NCBI RefSeq assembly: GCF_009914755.1
Contig: NC_060931.1
DNA length: 64,000 nt
Origin: the human T2T-CHM13v2.0 reference genome, Homo sapiens
Direction: 5' to 3' (one strand)
Shown here: piece after piece, positions 1 through 64,000 of the stretch
Layout of the letters: every line of letters starts with the position of its first letter
Position numbering within the stretch: the stretch's first letter is position 1
The notes under the pieces: model-generated
The model's database searches: none
Told to the model about the DNA's origin: nothing
The model's input: the letters and a program-made list of their open reading frames with translations, nothing else
Made by a program: the position numbers and the translations under genes

Positions 1-247
1 AGAATTTCTCTCCTGCTGGTCTGCCCCTGTCGGCACCTGAAGCTATTGGCTCTGTTTTCTGGGCTCATTTCAATTCCCCCTGATGCCAGAGAAAATCCAA
101 TTAGTGAAGAATTTGAAAGAAAGAATTCTAGAGGAAACTCTATCACCCTGAAACCATAGCAGAGTGGGGATGTGATGACTCTTGTGGGGTCATAAATGTC
201 ATGAGTTTCTTCCTAATCTTAAATGGTAATCCAGAAAGTAAGTTTAC

Positions 248-601
248 TGATATTGTTTGGCTGTGTCCCCACCCAAATCTCATCTTGAGTTGTAGCTCCC
301 ATAATCCCCATATGTGGTGGGAGGGAGCTGGTAGGGGGTAATTGAATCATGAGGTTGGGCGTTTCCCATGCTGTTCTTGTGATAGTGAATAAGTCTCACG
401 AGAACTGATGGTTTTACAAAAGGGCAGTTCCCCTGCACATACTCTCTTGTAAGACGTTCCTTTGCTCCTCCTTCACTTTCTGCCATGATTGTAAAGCCTC
501 CCCAGCCACGTGGAACTGCGAGTCAATTAAACCTGTTTTTCTTTATAAATTACTCAGTCTCAGGTATGTCTTTATTAGCAGTGTGAGAACCGACTAATAC
601 A
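248..601 (+). mobile_element. Solo THE1 (ERVL-MaLR) LTR
   Basis: Starts tgatattgtttggctgtgtccccacccaaatctcatcttg and ends gactaataca. It has TG...CA ends and a near-perfect 5-bp TSD tttac/tttat. Confidence 0.92.
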
Positions 602-657
602 TTTATACTCAGACTTTCTTTGATGGAGCCAGCCTCCTTGAAAGCAGTTATTTTTAG

Positions 658-1178
<521 letters not shown>

Positions 1179-1830
1179 CTAACATACTTGAGAGGGTGAG
1201 GGAATGATTGCAGCTTTGCTGAGGGTATCCAAGGCCTGTTCATGGTAGAAGCAAAACAACCTCAACAAACAAAACCAAACAAACCCAACAAAGAATGTGA
1301 ATGTTACTTTCTTAATTTTCTGATTCTGTCCCTATTCCCTGAAGGAAGCCCTTGGACCAGCTGGAGCACCTTTCCTGAAGTCAACTATACCAGACACCAG
1401 AAAATACACGTGACTCCAAGGGAATCTTCAGGCAGACCATCGTCCCCTCCCACTTTATTCCCTTCGACAGTCTGCCCACTGTTTCCTTGTTGTTTTTGGT
1501 TGGTCTGTTTGTTTTGGGTCCCCCCAGCCGCCCCTCCCCTCCCCCACACTCATCTCCTACCTCCCCAGCTCCAGGAAGCTATACACAAACTGGAGCATTT
1601 GGAGCTAACTTGGTGGGATGATGTGGCTTCTGGCAGCTCCCACAATATGACACCAGTGAAAATACAAACCAAATGTTCCTTGTGTTCTAGGGTGTGAAGT
1701 CTTCATCGCCCTTTTCTTTGAGAGCAGAGAGCACAAAAGAACTAGACATTTGGTGGTTTCTGTCCTGGCTCTGCCTTTTAATAGCTGGGTGACATCTCTG
1801 AATCCAATTCTTTATAAAATAATAATTGTA

Positions 1831-2153
<323 letters not shown>

Positions 2154-2319
2154 TTACCCACTTTATACAGGTGGTGTCGGTGTTAAAGTCATTTATTGAG
2201 AGCCTACCATATGCTAGATTGTGTGTATTGAAGTACCTCCTCTACTAAGCCAAGAGCACCTCAAAGGCAAGACCATTTCCTATTCCCATCTGTGACAGGT
2301 AGTAGAATCTGACTGGCTG

Positions 2320-2500
2320 AGCTTGGAGCTGGACTCTGCACCTTGCTAGCTCTGTGTCCCTGGGCAAGTTACTAACTTCTCACCTGGAAAGTGGAGATCA
2401 GGACACCACCTCCCCTCTAGAATTCTTGTGAGACCTAAATAAGATAACACACATAGCACAGGGCTTGCAGGGCACACCATGAATGTTAGCAATTGTTCTG
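2320..2500 (+). mobile_element. MIR fragment
   Basis: ctgtgtccctgggcaagttactaacttct ... gtgagacctaaataagataac resembles the MIR core. Confidence 0.6.
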
Positions 2501-3254
2501 ACTGTATTTATGAGATCAGTGCCTGGCGCACATCTGTTTTTTGAAATACGGTAAACAGTAAATGCTCAACAAATGGTAGTTCTTTTTCATAAGCTTTCTT
2601 TAAATAGTCTTGCAGTTCACATGTGACAGATCATGGTGGTATGTTCCACTGGGACTGATCCCAAGAAATGAAGATGAGGTTTTCTAGAGTTTAACTCTGA
2701 AAGTTCCCTTCAAACATGTTTCTTCATTTGGTAGCTGCACACCGACGGAGGAGTGGGTGACGGAATTTGGACCAACTCATTCAGTGTCTTAGGGTATTAG
2801 TGTGTTCATGTAGTCATTTGCCTCAGCTAAGCCCAACCTCCATGATCTTTAGCCATGCTGAGCTGGAGAGAAAGCAGTACCCGAGAATGTTCATGGAGCT
2901 TGCTGCCTGAACATGGACCCTACACATGCACCTGCTAGGGGAGGAGAGTGATGGTGTGTGTGTATGTGTGTATTGTGGGAAGTGGTGAGGTGGTAATACA
3001 GCTAGGAGAGCAAGATAAAGAACATGATGACTCAGGGGTCCTTTATTTTACGTGGCATTTCCAAAATGTGGCTTCTGATGACACAACTGCCCCACATTCC
3101 CAGCCCGTCTCAGGTATACCTCAGGCTTTCCCTTCTTCCCATTGGCTTTTTCTTTTTTACTTAGAGAGATATTTATTAAGATCGAAATCCACTAAAGAAA
3201 ACACAAAAAGTAGCAAGAAACCACTTTAGTGAGAGGACTTTTTGGGAGAGTGTA

Positions 3255-3686
3255 TGTGATAGTTAATACTGAGTGTCAACTTGATTGGATTGAAGGATAC
3301 AAAGTATTGATCCTGGGTGTGTCTGTGAGGGTGTTGCCAAAAGAGATTAACATTTGAGTCAGTGGGCTGGGGAAGGCAGATCCACCCTTAATCTGGTGGG
3401 CACAATCTAATCAGCTGCCAGCGAATATAAAGCAGGCAGAAAAACGTGAAAAGGAGAGACTGGCCTAGCCTCCCAGCCTACCTCTTTCTCCCGTGCTGGA
3501 TGCTTTCTGCCCTCGAACATCAGACTCCAAGTTCTTCACTTTTGGGACTCAGACTGGCTCTCCTTGCTCAGCAGCTTGCAGACAGCCTATTGTGGGACTT
3601 TGTGATCATCTAAGTTAATACTTAATAAAGTTCCCTTTATATCTATCCTATTAGTTCTGTCCCTCTAGAGAACCCTGACTAACACA
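3255..3686 (+). mobile_element. Solo MLT2A (probably MLT2A1, HERV-L) LTR
   Basis: Runs from tgtgatagttaatactgagtgtcaacttgattggattgaagg to ctagagaaccctgactaacaca, 432 bp. Perfect 5-bp TSD gtgta at 3250-3254 and 3687-3691. Confidence 0.92.
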
Positions 3687-6600
3687 GTGTATGTATGGTT
3701 TTATTTTTTATTGCTTCCAATATTTTCTAGACCTGCTCAATGTGGTGTTGGAGAGCTCAGTTTGGCCCTGGCAAGACACCAATGCAGGCTCTTGGTTCTC
3801 TGGGCTCCTTGTTTTTCTTCTGGGCCCAGGAACCTTTAGTGTTAGTGACATGGAGCTGGTGGGCTTGGCTGTTGGATTTAACTACTCTCTTCATATGTTC
3901 TCTGAAGGACTTTTCAGATATTGAGGTGAATCTTTAACCTTCTAAATTCTTCAGGTAGCTTGGCTGGTCACCAGCCTTGCCTTCCAGAACATGTAAGGCC
4001 TGAATATTTTAGTCTCTGCAGGGGTAGATGGAGTCACAGGAGGAGGAATTGACGAGCTAGCTGGGTTTTCAGGTTTTCAGTGTAAATCCAGGAACATGGG
4101 CCCTGGGGCCAGGCAGTGTTAGAGATGATTTAGTCTAACCTTTTCATTTTACAAACATAGAAGCCGAGCCCAGAGGGGTTAAATGACTTGCTTTTGTTCA
4201 CACTGCTGGGAGCAGCACCACGGCTGGGATGCAGGCCGTTGTGACTTCTGCTTTGAGGTTCTTTCTATTCTCTGCTCACACACCTAGACTTGATGAGGTA
4301 GAAATGAAACTCTGGCTTCTTAATCAATTCATAAGCATTACCTACTCCTCTTACCTTTTTTAAAATGGCATTTGCCTCCTCTTTATTTTGTTCAAGTTTC
4401 TTCTTCTTCTCCTCTTCCATGTAATATGTGTGCATGGAAGCAAAGTATATCATATGCCAAAGAACTTAAGTTAAATATTATCATTTCCCCTGACCACTCA
4501 CTAAAGGCAATCTTCTCTAAATTGTTTTTTGTTTGGTTTTGTTTTTGTTTTTGGAAGTTACTGCTAAACTCAATAACATGCTTCTGTCTTTGTTTCTTTA
4601 TTTGTTAGCTGTTGTAACATCTCTTAAGTCTCTGCCTTGAAAGATGCAGATTCAGCTCAGTTGTCCTGTGCCTCCTCTACCTCTGCCTTCTCTCATTACT
4701 TTATTCCATTATTGCTTTCGCTATTGGCTGTACACTTAAACCTTCCCTTTGTGGCCCATCAACTTTCCATCGTTTTGCGTAAGATGGAGTTCTAAGCTCT
4801 CTTAGGATCCTTTTCTTGCCCTCCTCTCTTCTACATTTCCACCTTTGGCATCTGCATAGTTACTTCCACATTGTTAAGTGATTTTCCTCTGTATTTTGTC
4901 CTGCAACCTCAATGATATCTTCTGTGCTTTTGGTTAACTCTAACAGTGAAAAATGAGTAAATTGCATTCATAATTATGACTATGCAATTCGTGTTTGTTG
5001 CTTGACCAAATCATGTGTTAGGATCCTTCTCTGGGGGACCTGAGGTCGTAACTCAAGGGCCTCTCAAAGAAGAATATTCCTAACGTCAATGTCGAATTGG
5101 TTAACTTTTTAAAAAACTTCATTGGTTGCTTAAAATTGTTTGACCAAGGTTGATAACTCTGTCTGTCTCTCCTAAAAAGGTTTCTGTCAACCTTTCCTCT
5201 TTCTCCTATCTCCCTCCCATCCTTTACTTCACAGTGAAATAGTCAAGTACCACTGAGTTTTCTTAGACTTAGGAGCTGTCAGAATTTAAGGGTCTAGTCT
5301 GTGAGAGGAGCTCAGTCAATGGTGAGATCGAATCTTTGGACCTCCTTTGGACCACCGGAATGAAATCACACGTTCCCTACAATAACAAGAGAAGCTGTTA
5401 TTTTGCAAAATCGATGGATATTGCTAATGAGTTTAAATTTTCTTTGTCTCTATTTATTTTTGGTCTTTTCTTCACAAAGGAGAATGTCAGCATAATAGCT
5501 GCTGTTTGATTGACGAATCCTGTTGTGACTGATAATAATGATTCTGATGCTTTGTGTTGAACCAAAATAATAAAAAGCCCGAGGGTACTTATAATATGCC
5601 TAGCTGAGTTTTGAATCATGGACATCTGAAGGCTTTACATAATATGACACTAGAAACAGCTGGTGAAGGAAAAGCCTGGAAGATCTCAAAAATTATCCCA
5701 GTTCTAAAGCGTGATACCTGCTGTTCTAAACTGCCATTTGGATGCTTGACTCGCATATGATGCAAAATATTGAAATAGATAATTTACCAAGCTTGCAATT
5801 TCTCATGCTGAAGAAAATATGCAATTAGGAAATGCCCAACATAGATTTAGAAAAGAGTCATTGCAACAACTCAAGTGGTTGATGTTAAACCATAATTTTC
5901 CCCAGATAATGGATTGCCACAGGAGCTGAATCCACTTGGCTGGATCCTCCACCTGTCACAAGTTTTCACCCCCTGCTCTCTGTCTGTTTGTGGGTTCTAG
6001 ATGGGAGAAGAGAAACACAGGGTGGCAGGAGATAAGCACTGGCTTTCCAGATTTGTCTTAAGTCTTGGCAAAATTTATACAACGGATTATAACATATATT
6101 CTCTGCAATTCATGTCTTTTTGAAATAGTAATTTTCTTTCTGATGTGATCGGGTGTTTGGAGTGGTTGGTGATGAAGTAGATGCATATCTTTATGGCATT
6201 ATAACCTGGAGGCAGAGGAAGCCCTGAAATGTGGTGAGTATCCACCATTCTAGACCATTTGCAGGTCTAGAAGGAACTCTAGGTCTATAGAGGGGAACCT
6301 GGCTCTTTGTGCCTCAAGTCAAGGTAATTTGGGCAAAACATATTACTGATTTTTCAGTTGCTGTAACAGATGTAAATGATGTAACAAGTATGCCAGCACT
6401 GGCTGTGATCTGGAAAACTTTAAAAGGGTCTGTGCTGTGTGTCTATGGAGTGGGTGTGAGGTGCGCAAAGGGAAGTAGAAGTAAAATTATGATTCAGAGG
6501 GAGGGTCTCTGCTTGGTAATTCTCCTCCTGGAAGAACTCCCCCTTAATTTGTGCATTCATTGCAATAACTTGACTGGAAAGTAACTATTCTATACTAGTG

Positions 6601-6767
6601 GCTGGCATCTAAGATTCCTCAGATCTAAAGTTATCCCAGCTATGTTAGGCTTTCTGCAAGTCTTTCTGTGGTTTGGGCATAAACAAGTAAGGCCCAGGTT
6701 ATTCAGGTATTTTACAATGAATCTGGATTCTAGCCACTTTTCTGGGGTGCCATTCTGTCCCTTTGCC

Positions 6768-6771
<4 letters not shown>

Positions 6772-6804
<33 letters not shown>
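6772..6804. repeat. (TG)n microsatellite
   Basis: About 16 uninterrupted TG units, read directly. Confidence 0.95.
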
Positions 6805-6807
<3 letters not shown>

Positions 6808-7508
6808 TCTATATCTATATGTACTTTTTTTTTCCTGGAAAATTATTCTTGAGTGAAGCTGGTTTGTGAGGTTGTAGCTTACAAATAGCGTGTTTTGAAT
6901 CTGCCTAGAGGTTTCATGGTACATAGTACATGTATGTGTATGTGTGTGCATGTGCAAATACATATGCTGTGGAGGTGGGACAAGGGAACAAAAGGTTGCA
7001 TGTGCACAGAAGTATGGCGGTCCTACAGGAGCATCCCTATGTGGGTACCATTGTCTAGAGAGTGTTGCTAAATTGATCTCTCCATCCTGGGTCCTGGGAA
7101 CTTAAATGTAAAGGTGGGTTGGCTTTATATGCAATTCACTTGCCTTACTTTAAAAGTGATCCCTGAGCTCACATTCTTGAATAAGCTCCATATGGTTTCC
7201 CAAGCAGATACTGCATTTTAAAGTATATTCACATTGAACATATACATATTGACAACAATGGAAGTTGCGGGAAGGTGTCACTCTGCATGGTACTAACTTT
7301 AGCTGCCAGCTCCCTTTACCGAGGGAGAAAGGTCCCTGCCTGGACTCTGCTTTTCCTTCATCATCTATTGGTCTATTTCAGCGCTGCACCAGCCCATCTT
7401 AGACTGGCGATTTCTTTCTATCATGGATGTCAGCGTCACTGCAGAATCTCAGCACTTTGTAGTTAGTCAAAGTTTTGTTTCTCCATATCATGCCTTCATT
7501 GTCACCAG

Positions 7509-7700
7509 CCCTATCTGACTCAAATGGTCTACCTTTATGACAAATATTTTATAATAAACCATTATAAGTTTTCCAATGAGTTTTATAGATTAAAAAAACA
7601 AACCCTATCAGAGTCAAATCATTCTTCTTTCTGACAAATATTTTATAGTAAATCATTACAATTTGCAATGAATTTTATAGACTAAAAAACCCACCCTAGA
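7509..7700. repeat. Diverged ~94-bp tandem duplication (2 copies)
   Basis: ccctatctgactcaaat...tgacaaatattttata...ttttatagattaaaaaa starts at 7509. ccctatcagagtcaaatc...tgacaaatattttata...ttttatagactaaaaaa starts at 7603. Confidence 0.85.
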
Positions 7701-7779
7701 CACATGATTATAAAAATGCCCTAAATGTAATATAACAAAGAAATAAAATAAATGTAATTTTAATAAAATAATGTGTATT

Positions 7780-8212
7780 TGTATCAGTCGGGTTCCTGAC
7801 AGGAAACAGCATGGTAAAAAGCGTTTAACTATAAAGACTTGAATGAAGGTGAGGGTAGGATTAGGGGATCCAGCTGAGGATGAGGAAGGATCCAGGCACT
7901 AGGAACAGCTTGAAGTTGTTACCATCCCTAGACCTGCAGGAGCAGGGGAGGGAATGGTGTTCCTAGAGCCCCATGAGAGCTGGGGCCTAAAGAGGGAAGC
8001 AGCAAGGTGTGGGGCAGGGAAAGGATACTCCAGCCTCTCTCTCTTCTCACCCTCTGGTCTCTTGCCACTGCCTCTTACTGGGAGAAAGCTGGAAACCAGA
8101 GGGAAAAGGCCTGGGGGACTCAGTCCACAGAGCTTAGTCTCTGGCAGAGAGAGCAGGACAGAGAAAGACAGAGAATGGATCAAGGAGGGGTGGGACCAAT
8201 GGGGAAAGCAGT
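7780..8212. mobile_element. Old ERVL/MaLR-like LTR remnant
   Basis: The start tgtatcagtcgggttcctgacaggaaacagcatgg resembles old LTR ends and also resembles 22190-22560. Composition shifts abruptly from the AT-rich flank. Confidence 0.5.
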
Positions 8213-8384
8213 ACAGTGTTTCAGTATGCAAATGCCAGGCTGCCACACTGGAAGACTGAAGGAAGGGAAGATCTCCCATGAACAGAAATTCACAGCTGTG
8301 AATGTGCAGCCCGACATGGGTGCCTTGTGTTGGCAACACTGATTTTCCCAAATGGCGAGTAACTCTCTGGAAGGTTCTAAATTA

Positions 8385-8770
<386 letters not shown>

Positions 8771-9271
8771 CCCACACAGAGACATTTAGTTTATACATAT
8801 AAAATTGACTTATCTTCTCATATGATTTTAAATGTATGTTTCCTCTACATGAATGGCACTTGAGAGTTAAGCAGGTGAGTGCAAGGCACGTGCCTAGCAG
8901 GCGTGTCTTGCTTATGACAAAACACTTGGCATCCCTGATCCTTGCCCACTAAAGGCCCATAACACCCCTCCAATCATGGTAAGAAACAAAATGAAACACC
9001 CCAACAATTTCCCCAAGGCCCTTGAAGCAGGGCCTGCCCTACTATGTGCTGCTGTTCTAGATATATCTGGTATTTAACATCACCGATGAAATTGCTGGAG
9101 GTGCAAGCTGCCCCCAAGGGCATTGCGATGAAACAAAATAAAATCTTTGTAAATGAAAATGCTGCCCTCTTTACTTTGTTGGTGTGTGAGACAGGTTTTG
9201 TAAACCTTTTTGCTGGAAGAGGCTCTGGTCCAAACAAATTCCTAACTGAAAGAGACTCCTCTCCAATTCTT

Positions 9272-9562
9272 TTTTTTTTTTTGAGATGGAGTCTCGCTCT
9301 GTCGCCCAGGCTGGAGTGCAGTGGCATGATCTCGGCTCACTGTAAGCTCCGCCTCCTGGATTCATGCCATTCTCCTGCCTCAGCCTCCTGAGTAGCTGGG
9401 ACTACAGGCACTCGCCACCACACCTGGCTAATTTTTTGTATTTTTAGAAGAGACGGGGCTTCATCGTGTTAGCCAGGATGGTCTCGATCTCCTGACCTCG
9501 TGGTCTGCCTGCCTCGGCCTCCCAAAGTGCTGGGTTTACAGGCATGAGCCACCACGCGCGGC
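9272..9562 (-). mobile_element. Alu (AluY/Sc-like)
   Basis: Poly-T plus an antisense Alu body. TSD ctccaattctt on both sides. Confidence 0.95.
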
Positions 9563-12193
9563 TCCAATTCTTATTCCTGTGTAAGTTTCCTCATAACTTC
9601 TGTTGGAAGTCATTCCTGTCCAACATGCCCTCCTCTTCCAAAGCTGCCACAGTTGTAGGTAAAATGGCCCAGCTGTTCTTCCTGGGGCACCAGATTGGCC
9701 TGAGTGTGGCTCCAGAGGCACCTGTGAGGATAGTGAGGCAGCATCTGACCTTCTGCTGTCTGCCGTCCTATGGCATTCCTCAGGGCATTCCCCCAGGACT
9801 TCTCTTTTCTAGTTTTCCTCCTCATCCATGTTCGCCAGATTGCTTCCTGGTGCCACCTCCTAGCACCTGTGGATACCTCACCTTCTCCTGAGTCTAATGA
9901 CCAGCTTATGTCGTGATAGGTCTGCCCTCGCTCCACCCTCACCTTATTTCCATGATGCTTGGTTGTCAGTGAACGCAGATATTGGAGCTAAGGCCAGTGT
10001 TTGTCCCAGGGCCCCAGATCCAACTGGAGTGAATATTATTTCTATGGGTGCTATTAAGCATATAAAATTTTTTTTCAAAAGGACTGAGTTGAGTTGGTAT
10101 GCCACTGTGAACAGTAACTTCATCACTTGGAAGATCCGACCTACTCTAACGGAATGTGACCCAGGGCTGGTGGGCAGTGGAGAGCAGAGTATACTGGTAC
10201 CCGCTTCCACATGGATGCTGAAGTTGTGATTTTACAGTGGCCTCAGCACACCACCTCATTTGTCCTCAAATGGAGCTTCCCCTGTAATTGTGCGGAGTGG
10301 ATCTGAGCACCTCCCTGACGTGCATGAACACGGTACCTCTACTGACTTCTGTTCTGTTTATCAAATAATGAACAGAGTTTTTTAAAACAGCTTTTGACAA
10401 AAGAAGTAGAAGGGGGCAAAGCCACATGTGAAACCTACTTCAAGTCATCAGTTACACGTTTAATCTTGAGGCATTAAAAATCATTCACTTATCAGTGGGC
10501 ACATGTCAATTCCCAGACACATTTGGAAATGCTTACAGTGTGGAAGCCCCGAGCCGAACTGCAGGAGCTGTGGAGATGGATGGACAGACTGGGATAGCTT
10601 CCTACCTGTTGGAGGAATCAGACAAACAGAGCAGTTCATGATGATTTGGGAGTGGAACAAGGGTGAAGGTGGGAGGCTCAGAAATTTCCTCATGGTAGCA
10701 TTTGAACCAAGCCTTTAAGTAGAACAAGATTTTACTAAACATAGAAGGCAGAAAGGGCACTGCTGACTAGCTATTTGAAGAAAATAGCGACTAGCTATTC
10801 GAACAAAAATGCTGTTTGTAAATTAAATCCTCTAAGTATGTGGTAGACTCTCAGGTAGTGGCAAGAGATTCAGAATCACAGATAGGTATGAGCCTGGCAG
10901 AGGATACAAATCAAAGCTGCAGAGTGGAGCACCTGGACCTTCCGGCTCAGGAGTGAATACTGCGCTTTGGGGCTTTGATGCTTCATGGAGGAATGCGGGG
11001 TTAAAGTAGTGGGGGGTGGGTGAAACACTGCAAAGCCAGTATTTTAGGAAGATCCCCCAGGGGACAGTGTAAAGGAGGAATGAGAGAGGGGAGAAAGCAG
11101 GAAGGAGATTGATAACAGTCTACTGTCCATGGCTCTGGCCAAGAGGGTTGGGTGAGAGGCCTATTTGTGCTTGTGCCCGACACTGGTGGATGTGGGTAGA
11201 GATCTGCATGCATTTCACTCCTTGGTAAGGATGGACAATGGACAGATAACTTCCCTTTCTTTTTTCTTATTGTCTGAGAAGTGTTACTGACCTGATCAAC
11301 TTTTAACCTCAGTCCCCATGAGGCCAGGCCACAGAGGGGACCATCGCATTTTCTCTGTGCTCTCACTGGTACTGGGGAAGATAATGTGTTATAATCTTTT
11401 ACAGTGAAATTATAAATGGACTTTAGATCATGCTTAGGCAGGCTGCTGACTTAATTTTCCTAAGCCATAGCTAGAGTTTACATCCTCCTCTTAAGAGGAA
11501 AAAAATGTTCCCTCTGAAGCATGTACTAAAGAGAAAGGCTGAGAGGATTGATTTTTCCCCCCAAAGAATCCATAAATATTTACATAAGTGCAAGTTACAA
11601 ATCTGTGGCTTTGAGATTATCGAATTTCACTGCTTTTACACTCACAGCATATAAATTTCCAGCAGGCATTTGCTGGTCATGAAGGTTCAGTCTTTGGAGA
11701 CTTGTCCCCTAGTTTATTTCCTTTGCTCTTGGAAAACAAATCTCTCTTGTGCTGTTTCGGATGCTCTCACTCATGGTTACGGACTAGGCATTGAAAGCCA
11801 TGTGACAATGGTCTTTGGCTGGGGTGGGGGGCTTCATTGTGAAGGATTGCCTGCTAATGGGGGTACTACTCCTCCAGCCAAGAGGCTGCTTCTAAAGACC
11901 TTTTTGATAGTGCAATAATTCTCTCCAGAAAGGAGCCTGGATGTTGTTGTAGTTCCAAAGTCTTTGTGAAATTCTTAGGTAAATAAAAAATCCTCTTTAA
12001 AGATCATGTTGCTTTCACTGGGGCAGGTAAGCAGGTCTTCCTTAAATATGGGTGTTGTGTCTGCCATTTTGCATATAGACAGACCTCACTTATTTTATTC
12101 TTGCTCTCTCTTTACAGAATTGTGCCTGGGCACACCCCCTTCTTGTTTGGCAACAGCCAGAACAAGGGTAAAGCTGAGTGAAGCTTTCTCTTA

Positions 12194-12600
12194 TGTCTTA
12201 GTCCATTTTCTGCTGTTAGAATATTACAGATGGGTAATTTATAAAGAAAGATTTAGTTGGTTCATGGTTCTGGAGGCCAAGGAAGCCCAAGAACATGGTG
12301 CTGTTACATTTTGGGGTCATTCCTGCTACTTAGTAATATAGCAGAGGGCATCACATGGCAAAGAAGAGTGAGAGAGAGTGAGAACACTCGAGACAGAGAG
12401 AAAATGGGGCTGAATGTATTCTCTTATTAGGAGCCCACTCCCACGACCACTAACCCACTTCTTGTGATAATACCATTAATTCATTCATGAGGATGAAGCC
12501 CTCATGACCTAATCACTTCTTAAAGGTCCCACCTCTTAATACTGCCACAATGGCATATAATTTCAACATGAATTTTGGAGGGGACATTCAAACCACAGCA
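12194..12600 (-). mobile_element. MST/MLT1A-type MaLR LTR
   Basis: Runs from tgtcttagtccattttctgctg through ctcatgacctaatcacttcttaaagg to ttttggaggggacattcaaaccacagca. Confidence 0.85.
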
Positions 12601-13944
12601 CCCGCGATTATGAATTTTACCATTGCTAGATTTTGGACTGGCCTGTTCATCATAAGGACCTAAATTTATACATGCTGAGAAACAAGTGACTGAAATAAGC
12701 AGAGGGATGAGCTCCTCCCCCATGTTCTGCATGGGGCAGGCAGTTGCTGCTCATTGGTGGATCTGGAGAGTAGCTGACCTGAAAACAGTCTTCATCTTTC
12801 TGCCAAAATAATTTTAACACTTAAAAAAAATTTTTTTGAGAAGGTACTAGATGAGAAGCAAATAAAATGAATTCTAAATTTCTGACAGTGGACAATTCCA
12901 GGGATTGGATTTTATGTTGATGTGCTTGGGTATATTAGAGATACATGCAGAAAAGTTTATGTTTGTAGGAGACTGGCTTTCAGACAGAGAAACAAAGAGA
13001 CCATTTCCATCTTGTCCTGGGAGTCAGTTGGATATGATCTCGTCAGTTGCTAAGGTAGGATTGGGGGTAGGCAGGCTTGGAACTGGGTTTGTCCCTGACT
13101 TAGGACAGAATCTTGGGCCAGCCCTATTGAGAAAAGGTTTAACCTGGAGCCTATGGCGGTAGCTGGTCACAGTCCTGTTGAGAGATTTGCAATGGGAGCC
13201 CAACATGAGGAGGTGGGGTGTACAAACAGGCAGGCATACTAAGACCTCAGGGTGAACAGGAGCTGTCGCCTTAGATTTCTTGTTATTGAACAGGACTCTA
13301 GGCCTGGAAAGGGGACTTGGTGGAGCATGACAGGGCCCTATCCCCCATAAGAGGAAGCTGTGTTCCTACTTAGGTGACTAGAACAGAGGCTCAGAAACGG
13401 GGGGCCAAGACAGAACCCTGGAACAGAAACTGAGAGTTGGTGACAGACTTCGTTTTAGATTTTGGGGAAAGGCCTGAGACTGTGTCTTACTTATTTTATA
13501 TCTTCCAGTGCCTAGCAAGATGCCTGACCATATAGTACTCACTAAGCAAATATGTGTTGAATAAATGAATTGGGAGGGGGATGATGAGAAGATATAAACT
13601 GACTAGGATCTGATAACTTGGTTGTGATTCCAAATGTGGCTTGGTACAATTTCTAAAAAAGATAGGCAGAATTGGGGCCTAGCTTCAGGGATTGCAAATG
13701 TGCATGACATGGGTGTGCTTTGAACATGTCAAAGAGCAATTCAAACTTATGTAAAGTTGGATTTAAGTTTACAGGGACATTTAAGAAAAGGCCTTTTACT
13801 ATTATTTAATTTCAAAAGGCCCTTTACTATTACTGAACATTGAAGTTATGTAATCGCAAATATAGGCAGGCAGGAAAGGGCTGTGTCAAGAGAGGGATCC
13901 CAAAGTTACTGTAGATGCCATGTAGTTTGTTGAAAAAATCACCT

Positions 13945-14150
13945 GAGCTGTGGTTTCAGACAGACCTGGGTTTGAATCCCACTTCCATCACACACTGATT
14001 GTGTGATCTTGGTCAATGACTTTGCCTCTCTGAGCCCAATTTAGTCAGCAGTAAAATATGGATGTGATAGTATTCTTGGAAGAGGTGTCATGGGAATTAA
14101 ATGGATTGACATAAATGCAATACCTAGGTGGCGCCTGAGACACAGTGGGC
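13945..14150 (+). mobile_element. MIR
   Basis: cagacagacctgggtttgaatccc...tgtgtgatcttggtcaatgactttgcctctctgagcc matches the MIR core. Confidence 0.8.
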
Positions 14151-15104
14151 CTTGGAAATGGCAGTTCCCATAGGGAGTCCTGCACGAGCCATGAAGGCGA
14201 GAAGCCAAGGCTTTGCATGCTATGCTTTGGGTGTGATAACCCTGGTGGGCCTGGCCTGTATTGCTCCCTGAGTGATGAGATTCTTGCTGATGTAATGGGC
14301 TGGGTCGATGTCGTGCAGATCTGATGACAGTACATCCACACCCTGTCGCTTTCCCTGCCAAGATGAACTGTAGCCGTCAGAGCCTCCATTCTGCTCCCCA
14401 CACCCATCCAGTGACCATCCACTAACGCCCCAGTGAAAGTGGGCTTTATTTGAGCCTTCCAGAGAAATTCAACCTGAGTGGTTTGTGGTGGTCACGCTCC
14501 TGTGTGTGTGTGCGGGGGAGTCTGTCTTCAGAGCTTCCATTCAGCCATCTTTGCACACCCCATCTGTCTCAGCCTTTGTCCAGTGATCCAGTTTTTCTGT
14601 TTAATCAGTCAGAACTTGAGTTTTCAGGTTGGCTGTCTTTTCTTCTGGGTTGGAAGAGTGGGAAAGCACTGAAAATAAGGATCAGGCAAAGGAACCCTTT
14701 TCCTTTTGCAAAGACCTCCTAGAAAAGTGAGGCTCGTTGTCAGATTAGAGTCATGTAGTACTGGTGTTTCTTGGTTAGGTCATGGAAAGGGCCCTTCAAA
14801 GGGTCCATGGAGTGATTTTAGGTTTGGAATCTTGCCATTATGAGTTAGCTCATGGGTTACATCCCCTCTTCTGCACTCCAGCCTCTCCCTCTACTTCCCT
14901 CCTTTTTGCTTCAGCCAGAGGCAGATGGCAGACATGGATACACATTTATGGATTGGCTGATGTGTCTGCTGGAAACGTGAATAGGCTGTGTAAAGGTGGG
15001 AAGGCAGGGTGACGTAAGGGGGTGCAGAGATTCCCACTTGGGTTTATGCTGGCCTCGTCTTTGACTGGCTCTGTCATGTTGCCCTTGTGGGGTCCTGTTT
15101 TCAT

Positions 15105-15830
15105 TAATTAATGTTTACTGAGTGTTTTGTATGTTTCTGGCGCTGAACACATGCTTCATATATATTATCTTGTTTAATCCTTACCACAGTCTTACAAAGT
15201 AGGCATCATTATCCCCATTTTATAGATGAGGAAAACAAGGCTCAGAGAAGTAAATGAATGACATAAAGAGGACTTTGAGGCGAATGATTTTCCTACAGCT
15301 GCAGGTCCTGTCCTGCGATTGCATCTTCTGTTACTCATACCAACTTCACTACCTGCTGATTACAACTGTTCCACTACTGTAATGAGATGTATGAAGACAT
15401 TCGATGGCTCTTTAAAATCATTTCTCCTGCCAACTTCCCAGAATTGCTTTGAGGAAGAAGAATTTTGAAAAGGATTACATATTTTACAAGTGTCAGGGAG
15501 TCATATTAATGTCATTATGTTTATAAAAGGAAATAAAAGGTTGCAGGGGGAGCAGAGATAGAAATGAAAAAAGGCAAAAGGGAGAGGATAAAAAGGAAGA
15601 TACTTACCTATAAATATAGACATACCATATCTAATTGCTTTACACATGTCATTTTATTTAAACTTCAAAATAACCCAATGATATACATGCTAGTGCTGTT
15701 ATTTCCCCTAATTTACAGATGAGGAAACTGAGGCACAAAGAGACGAAGCATAGACCCCTGATTATATACCTGGTAACTGGCAGAACTAGAATTGAAGCCC
15801 AGCAGTCTGACTCCAGAGCCTGAAGTTTTA
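15105..15830 (-). mobile_element. Two MIR fragments (about 15105-15260 and 15600-15830)
   Basis: Two antisense MIR cores: attatccccattttatagatgaggaaaacaaggctcagaga and tttacagatgaggaaactgaggcac. Confidence 0.75.
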
Positions 15831-16224
15831 ACTCCGGTGTTAGTATGTTTTGCCTTCCAATGGCTTTCAGGAGGGTAAGGGCAAAAGGGCATGGAAAGTC
15901 ACCTAATTAGTTCTTCAGGTGGGGTATCCATCATGAAGATGGTGATAGCTAAGATGACTTCTAAAGAACATAGGAATTGGCAATAAGTAAGACAGATGGG
16001 TTAAGAAAAACATCATTAGTAGGGTTACTGTGAGGATTAAAGGAAGGCTGTTTTGCACGGTAAATGCTTCGTAAACGTCAGCTATTCATTAGTGAGGTGT
16101 CGGGGAGTTGTCGGGGGAAGAGAGAGGAGAAAGAAGGAAGTGAGAGGGGAGAAAAGTAGTTGGAAAAGGAGAAGAAAGCCTGGAAGGGCTGGAAGAAAGT
16201 GTATAAAAGAGATGTGGATCTTAT

Positions 16225-16553
16225 GGGGGGGCATAGTGGCTTGTGCCTATAGTCCTAGCTACTCAGAAGGCAGGAGGATTGCTTGTGCCCAGGAGTTTGA
16301 AACCAGCCTGGGCAACACAGTGAGACTCGCATCCCCTCTACCAACAACACAAACAAAAAAAAACAAAATGAAATCCCCACAAAAACTTATCAGGTTTGGT
16401 GGTGCCCACCTGTGGTCCCAGCTACTTGGGAGGCTGAGGCAGTACCGTTTGGGTCCAGGGGTTCAAGGCTACAGTGACCTGTGAGCTGTGATGGCGCCAC
16501 TGCATTCCAGCCTGGGCAACAGAGTGAGACTCTGCCTCTGAAAAAAAAAAAAA
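16225..16553 (+). mobile_element. Degenerate AluJ
   Basis: Two Alu arms, an A-rich linker and an A tail are recognisable. Confidence 0.85.
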
Positions 16554-17203
16554 GATATAGTCCCCAGAGAAGGTGTATAAAGGAAAGACAGAGACAAGAA
16601 TGAAGACCTAGGATTTAGTGGGAGAATTTACATATTTGTTCAACAAATGTTTATGGAGTGCCTATTATATTAGACAGCCATCAGCAAGACGAGATGTGTT
16701 TCCTGAAGTTTTTGATGGGTATCTTTTTTAGCATTTATGTTGGTTAAATGTTCAGACTCTGAGTTTAGAGTAGAAAATAGGTGGTATTTATTTTCCTGCA
16801 TAAAAGCCTGTTGGTAGTCATAATTTTCTATTAATTCATCATGAGTGGAGTCTATATATTAGGGTGTGTTTTTTGAGTAATGAAATATGTATATCTGATG
16901 TGAGCTAATGGCTGATTTACATGAAGCCATACCTCTAGGATTTTCTGTGACAACTCCAATTTCATGTCATTGTAACACTTTCCCAACAGATGATTAGTAA
17001 AACGATTTCGTGAATGTGATTGAGTATGTAGACTTTTTCATTTAAATAAATTAAAAGCAGAAAATTCTCATGTCACAATGTGTCCTGATTTTGTTTCAGA
17101 AGATATGTAAATCCATTGTCATTTTTCAAACAGGAAAATGGGAGTACAATGTAGAGAGCCCACTTGTAGTTTTATATATATATATGAATATAAATATATA
17201 TGT

Positions 17204-19801
17204 CAGCTTTATTGAGATATAATTCACGTATCATAAAATATGCTCTTTTAAAGTATACAATTTGGTGCATTTTAGTACTATGTGATCACAGAATTGTGTA
17301 ATTATCACCATTGTCTCATTTTAGAACATTTTCGTCACCCCCAAAAAGAAACCTTGTATCAATTAGCAGTCACTCCCCATTATTTTCCCCTCATAGCCCC
17401 CGGTAACCATTAATCTACTTTCTGTCTGTTTGGGTTTGCCTATTCTGGTCATTTTATATAAATGGAATCACACAACACGTGACATTTTGTGTTTGTGTTC
17501 TTTCACTTAGCATAACTTTTTCAAGGTTCACCCGTGTTGTAGCATGTATCAGTACTTCATTCCTTTTTATAGCCAAATAACATTTAATGTATGGTTATAT
17601 CATATTTTGTTTATCCATTCATTAGTTGGGCATTTGGGTTGTTTCTACTTTTTGGCTATTACAAATAATGCTGCCATGAACATCGATGTATGAGTTTACA
17701 AGTTTTTATATGAACATAGGTTTTCATTTCTTTTGGGTATACACCCAGGAGTGGAATGGCTGGGTCATTTGGTAACTCTTTGTTTAACATTTTGAAGAAC
17801 TACAAAACTGTTTTCTCAAGTGGCTGCCCCGTTTTACAAACCCACCAGCAATATATGAGGACTCTAATTTATCTGAATCATCACCAACACTTTCCGGGGT
17901 CATTTTGATTTTGACCATTCTAGTGGGTATGAAGTGGTATCTCACTGTCATTTGCCTTTCCCTAGTGACTACTGATGTTGACGATATTTTTATGTAGTTA
18001 TTTACCATTTGTATATTTTCTGTATAGAAGTATCTATTCAAATCATTTGCTCCATTTTTAATTAGGTTATTTGCTTTTTTATTGTTTAGTTGCAAGAATA
18101 TTTTTTAGTACATATTCTGGATACTAGACCCTACCAGATATATGATTTGCAAATATTTTATCTCATTCTGTGGGTTTTCTTTTCACTTTCTTCATGGTGT
18201 CCTTTGAAGCACACAAAAAATTAATTTTGATGAAGTCCAATTGACCTATTTTTTCTTTTGTTGCTGGTACTTTTAGTTTCTTATCTAAGGATTTTTTGTT
18301 TTTTATTTTTTGCCAAATCCAAGATAAAGATTTATGTCTATGATTTCTTCTAAGAGTTTTCAGTTTTACCTCTTATATTTTGTTCTATGGTTGATTTTAA
18401 GGTAATTTTTGTATATATTTTGAATTAGGGATCCACCTTTATTCTTTTACTTATGGGTACCCAGTTGTCTCGGCATCATTTATTGAAAAGATTGTTTTTT
18501 TCTTTCATTGCATGATCTTGGCATCCTTCTTGAAAATCTATTGATGATAAATGTAAGGGTTACTTATGGACTCTCAGTTCTATCTTATTGGTCTGTATGT
18601 CTATCCTTATGCCAGTACCGCACTGTCTTGATTACTGTTGCTCTGTAATGAATTTTGAAATCAGAATGTGTGAATCTTCCAACTTTGTTCCTTTTCAAGA
18701 TTGTTTTAGCTATTATAGTCCCATTGAATTTTCATATCGATTTTAGGATCAGTTTGCCAATTTCTGCAAAGAAGAAAGCCGGGATTTTGTTTAAGATTGT
18801 GCTGAATGTGTAGATCAACTGTGGAATATTGCCATCTAACGATACTAATTCTTCCAATTCATGAATGTTTTTCCATAGATTTAGGTACACTTTAGCTTTT
18901 TAATGATGTTTTGTGGCTTTCAGTGTACCAGTCATGTGCTTTTTTGTTAAATTTAGTCCCAACAATTTTATATTTTGATGCTTACTGTAAATAAAATTGT
19001 TTTCTTAATTTCATTTTCTGATTGCTCATTGCTGGTGTATAGAAACACAATTGAGTTTTGTATATTACCTTGTATCCTACAAGGCTGCTGAACACATTTG
19101 TTGGTCTCAATAGTTTCTTTTTTTAGTTGGATAATTCCTTAGTTTCTTCCATATACAAGAATATGTTGTCTGTGAATAGAGATAGTTTTAATGGGTCCTT
19201 TCCAATCTGGATACCTTTTATTTCATTTTCTTGCTTAATTGCCATGGCTAAAACCTTCAGTGAAATAGAAGTAGTGAGAGCTAATATCTTTCTCTTATTC
19301 CTGAACCTAAGTGTAAAACATTCAGTGTTACACAAATGTGATATTAATGATAGGATTTTTGTTGTGTGTAGTTTTTCTTTTTGTAGGCAGCTTTGATGCA
19401 GTTTTTATGCTTTATTCTATTGAGTCTGATTATTATATTGATTGGTTTTCAGATACTAAGCCAACATTGTATTTCTGGGATGAATCCCACATGGTCATGG
19501 TATATAATCCTTTTTATATGTTGCTGGATTTGGGTTGCAAATCCCAACATTTATTTTGTTGGAGATTCTTGTATCTATATTCATAAGAAATATTGCTGTG
19601 TATTTTCTTTTCTTGTGATATCCTTGTCTTGTTGATTGCCTTGATATCAGGCAATCATGGCTTCATAAAATAAGTTGGAAATTGTCTCTCCTTTTTATTT
19701 TTTGGAAAAATTTTCGAACTATTGGTGTTGATTCTTCTGTAAATATTTGGTAGAATTTAGCAGTGAAGCCATCTGGGCCTGATCTCTCCTTTGTGGAAAG
19801 T

Positions 19802-19855
<54 letters not shown>

Positions 19856-19990
19856 ATGCAATCTCTTTGCTTGTTGCATGTTTATTCAGATTTTCTATTT
19901 TTTCTTGAGTCATTTTTGGTAGTTTGTATCTTTCTAGGAATTTGTCCTTTTCATCAGGATTATCTGACTTGTTCACAATACAGTTGTTCC
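17204..19990 (-). mobile_element. Old L1 (L1MB/L1MC-like): 3' UTR plus decayed ORF2, with internal deletions
   Basis: The 3' end reads cagctttattgagatataattcac. Minus-strand ORF remnants resemble L1 ORF2 (QENEIKGIQIGK..LSLFTD; EKDKFLERYKLPKMTQEKIENLN). Confidence 0.9.
19805..19850. repeat. (GT)n microsatellite inside the L1
   Basis: About 23 GT units, read directly. Confidence 0.95.
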
Positions 19991-20859
19991 TGCTGCATCT
20001 ACTTTTGTTTCAAGTTATTTTTTAAAAAAAAAAAAAGACTGCTAAACTTTTTGAAAATACTACCATGAGGGCTCCTGAATGACGCAGTTATGCAGTTCTG
20101 GGTTCTTTGCAGTTCATGCCTTATGATAATAGCTGTTATAAAGTGTTTACCGTATACTGGATATTATGCAAAATACTTAACATACGTAGCTGTTAGTGTC
20201 ACAACAACCCTTTGAGATAAGTTCTATGTTATTCTGGAAAGAGAGGCACATATGATTATGTAATTGGTATGTTATGGGACTGGTAATTGCACTCAGATAA
20301 CCTGGACACTTAGAGTAGAAACTATTAGTAGGGGTACTCCCATTCTCTCCAAGGCTTAGCTTAGGAGAAAAGAAAATTTGAGGGTGCCTCTTTATATAGA
20401 ACATCAGAAGTCCAGAGGATAGGATGCTAATGGGAGGGATATCAGGACTCCTGCAGCTTCAGGTGAGCTCTAGGGACCATGAGACTCTAGTAGGTACTGT
20501 AGAGGTAGAGAGTGAGGAAGACATTTTGAATTCCCACTAATTATTCCCTCGAGGTTGCCTCAAACTTAAGTCTAGGCTTGTGCTAGGAGCTTGGACTGGG
20601 AGTGCAGTGCAGAGCAATTTGCTGCCAGGCCGTGGAAAGGTGTTTGACAAAGTTTCTCCAGTCTCCAGGGCAAGGGGACAGCCTGAGACCTATTCTTTGG
20701 AAATAACCCATAGGATCCAGAGCCTTCTAGAGCAATATTCTTGTATTTATATCATAAATGTATTTCCAGGATTCACAGGTGTTTAGATTAATTCCACGCA
20801 GTGCAGAGACCATCCCACAGTACTAGAAAATGGGTTGTTCCACCCTGTTCTAAGAATAG

Positions 20860-21060
20860 CATAGGATTTGGAGGTAGAGGGCCTGAATTCAAGTCCTAGC
20901 TCTGCTTTTACTGATAGTGTGACCTCAGTCATTTTACTTTCCCTCTCTAAGTCTCAGATTCGTCATTGGCCAAATAAGGGAAAAAAGTACAACCATCACA
21001 TAGATCATTCTAAGAACAAAATTAAATTAGTGTTTGGAAAATGGCTTTGTAAAGTGTTAA
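20860..21060 (+). mobile_element. MIR
   Basis: gcctgaattcaagtcctagctctgc...gtgtgacctcagtc...ctctctaagtctcag matches MIR. Confidence 0.65.
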
Positions 21061-22189
21061 AACTCTACAAAGGTTAACTAATGGCTATTTTTTTTTCCCA
21101 TATGGAAAAAGCCACTGAATGAATAATCTTTCGCATGAGTGTCCATTTATGTCAGCCTGCTAACGTCATACAGTGTGGCTTTGAAGTGTAGAAGGTGTGA
21201 CTGTCAGGTTTTAAAAGGGAAGCAGAGAGACTATTTCTCTTGCCTCTCTGCAATGTAGCAAGCACAGCTGCAAAAGTAGTGATTTCACAGGATCTGTAGC
21301 ACCTCACTGGGGCAGAAACAGTCAAAATAAGGACAACTGAGAAGCCAGACTCAGGTAAATTGAAGAAATGAAATAAAAACAGACCTGAAGGGCATAATAA
21401 CACCTTCATTTAGAAAAAGTGTTATGTTATAAGTAAGTACTTATGTTTCTCTTGCGGTCTTTCTAGTAAATTCCATCCAGTTTTTACCCAATCGCTTTTA
21501 TCCTAAACATATGACTGGAGTTAAAAAAAAAAAAAAAAAAAAAAAGCTCCAAAATGTTTAGCTTAGTTGGTACTTCATAAAAATCGGGAATGATAATGTT
21601 CTCCAAGATAATGTCCTATCTCTCATCTGCTGCAAGGGAATTTTCACTGCTGCAAGGGAAAGCTTCAATCAGTCTTGAAAGAAAAGTGTTGGGGGTGGTG
21701 GAAAGCCTGTAGGCGTTGCAGTTGGCAGATGTGTGTTTGGTTCCTGGCTCTCTCCTGCTATTGTTTACCTCAAATTTTCTCCTCTGTAAATTGGGGATAA
21801 TAAAATACTTTTTCAGTAGGGTTGTGGTGAGGACTAAGTCAACAGCAATAAATCTGAGTTGCCTTCTCTTCCTTCTTTCTGACTAAGCTTTTCGTGTCAC
21901 AAGACCAATATTACCAATCAGGAAGCATTTCCAAACAAGTACTCCTGCCTCATCCCAAATATGCCCTGAATGGTCTGACTTTTCTCGGTTCAAGTGAGTC
22001 CAGATTCTGAGAGATACCGGAAGGGCGCTTAGACGACATCTCTCCGGTGTGTTGACTCCTCTGTGGAGCCTGAGTCTCTCTGAGCCCCAAGGTCAAGGCT
22101 TTGCAAATCGGGGCTATGATCCGGAAAATGTAGTGCTCATATGGTTCTGGGCGTCAGAACATGATTACATATTCCTCAGTCATAGACCA

Positions 22190-22560
22190 CTGTGAGTTAA
22201 GGTCCCCACAGAAACAGATGGCACACTTGAAGGGGTAATCAAAGAAAGTGCAATGTGCACAGGCTAACTGGGGACTAGCCACAGCCACAGCAGGGGGCTT
22301 TTCCAACCTCTGAGCCTGGAGGGACAGGGGGCCAAGGGAAGACCCCATAGGGGAGGGCCGTAGCTGTGGGAGAGGGGCTGCCTGTCAAGTGTAGAGACAC
22401 ACAGTCACTACTACCCAGTGCCCAGCAGGCAGTGTAGGGCCTTCCACCCTTTAGCCCTCCAACTGAGGGAATCTGGTGGTGGGGAGGGGCAATTGGTAGA
22501 GGGCAGCCTCCTAGGGCAGAGGGAAGAGAGGAGAAGAGAATGGATCTGGAAGGGCAGAGG
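22190..22560. mobile_element. Old LTR-like remnant
   Basis: aggtccccacagaaacagatggcacacttgaaggggtaat has the same motif style as 7780-8212. Confidence 0.45.
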
Positions 22561-24384
22561 AAGAATTGCCTGCAGAAAGACTTGCCATTCTCTCAGTGAG
22601 GGAGGGTCATTAGGACTGGCCATGCCATTATGCAGAATTACCCCCGCTTCCTGGAACTATAGGACAAGGGCATTACACACAAACACATCCCATTATTCCG
22701 TTCCTGCTTTTTTCTATCGTTTTGCATGCAGAGAAAGAAAAAGATGTAATACTTCACAGGTTTCATTCCAATAAGTCCTGTCTACTGTTTGCTGTGCATT
22801 CTAGGGTACAACTCTGGCAATACATATTGCAGACCTAACACCTGCTCACAAGACCCTGCTGAGGATTTTTGAAAATGGGTTGCTGCTCCTGGTGATGTTT
22901 GCAGTTCTTTATTTTAATTCTGCAAGCAGAAAGAGAAGTTGCTGTTGTGTGGCGATAGGAGGTGTGTCAGAATTTCCCGCATTGTTATGAAGCTACCATG
23001 CAAATGTAAATGTTCCCTAGGATGGATAACAGAAAAGCCATCATCTACCTCATGTCTATATCAAGTGGGCCAGGACAGCATCCCTGGAAAGAGGTGGAGC
23101 TAATGGGAGAGTATCCCAAGACAAGCTGCAGAAGGAACTTCTTCAGGATGGCCCCTAGGATGGGAATGGGCGTGATAACTCTAGTTACAGGGAGATGGGT
23201 TACAGTTCTCTATGAGGAGGAATCAACAATAAGAGAAAATGACGATAGTCAAATGGCCTTAGGAGGTCATTAAAGCTACTGTGAGGAGCAGCTTAAGACA
23301 ATGGTCAGAACTTCAGAAGTCGTGGCCAAGAGCAGATCCAGAACACAGTGCGTGGGTACAGTGTGAGTTGGTGCCCAGCCTCCTGAACGGAAGTCATTAG
23401 TTGCTGAGTGGTAAGGAGAACTTACCACTGGAATAGGAATGAGCCTGTGAACGGCTGTGGCAGACAAGCCGTGGGTAGGACATAGGGGGCTCATTTCTGG
23501 GATGGAGTTTACATGTCACAGGCTGCTTCCAAGGGCCAGCACCAGGTCCTGTCTGCCAATAGTGCCAAGCACGTTAAAGATAATGCCCAGTCTCTCACAG
23601 GGAAAGTTCACGGTCACTGCAGTCTGCTGGCTGCACCTGGATGGCAAGTTCTTTGGGATGTTGTCACATAGACTAAAGCATCAGATGTGTGGTTGAGTAA
23701 GATAACCTTGACTGTCCAAGTCCATGAGGACGAGGGCAAGCTTCGATGATTGGATCTGGGACCAGAGACATGGAACGTGGCATCTTACCTGCTGTCTGAG
23801 ACAGAGACAGATCTGCTCGACCAAGGATCATGGGCAATGGGTTGAGCAGGCACCAGAGTGGGGGAAGGAGGTGCTAAGAATAATAGCATTTCTAGTTCTC
23901 CTTTGTTAAATCCTGACTCCTACAGGTCAGTTGAACTCCCTCTTCTGCACTCTCATCGTCTCCCTTGAGACTGGATCTCACTTTCACGGAGATGTGTAGT
24001 TATCAGCTTGTGTCTGCCTGCCTTGAAGGCCACATATCAAGAGCTAACATTTATTGAGAGTCAACCGCGTGCTAAATGCTTTATAGCTAGCTTCTCCTTC
24101 CATCTTCACGACAGACCTATGAGGTAGTTGTCATTATTCTTCTTCCTATTTTGCAGACTAGAGAATTGAAATTCAGAGAAATTCAGTAGCATGTCCAAGA
24201 TCATGTAGGTCTTAATGTAAAGAGCAGACAGATGGGATGGAGCTCAAATTCAAAATCCCACGCTCTCGACTACTATGTGATCTCCTAGAGACTACATCTT
24301 TTCTTCATTTAGGACTCCTCAACACCTAGCGTAGTTCCAGGCAAGATAGGCAGCTGACAACAATTATATCTGATAAATAAGTAG

Positions 24385-24560
24385 GGCCAGGCCTGCTGGC
24401 ATGTGCCTGTAGTCCCAACTACTCAGGAGGCTGAGGTGGGAGGATCACTTGAGCCAAGGGGTTCGAGGCTGCAATGAGCCGTGATTGCACCACTGAACTC
24501 CAGCCTGGGCAACCGGCAAGACCCTGTCTCTAAAAAATAAATAAATAAAAATTAAAAATA
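24385..24560 (+). mobile_element. Alu monomer (FRAM/right arm)
   Basis: A single arm ggccaggcctgctggcatgtgcctgtagtccc...accctgtctct followed by an A-rich tail. Confidence 0.85.
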
Positions 24561-24989
24561 TAAGAAAGTGGACCACCTGTGTACCTGCCATGCTGTGTGA
24601 TTGCATAATCTAACAAATACGCCTATGGATTTACTGAATCCTGTTGTGCCCTGGGGAACAACATAGAGACAGAGTGATGGCAAAGGAAGTGCTCATTGGA
24701 GAAATTAGCTGGGGCAATTAAGAGTTTGCTGGGTAGTCCTGAAATTATAGCTTGTGTTTAAATATATGGAAACAAATTTTAAAAATTAGGACCTTGATTT
24801 TATTTTTGCCACATAAACATAAGTTCATACATGAATAAAAATTAATGTCTCTGCCAATGAATGATACTAAAATGCCACACTATTCTTGCTTGTTATTTTT
24901 GTCACCAGAAAATAAGCCATATTTACATGATTATAGAACCATATGCTTTTCTGAAGTTTTAGATTCAGATTTCATAATGTAATAAGAGC

Positions 24990-25200
24990 TGGCAGTTACA
25001 TAGCACTTACCATGTGCCAGACACTGTTCTCAATTGTTTACAGATGTTAACTCTTTTAATCCTCACATACTAATAATCCTTAGGAGGTAAGCACCATTAT
25101 TATAAGATGCAAGGAAATGGAGGCACAGAGAGGTTAAGTGATTTATCCAAAGTCACACAGCTAATTATTGAAAGAACCAAGATTTGAACCCATGTACTCT
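24990..25200 (-). mobile_element. MIR, interrupted by the L1MA insertion
   Basis: ggaaatggaggcacagagaggttaagtgatttatccaaagtcacacagc...gatttgaaccc is an antisense MIR core. Confidence 0.8.
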
Positions 25201-26820
25201 TTTTTTCCAATGTGATCATGTTTATTTATTTATTAAATTTAAAATTTTTGTGAGTACATAGTAAGTATATATACTTATGGGGTACATGAGATATTTTGAT
25301 ACAGGCATGCAATGTGTAATAATCATCACATCATTGAAGATGGGGTATCCATTCCCTCAGCATTTATCTTTTGTGTTACAAATAATCCAATACTCTTTTA
25401 GTAATTTTAAAATGTACAATTAAGTTATTATTGACTATAGTTACCCTGTTGTGCTACCAAATATTAGGCTTTATTCATTCATTCTAACTATTTTTTTGTA
25501 CCATTAACCATCCCCATCTCCCCCTGACTTCTCCACTACCTTTCCCAGCCTCTGGTAACCATCCTTCTACCCTCTATCTCCATGGGTTTAATTGTTTTGA
25601 TTTTTAGATCCCATGAAGAAGAGAGAACATGCGATGTTTGTCTTTCCGTGCCTGGCTTATTTTACTTAACATAGTGACCTCCATTTTCATCCATATTGTT
25701 GCAAATGACTGAATCTCATTCTTTTTTATGGCTGAATAGTACTCCATTGTGTATAAATACAATATTTTCTTTGTCCATTCATCTGTTGATGGACACTTAG
25801 CTTTCTTCCAAATCTTGGCTAATTGTGAACAGTGCTACAACAAACACAAGAATGTGGATATCTCTTCAATATATTGATTTCTTTTCTTTTGGGTACATAC
25901 CCAGCAGTAGGATTGCTGGGTCATATGGTAGCTCTATTTTTTAGCTTTTTGAGAAGCCTCCAAATGGTTGTCCACAGTGATTGTACTAATTTACATTCCC
26001 ACCAACAGTGTATGAGGGTTCCCTTTACTCCACATCCTCGCCAGCATTTGTTATTGCCTGTCTTTTGGATATAAGCCATTTTAACTGGGGCAAGATAGTA
26101 TCTCATTGTAGTTTTGATTTGCATTTCTCTGATGATAAATGACGTTGCACACCCTTTCATATGTCGGTTTGCTATTTGTATGTCTTCTTTTGAGAAATGT
26201 CTCTTCAAATTTTTTGCCCAATTTTTTTATTGGATTATTAGATTTTGTTCTAGAGTTGCTTGAGCAGCTTCTATATTCTGGTTATTAATCCCTCGTCAGA
26301 TGGGTAGTTTGCAGGTATTTTCTCCTATCCTTGGATTGTCTTTTCACTTTGCTGATTGTTTCCTTTGCTGTGCAGAAGCTTTTAAACTTGATATAATCCC
26401 ATTGGTCCATTTTTGCTTTGGTTGCCTGTGCATGTGGGTATTACTCAAATCTTTGTCCAGACCAATGTCCTGGAGAGTTTTTCCAATGTTTTCTTGTAGT
26501 ACTTTCATAGTTTGAGGTCTTAGATTTAAATCTTTAATCCATTTTGATTTGATTTTTACATATGATGAGAGATGGGGGTCTAGTTTCATTCTTCTGTGTA
26601 TGGATTTCCAACGTTCCCAGCACCCTTTATTGAAGACACTGTTTTTCCTCCAGTGTATCTTCTTGGCCCCTTTATTGAAAATGAGTTCACTGTACATGTG
26701 TGGATTCATTTCTGGGTTCTCTCTTCTGTTCCATTGGTCTCTGTGTCTGCTTTTATGCCAAAACCATGCTCTTTCGGTTACTATAGCTCAGTATAATTTG
26801 GCTATTTGGGGTCTTTTGTG
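25201..26820 (-). mobile_element. 5'-truncated L1MA
   Basis: L1MA-type 3' UTR plus ORF2 C-terminal remnants ([20 protein letters not shown]; KLDPHLSSY..KWIKDLN). 16-bp TSD tgaaccca(tg/ta)tactct at 25185-25200 and 26821-26836. Confidence 0.93.
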
Positions 26821-28382
26821 TGAACCCATATACTCTAAAACACTACACAGTACTACAGAGCTGGGGCTTACTGGGCATTCACTACATGCTGCATTTAATC
26901 TTTATCACAACGCTGTGTGAAAAAGAATTGTTTTGTCCATTTTATAAATAATAAAATTAAAACTAAAAGAACCTTAGACGTTTGTCCAAGGTAAAACAAA
27001 TGATCATCTGCAGAGTGAGGCAGGCCCTGCAGACTCTCCTGGTATCCTTGCTATCATCACACACTTCCAGATATACTTGTTTTATCTTAATTTATCTTGA
27101 ACAGAGACAATCAATGTTCATAATAGAAAAAATATAAAATATAGATACAAAAAATGCATTATCTCATTGTCCCACTGTAGCCACTATTAATCTGTTAATG
27201 TTTGGCATTTCTTACATATAAAATCACAATAAGATAAAACACAATTTGTCAATTATTAAAGTTTTTGACCAACCTTCAATGGATAAACCAATCCTTTACA
27301 TTTAAAATAATTACTCAGTTCTGTAAAGCAAACCAAAACCAAAACAAATCTAACCTATGGAGAGAGAAAAATTTTATTTGACATGCTTTCCATCCCAACA
27401 AAAACAGTCTCTAGCCACTAAACCCAAAATACGTCATCTTATAGTCAAAGCAAAAAAAAAAAAAACACATAGTAATGAGATTGTCTTAGGTTTGGTTATA
27501 TGGGATTGAAAAGGCTTCCACATCTTGTTTTCAAGGTGAATAAGTGTCTTCTGATAGGAGAAAAGTAGTTTTATTATTATAATTATAGCTAATGTATATT
27601 GTATATTTACTATATACTAGAAATTATTCTCTGCACTATATGTATATGTGTATTTGTGTATATGCTCATTTAATCCTCAAAAAAATCTATGACATAGGTA
27701 TTATCTCTATTTATAGATGAGGAAATATGCGTGGATAAGTTAAGTTACCACTCCAAGGTTACACAGGTGTGATTTGACCTCAAGCTGCAACTACAGTGCT
27801 GGCCGGTGGTGGCTATGTCACAGGGGCTGTGTTCTTTCTACCCCTCACCGCTAGGACAACATTCTTACTTTGCGGGGAAGTCTAAATATTTATTTACACA
27901 TGGGATAGGCTGTGTGTTTTATTGTATGAGAAGGTGAGCATCTGTTCTGTATCAGTCTCTATCTTGGTCCTGAGATGCCTTTAACCCTCCCAGGATCCCC
28001 AGAGTGAATTACTAGGACCCTCACGTTTCACTTGGGGATGGAGGAACAGGTACTTCGACGATCCAAGGTCTCTCTCTGCAGCCTGGAATTCCTCAGTGCT
28101 TCTCTGTGCTCTGAGAATCAATCTTAGCCCTGGTTGATTTGAGGCTTGCCTGCTTTTTTCTCTTACCTGGGGCCTCTCTCTTTCTTGTGGACCATGCTGC
28201 AGCCTTGCCAGCCTTCTTTCAGTCCCTCAGACATGCCAAGCTCTTTGCTTTTGCTCTCCTTTCTGCCTGGACCACCCTCCCCTGCTTAGTCTTCAAACAG
28301 CTCATATGCATTTGTCAGGCCTCAAACTAAATGTCACCTGTCCAGAGAGGTAAGCATTACCTCCTCCTTCAGAAAACTTCCC

Positions 28383-28640
28383 CAGGCTGGGTGTGGGAGG
28401 TTTGCTTAAGGCCAGGAGTTCAAGACCAGCCTGGGCAACATAGTGGGACCCCACCTCTACAAAAAATAAAAAATTAGCCAGGTGCAGTGGTGCATACCTA
28501 TGGTCCCAGCTACTTGGGCGGCTGAGGTGAGAAGATCGTTTAAGCCTAGGGGATCAAGGGTGTAGCGGGCTGCGAAGGCACCATTGCATTCCAGCCTGGG
28601 CAACAGAGCAAAATCCCATCTCTGAGAAAAAAAATAAAAA
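28383..28640 (+). mobile_element. AluJ with a left-arm deletion, inserted in L2-like sequence
   Basis: Alu arms are recognisable. The flanks at 28100-28920 resemble the L2 3' region. Confidence 0.8.
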
Positions 28641-30576
28641 GCTTCCTTGTGCACCTTTCTCTCTTTATCACATCACCCTCTTTATCTCTTTCAGTGAACT
28701 CTCCAAAATGTGCTGTTAGTTTCCTTGGTCACTTTTTTGATTTCTGTGCTTGTGTTTTTTGCTTGTTTTGCTTTTTGTTTCTTTGCCTTGTAAGGTAAGC
28801 TCTGTGAGAACAGAGGCCTCATCCTTCTCATTCAGTGTTTTCTGCCCCATATCTGACACACTGCCTGGCCCTGGTAGGTCCTCGGGAGACTTTTGCTGGA
28901 AGACTGAGTCTTCTGACAGAAGATGGGGAAGATGAGGAAGACAGTGGCTTTCCCAGATGCCTTAAGAACGCTGACCCTGCACTGTGCTCGGCTGAATGAG
29001 GCTGGAAGCAGCCAAGCCCGGGCAGGGATCTGAGGTCAGTGGATGAGAGCAGACATAGGCTGCTGTCCCATGTCTGGAAGGGCCCAGTGCCCGGCTTATT
29101 TGGCCAGATATTCTTGGGAGTGTCTCATTGTCACCTTTGGGTCCATGACCCTGGCCCGTGGCAGGGAGCCTCCCTTGTACTTTGAAGATTTCTAGCGAGT
29201 GTTTTAGGGTGTACCTTTAAGTGGCTTTTGTGCACTGTGGAATTTGGCTCCTGACAGCCTCATTTTTTAACAGACTATCTGAAGCCTGGTTTTGTTGTTT
29301 GATTTTGCTTTCTTTTCTTACCTTACTCCACTGACTCTCCTGTTTCAGAGGGCATCCAGTGCTGATACCGAGCAAATTCTCTCCCTCTGAGAAGTCTGCT
29401 GGGTGTTGGGCAGCTGGGGAATGAGGCTCTGTGGAGAGGGGAAGTTTTCTCTTAAGCTACTTTTTTGGAACTTTCTTTGAGTATTACTAGTAGTAGGAGA
29501 GGGATTTCAGGAATGGCTTGGGATGTCAGGACTGGTCTGTGTAGGAAATCTGGAGAATAAGTGAGTTTGGACTTCAGGGTGCGTGCTGGGGAATCCTGAC
29601 CTCAGTTTCCGCGGGTGTTGACTGGTAACTATTGGTTTCAAATGCGAGATGGGAGTCTTGCTCTCCCCATGTGTGGGATGTGCCCCGTGGGGCTGTGTTT
29701 TGTAGGCAGTGAAGTTAAGGCTTGCCCAGAAAAATAACATGTTTTCCTTGCCTGGTGCTTGAGCTGTTTGCCCTATGACTGGCTGATTGGTGGTTTGCGA
29801 AGAAAGGAGACACTAGTTAACTGGGGTGTCCAGAGGATTTTTGTGTGTGTTTGTGTGAGTGGTTTTTTCTGTTTCTTTGGAAACAGTAGAGGACGGATGA
29901 GGAAATAACGATCATACTACTACTTAGAACTGCGTTTAAGGTCCTTGAGGCATCTTCCAAACATTAACTTGATGTCACTATTTAAATAATGCTATCACTT
30001 CGAGAAGACCAGAAATCCTTTGATGTCAGTATTGAAAAGGGGGATAGGAACACTGAGGGCTTTGGAAATAACTGGGAATTTTGGCACCCTAACTCGTATT
30101 CTAACGGCTTTACCCTGTGCTGTGTTTCCTACAGAGGCACTTAGTGGAGGATATAAATCAAAGCTCTGTCTAATCAAGGCTTTCTTTCAGCCTTGATGGA
30201 AAACACTTCTTTGAGATTAAAAACGCCTGACACATAGGATGTGATGGTATGTGAAAGATATGTTTTCATTAAATAAAATTTTGACTACTCCCAAGCATTA
30301 AAAAATTCAAAATCTGTTAGGCTTTCCACATATATAAACCTTTCTGCATTGGGAGGTGACCAGATTTTAGGGACAGAGGTATTGGATTATTCATCTTTAA
30401 CTCCCCGGTGCCCCAAGTTAGGAAATGTTGCTATTATGGAGACGTCATCTCTCCATTTTCTCAAGAGGCTGAAATGACCAGATCATTGATTATATTATGA
30501 CTTCCTTTTTTTCACAGCTAACTAACACTTCATGCGTTATTCAGAAGTTTCTTTTTTTTTTTTTTTTTTTTTTTTA

Positions 30577-30710
<134 letters not shown>

Positions 30711-33119
30711 GCATTTTTAAAATTAAATATCACATGGGCTATTTGGGGAATAAAGGGAGAGAAAGAAAAAAAAATAAGGAAGAGTGAAAATAAGAATAAG
30801 TGTTAAGATTAAGAAAATGTAGTGTACTAAGGAAAATGTAATAATGAAGAGAAGATTTGGCTTTTTTTTTAATAGTTCAAGTGGAGAGTGGGTATAAAGA
30901 GGTTGTCACAATCTGTGTCAGTCTTATTTCCCATGCCTCCAGGTAAACCTAAAGCACCTACTGATAAGAAGGCTGAGTTTCTCATCTTATCCAGGTGTCT
31001 TCTGAACTCTCCTTTCTTCCTGCCTGGCTGGGGTTCAGATTGCAGGGACAGGGTAGCCAGGCACATATGGGGACGTGGCCTTGCCAGCAAAGCACTTTAC
31101 TTGCATTCTATGGCTAGGAGCTGTCTTCAGGAAGGAAAACAGACACGTGCAGCTCCATCTCCAGCCCCTCCAAGCCCAGGGTGAGGAGTCCCTCTTCCCT
31201 GGCTTGCTCAGCCACCAACAGCCAAACTTCACCCCAGAGTCAAGTGACCTATTAAACCCGTCTTAGTCTGGCAGTTATTTAACTTTTATAACAACTGTGA
31301 GAAGTAGGTATTGTCATTGTTGTAAAAGAGCCCAACGCAGTGGAATGAAAAACAAACGAACAGACCAAACCTACCCAAGCTTATAGGTTGGCTGGTATGT
31401 GGCAGAGCCAAGTTGGAACACAGACCTGTCTCCGAGGTCCTTCTCGGGATCATATAGAAGACAAAATAATTCTACTTGGCAGCCTTCAAGTAAAAAGTTG
31501 GCAGATCAGGATTTGCTTGATAATTGCTGGATTATCAGAGAATCATCAAGTCAGGATCTCTTTAAAGAACATTACCTTCAACATCCTTTGGAATCTTCAA
31601 TCTCTCGACATATGCCACCAAATGTATACATAACTCTGTGCCATGTGCCATCTCTGCAACTCCATGTCTGCGAGTTGATTGTACTATAAAAACAGCAACC
31701 AACATTTCACAGCACTTTGCAGTTTATGAAGTGCTTTCCCAAATATCCCACTTGATCCTCCCAACATCCCTGAGTCAGATAAAATCTATATCACCTATAG
31801 TCTCTTTTTATAGGAGAAAATTAATATTCAGAGGAGTTAAGTAACTTGCCTAAGATCCCACAGCTAATGAGCAAAGGAGATTTAATTGTTTCTTTTCTAA
31901 CATAAAATCTGGTTTACTAATCACGATATTAGGTTTACCATAAATAATACAGTTTTACTTTTCAGCATTAAAAGCAAAATAAAGCCTAAATTTAAAAAAC
32001 AAACAAAATCCCACTTCCGAAAGAATTAAAAGATTGCTCCAGGGGTTATATATGTGTGTGCAGCTTGAACTGGCATCCTATTATGAGAAATATTTAGCTG
32101 TGAAAGAGGAGATGATATGATATTTTATGTAGTTAATGAAACAGTTTTGCTTTCTCATGGCCTCTGAACTCTCAAAGCACTTTACTAAAAGTACTTTATG
32201 GCCATTAAAATTCTGCTTTTCCACCATAGACATCTGGGTACACTTCTCTTTCCTTCTGGAGAATCATTGCCCAGAGGGCAGGAACTGTTTGTGCCAAGCC
32301 TTCATTCTCCTAGCATGGGGCCTCATGCATGGTAGGTGCTCAGTGACGATGTGGGGAAGAAATGAATGAATGAGACCTGTGTCCTTGGTTTCTGATTCTG
32401 CCCCTGGTGTGTGCCCAAGTTGAATCATATTTGAACAAGTTCACTGTGATGGGTAATCAATCACTGTCCACAGGCCACTTTCCCTGAAGCAGTTTGTGAA
32501 CAATACCCCATCAAGGGCAGCCACAATTTCCCAGTGTGGATTTGGGGGCTGGCCTTTTCCCTTCCCCTTTCTTCAGCCTTTCAATAGGCATGTCTCATAG
32601 GCCTTCTCCAACGTCCCCACTGGGTGCTGCCTGCACCCTCTTCCCCTTTTTTCTTTCCCTTTCAGAAGGATCCAGGTTCTGGGTTTTTCCCAGCATATGA
32701 TCTACACTCCCCTGAGCAAAGAAACCACGTTCATGCGTAGGAAGGGCTCCTAGGTTTGGGATCACAGGGGCATTTAAAGAAATCCTCTTTCCCTTTTCAT
32801 ACTGATTTGAAGTGTGGATTCGAAAATGGTGCTGTTGTTTGGGGGCCTGAGCCCTGGGGCAGAAAAAGAGAAGGCCCTGCGTTTTTTTATTAATGGCTTG
32901 GACCTTTTGATGAATTGGAGTCTGGCACAGTGTTAACCTCTCGTGGGTGGTGGGGTTCAAGGAAAAGGCCTTTTCCTTCCATGTGCTTTTTCCAGAGTGT
33001 TTTAGTGGATTTGCAGGCTTTAGTGAGTGATTCTTTGTTTAGTAGGAAGTTGAGAAAGATATGAAGGACTTTTCTAGTCCATGGAAATAATCTAGGAATC
33101 CCCCAAAACACAGCTTATT

Positions 33120-33420
33120 AGCTGGGCATGGTGGCTCACACCTATAATCCCAGCACTTTGGGAAGATGAGGCAGCAGGATTGCTTGAGCCCGGGAGTTTG
33201 AGACCAGCCTGGGCAACACAGGGAGACCCTATCTCTACAAAAAGTAAAAAATTAGCTGGGTGTGGTGGTGCACACCTGTGGTGTCCCAACTATTTGAGAG
33301 GCTGAGGTGGGAGGGTCCCTTGAGCCCTGGAGTTTGAGGCCACAGTGAGCTGTGATCACTCCAGCCTGAGTGACAGAGAGAGACCATGTCTCAAAACAAA
33401 CAGACAAACAAACAAACCCC
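33120..33420 (+). mobile_element. AluJ
   Basis: Dimeric Alu with flanking acac(a/g)gcttatt repeats. Confidence 0.92.
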
Positions 33421-36400
33421 GCAAAACCCCACACGGCTTATTTCTGCACTTTAAACATATTTAATGATCCTTCATTCTGGTGAACCTTGTGCAGAAAGGT
33501 GGGCCAAGAGTTTTGTAGTTGCTTCCTTATGAGATCAGTATCCTCCTCATGGTACAATACGAGCTAGGCATGAGTTTTGAGTCTTGAGCTTGTTTATCAG
33601 GATGAAAGGATCCCTGTAAAGTGTGTGAATATATATACATATTTATATATATTATATATAAACTTCTCAATAAGAAAACAGGCCAAAAGAAAAAAATATG
33701 TATATGTGTGTGTATTTTTGCTCTTTTGGACTGATTAAGCTTTCTTACTGAGAAGCTGGTTAAGAGGCAAAAGTTTCCCTAATAAGTATTCTGTGAGCGG
33801 AGGGCTAATGGTGCCAGCAACGTTAAAGCAGAATTTAGAAGCTTGTGATGTTTTCTATTTAAGTATAAAAAAAGAAAGGAAAACACATTCTCTATGATGG
33901 AGCTGTCCTCTCAGTAATAATAGAAAATCAACAAGGCAATTATCACAAGTGGTAAGGCATTGGAGTAGGAGATATATTTGTATGTTGGGGCAACTCTTTC
34001 TTTTGCTACTGTTGAGTCAACACTGCTGTAGATAAAGGTTAAGTTATCTGGACAGTGGGAGCTGTAGGTGGCCAAACCAGATAATTTACCCAGAAAAAGC
34101 CACCCTAATTGATACCAGCTTAGTCATCTCTCTCCTCTATGGACTGAACCTGCAAGGGTATGCTTATGCTTAGCTTAAATGTTGGCAACAGACCCCAGCC
34201 CTCCCTCACACTGACAGGGAATGATAATTTCACATACTTTTTTGAATATTCATAAAGTTTTAATTGGCATTGAATCTGGCCTTGTCATAAGCTTAACTTT
34301 GCCCGAGTTTTTCAGAGCTCTTGGGAAAGTATAAAGAGGTGGGGACGCACTTAGTCCCTTCCTTTCATCTCCTCTTCTGTATGTGGTCTTTGTTTTCATT
34401 GTCTCACTCATCCTGTTGTGTTATTCTTAATCTGCCTTTTACCCTAAACTGGGTGGCATGGGCGAGGTAGTTGTGGGTACTTATACTCTAATTATTCTTG
34501 CAGAAGCCACACTATTGGCTATCAGATCAGGAGACTCCAGTGTTGCACAGAACCAGTCATTCTGTGCATTGCAGAATATCCCATATCCCAGGCCCCTTCC
34601 CACTAAATGCCAGGGTGACCCCCTTCTAATAATAGCAGCCAATAATTGGTTTCACGTATTTCCAAATCCCCTTACTGGGCCACCCAAGGAAATGATGCCT
34701 TTTCTAGGCAGGCAGATGAAATGTGCCTTTTGCTAACATTTAGAAAGAGAACCTTGTTCGAATGATGAGAGAATCTTCAGATGGCATGAGATTTTTGCCT
34801 TAACATGGCCTTTAAGTGACCTCCTAGTACTGTCAAATGTTCACACACTTGACATTTGAAGCAGAATGTGTGAGGAATCTGAATCAAGGCTTCGGTATAT
34901 TTTTACCCTGTGTTCAACGGACATCGTGAGCTGTCTCAGGCTCAGAACACAACTGCTGGCTACTTTAGAATACAACCTGGGAATGCCCCAGCTTTCTGCT
35001 GGGGTCGTGGGAAAAAAGCACCCAGTATGATACCATCATTCTCAAATGTCTTTCAAGAGGAAGTCAGTAGTGGTAATCATAGGAGTTAATAGTAAGATGA
35101 AATAGTCTCTTCCTGGTTTCGCCGAAAGCAGAGTGGTCTGGCTTGGGCATCACTGGGCTTGATGCAGTCTCACATGTGGTAGCTCACATTCATGCAGAAA
35201 AAGACACATTTTCAGATGTTTTGAGTATGACTTCAGCCCGTACATTGGGTGGACCAAATGTATATTGTTGCTGAAGATATAGATACTTATCTAGAATAAA
35301 AATCCAAAACCTCCCCCCGCCACATTATCCAATAAAAATCATCTGCATGTGTGAAAAGAAAACTAAGACTAGACTAAAAAGTTGTGACTCTTAAGAATAT
35401 TTAAAGATATTTATTTTACATGAAAATTGTTTAAAAATCAAATGCACTCAAACTGCATTAAAAAGTATCTATCTAGAGGCAGAGTAGTACCATTTGGGAA
35501 CGTGTTCCAATTCTAAAGAGGCAAATTTTACTGTAGTAGGGCACAAAGGGAGAAGAGAAAACTATACTGCTGACCTTTTTCTTAGATTTTCCAAAAGGCA
35601 AGCTGCTTTCCACCAGTATGAAGAATAGATCCAGTTTTGCACTGAATTTCGTTGCTATCATAGTCTTTTCTCTCAGGAGTTCATGGGGGCAGTTATTTTA
35701 AATGACAATGAAATACTTTCTTTTCTGGAAAAATAGAGATGACAGGGTCGACCTAAACCTTGGCTATGTTTTGTTCTAATTTTTCTTTTTTGTTTTCTTT
35801 CCTTTTTGTGCACAGTGAGAGCAGGTAAAAAGGAAGAGAGTTTGCCACCAGTCAGCATGTTTTCTGAGGTTATATGTTTAGTCCCATTAGAAACAAGCTA
35901 AATTATTTGGTTACATTCAATATTTCCTTCAAAACCTAAGAATCTCTACACTTGTATTTTGTTAACCACACACATGTCAAATAAACTTTTGTTTTAGAGA
36001 TGTGATGTCTTCTGCAAGAAAGTATATTGTACTGCATGGTAACAAGGGGACAAGGACCTAAATGCGGTTCATACGCATTCAGCGACTTACTCAACATTGC
36101 ACCTCTCATGCTTCACACAAGTGCTTATTACCAAGTATGTTCTGAACTATTGAACCCATAGAGAGGAAAGCTATAAGACAGGATTATGTGAAACAAAAAT
36201 CAGAATTAGCCAGTAACTTTGAACAAAGACCTCCTATCTAAAGAAACATATGGAAAATTTAAAAAAAAGAAAGAAAGAGGAATCTAACATATGAAAACCC
36301 AATCCCACTGGAATGTTTTCCTATACACAGCATAAACGCCACATAAATAAAACCACAAACCTCTGCAGAAGTACGTGAGAGGACGTGAGCCCCCAGCACT

Positions 36401-37039
36401 CTCTCCTGTTACGGCCCCCTCTGGGAAGTAAGACCCGGGTTAGTTTCCAGAGACAAAAGCTGTTTGGAAATCCTTCCTCCTGGGAGCAGTGGGCCTCATT
36501 GGAAGGGAACTTCTGACAGCCTCTAAGCATAATATAAAGTGTGACGCAATCCCAAAGGGGGCTGTGATTCAGGTTGTAGGATTCTGAGCTTTTGGGATAC
36601 CAGGGGATGGCAAATATCTTTGAAGAACAGGGATATTCTTCTGGTTTGAACAGAATAGTAATATTTAACCGCAGTGTTATGTGTCAAGTTCAGGCCTTCT
36701 GGGGGAGACTACTGGCTCTAAACTGCCCAGGAACACACCCTCTTCACGCCAAGTTCTGGTGAAATGTTCACTTATAAGGTACAGCCCCACTCTTGGTCTT
36801 GTTCCCTGTGTAAATCTCTGGTTTGAAAACCTTGTAGCATTCAGGCGTTTCAAGCTTGAGGGCTGAAATGTCACTTTTAAAGCAGGGTTAAAAAGGTCAC
36901 ACAGCTGCAAATAATAATAGCCCAATGAAATTCAGATTCTGACTGCAGCCCGCTTCAAGAATAACACTGCAACAGGAAACAAGACCACAAGATCCTTTCA
37001 CCAGTAACGCTGGTAAGAACACTACTGATAAAATGAGTA

Positions 37040-37215
37040 TATGCATGTGTCTGTGTGAGACAGACAGACAGACATAAGGAGACAAACACACAAAGAGAGG
37101 AGAGAAAGGCACACATGGAGAAATAGACATGCAAAGAGACAGAGGGAAGATGCCCACACAAAGAGAGAGAGACACACACAGACACACAGAAAGATACCAA
37201 GACAAACACAAAGTA
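37040..37215. repeat. Degenerate GA/CA-rich simple repeat
   Basis: Low-complexity sequence gagacagacagacagac...gagagagagacacacacagacacacag. Confidence 0.8.
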
Positions 37216-40200
37216 ATTGATTTTCTTGGACTGAAATTCAAGGTGTTTATTTTTCTGTGGAAAGTTACAATATTCAGGTTTGAAAAATAAAGATATATTT
37301 GAAATCCAGAGGGCTTACTTTTCTCTTAATTTACAGTTAGCTTCCAATAGTTATGTTTTCACATAATACCTCTTTGAATGGTCCTGTTCTACAGTGTTTT
37401 ACTACAATGGCACTGTTTTGCAGATGAGCAAATAAGATAATGAAAGATGCAATATCCCTCCCAAAGAAAGAAATTCTTAGCTCCAAATTGCATATGCAAT
37501 TCCTTCCCAACAGCTAGCCACATGTGGGGATAACCTACCTGCATCCTTGCTTTGAAAGTAGAACCAGGCATCTTTGAAGAAAATAAATCGAGAGTGTGTT
37601 TTTGGTGAATGTGTGTTGGGTTATTATTGTGTGTGTCCCCTTGCCCTTCTGACAGATGTATTGAGATAAATATTTGCTTTGTTTCAGAAACACGAAGTGC
37701 AAATTGGCCATGGCCTTAACTAATATAATTAATAAACAACATTTGTTCCTAGGAAGAAAGCAGGATTGATGTGGAGTGTCATACAGTGTGACTGACTCAA
37801 GGTGCTCCTGTTTTCCAGCTGTTTTTGGTATTTCAGGAAGGTCCAGTTTCCTCCTCTAGAAACCTTTTGAGGTCTCATAAGCTCAACAAAGCAGAAAGAT
37901 CTGTTTCGTGTGAGTCCTGCCAAGAAGGCTCTTCCCACACTCACAGGAGAGTGATAAATGCTGATAAATGTTGTCAATAACACGAATAAAATTCAAGCCC
38001 CCCTTTCAGATTTATAATGCATTCATTTCCAGGTTAACAATATCAGAGGTGACAGGGACACAGCCATATTGTTAGTGCTCACTGATACTCATGATTTCAG
38101 TTTGTAGGTTTGAAGTTCCCATAACTTTTGGTATTTATAAGAATACATGCCAGGCTTTCAGATTAGAACAGCCCTTTTAGTGTCTTACTATTTATTATTG
38201 CAAATTCCATATCACTGTATGAGTCCATCTGCTGTGAATGGAGGAAACTTGTGCCATCCCACTAAGATTAGAGTTTGATGTTAACTAGGGATTAGTAATG
38301 GCTTTCTACAATTTACATGGGCAAACATCACTCTTGGCTGATTACAGCAAACCAGATGATGTCAATTTATCCCCCCTCTGGGCTTAGTTGTTACCCTTAA
38401 GTTTACAATAGGTATTTACAGTATATTGTGTAGGCTGTCCACGTTTCAGTATCATTTGCTTTTTGCAGTGTTTGCCTTTCATGAAATGGTATTTCCAAGT
38501 ATATCCCTAAATGGCTGGCAAAGCATTTGAATGGATTGCATGAGACATTGTGGACGATTTCCCATTTTAGACCAGGAATTTGTGGGGTCAGACACTGAAC
38601 AATGAAAGAGATTCTTGCTCATTGCGAGGCCAGAGGAATCCAGTGGCAGTCGAGGGTTTGAATTGTAAATCAAGCTTGTCATCTCTTTGTCAACCATGAA
38701 AAACCTCAACTCACTTTATGTGCTATTAGGATTTGTTATCAGAGTTTTTTTGTTATCTTCCTCAAATTTGAAGGAAATTAAAATCAGGAGGCATTTTTTT
38801 CTAGTTGACTGTTGATGCTGAATTTTGGAAAAGAGGAACAAAAATGAGTACCGTTTAGAAAATATTAAATGATGAGGCAGCATCTGCCACAATTATGACA
38901 GTGTCTAACCAAAGGTATCGGACTACTCAGAGTCTTTCAAATGTTGCTTCATGGGGGTCATACTCAGCCCACATGTGGTTAATAGACTGGACTTTAATGA
39001 TGCCAATGTCCATGGCAACATTAACAGACAATTTGTAATGAATTAATACATTTACTTGTGAGATTGAATAAAATTAGATTCACTCATTGTTTCTACTGAA
39101 AGCACCTTTAACTTTTTTCCATGAAATCTGGAGAGATTTCTTCTCTGGCCATAACTGTCAACAGGTAGACTGAGTGATCCCCAAAACTACTTACCTCACC
39201 AATAATTTGATTCAGGGCAAACAGTGTTTGAAAACCACTGCCTCAGGAGTAGAGAATGGGCAAGCTGTTTGGGGCAGTGTATTGTGATGATTCAGGATCA
39301 TTATCCATTCCACAAATATTTATTGAATGCCTACTATGTAAGCTCTATGCAGTGGAGCCTAGGGTATGGCAGTTGCCAAGCAAAACTTGGTTCATTAAAA
39401 AATCCAAGCCAGTAAAACAACTGAATGGGAAATGAGAGGATGAGGACTCAGGGAGAACAGCCTCGTTCAAATCCTGTCTGAGTAATTTGCCCCCACCTGA
39501 TGAATGGTTAAAGAATCTATGCAGGGCTTTATTTAATAAGAGTCTGTTTGAGAGAATAATTATTACAATATGTGCTAGAAAAGAACCATAATAATAGACC
39601 ATAAAAATAAACCATGGCTCTTGACTAATACACTAGACCAGATCATACTCGTTGATAAAAGTAATAAAGCCTACATGGTAGAGAGGTACCATTTAGAAAA
39701 ACTATTGCAAACACCTACACAGAAAGGAATTAGCAAGAGAATGCTGTTTGCAGAGGGCTAAATGTGGGAACTGCAGGGCATCAGAATAAAGCAGTTGAAG
39801 TTCACACACTTACAAATACACACCCACTCACTTCAGACCTTATTAATCACTGAAAACTTATTTTAGCAACTGCCATTCCACTTGAAGACTTTTATTCCAG
39901 TATTACGTTGCTAAAACATATTTGGTCCATGGGATCCGTGGCATGTAATACATTGATACAGACTCACTTATGTTGTAAAATAAAATAGTAACATAACAAT
40001 TGTAACCCAGTAGAACCTATCAATGACTAAACTCTAAGTGATTTGAGGACAGACTGTATTTCTCAACTTGTGTCTTCTGAGGCATGATTTCTTATACTGA
40101 CATATCTCAGTGGCTAACAGATTAGATTGCTCATATTCCTCTAAACATATCATCCACATCATGAAGACTCAATTAAGACAGTAGAATCTATGTGGCCGAG

Positions 40201-41952
40201 CCTTTCGTTGTCTTCAAGCACCAGCATCATCCTGTAATTCTAAGGTATTTGCTGTAGCTCATATGCAAATGCAGCCATTAATTAAGATAAGGCAAACCAT
40301 GTTGATATCGGACAGAATTGCCAAAGTATTAGCATTATGGGCCTGAATTTCTGGGGAATGTCAGTACTTTGGTAGGCCAGGGCTTGGGATGGAGTTGGGA
40401 TTACGGTAGAAAAATACTTTTTCCTCATACTTAAGTGTCTGGGCTTGGTCAATCTCTTCCCTACTTTGGCTTATTAATGAATCTCTTTAAACTTTCAGCA
40501 GTAGCACTTCCAGTCTTGATCATTTCTGTTGCTTGGACATGAATCTAATTGTTATCATTAATGACCACTTTCAGATGTAGGCCATAAATGTGCGTATATG
40601 AAACTTTCTCATTTTACTGTCACATCATCTAATGTTACCTGGTAAGAATAACATTCTACAGTAGCAACTAAAACTCTTAAGTGGCATCCAAGAAAGACTC
40701 ACCTTAGGCAAATAAAATAGTACTTTATATTTTATAATTTTATAAATAGATAATATTTAATATTAGAGTGAAGTTTCGGTAACACTTTCCCAAAAAAACC
40801 CTCCAAACAACACACAAATATACAGACATCTCTCCATAATTTGAAAATATCTACCAGGCCCCATAGCCAATATGACAAGGAATGCGGTTGCTGAAGTTTG
40901 GTCTTTATACCCCTCTTATTAAGGTATGGACCTTAGGCATGGAGCAATTAAATGATCTGGCAATGGTCAGGCAGATGAAAGCTACAGAGACAGAGAAGTT
41001 CCAGGAAAGCATTTAAACGAATTTACTAGAAAACTAAGATGTAGTTAATTAATGGATAGCCCGACAACTCTGTTGTTTATTTTGTCTTGGATCAAAATCA
41101 TTTTCTCAGCTTTAAAGTCACCTCTTATTTTGAGACTTAGTAGTACCTTCTCAGTATTCACAGTGGGGAAGAGAGATGCTCTACAATCAGTGATGGCAAA
41201 ATCAAATGAACAGTGAAATGTGAGAAGTTATTTTAATTGCTCAACACTCCCCAGACAAGGGCAAGCAGAAAGATCCCAAAGATATTTGTGTCTAAATATA
41301 AGACAGTAAAGGATTTTGAACAATATGCTTAATACAGGAAAGCTATAAAATTATGGTAATCACTGTATTCATGGGTGGCCAAATGGAGAGTGAAAATGCA
41401 TCGCTCTGTGAAAGCTGGATAATTGTGAGAAATAGTGGTTTGAATAGGTTTACATTTTAAAATTTCCTTTATATTGCTTTAAAATATCTGACTGACAATG
41501 TTATCTCAGGCAAGTCTTTTCACTTTGTGCTTCAGAAAAGTGAAAGTATATATATATTTTCCCGAAGAATATTGTCAAAAACATTAGTGTTTGTGGGGGA
41601 AAGCTGTGACAATATACAAAGTACAGTATAATTGGTTTTGGTTGAAAGATAGTGAAGCTTCCTTCAGACAAAGGGTGATTATTCTATGACTCCAAGCAGA
41701 ACTTCCTATTTCAGGGTCCAAGGTGACTTGTGAATCCTATTGGAATCACCTACAAGTGGCATTTTAAGAAGGCAAATTACTTCCTGTGTGCACAGTAGAA
41801 GTAGTAGGTTTTAATTCAGTAATAGAGCCATATACTGTTAGCAGCAACGTACAAATCGAACTCTAAGAAAGGTACAAAAAAAAGAGGGGGGGTATGATAT
41901 AGAAAATTATTTAAATTGTGTGACTTAAATAACTAAACGTGTATCTCCTATG

Positions 41953-41956
<4 letters not shown>

Positions 41957-42016
<60 letters not shown>
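41957..42016. repeat. (TA)30 perfect microsatellite
   Basis: Direct count. Confidence 0.97.
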
Positions 42017-42020
<4 letters not shown>

Positions 42021-42148
42021 ACTGTGTGGATTGGTAACCACAAAACCATGTATGCTATACTTACATTGGCTTTTGGGAGGATTTGCAAAGGTAATTTTGA
42101 CTACATTCAATTTTTGCCTAAGGTATGCACCTTAGAATTGAACTACAG

Positions 42149-42297
42149 CAGGGTGTGGTGGCTCATGCTTGTAATCCCAGCATTTTGGGAGGCCAAGATG
42201 AGAGGATTGCTTGAGTTCAGGAGTTTGAGACCAGCCTGGCAATACAGCAAGACTTTGTCTCTATTTTTATTTAAAAACAAAACAAAACAAACAAAAA
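42149..42297 (+). mobile_element. FLAM/Alu left monomer
   Basis: gggtgtggtggctcatgcttgtaatcccagc...agactttgtctct followed by an A-rich tail. Confidence 0.85.
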
Positions 42298-42331
42298 CTG
42301 AACTGCTACATAAGAAAAGACTACAGTATAA

Positions 42332-42719
<388 letters not shown>

Positions 42720-43498
42720 TGAAAGCTACCTTATTCCAGATGATGTATTTGGATCAAGGGGCAGCAACCTTAATCTGCTGTTAATTTCAAGTCAGCTTAT
42801 AAAGCCAAATTAATGAAATATCCAACGTTATGTTTTTGGCATTTTTGGATTTCTACTTACTCCTGCGTACTTGGATAACTTTTGTTGAGGCATATCAAAT
42901 GCCTGAGATAAGAGGGAATTGAGGACCACGGTTCGCCACCAGAATCACTTGCTAAGCTGGTGCCACAGCTACTTTGTAGTCCCTTGGGAATGCTGAAGCT
43001 TGCTGGGGTGGTTGTGGGTGTCTCATTTCACCTGTTGCTCAGGGGTAGCATTTTCATACTGGCAGTTACCCAGTGATTGCCATTCCTCTTGCTGTCCTAA
43101 GTAGCAAATCCCAAAAGCTTTCAGCAGGACTGGACAAGGGTTGGTGTACACTTTGCCTGAGAACCTTCTTGCATAGGTGTGGTCTTTCCTGGTAGTAACA
43201 CCCACCAGGTGGTTTTCCACAGGGAGGATTTCTGCTGCTACCTCCCCATAGCAGTTTTCTTCCAAGTACAGTCAGTATGCACTCGAGTAAAGGACAGTAG
43301 GAGCCCAGCCTAGGTGAGCCCAAAGAACTACAGCCAAGCAGGGCCTGTGCTCACTCACATTAATGTTCTGCTCATCTAATTTTGGTATTGGCATAGAAAG
43401 GGGGCTCTGAGTGATTGCCTTTCTCACGTTGCTCAGGTAGAAGCAGAAGATATTCATGGATTTCTTTTTCCTTCCTCCCTTTCCCTCTGATCCTTCAG

Positions 43499-43570
43499 AT
43501 TTATGAGGAATCCAAGATGAATTTGGAGCAGGAGAGGCCGTTTGTCTGCAGTGCCCCAGGCTGCTCCCAG
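43499..43570 (+). CDS. CREB5: CREB5 coding exon (first visible, conventionally exon 2), 72 nt, phase 0-0: IYEESKMNLEQERPFVCSAPGCSQ
   Basis: A long pyrimidine tract plus tccttcAG acceptor ends at 43498, and the donor is CAG|GTGAGT at 43571. The translation matches the recalled CREB5 N-terminus (M)IYEESKMNLEQERPFVCSAPGCSQ, with the C-x4-C half of the zinc finger. The internal ATG (Met8) is at 43517. Confidence 0.97.
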
Positions 43571-44611
43571 GTGAGTGTGCGGATCCTCCCTGCTCTGACA
43601 TGCAGGGCCTGCTTTCCGAAAGGGAAGCAACTCTCACCCGGCAATCATGCCTGCCCTGGGCTTTCCTTCTTTACCAAGACACCACCAAAGTCCCCCTCCC
43701 CATCAGTATCGTGATCATCATCATTTTCATCGCCATCATTATATTCTGTTTTGAATGGTTTGAAATACTTCCCTCTTATGCCCTGAAAGGTAGCAGTGTT
43801 AGGCATTTCTGCCCTTTACTTCCTCCTGGAAGCAAGCCAGGTGTATCCTGCCCACCAAATATGCAGGGCCATCATTTCAGAAAGAGGGAAGGAGAGTGCT
43901 TACTTTTACAAAAGCCACTTGAATATACTGGCTGGGCTTCGAGATTACTGATGAAATAGCTTAACACCATAGGTTAAATTTTATTTTGTTTTGTTTTCCA
44001 ATTTGAGTAAAAAAACCCCAAACTCCCTATAACTCTTCTAGAGTCTACAGTTTTCCTACGTATGTGAACTTTAAGAGGATAAATTGTCCTGCTGTGTTGG
44101 ATTAAATCTCTTTTAGCCTCTGATGGCTTCCATCAAGTGGAATTAGTGTGGGAATTCGAAGAGATACTGCTGGTAGAGTGTTTAACATAGGGTCTGCACA
44201 CAATACGAGCTCAATTATTGTCCACTGTTGTTACTACTATTGCTGCTGCTGCTGCTACTATTATTATATTGGAATCTATCTCTTTGAAAGAAATTAGAAA
44301 CATTCATCACCTAAAATCAGAGTTTTGCACTTTACCTTTGGAAGGTGACAGTGACTTTTTCTACTCTTGACCCTTTGGGTGTCTCCACATTCTAGTCATT
44401 GGAAAATAACTACACGTGGTTGCTGTCATGCCTAGATCTTCATTCTGTGGGATATAGGACAAGTTTGGAACCCAGAGCACAGGGGTCTTTCAGGTGTGGC
44501 GAGTTACAGTCTTTCCCTCACTCTCCTGCCTGTTTATGTGGTGGGGTTGGCAGTAGAGCATGGAGCAATGCTTAGCAGTCAGATGAGAGCTTGATAAGAA
44601 GGATTCATTGA

Positions 44612-44926
<315 letters not shown>

Positions 44927-45891
44927 GGACCCTTCTTATTAACTTCCCTAGAGAGTTTATGGAGGATTCTGGGAGCCTTTTGGAAGGAAGAGGCCATAGA
45001 AATAAAAGACATTGTTGCTGGTGTTATCAACCACTAACTGAACAACCAGAGTCCTTTGCTCAGGTTCTAGAAGTTTCACCAGGGGCTTTGTGTCAATGTT
45101 TATTTCCAACTTATAAATAAGAAGAGCAGTGCAAAAATTATTTTGAAGCAAACTGGTTTGGAGATGATTTTGAAGTAGAAAACACTAGGAAAAAAACAGA
45201 GTGATAAGTAACTGGTAAAAATCCTGCTAGACCAGGACTCTTCATTGTGGATGCAGAATGTCACTCTACTAAGTTACTAGAGTAACTAAATTAGAACTTA
45301 ATTCCTAAGGTAGAGCTGATTCCCATTCAGCTTCTTTGAAGAGAAGTCTTGATAGCCAAAGGGAATCAGATAATTTGAGCAGTTTGCTTTGCTTTGGTGG
45401 TGAAAATGTCACATTACGTTTGATTCAACTCAAATTTCTCAACACACTTTTTGGGAGCCTACTATGTGTCAGGCAATCTGATTGCTCTGGGGAAACAGTA
45501 ATCACAAGACATATGTGTCCGTGTCCTCACAGAGATTCTAGTTTAGGAATCAAGTCTATAATCACATGATCAGTAAATCAGTTAATTAGTCAATTGCAAT
45601 TTTCCATGAAGGAAGGCCATAGGCCACCTTGAAGAGTATAATACAGGGATTAAGTTTACTTGGGGAGGTAAATGCCAGTCTCCACTAAGGAAGGGGCATT
45701 TAATGGAATGGGACTCTCCAGAGACCCAGCAAAGGCAAAAGAGGGTTCAGGGTGAGTTAGGATTCCCAGCAACCTCCAGGGTTGTGTAGGACAGTAGAGG
45801 AGAGTGTTTCAAGGAAGGGGCTGTAAGCCATATCTAATATTTAGGTAAGTCAGAGAGAAGAGAGCTGCACATTAGTCATTAGACTGTATGG

Positions 45892-46107
45892 CAGAATTTT
45901 CCAAGCTTGGCACCGTTAATATTTGGGGGCTGGATAATTCTGTGTCTTGGGTAGCTGTCCTGTGTGTTGTACGACGTTTAGCAGTAACCCTGGCCTCTAC
46001 CCACTAGATCCCAGAAGCATTCCCCACTTGTGATGACCAAAAATGTTTCCAGACATTGCCAAATGTCCCCTGTGGGCCCACATTGCCCCTGGTTGAGAAT
46101 GACTACC
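45892..46107. mobile_element. MER20 (hAT-Charlie MITE)
   Basis: ggcctctacccactagat...ccaaaaatgtttccagacattgccaaatgtcccctg...cccctggttgagaa matches recalled MER20. Confidence 0.88.
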
Positions 46108-47298
46108 CTCTGATTTGCATTTTGGCTTTAGCCTTCCTTTCTTTTCGATCCCTTGTCTTTGGGGATCATCTACTTCTAATCTATGTTCTCCCAAACTATT
46201 TTATGTATTGCTGTAAACCCTTCTTCTTTTTTGGCAACAGGCAGGGTAGAAAGAAATGAATGCCACAGACGTGTGGTCACTGGTGTCAGGCACCGCTAGA
46301 GCTGGGACAGCTAGAGGCCTGGGCAGAGGCTGTTGGCTTTGGCAGCTGGGTGCTCGCCGGCAACCTATGAGAGGGGAACGGGGGCGGAGGCCAAACTGCA
46401 AGGGATTAATGAGTGAGTGGGTGGTGAGGAAGCGGAGGTGGCAAGCATAGAGAACTCTTTCAAGAGCACTAGGCAGTGACGGGAAGCGGAGTGATATAAC
46501 GGTAGCCTGAGAAGGAAACAGTTTTTTTAAAAATTAAAGGATAGCCGAGCTGGAGTTTGTCAAGAACAAGAAACCAGTGAGACAGAAGGGGTGAGCATGC
46601 TGGTTTACACGGCTAATCCCCAGAAGATAAAGGGTGTAGACAAACCTGGGGAGGAGTGGGGGTGCCAATTCCTCTGAGAAAGGAAGGGTTGGAAAGAGAT
46701 TCAAGGAAGTGACTTGAAAATGCTGAAGTAGAGGTGGTTAATTAAGGTTGAAGGGAGTCCATTTTGAATGACCTTGAACTTCTTGGTGAAGGAGCAGGTC
46801 ATTTCCTTGAGAAGGCTGAATGGACTGAGGAAATGGTTGGACAGACATGGAAATTGGGATTGACAAAGTTTCTTGATTTTAAGGAACAATTCCAAGCTTC
46901 CCCCACTTCAGATTTAAATGTAAAGATGCTTCTAAAACTCGATGTCTTCATTTAATGTGGAAGTGTATTTTTTCCTTGACAAGCTGTTATAAAAATATGT
47001 GCATTTTTCAATGGAAGAGGTGTTAGAATTAAGAAAATGTAGCAGTCACCCAGCAGTCACAAAGGTCTCCTGGGGTATTAGAAACTCACAGTCAAGCCAA
47101 TTGTTGTGGCCATGGTGTTTACTTTAGGGATGTCCTACAGCCTGGGAACCTGCATGGAGAAGACAGGATGACTGAGAATTGGAAACGGGAATAAATATAA
47201 GTTATCACTGCTTGCACTGTGCTAGGGGTGAAGAAATGATTTTTTTCTCCTTTTCCCTCATGGGAAAGAAACTTAGCTCTGTTAGGAATGGCCTATAA

Positions 47299-47622
<324 letters not shown>

Positions 47623-48669
47623 ACGTGGGAGATTTTTTATGTTACCGTTTCTTCGACATTATCTTTGTCTCAGAAGGAAGAGTTTCTCTTGCCCTTTGTA
47701 ATCTCACAGAGCTCAGTGTTAATTTCACTCTCTCTTTGCCTTCTAAATGAACCACGTTCTGAATTCCAGTGGCCTTTCTCAGCTCTGTCTCTATTGCAGA
47801 CTGTATATTTTTGTTATTTGCAATTTGCTGCTATGTTCCTGCTGAATTAAAAAAAATCACGATGTCCTTTATTGTCTCACTTGGAAGGTAATTATAGTCA
47901 GTATGTGGTATTATGGAAATAATTGTTATTTAAGAAGTATTCTGGTTCATATCCTACTTTAGGCTATTATTTTATAAAGTCAAAAAATGGCTTGTAGATA
48001 TGAAATGAAGGCTATTACCATGTTGTGTATTTTTGTATATACAAATATATATATAAAATATAGTATATTTAAAATATAGTGTATATATAAAATATAATAT
48101 TTTTATAGTATATTTGTGTTATATACGCATATAAAACAAAAATTATAATTAGTTGTTTGACGGAAAGACTAGGCAACTCAGTCTCTAAATCACACGTGGT
48201 AGTGCTATGTATTTGGTGCAGTCATTACACAGTGTTATAGACCAAAAGAATGGATGAACCAGTAGCAAAAAAATCATGTCATATAAAGCAAACTTCAGTG
48301 TATTCAGAAATCTGGCATAATTACCATGTTTTGCAAAAGCCAATGCTTTCCAATTTATATAATACAAATGACAAGTAAATAAGTGATATTTATTCAGAGA
48401 GCTACTTTTAGAATATTTTGTGTAATTCAGCCCAGGGAATTCCTTCATTCTCATGAATACAAATCCATGCCATTTGCAGAAAACATTTCTACCCTAGTAA
48501 ACAAAGGTAATTAAAACTTATATTGACTATCCTGAGGAATTAGAAAGCTCTGAAAGATTTCTAAATTGTTGAAGATTTGGAAATGTTCAGCAGAATATAT
48601 CATCCTCTGTTGTATTTTCATTTGACATTGATAAAGCGGATATTCTGTTAAGTTCAGTTACTACAAACA

Positions 48670-49110
48670 TACCAGTCTGAGGCAGGATAGGCTAGGATCT
48701 GCTATAATAACGAATTACCCCAAAGCTTCAGTGGCTTAGAGCAACAAAGGCTTATTTCTATTCCCCAAGGATACATTTCTATTGTAGATTGGCAGGAAGT
48801 TCTTCATAATCCTTTAGAATTCAGAAATGCTTTTCATAATGCCTCAGAGATTTAGGATGATTGGGTAGCCACTATTTCCAATATTGCTAGTTGCCATGTT
48901 AAAACAAAGGGGAAGGGGGAATGCTAGAGTGTCTTACACCAGGAATTAGATGCTGGCCCCTGGGTGACATGTCACTTTCATTCATTACTCAATGGGCAGA
49001 ACTAGTCACATGGCTTCATGCAACCACAAGAGAGCCAGAAAATTCAGTCCCACCATGTGACCAGAAGTCAGACAGCCAAAAACATTTGGGAGCAGCATTT
49101 TTGATAACCA
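48670..49110 (-). mobile_element. Old MLT1 (MaLR) LTR
   Basis: caggataggctagg...cagtggcttagagcaacaaaggcttatttct...actagtcacatggc resembles MLT1. Confidence 0.7.
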
Positions 49111-50234
49111 TAATATCATTCCCTGAAAATTAAAAATAAGCATTGGTTTATTACATTGTACAGAACATAGAATACTAAAAATAATTTGTCATGTTACTCT
49201 AAAATCATATGTGTAATTTAAAAATATCAGATAATAGGTGGGCAAGGTCTTCATAAATGGAAATATACTGTACAGATTTCACAGTTACATTTGTAGATAC
49301 ATATGTCAAATAATTAGGCATGGCATGTAATTCTTTCCCAAAGTCTGACTTGAATCACGATTCTCTTCTTTCATCATGTATATCTCCTATTTTTGGTTAA
49401 TCCATAGATAATGTCTAGCATACTTATCATACCTTAGACTTAACTTTTACACTGTTGTGTAAAACATTAACTACATTTGAAAAGTTCCAAATGATTTTGC
49501 AAAATTCCAGTGCTACTGAGGTCTAAATTCACTTTCATGTTTTGCACATGGTTTTCTCATATGTATAAGAAGAAATGGAAAAATTTTAACTTGTCATGCT
49601 GCCATTATTAGTTATTCTTCATGACCACAAATAAGCATTCATTTAAACACTTATTGTTTGTAAAATGCTGCCTACTTAGGTAGGCATTAGGACACAGCTC
49701 ATTTTTTTGTATATATATGTTATTTTAATACCTTCAGTATTGTTCATTTACTTCTTCCTGTTTTATTCCTTAAATACAAAGTTTAAAGTGCAAACCCATA
49801 GCTCCTAAAGAAATATATAGTTTAGTGATTAATCAGCATAGTTGGATATATCCAGGGACTATCTAAGAAGTAGAGTGCTTTCAAAAAAAGTTCCCAGGGA
49901 AGGTATAGAAGGCAAAAATTTTCTGCTTATTATCAGTACTCAGCCAGATTTTTCTGCAATTGTAGTTAACCCCTTTGGTAAACTTTAATGAAAATTAGAA
50001 TGCATATATTTGGGTGTAATTTAAAGGAACATCCCAGCACATTTGCTTGCATAAAAAAGCTTTGCAACTTCACTTACTCATGCTTTCACACTTTTTCGAA
50101 ATGTTTTTTTTTTTTTGTTTTGCCTGTCATGTTTGCAATGCTAAATAAGTCTTTTTCTCAATAATGGTAAATATGTTTTTTAAAACTGAATGGCTCCTCT
50201 TCTCCCCTCCCTTTTTTTTTTATTCGTCCGACAG

Positions 50235-50328
50235 CGCTTCCCAACAGAGGACCATCTGATGATTCATAGGCACAAACATGAAATGACTTTGAAGTTTCCT
50301 TCAATAAAAACAGACAATATGTTATCAG
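50235..50328 (+). CDS. CREB5: CREB5 coding exon 3, 94 nt, phase 0-1: RFPTEDHLMIHRHKHEMTLKFPSIKTDNMLS(D)
   Basis: A pyrimidine tract plus gacAG acceptor ends at 50234, and the donor is CAG|GTAAGG at 50329. It continues exon 2 in frame. It holds the His half of the C2H2 finger and an ATF2-like KHEMTLKF docking motif. Confidence 0.97.
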
Positions 50329-50584
50329 GTAAGGAGCCATCAGGAAAAGAAGCTTTGGGTGATCAGATCTGTTCCATGCGAGATACTTGTTCTTCTTTTG
50401 GTAGGCGAGTCCCACTGGTAAATTGTGCACCTTGAAAATACACATTTCTAAGGTATAGCAGAAATATAATCAGGTAATATTCACCCAAGTGACTGAAGAG
50501 CGGCAACTTCTCATTTTCTAGATATGAAATATGTATTACTATGCAACTTGGCTCTATATAAGTTGTTTTAAAAATCACATACCT

Positions 50585-50897
<313 letters not shown>

Positions 50898-51284
50898 TCA
50901 CACTCGAGCAACAAATGTGAATTGGGCATCTATGCACGCTGCACTGTTCTGTGAGCCATGGGAAATGCAAAGATTTATATTCTTCCTGTCCTCAAGGATA
51001 TCACAATATAGCATGCATGTGAAAACTTAGCTAAAATAAAGGATCATCTATGACATACATCAGATGAGTATTTTAAGGAAAAGGTGCTATGCAACTTTGG
51101 TAGAATGAGCTCTCTTTCTGGATTGAGATGGTCAGTGAAGGTGTCCTTAGGAAACAATATCTGCCTCATATGTGGGAGATTAAATGAGAGAATGTATGGA
51201 AACAGCAAGTGCTCAGCAAATGTGAGCAGAAATAAATAATACCAATAATCCATTAGCTAATTGTGATTTATTCTAATTTTGAGA

Positions 51285-51530
51285 GGTAGTACGGCAAATT
51301 AGAAAAAGTGCAGGGACAGGAGTGAGGAACCTGAACTCTATCCTGGGCTTTGCCTTACCTGGCCATGACCTTGAGCTACTTATTGAACCTTTTTGGGCTT
51401 CAGTTTCTTTTCCCAAAAAATGGGAATGATTGTGTCTGCCAAGCCTGTTTCACAGGCTTATGATGGAGATTCAGTGAAAGAATGTAAGGAAAAGTGTTGC
51501 ATAAACCCTAACAGGATAATCAAATAGTTT
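51285..51530 (+). mobile_element. MIR
   Basis: atgaccttgagc...gggcttcagtttcttttcccaaaaaatgggaatgat matches MIR. Confidence 0.65.
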
Positions 51531-54500
51531 CCTGTTATTCTTCTTAGGCTAGAAATATTTCACCTTAGCACTTCTCTCCTTAGCACACCTATGGATATGT
51601 TTTAAATGTATTAGAAGAGAAACAAACTGTCCTGCCAGGCCTGGCTCATGTAATTTAGTGTTTCTATGTTACTTTAATTTTAAAAGTGCTTTATTATTAC
51701 AATATTTTAAATTCTTTTTTACTAATTTTATTTTAAGTTCTGGGAAACATGTGCAGGCTATCACTGTTATCAATAATCCTCTAAGGGTTTTGTCAGACAG
51801 GTTATTGTAACCCATTGTTATTGACAGGGGAGGAAGGGCACAGGTGATGGAGCTTCTGTCCCAGGCTCAGAACACAGGGAAAAGATGAGGGCCCTTGATC
51901 CTGCAGTCCTAACCCACTAACCTGCACACGGCTACTGCATCATCAGACTTTGCCACTTTATAGACACGGTCAGATTCTCCCAATACTCCCGGTGTCGGAG
52001 CCACCCACACATCCAGTGACTTGTTGATAGTGCCAATGTGCTCTGGCTTGGAAGACACCGAGTTCAAAGGCAGCATCTGCCCTTCTCTTCACCCACCACT
52101 CGCCACCTCTCAGCCTCTGTTTGTTATTGTTTTTTTTTTTTATGAGCTTGCTCTTTAAAAATTGTTTGGTCTCCTTTTAAGTCTACAAACAGAGATGGAG
52201 AAACTCAAATTCATAAGAATTATAACAGCCTAGAAGGATTAGGAAGGATGGCCTATTCTTTTGTTTTGTATCCGTTATGTTCTATAGAGTCAATGTAGTA
52301 TAACTTAATGGTTCATCAGTGAGCGTAGATACACAAGTAGCAAGGCTGTAGATTCTGCAATTCCCAATATTTAAATTCAAAAGTTCTCCCTTTATTTTTC
52401 CCAAATTGGATCCCTCAAATAAGCTGCCTGGTGGTAAAGGAGTGGGAGGTGAGTTTAGGGAATGATGATTATGTAGGGAGATTACTACTACAGTGTAAGT
52501 ACCAGACAGAGCAGCCTTTCAGGCAGGCTGCCAGGATGGTCCTCTAAGGAGCCCCATCTGAAGGTCTGAAAAAGAGCAGCTGAAGATGTGTGAACACTGA
52601 AACGAAGCATTCTTCTATATAGTGCCTAAAGCAGGTTTTTTGGGTTAATCTCTTGCAGCTTTGCAATTGTTCTTACCGGATCCTTATTAATTTGAGGCTG
52701 TCCCTGCCAATCACTGGCAGTGCCAGGTGGAATATTATTTGGGGAAAAGTAACTCTAATTTTTATTATGTCAAATTTGGAATGAGAAAATGAAGAGAAAA
52801 ACAGTATGAGTATTATATTGACATATTTTCTTTTGCTTTCTCATGGTTTATGTTGAGGTTGGTGTTGAGGTTGGTGTGAGGCCATTTAATACTCCTAATG
52901 AAATGAAGTGCTAAATTTTAAAACTTGCTACCTACTTTGCATGTTCTTAGGTTCATAGAATTTTCTTACTGGAAGGGAATGCAGAGCTATACAGTCTGGT
53001 TCAATTTCTTTGCACTTAGAGAACTCTGTGTAATATACCAACATTGTCCATCCTGAATTATAATAGGCTATTGTGTTGGATATTTTTACTTTGTTATTTT
53101 TTAATTTTTTCTCCAGGAAATCCTTCAGTGTTTATTTTTCTCAAGCCTTATTTTCCATAAGGCTAATTGTGGCATATTGGATTATGATTGCATATATGAC
53201 AAGATTTTACTTGACTGTTGCTTGATTTATTTAAATTCAATTTATCAAAAGCTTCAGAGAATACTTTTATTAAAACTATGTTTGTAGGCCCAATTAGTTT
53301 GTATTTGTATTTTGTCATACTGTCCATGATGAGTTTTAGTATCTTATGAGTTTTAGAATTAGTTCTTTTATTTTACATGTTTATGTGATATTATAATACT
53401 TTTTTTTCTTAAAAGATTGCTAGAACTCACACTAAAGCCTTCTGGTCCTGGAAAACAAACAAACATGCTCATTAAAATTTTATTTACCTTATCATATTTT
53501 GTGGCCTATCATGAAGATGAATGATTTTATATGACTTGTAATATAGTAGCAACAATAATAAAAATAATGTAAATCAAAATATCAGGGTAAAAATCTTCAA
53601 GTTCCTCCTAGACTACTTTTTCAAGCAATATTCAATTACACATTTTATTTCAGATGAGTTGAGGCTCATCATATTTTAAGAAGATAAAATATAATAGATA
53701 TTTGTATGACAAACTTCAGAATATCTGGTTAACCTTTATTTTGGAAAATTTTGGAAAATCACTTTATCCTTAATTAGTTGTAAATATTGTAGTTGGGGAA
53801 GGTGTTAAGATGTCACAGATATACTCTAAGTTTCCAACGGGTTGAAAGATCAGAAATAATTTCATAGCTTTGTCATAAGGCTCATTTCATTTAGGACAGG
53901 TAGAGTCACTCCCAAAAAGTGATTGTAAACGATTTTTGACATGCCACCAGGTAGGGTATTAAAAGTGACAGTCCTCGTGTTTTATTAGAATAAGCCCTAT
54001 CTTCTGGGTAGACAGTAAACATAGACCCCTTATTCAAAGGGACAGAGTAGAGACACAAATGGAGATGACAGTGTTGGATTTTGAGAGCAAAGACTTGCAC
54101 AACCCTTCGCCTGGGTCTTCTCATCTTTATTTGGTCCACGTGATGCATTTCTAGAGCCCTAATGTGATGATAGATGTGAATCACTCTCTTCAGCTGTTCT
54201 CATTGTGAAAAAGGATAATTTCATAGTAAGGGAAGTTGTGATGCAGAAGGTTTTTGAGTGCCAAGTTTGAAGTGGGAATGTGTAGAGGACAATGCACATC
54301 CATAGGCAGCTTTCAAAATTACAAGCTATTATATGATGCAACGTTTGGTTTGAAAATCATGATCAAATTTCAGCAGAGCGGTAAAGAGGGTGGTGTTTGA
54401 GTCTATTTCCATGGTAGTACGGGTAGGAACCTAGGAATTTCCAAATCTTGTCTTGTTAAATATCCCCACCCTGAGTTCTTTATAGGGTTCCTGGGTTCTG

Positions 54501-54893
54501 TGCAGGAAAAAAAAAAAAAAAAAAAAGACCCAGAATCAGAATTAAAGTGCAACCTTATTTATAGCTGAACAGACAAGTAATATTCCAAATGAGAATTCCT
54601 ATTAAAACAAAAATTCAAATGGAGCACATGACTTTTTCTCCATCTCCACTGTAAATCTTGATACCAGCAAGTTCAGTCTTTACTGTGGAGAGAGGTTGAG
54701 ACAGCCCTCCAAGGTAGGGCTGTGTGTGCACATGTGTCCTCTCATGTGCTCACACGTGTGTGTGTGTGACCTAATAGATGATAGATTGTGTTGCCTGGAG
54801 GGAGAGGGGAAGATAAAGTTCAAGAGTGTTGTGGATCTTTCCCGCAAGGTAAAACCCAATTGACATCTCATGTGGGAAGCCTAAGAAAGATAA

Positions 54894-55214
<321 letters not shown>

Positions 55215-55252
55215 AACTGTGTGTCTTTCAAATGCCTTGGTAGCCTACCTGC

Positions 55253-55260
55253 TGACGTCA
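55253..55260. promoter_or_regulatory. Full palindromic CRE motif TGACGTCA (function unknown)
   Basis: Exact 8-mer match only. Confidence 0.3.
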
Positions 55261-55369
55261 TGGCCCAGCTAATGCTATAGGCAACTGGTCTGTGCTTGGA
55301 TGGAAGTTAGGGCAGGCACCAGTCAAGGTGTAGGAAAAGGGGCTGAAGTTGCCCTTCTACAGCCATGTG

Positions 55370-55620
55370 ATTCATTCATTCAGCAAACACTCACTGAGTG
55401 CCTACAATAAGTGTTAATTGCTGCGTTGAACAAGACAGGTGAGGTCTCTTTTTTCATGAAACTTACTACTCAAGTGGGGTGCAGAGAAAGGGAGATAATA
55501 AATAACAACAAAAAACCCAGATAAGTAAATAAGTATCAGTTAGTGACAAGTGCTATGATGAAGATAAAACATGACTGTGATGGCAAGTGGCCAGCAGGAA
55601 GCGGGGTCAGGAAAGGCCTC
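55370..55620. mobile_element. L2 3' end fragment
   Basis: attcattcattcagcaaacactcactgagtgcctac is a typical L2 terminus. Confidence 0.7.
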
Positions 55621-58452
55621 TGGGTACTTTATGCTCAGGTGTCCTTTCTCCCTGACCTCTGGATGTGGTGGGACTGGATGTGGGTAAGACCACAAGCCCA
55701 CGTGTGGCACAGCTGACTATATCTTGAGCTGACGCTGAAGAGAGGCAGGAAAGACTGGCTTCTTTATCCCGTCTTCCTTTATTCATCAGATTCTCAGCAC
55801 TCACCATTTGATAGAAAGCATCTAACATAAATGACAATATAGTCCTTCAGAACCCAACTGTGTCCCTGGATTAGGTCTATAATCAGGGCCCATCTCTAGT
55901 TCCAGGCTCTAAACCTGATTCTCACCATGGAGAAGGCAAGAAAGTAATTCAGGGAAGTAAAACATTTGTCCTCAAGAGGCTAATCATGATCATCCAATCA
56001 CAGAACTGAGATCCATTGCTCATGGTTCTTTGCTAGAAGAGTCTACTTAATAATCCCTGGGCATTTTAAGGGGGAAGCTGGAGGGAAGATGGCGTATCTC
56101 ACTCCAAATTCTTTTTTAGAACGAGTTAGGGTATTGTAAAAACTGAGTAAATAAATCACACGCACACACACACGTGACCCATACTTACCTCTTCTTCTTG
56201 GCAATTCCATTGATAGTAAAGGTATATAGTAACTTCCCACCGTGTGTATTAATTGGATCTTTATGGAGCAGAGGGTGGGGGAGATGGCTTGCACCAGAGG
56301 GCAGCATGGTAATAATACTAGCTACCATTTATTGCCTTCCCTTATACCAGTCATTGCGCCCTGTGCTTTACATACATTAGGTCATTTAATCCTTACCACT
56401 TTTTTTTTCATATGAGGAAATAAGATCAAAGGAATAAGTAGTTTGCTCAAAGTCCATATATGTCTGTAATTTTCCTACCATACACCTAGATGTGTGAGCT
56501 GTACATACTAAGAACACATTTTGGTCTCAGTTGTATGTTTGGATATAAATCTCTGAACTACTTTTTCTTATATTATTGGTATCTCTTTAATAGTCATCCA
56601 ATGGAGAAAATAATCAAAAGTTTTTAGGAGATTCTTCTAACACATAAGCATTGAAAAGAACAAAGAGTTGTGGTTTAAAATCAGATTGTCTCATCCATTG
56701 TGACAAATAGAATGTAAGTGTTACTGGCATTTATAGGAGTTGTCCGTTTCTCGTCCGTATTCTTAGCTGGTCAAGCAAAATGGAATTTTGAATAATTCCC
56801 CTGAATCCTTTGGAGGCCTTGCTCTGCAGTATTCTTTTTTATATGAAAAGCTTGCTTGCTGTCTTCGTTCTGTCTGGAAACCAGTCCCCTTTGACTAAGA
56901 GTATAGGAGAACTCAGGCAATCAGGGACTCAGTGGAAAGTTAAGCATTAGCTTCTGCTATTCAGGGCAATTTTTGATAATAAAATCACCTTGGGTCCCCT
57001 AGCTCACTCGGCCAGCAGAGACTTGATCTCTTGGTGTTAATAACCCTTCTTACTAGCTTAGCCTCAGTAATGCAAATTGAAATTGTGGCTTGATTGCAGT
57101 TGGAACACTTGGGGTAGCTCATGGTTGATCGTGAGTAGGTGTGGAATATATAATTGGTTACTTTAAAACTATGTCTTTTGGAGCTAGTTGAGCATGCGTT
57201 GTAAGAGACACCTTTGTCAGAGCATTGTCTAATGGACTCACAGGCACTTGGAAGAGCATCTAGTCCCACAGTTGTCTATCTTGGCAATGAATGGATCCCA
57301 GTATATGAGTCAAGAGTGTAAGAGGGTGTTCCATCTCCCCACTGACCTGGATCACCCTGGCCAGGATGGTTTTTAAGCATTCCATGTCTGTTGCTTAAAA
57401 ACCAGGTCTGCCTTGGTTTGTCCCATTGTAGCACTGCCTTTCAGGACAGATGCAGGGAAACAGTAACATCAGTGTTACTGAGAGACTCCTATTATATATT
57501 CACACTCAATAAAAGGCACATTTGTTGCAAAGAAGTCTAAAATTCCATGGAATTCTGTGTGTTGTGATTGATTATCGATCTTACAAATGATTATGTGTAT
57601 TAAAATTCATTTAATGTAAATTTTCTTAAATTAGGGCTCTATTAAAATTTAGATAGGGACTAAGTTGGAATATTTTAAAGAAAGCATTTGCTGAAATATT
57701 TATGAGATAAATGTAACCAAAAAAAAATATGAAAAGTACCTAAGAAAAATACCTTTTTAGATAACTCTAACTCTTACTAAAATAGATATACTAATTCCAA
57801 TATTTTTCTCCACTGATTTGAATAGCCCTCTTGAGGAATCCTATTAGGCCACCTTTTTGTTTGGTTGAATCTGAGTCATGCAAATAATAAAAATGCATTG
57901 CCTTTAAAGAATATCCTGTAATTAGACTGGCCGCTAATTCAGACTAACCTTTATTGTAACTAATGAGGCTTTTTATAGTATTTCTAGCCACTATCAGTTT
58001 CATGCCATATGATGTAACATTATTTTCACAGTCCTTTAGTAATACCATAGTTGAGAATATCAGACCAATAGGAAAGAAAATTTTGCTTAGGAAGTTAATA
58101 TTATTTTCTGGTATGTGATGGGACCCCTGCATTTTCCCTTCTTTTCTTTTTTAAATTGGTGATTTGTCACTTTGACTTTTTTAACCATTGAGGAAAATGA
58201 AACAGAAAAACACATAATACAAATGCAGCTCTGAAAGGGAGTAAGGTAGCAATCTATTATTAAATGTAGAGCAGACTAAATGCTTTTTAAAAGAAGAATC
58301 AGATTTCAGAATTTAGCATTTTTCTTGTCATTTAGTTTTACTTTGGAATAATTGCACTTGCTGGGCTGAAGCTCTTGATGCTAGGCAGACTATGAACTGA
58401 TAGGAAGCGCTAAGAGTCGCATATGCATTGAGCCGTATGCTTGTCTGCCCAG

Positions 58453-58587
58453 CTGATAATGTGACTGATTGGGTAATTCCTAATTCATAAGGCCAAGTTT
58501 GTAGCAATCTGCTGGATCGATCCACAAGTAGTCTCAGCAAGGCAAGTATCCTGTACCTACCAATTTACAGAGGCAGTGATTCCATGA
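58453..58587 (+). repeat. Left arm of a 135-bp inverted repeat
   Basis: Reverse complement of 60263-60397 with 4 mismatches and no gaps. Confidence 0.97.
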
Positions 58588-60262
58588 TTTGGAAATTGTG
58601 TCATATAATTTGATTGGTAATTGATAATCCTAACAACTTTCGGTTCTTTTGAAATATTTTGGAATCATTCATATCCCTCACCAATAGAACTGCATTACAA
58701 TCCTACTGACTCTCTCCTATCTTAAAGGAACAGTTTTGCAATTCAAATACCTGAGAAAATCACATAAGATAACAGAAATATTAGACTACCCATCATCAGT
58801 GGGAATTGAGTTTGCCAGTTTTTAATCTTCCTTTTATCCCTTTATGCTTCTTTGCTTGAGATTTAGAAATTGAGGGCCATGATTCATAGAGAGGTAAAGA
58901 GAACAGTCATCCTAGCAGCCTCTCTCAGACTCCTGAACTCTGAGATGAGGTCATGAGATGGTCCATGAAATTGAATTCAGGCTGGCATGTGAGAGCCCAA
59001 GCCCCAAGCACGTTGAGCGATGTTTTCTGTCTGCTCTTAAAAAAGATTGTTCCCAGATACCAGCACACACCTACACACATGAACAAAGGAGGTTGCGGGA
59101 GGATGGCATAGGCATGGGATTGACACAGTCCAGCATCACCAGCCTCTTCAGCCATGGAGAAATGAAAGCTCCGGGGCCAGGGGAGCCACAGACTGCAAAG
59201 ACAACTGCTTCCCTCCCACCCCCAGAGCAGAAGGACCAGAAAAAGGTCCCAGGGCTGTTACCAAATGTGATTTTCTTTGCTGTAGGATATAGTTAGAGAA
59301 AAGCAAAGTCGATACCCACATTTGGAATAGATAAGGCACACTGTCCCAAATTTTAAATTCATTTTCTTTTTGTGAGTGAGCTATTCTTTCCAGTTACAAC
59401 AAGAACCAGAAAATGGGGCTTAACTTTTGTTTTAACATTTATGAGAATTAATACAAGGTCTCTAGTTATCTTTGATCTCACACGGTACCAGTTCCAAGTA
59501 AGCCAGAAAATGTGCAGATGTTAAAAAAAGGGGACAGCTAAATCTATCAACACACGAATGCCTTGTCAAATAACTATTTCTGCTGAAATTAGACCTGAAG
59601 ATGGTGTGCAATCTCCATGGCCATAAATTAAAATTCTTGTAAATCACACCTTATTTAGAGCCAAGAACAGGCACCAGTCAGCTCCAGCCCCAGTGATTTC
59701 TAGATCCTGAATAATAATGGCGGATGCTCCATTGGTGCATAATATCTAAGGTGTGCTCATTGAGTATTGATAGGAGGCCCTTGGGGGGTTTACAGGAGCT
59801 GGTTTCAATAAGAACTTAAAGCCAAGACGATTGTTTCAGGCCTTCCACTCACTGTTCTTTTAGTGCTTCAACTACAGTGAGGACCCTCTGAATGAGAGAA
59901 GGGAATAAACCCATCTCAAACCAAACTAAAAACAAGTAACTTTTGGGTTTGAGAGTTGAAAGTTTTTTTTGTTGTTACTGCTATTGTAAATCTGAAGTGG
60001 CGCTGCATAAACACCCGTGTGTTACCCTCTCCAGAGAGTTTGCAAATAGCACACCAGGTTCCCAGGAGACCTAAGCACCAGGGCAAGTGCGAGTAGGAAC
60101 TGTTACCCACTCCTCTCACTGTCTTGCATATCCTTGGGGATTTCTTTGACAAGAAAGATTGGCACCAAAAGGAGTTTAAAAAAACCTCCTTTGCAACGTT
60201 TGTCATATTTCAGTATCTGGTTCCCTTGGTGAGTTGGTTTGCTGAAAAAAAGGAGTGTCTTT

Positions 60263-60397
60263 TCATGGAATCACTACCTCTGTAAATTGGTTGGTACAGG
60301 ATACTTGCCTTGCTGAGACTACTTGTGGATCGATCCAGCAGAGTGCTACAAACTTGGCCTTATGAATTAGGAATTACCCCATCAGTCACATTATCAG
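60263..60397 (-). repeat. Right arm of the 135-bp inverted repeat
   Basis: Reverse complement of 58453-58587. Confidence 0.97.
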
Positions 60398-60404
60398 GCC
60401 TGGG

Positions 60405-60510
60405 GCAGGTCTCAGTTTCTTCATATGTAAACCAGGAAAAATAATTTTTACATAATATGGTTGGTGTAAAAACTAATGAGATGCTGTATGCAAAGCACTT
60501 AGCAGAATAT
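60405..60510 (+). mobile_element. MIR 3' half abutting the right inverted-repeat arm
   Basis: ctcagtttcttcatatgtaaa...taatgagatgctgtatgcaaagcacttagca matches MIR. Confidence 0.7.
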
Positions 60511-60519
60511 GTGCTCATG

Positions 60520-60577
60520 CACGTGCACACACACGCACACACACACATGCACACACGCACGCACACACGCACATACA
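60520..60577. repeat. Imperfect (CA/CG)n alternating purine-pyrimidine tract
   Basis: cacgtgcacacacacgcacacacacacatgcacacacgcacgcacacacgcacatacac. Confidence 0.9.
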
Positions 60578-61658
60578 CCCTTTTATTTTCACTCTCAGAT
60601 CTTGTCCATACACTTTCTATTCAGAAAACTCCTTTATCTATATAGCCAGCCCTTGCCTCTGACCTGTTAGTATCAAACTTCCAGCTGTTACTTATGTTCC
60701 CATTTGACTGTCCTTTAGTCACATATTTCTTCGGGCTATGAACAGTGACTTTTTAAAGCTAACCCATTATGGTGGTGATTTTAGGATTTATAGGATCATA
60801 CAACTTTAGAAATTTTTTTGAAAGATGAGGAATATGAAGTCCAGAGAATGTAGGTAAATTCCCCCATATTACAGTATTCTCAAATCTAGATTTCTGGGTT
60901 GTTGAAATTGTTTTCTACACACACAACAGAGCCCTTTGGATCAGGGAGGGCAAAGCATTGAATTTAGATCAAAAAGGGATAGTGTCTGAAGGTAAGAGAG
61001 GACTTAGTAGTGATAAGATGGTTACAAATTGTGTAACCTTGTTCAAGGAAGCTCGTTTCTTCATTTATAAAATAGTATCGACTCTTGTTACCTCATAGAA
61101 TCATGCGAGATCTAGATTCTAGACAATATGAGTGAAAATGTTAATTGCAAAATCCTGCATAAATATTAATTTTGTCTTCTATAAACACACAATAGTTATA
61201 TGTGTATATTAGGGACCTAGGTGTATATGTGTGCCTCTTAATAAATAAATTAGTTGCTAATAAAACAATATTCAACAAAACCCACTCTTTCACACATCCC
61301 TTATCTGTAATGCCGAATTTATGAACAGCTGTGGTATGCTCTCTGTGAAATGCAAGGAGCTCAGTATCTTGGAGATTAGGTCAAGAATGGGAAGAAATGC
61401 AGATGGGGATTTTGCTGCATGGAATCCAAGTCAGCCATTTGGGTGCTGAAAGTTGCTTGCCCAGAGGGAATCAAGAGACATTGCCTCTAAAGGGCTGATT
61501 CGGTGGGGGATATTACACCACTTTCTCCTTCATGGGTATTAAGATATTCTTTGAATCAGACAATTTACTGATTTACTGGGCTTAACTATTCTCTGTATGA
61601 TTTAGAAAAGTAAATATAATTCTAGTTTCTTATAATATAGGAATTTATAAAGAGAATG

Positions 61659-61830
61659 CAGGAATGGCAAATTTGTTTCAACTTGAGGGCACCTCTTCAG
61701 TTGACTGGTTAATGGCTTAGAGAACTATGCAGAGATTTTGAGACAGTCTAGATCAAGCTGGGAAAATGCCATAATTAATCTAATCCAGTCTACTACAGGG
61801 TTAGGTGGGAATAATACATGTACACAGTGG
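61659..61830. mobile_element. MER102-like hAT-Charlie remnant
   Basis: caggaatggcaaatttgtttca...tgactggttaatggct...ctgggaaaatgccataattaat resembles recalled MER102. Confidence 0.55.
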
Positions 61831-62944
61831 AAATAGCATTGAGGCCTTGGTTATAATCCTGTTGTCTCTACCATTTATCTGGGAGACCTTAAGCAAGACT
61901 GTTAATTACTCTGGGCCTCTGTTTTTCTGATCTGCAAAAATTTAGCATGGCTAGGCTTTCTTCCGTGGTCCTTTCTGCTTCTAATATCTCCTGTTTCTGA
62001 GAAAAGACCATTTACACAATTTTATTTGTCTCAACTCAAGTACACCTTCACCAAGGAAGATGATTGCACTCAATGACGATGGAAGTGCAATTCTACTCTA
62101 CTTACCTTCTATTTAATGGAATCTTGTGAGATCTAGATTCTCAAGAATTGTATGAAAATACTTTATAAACTGCAAATGCTGCATATATATTAAGCTACAA
62201 ATAGTGGCTTCAGCTCCATCAGTTTTATAAGTAGAAAGCTCTGTAGAAAGTAAAAAATATGAAAGAAATTCTTTTCCTTTTAAAGAGCATTTGCAGAACA
62301 TTCTTTTTTTGGCTATAGCAAAGGAAAATAAAATTAATAATGACATTTTTAAAGGATGAAAGCTGAATGTGTTTGACTTGGAACTTTTTATCATCCTTCT
62401 ATGATTTTCAGAAAGAGAGACAGAATTGTTAAGTTTTCTTTCTCCATTAAGAAAAATGAATTAACATGCTTGTTTGTTTCTTTTTGTTTACTATAAGAAT
62501 TTGCAAAATCCTTTTTCTTTCCAGCCCCCTGAAGTCAGGCTTAACATTGGGTCAGATTTTTTTTTGGCCTTATTTTAGCAAAATCATTTTCTTTTTAAAG
62601 TTCAAAATAAATATAGAAAGAAAAAGGGTCATTCCACATGTTTCAATGTGTATTCAAATGGTACAGACTTCAGACAAGTGGAGAGTGAGATCTCCTGAAG
62701 TTGTCTGGAGGGAGTTCAGCAAAAGCCCTCGCAGACTACAGCCTTCTGTCTACTGTATTCCTGCTTCGGAATTTACGGTTTTATTTTCTTGCATATCGTT
62801 ATGTTATTTAAAGGGCCAAGAGACTGGATGGCTAGTGGACATTTTAATTAAGGCAAGGGGAGGGGATTAGTGAATCTAGCTCATGCTTGCTACTGGCTTT
62901 TGAGAAAAAAGACCCATTTATGAGCTCTCCGACTCTGTTTTCAG

Positions 62945-63066
62945 ATCAAACTCCGACCCCAACGAGATTCCTGAAGAACTGCGAGGAGGTGGGCCTCTTC
63001 AGCGAGCTGGACTGCTCCCTGGAGCACGAGTTCAGGAAGGCTCAGGAAGAGGAGAGCAGCAAGCGG
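62945..63066 (+). CDS. CREB5: CREB5 coding exon 4, 122 nt, phase 1-0: (D)QTPTPTRFLKNCEEVGLFSELDCSLEHEFRKAQEEESSKR
   Basis: The ctgttttcAG acceptor ends at 62944, and the donor is CGG|GTAGGT at 63067. G|AT completes the Asp codon. DQTPTPTRFLKNCEEVGLF is the ATF2/ATF7/CREB5 transactivation signature. Confidence 0.97.
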
Positions 63067-64000
63067 GTAGGTTTGCTTGGATGGCCGCCTTGAGAGGTGT
63101 CCTGCTAGAAACTTCCACGAGGAAACTAGGTGGCACTGCACTGCAGATTGTGTTGATGTGGCCTTGAAGTATTTTAGCCATTTGTGAGTATTTGTCTAAT
63201 TTTTTTTAAAAGATTACTCCTTGATTATGGCAGAATTCAAAGCTAGATAAATCAAAAATTTAGTCAAACTTACAGATTTTTTCTATTCTCAATCAGCTGT
63301 TTTACTTTGCTAAGTATTTAATAGCAAACCTTTTGTGAGCAGTGAGTGCAGAAGAATAGAGCCAATGGGTGAGAGAACAGGCGAGTAATCTTCATGGTAG
63401 AAGAGGGGATTTCATCAGACTTTGGCCCATGTTGTAACTGTCTGTTTTCGATAATCTTTCCAGTCATTCTGCACCAAATTCATAATTATTTCCTGGTCAT
63501 ATTACCTTGTTCTAGTATTGAACATCTGTTGTTGCTGAGACAAATAAGTTGAGTACAACTGTGAATCATTTGTTCTTAAAAATGTAGGAAAATCACTTTG
63601 TGAAACCCTTAAGAATATATTCGGTGTTTATGGGAATGTGCTGAAATTTAAAATCACTTTACAAGAATAATGAAAGGAGATGGTGGTCACAAGTCAATGT
63701 GATGAGGATGCTTTTTGGTATTTTGTTCATTGTTATTATACAGCATTATTGAATGCCCACATTGTATTAAGAAACAAATTAGATACAGTCTGTGAACAGA
63801 AATTCAAAATGTGAAAGGTGATTGAAAGGAAAGACCAGTTAGGTAGTAATGAATTCTGAAGTCCAGCTGTTCCATCCGGAAAAGAAATTTTAAAAGGTTC
63901 TGATATTTCTCTAAGTGTTTCAAAGCCTTTTAGTCCTTGTCTATGTGAAATTATAATAATCCCCCCTCCACCAGATTTTTCCTGTCACATTCTCATGTCA

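What the first reader, a model, noticed from the sequence alone, without database searches (positions are those of the whole stretch)
58453..60397. 135-bp near-perfect inverted duplication of non-TE sequence enclosing a 1675-bp loop in CREB5 intron 3
Seen: 58453-58587 is the reverse complement of 60263-60397 at 131/135 with no gaps. The mismatched pairs are 58470/60380, 58507/60343, 58558/60292 and 58574/60276, and the longest perfect run is 50 bp. Weaker gapped similarity continues about 10 bp outward. I do not recognise the arm as any repeat family, there is no TSD, and the right arm abuts a truncated MIR, suggesting it is the derived copy from a template switch. Inference: in the pre-mRNA it would form a duplex far more perfect than a typical Alu pair, making it a possible ADAR or dsRNA-sensor substrate, an endo-siRNA source, or a splicing loop-out. 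A60276 sits in UAC opposite C, an A:C mismatch that ADARs favour. At DNA level the arms could mediate inversion of the spacer or be homogenised by gene conversion. None of the mismatches is a G-U wobble, so the sequence alone shows no selection for pairing.
Basis: partly seen in the sequence, partly recalled or inferred. Interest (0 to 1): 0.8.

Follow-up and report, generated by a model that had tools for sequence, protein, structure and literature searches.

The report
Unique inverted micro-duplication in CREB5 intron
A 135-base stretch of ordinary single-copy DNA occurs twice in opposite orientation, 1.7 kb apart, inside a CREB5 intron; it is real and is not a jumping gene, but it looks like the scar of one old DNA rearrangement and nothing here shows a working function.

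Summary
58453-58587 is the reverse complement of 60263-60397 at 131/135, with the four listed mismatches, a longest perfect run of 50 and a 1675-bp spacer.

- **Not a transposon.** The arm has only these two copies in the whole assembly. Spacer and left flank are single copy. The same search found 11 other copies, 73-78% identical, of the old dispersed repeat beside the right arm. There is no target-site duplication beyond chance and no transposase remnant.
- **RNA folding.** As sense RNA the arms are predicted to pair: -257 kcal/mol, and 137 arm-arm pairs in the minimum-energy fold.
- **Best reading.** A one-off breakage/repair or replication error produced the duplication, dated roughly to ape or Old World monkey ancestors from 3% arm divergence. 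I favour a small inversion with a staggered break, but only weakly: the spacer's strand composition is reversed relative to the intron, likelihood ratio about 2.
- **Limits.** No primate genome, population data or editing data could be reached, so polarity, age and RNA editing stay untested.
- **Sensors and splicing.** The duplex is shorter than the 300 bp cited for MDA5 and is intronic. It encloses no exon.

This is a member of a known, sparse class, the non-repetitive intronic dsRNA-forming repeats. Interest is low to moderate.

The parts
58453..58587 (+). Left arm of the inverted duplication (135 bp, 42% G+C, one CpG inside a 10-bp palindrome at 58514-58523)
   Evidence: only two copies in the genome
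58588..60262 (.). Spacer, 1675 bp. Single copy, no long ORF, no repeat-family or Rfam match. Its strand composition is opposite to the rest of the intron.
   Evidence: 1 match = itself; longest stop-to-stop ORF 115 aa; 0 Pfam families at cut-off in the 7 of 17 ORFs scanned; (skews)
60263..60397 (-). Right arm, the reverse complement of the left arm at 131/135
58445..58452 (+). Possible 8-bp outward continuation of the left arm. It pairs with 60400-60408 through 2 gaps and is not beyond chance.
60399..60513 (-). Truncated copy of an old dispersed repeat (MIR by my recollection of its consensus). It abuts the right arm and is not part of the duplication.
   Evidence: 11 other genomic copies, 73-78%; de novo profile, E = 2.5e-14, profile positions 154-290
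60516..60585 (.). Alternating purine-pyrimidine (CA/CG) microsatellite about 120 bp right of the right arm. It is a possible fragile site near one breakpoint (inference only).
   Evidence: source of the sub-threshold Rfam hits

Best explanation
This is a lineage-specific inverted micro-duplication of ancestrally unique intron sequence, the scar of a single DNA breakage/repair or replication error. It is not a mobile element and not a selected RNA structure.

The mechanism I favour is this. A segment of about 1.8 kb was inverted after one staggered break, whose long overhang was filled in, and one nearly blunt break. The 135 bp between the staggered nicks then ended up at both ends of the inverted segment in opposite orientation, as in the staggered-break model of Ranz et al. 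2007. Since then the two copies have drifted apart by 4 substitutions (3.0%).

Without gene conversion this dates the event roughly between the human-chimpanzee ancestor and the Old World monkey ancestor. That range comes from the Poisson interval 0.8-7.6%, set against primate divergence figures that I recall.

As a consequence, and not as a purpose, the CREB5 pre-mRNA carries a 135-143-bp, 97% paired duplex closing a 1.7-kb loop. It should form in the nucleus and be a good ADAR substrate until the intron is degraded.

Shown: the repeat, its uniqueness, its sharp inner ends, the absence of TE hallmarks, and the predicted fold. Inferred: the inversion, the date, neutrality, and editing.
For: - The repeat is exact as described.
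- The arm has 2 copies in the 3.1-Gb assembly at E <= 10. Spacer and left flank have 1 copy each.
- The same tool found 11 other copies, 73-78% identical, of the neighbouring old repeat, so it can detect copies about 25% diverged.
- No TSD. No ORF over 115 aa, and no Pfam family at cut-off in the 7 of 17 ORFs scanned.
- Inner ends are sharp and the outward extension is not beyond chance.
- The four mismatches are spread as random placement predicts: a longest run of at least 50 occurs in 73% of 100,000 simulations. There is therefore no sign of a conversion tract.
- Ranz et al. (PMC1885836, passages) report inverted duplications of non-repetitive sequence at 17 of 29 fixed Drosophila inversions. 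[quoted passage not shown] That is the architecture seen here.
- Spacer orientation: the window's sense strand has T-over-A skew +0.044 and G-over-C skew +0.051. The spacer has -0.034 and -0.006, and the sum lies in the lowest 6.8% of 293 overlapping windows.
- A Markov orientation classifier was trained on 262 kb of CREB5 introns and is right for 77-80% of 131 held-out 1675-bp pieces at orders 0-3. It calls the spacer antisense, with LLR -2.5 to -3.4, the lowest 12-13%.
- RNA: arm duplex -257 kcal/mol against -29 and -31 for each arm alone, and 137 arm-arm pairs in the minimum-energy fold of 58400-60450.
Against: - No outgroup genome could be consulted, so inversion, polarity and date are all inference.
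- The strand-asymmetry evidence is weak. My normal approximation gives a likelihood ratio of only about 2 for 'inverted'. About 12% of ordinary segments score as low. The classifier gives -0.8 at order 4 and +3.1 at order 5, where it is less accurate at 73%.
- The staggered-break model is documented in the paper I read for Drosophila, not for humans.
- Three of the 4 differences are transversions, which is unusual for neutral decay. With a 2:1 transition bias (recalled), my hand binomial gives p about 0.11.
- The missing part of the neighbouring old repeat was not found at the other breakpoint, where a clean inversion through an intact copy would have put it.
- Nothing excludes that the near-identity is kept by gene conversion, so the structure could be much older.
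Confidence: 0.55

Rival explanations
1. Templated inverted insertion without inversion. At a break or stalled fork near 60262/60398, the 3' end switched to the complementary strand 1.7 kb upstream. It copied 135-146 nt, then returned (MMBIR/FoSTeS-type or fold-back repair). One arm is then a pure insertion and the spacer keeps its ancestral orientation.
For: It gives the same final architecture. The arm is unique, and the boundaries are sharp with little or no microhomology. Template switching is documented in great apes (PMC7954356). The right arm's outer end coincides with the truncation point of the old repeat.
Against: The event is longer than the published maximum for short-range events (128 nt) and about ten times further away (about 100 nt). 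The other half of the interrupted repeat is not found left of the right arm. The spacer's reversed strand composition mildly favours inversion.
Confidence: 0.28
2. An older inverted repeat whose arms are kept alike by intrachromosomal gene conversion, and which may still flip the spacer by non-allelic homologous recombination, giving a polymorphic or recurrent 1.8-kb inversion.
For: Inverted repeats do mediate recurrent human inversions (PMC3961182, abstract and passages). The arm identity of 97% is high.
Against: At 135 bp the arms lie at the lower edge of what I recall as sufficient for efficient mammalian homologous recombination. The mismatches are evenly spread, with no long converted block beyond random expectation. 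CREB5 does not occur in the supplements held as text for the 1,019-genome long-read study; there are 3 such files, one of them cut when stored, so this is weak.
Confidence: 0.1
3. A selected RNA structure: a long-range intronic duplex kept because ADAR editing, dsRNA-binding proteins or looping-out tune CREB5 splicing or expression, or because it yields small RNAs.
For: The duplex is predicted to dominate the fold. Its length (135-143 bp), longest uninterrupted helix (50 bp) and loop (1.7 kb) match or exceed the medians reported for edited non-repetitive human dsRNAs: 144 bp, 31 bp, and loops of about 2 kb (PMC11838218, section read).
Against: All 4 mismatches break pairs and none is compensated or a G-U pair. 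No Rfam family reaches its threshold. Both arms lie in one intron and enclose no annotated exon, so no exon skipping or back-splicing is predicted (hub table). CREB5 is absent from the held supplements of two long-range RNA-structure catalogues and of the dsRNAscan preprint; these files are small and the full catalogues were not visible.
Confidence: 0.04
4. A DNA transposon or other mobile element with 135-bp terminal inverted repeats, or an assembly artefact.
For: Terminal inverted repeats flanking a segment of about 1.7 kb is the classic transposon shape.
Against: Arm, spacer and flank are single copy. No TSD. No transposase-like ORF. The assembly is a telomere-to-telomere long-read one according to the hub, and its reads should span 2 kb (inference; reads not seen).
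Confidence: 0.03

Closest known systems
Inversion-associated inverted duplications (staggered-break model; Ranz et al. 2007, PMC1885836)
   Same: Inverted copies of ancestrally unique, non-repetitive sequence bracket a segment. Only one breakpoint's sequence is duplicated. The size lies inside the reported 46 bp-1.9 kb range.
   Different: Those cases are described for large Drosophila inversions proven by outgroup comparison. Here the enclosed segment is only 1.7 kb, and its inversion is merely suggested by strand composition.
Non-repetitive intramolecular dsRNAs of the human genome (dsRNAscan catalogue; Andrews and Bass 2025 preprint, PMC11838218)
   Same: An inverted repeat within 10 kb on a transcribed strand, with non-repeat arms, length near the median of edited members, and an intronic position like 96% of genic predictions.
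   Different: It is much better paired than typical members: 97% against medians of 77-85% given there for repetitive dsRNAs. I could not see whether the catalogue lists it or whether it is edited.
Inverted Alu pairs, the main ADAR substrates
   Same: An intronic inverted repeat forming a long duplex. Several Alu-like pairs exist in this same window.
   Different: The arms are single copy, half as long, and 97% rather than 76-87% paired. The origin is a local duplication, not two retrotranspositions.
Short-range template-switch mutations (Walker et al. 2021, PMC7954356)
   Same: The new sequence is the reverse complement of nearby sequence.
   Different: The copied piece is 135-146 nt against a median of 12 and a maximum of 128. 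The template is 1.7 kb away, against a search space of about 100 nt.
Inverted-repeat-mediated polymorphic inversions (Aguado et al. 2014, PMC3961182)
   Same: A segment is flanked by highly identical inverted repeats.
   Different: The arms are far shorter than what I recall as the usual size for such repeats (not looked up here). No evidence of two orientations could be sought.

Membership tests
DNA transposon / MITE with terminal inverted repeats | Multiple copies in the genome | tested here: not met
   The arm has 2 matches, both the arms themselves. The spacer has 1 match. Positive control: the neighbouring old repeat gave 11 other copies.
DNA transposon / MITE with terminal inverted repeats | Target-site duplication at the outer ends | tested here: not met
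   The longest direct match is 4 nt over 272 boundary choices. This is reached or exceeded by chance in 59% of 500 trials.
DNA transposon / MITE with terminal inverted repeats | Transposase gene or remnant (autonomous copies) | tested here: not met
   There are 17 stop-to-stop ORFs of at least 50 aa, the longest 115 aa. The 7 longest were scanned against Pfam, and 0 families reached the curated cut-off.
Inversion with staggered-break inverted duplication | Inverted copies of ancestrally unique sequence at both ends of a segment | tested here: met
Inversion with staggered-break inverted duplication | Enclosed segment inverted relative to the ancestral order | tested here: inconclusive
   No outgroup was on hand. 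The strand-composition proxy points to inversion but weakly: lowest 6.8% of 293 windows, and classifier LLR -2.5 to -3.4 at orders 0-3 with a sign change at order 5.
Short-range template-switch mutation | Copied piece of tens of nt, templated within about 100 nt | tested here: not met
   The copy is 135-146 nt and the template 1675 nt away, against a median of 12, a maximum of 128 and a +/-100 nt search space.
Intramolecular dsRNA / ADAR substrate | At least 25-30 bp of near-continuous pairing between segments of one transcript | tested here: met
   Predicted only: duplex -257 kcal/mol and 137 arm-arm pairs in the MFE. Both arms lie on the sense strand of a CREB5 intron (hub table).
Intramolecular dsRNA / ADAR substrate | Observed A-to-I editing or duplex ligation reads | not testable with these tools
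   No editing database or RNA-seq data is reachable.
MDA5-type immunogenic self dsRNA | More than 300 bp, more than 96% paired, and present in a cytoplasmic transcript | tested here: not met
   The pairing is 97%, but the duplex is only 135-143 bp and intronic. The criteria are from PMC11838218.
Intronic complementary sequences that drive back-splicing or exon skipping | The two arms lie in different introns flanking an exon | tested here: not met
   Both arms lie in the 12,616-nt intron between exons 50235-50328 and 62945-63066. They are 8,125 nt and 2,548 nt from the splice sites (hub table).
Known RNA family (Rfam 15) | Score at or above the family's gathering threshold | tested here: not met
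   0 of 8 matches at E <= 1 in 57000-62000 reach the threshold. Six of them lie on the CA microsatellite.

The most novel reading that the evidence does not exclude
The two 135-bp arms are still recombining. They are kept 97% alike by gene conversion and flip the 1.7-kb spacer back and forth in human populations or tissues. Meanwhile the nearly perfect nuclear duplex is heavily ADAR-edited and slows or tunes removal of this CREB5 intron. That would make it a small, non-transposon 'invertible' element with an RNA-level effect inside a developmental transcription-factor gene.
Probability: 0.06. Interest if true: 0.5.

Novelty: new member of a known kind. Interest (0 to 1): 0.25.

Why it matters
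If the reading is right, this is a clean human example of how one small rearrangement creates a long, almost perfect intronic RNA duplex from unique sequence, without any transposon. Such non-repetitive duplexes are sparse: about 2 per Mb according to the dsRNAscan preprint. They are useful as natural test cases for ADAR editing and nuclear dsRNA handling, because reads map to them uniquely, unlike Alu pairs. It would also be a datable marker for primate phylogeny of this locus. It does not by itself open a long-standing question. A genome-wide catalogue built with einverted at a far lower score threshold should already contain it; I infer this from its method and did not see it listed.

Tried and rejected
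1. My own idea that the outer ~40 bp of the left arm is the missing half of the old repeat next to the right arm, that is, one repeat split by the event. I built a profile from 25 matches in the window (with 58300-60600 masked) and 3 other loci. It matched only 60399-60513 and nothing else in 58201-60700 at E <= 100 with filters off, so I rejected the idea. The profile was over-extended: 406 positions, of which only about 100-325 carry information. The E-values of its own training members are therefore inflated.

2. Outward gapped extension of the arms: present but not beyond chance.

3. Rfam: nothing at threshold.

4. ORFs and Pfam: nothing.

I used the 200 kb already held plus the window.

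7. Literature on this very locus:
- A full-text search for CREB5 with 'inverted repeat' and 'inversion' gave no paper on it among the 15 listed of 4,474.
- 'CREB5' occurs in none of the held supplements of PMC11838218 (1 file), PMC12350158 (3 files, one cut), PMC8052449 (5 files) or PMC10691357 (1 file).
- These files are partial, so absence says little. bioRxiv supplements and web resources (dsRNAscan browser, REDIportal, InvFEST, HPRC) could not be seen.

8. npInv paper (PMC6044046, passages): it gave no usable lower limit for arm length and no chr7 entry in the text.

Full report
**The observation**

The window holds a 135-bp inverted repeat, 58453-58587 and 60263-60397, with 1675 bp between the arms. 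A base-by-base comparison gives 131 of 135 complementary positions. The four exceptions are at 58470/60380, 58507/60343, 58558/60292 and 58574/60276, and the longest perfect run is 50.

On the sense strand (CREB5 is on +) the four non-pairs are U.C, A.G, U.U and C.A. None is a wobble pair, and A60276 does sit in U-A-C opposite a C.

A gapped alignment adds 8 matched bases outward, 58445-58452 with 60400-60408, through two gaps. This raises the score by only 2. That is matched by 296 of 3000 shuffled flanks and 485 of 3000 random pairs of window sequence, so I do not count it as part of the repeat. Inward the similarity stops dead, with an extension score of 0.

Against the whole 3.1-Gb assembly the second arm has E = 3.9e-57. 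Chance is not an issue.

**Is it a repeat family?**

- Searching the window's own genome with the arm gave 2 candidates and 2 matches, the arms themselves.
- A 321-base query covering the left arm and both its flanks, at E <= 10, gave the same two places.
- The 1675-bp spacer and the 1053 bp to the left each matched only themselves.
- The tool warns that very common words are skipped and that counts are lower bounds, so I ran a positive control. The 128 bases just right of the right arm gave 11 other places at 73-78% identity. Nine are on the acrocentric contigs C13, C14, C15 and C21, with scores in only two values (65.3 and 60.8 bits), probably copies of one duplicated block. One each is on C6 and C20.
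- The search therefore sees copies about 25% diverged, and the arm has none.
- There is no target-site duplication. The longest direct match over 272 choices of boundaries is 4 nt, which random places reach in 59% of 500 trials.
- The region has 17 stop-to-stop ORFs of at least 50 aa, the longest 115 aa. The 7 longest gave no Pfam family at the curated cut-off, with one sub-threshold hit at E = 0.049.
- Rfam gave 8 matches at E <= 1 in 57000-62000, none at its gathering score. Six of them lie on a CA microsatellite.

The transposon reading and the known-RNA reading both fail their defining tests.

**The neighbour of the right arm**

Starting from 60398-60525, I collected matches in the window (with 58300-60600 masked) and in three other loci. 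I iterated nhmmer four times and obtained a profile with 25 matches. Its informative core, about positions 100-325 of 406, reads like the MIR consensus as I remember it. The name rests on recall.

Run back on 58201-60700 with all filters off and E <= 100, the profile matches 60399-60513 (E = 2.5e-14, profile positions 154-290, with an 18-position gap near the start). Apart from a negative-scoring alignment in the spacer that touches only the profile's uninformative flank, it matches nothing else on either strand.

But the repeat's missing part is not on the other side of the right arm, as a simple insertion into an intact copy would predict. Nor is it next to the left arm, as a clean inversion through an intact copy would predict. 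The repeat was either already truncated or lost sequence in the event. It does not tell which arm is derived. My own suspicion that the outer end of the left arm was that missing part is rejected by the same search.

**How it arose**

Two mechanisms give this architecture.

(a) An inversion whose one end was a staggered break. Filling in the overhang leaves the sequence between the nicks at both ends of the inverted segment, in opposite orientation. Ranz et al. found such inverted duplications of non-repetitive sequence at 17 of 29 fixed Drosophila inversions. [quoted passage not shown]

(b) A long-range template switch or fold-back repair that inserted an inverted copy without turning the spacer. 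The published short-range class is much smaller: median 12 nt, maximum 128 nt, and a search space of about 100 nt (PMC7954356, passages).

The two differ in one testable point, the orientation of the spacer. With no outgroup at hand I used the transcription-associated strand asymmetry of introns as a proxy.

- The window's sense strand has (T-A)/(T+A) = +0.044 and (G-C)/(G+C) = +0.051, while the spacer has -0.034 and -0.006.
- The sum, -0.039, lies in the lowest 6.8% of 293 overlapping 1675-bp windows, which have mean +0.098 and SD 0.096.
- I trained a Markov-chain orientation classifier on 262 kb of CREB5 intron: the window without the structure, plus 20 further 10-kb stretches. It-80% of 131 held-out non-overlapping pieces correctly at orders 0-3.
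- At those orders it calls the spacer antisense, with log-likelihood ratios of -2.5 to -3.4, the lowest 12-13% of ordinary pieces.
- At order 4 the value is -0.8. At order 5, where accuracy falls to 73%, it is +3.1.
- By a normal approximation of my own this amounts to a likelihood ratio of about 2 for an inverted spacer.

That tilts me towards (a) but settles nothing.

**Age and gene conversion**

Four differences in 135 give a Jukes-Cantor distance of 0.030, and the Poisson 95% interval for 4 events is 0.8-7.6%. Set against primate divergences as I recall them (human-chimpanzee about 1.2%, human-orangutan about 3%, human-macaque about 6-7%), the duplication would date between the human-chimpanzee ancestor and the catarrhine ancestor, if the arms have evolved independently.

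The mismatches are spread as random placement predicts: a longest run of at least 50 occurs in 73% of 100,000 simulations. There is therefore no positive sign of a conversion tract. With four events this is a weak statement.

**What it does**

As RNA, the two arms pair with -257 kcal/mol, against -29 and -31 kcal/mol for each arm folded alone. The minimum-energy fold of 58400-60450 contains 137 arm-arm pairs.

Both arms lie in the 12,616-nt intron between the exons at 50235-50328 and 62945-63066. They are 8,125 nt from the 5' splice site and 2,548 nt from the 3' splice site. Both are therefore on one nascent transcript before the intron is complete.

The dsRNAscan preprint (PMC11838218; sections 7, 9, 10 and 20 read) gives the context:
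- There are 5.13 million predicted human dsRNAs, and non-repetitive ones number only about 2 per Mb.
- 96% of the predictions inside protein-coding genes are intronic.
- Edited non-repetitive members have a median length of 144 bp.
- Edited dsRNAs overall have a median of 31 contiguous pairs, with the same trend reported for non-repetitive ones, and loops average about 2 kb.
- 31,017 predictions are more than 96% paired.

This duplex fits the profile of an edited member and is better paired than most. Editing by nuclear ADAR is the expected fate (inference).

It does not meet that paper's criterion for an MDA5 candidate, which is more than 300 bp, and it leaves with the intron. It encloses no annotated exon, so neither exon skipping nor back-splicing is predicted. 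Looping-out would shorten the effective intron by about 15%. All four mismatches break pairs and none is compensated, so nothing indicates selection for the structure.

**Comparison within the window**

A self-comparison on the minus strand gives 60 inverted pairs at E <= 1e-5. Among the 15 best by score, the other 14 are pairs of about 210-320 bp at 76-87% identity, belonging to a multi-copy family (Alu-like by size and copy number; the name is not tested). The present pair ranks 8th by score and is the only one of the 15 above 90%, at 95.2% over 146 gapped columns.

**What could not be done**

No primate or other vertebrate genome, no population assemblies, no editing or small-RNA data and no repeat library were reachable. 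Searches for the locus in print found nothing specific, but the supplements held are partial.

**Verdict**

This is a real, unique, non-transposon inverted micro-duplication. It is most likely the neutral scar of one small rearrangement in primate ancestors, with a predictable side effect: a long, nearly perfect nuclear RNA duplex. It is a tidy member of a known, sparse class and not a new kind of element.

Noticed in passing
window 60516-60585 (TRF row 60526-60578): An alternating purine-pyrimidine CA/CG microsatellite of about 70 bp lies some 120 bp right of the right arm, directly after the truncated old repeat. It produced the sub-threshold Rfam hits (mir-297, 44 bits against a cut-off of 90, and others). 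Such tracts are, from memory, prone to Z-DNA and breakage, so it might have seeded the break. This was not tested.
   Followed up: partly
window 857-1173 and 1829-2151: An inverted pair of a ~300-bp multi-copy (Alu-like) repeat, 87% identical over 323 columns and only 656 bp apart, is the best-scoring inverted pair in the window. Its right member overlaps the RefSeq 'enhancer' at 2003-2162 and lies just before the alternative-transcript exon span 2190-6233.
   Followed up: no
whole window and 200 kb of flanking CREB5 introns (L019-L038): The sense strand carries a clear excess of T over A and of G over C. The summed skew is positive in 25 of 27 blocks of about 10 kb. This is the expected transcription-associated asymmetry, strong enough to call the orientation of a 1.7-kb piece correctly about 4 times in 5.
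   Followed up: yes
window 58514-58523 (and its mirror in the right arm): Each arm contains the perfect 10-bp palindrome found, which holds the arm's only CpG. The CpG is intact in both copies.
   Followed up: no
whole window: According to the hub's table only about 10% of the window is repeat-masked, far below the roughly half that I recall as the genome-wide average. This repeat-poor landscape is often seen around developmental regulators. Whether the arm or spacer is a conserved non-coding element could not be checked.
   Followed up: no
own genome, contigs C13, C14, C15, C21 (loci L004-L012): Nine matches to the old repeat fragment carry only two score values (65.3 and 60.8 bits) and sit on the short-arm ends of acrocentric chromosomes. 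This suggests one segment copied among them, so they are not nine independent repeat insertions.
   Followed up: no
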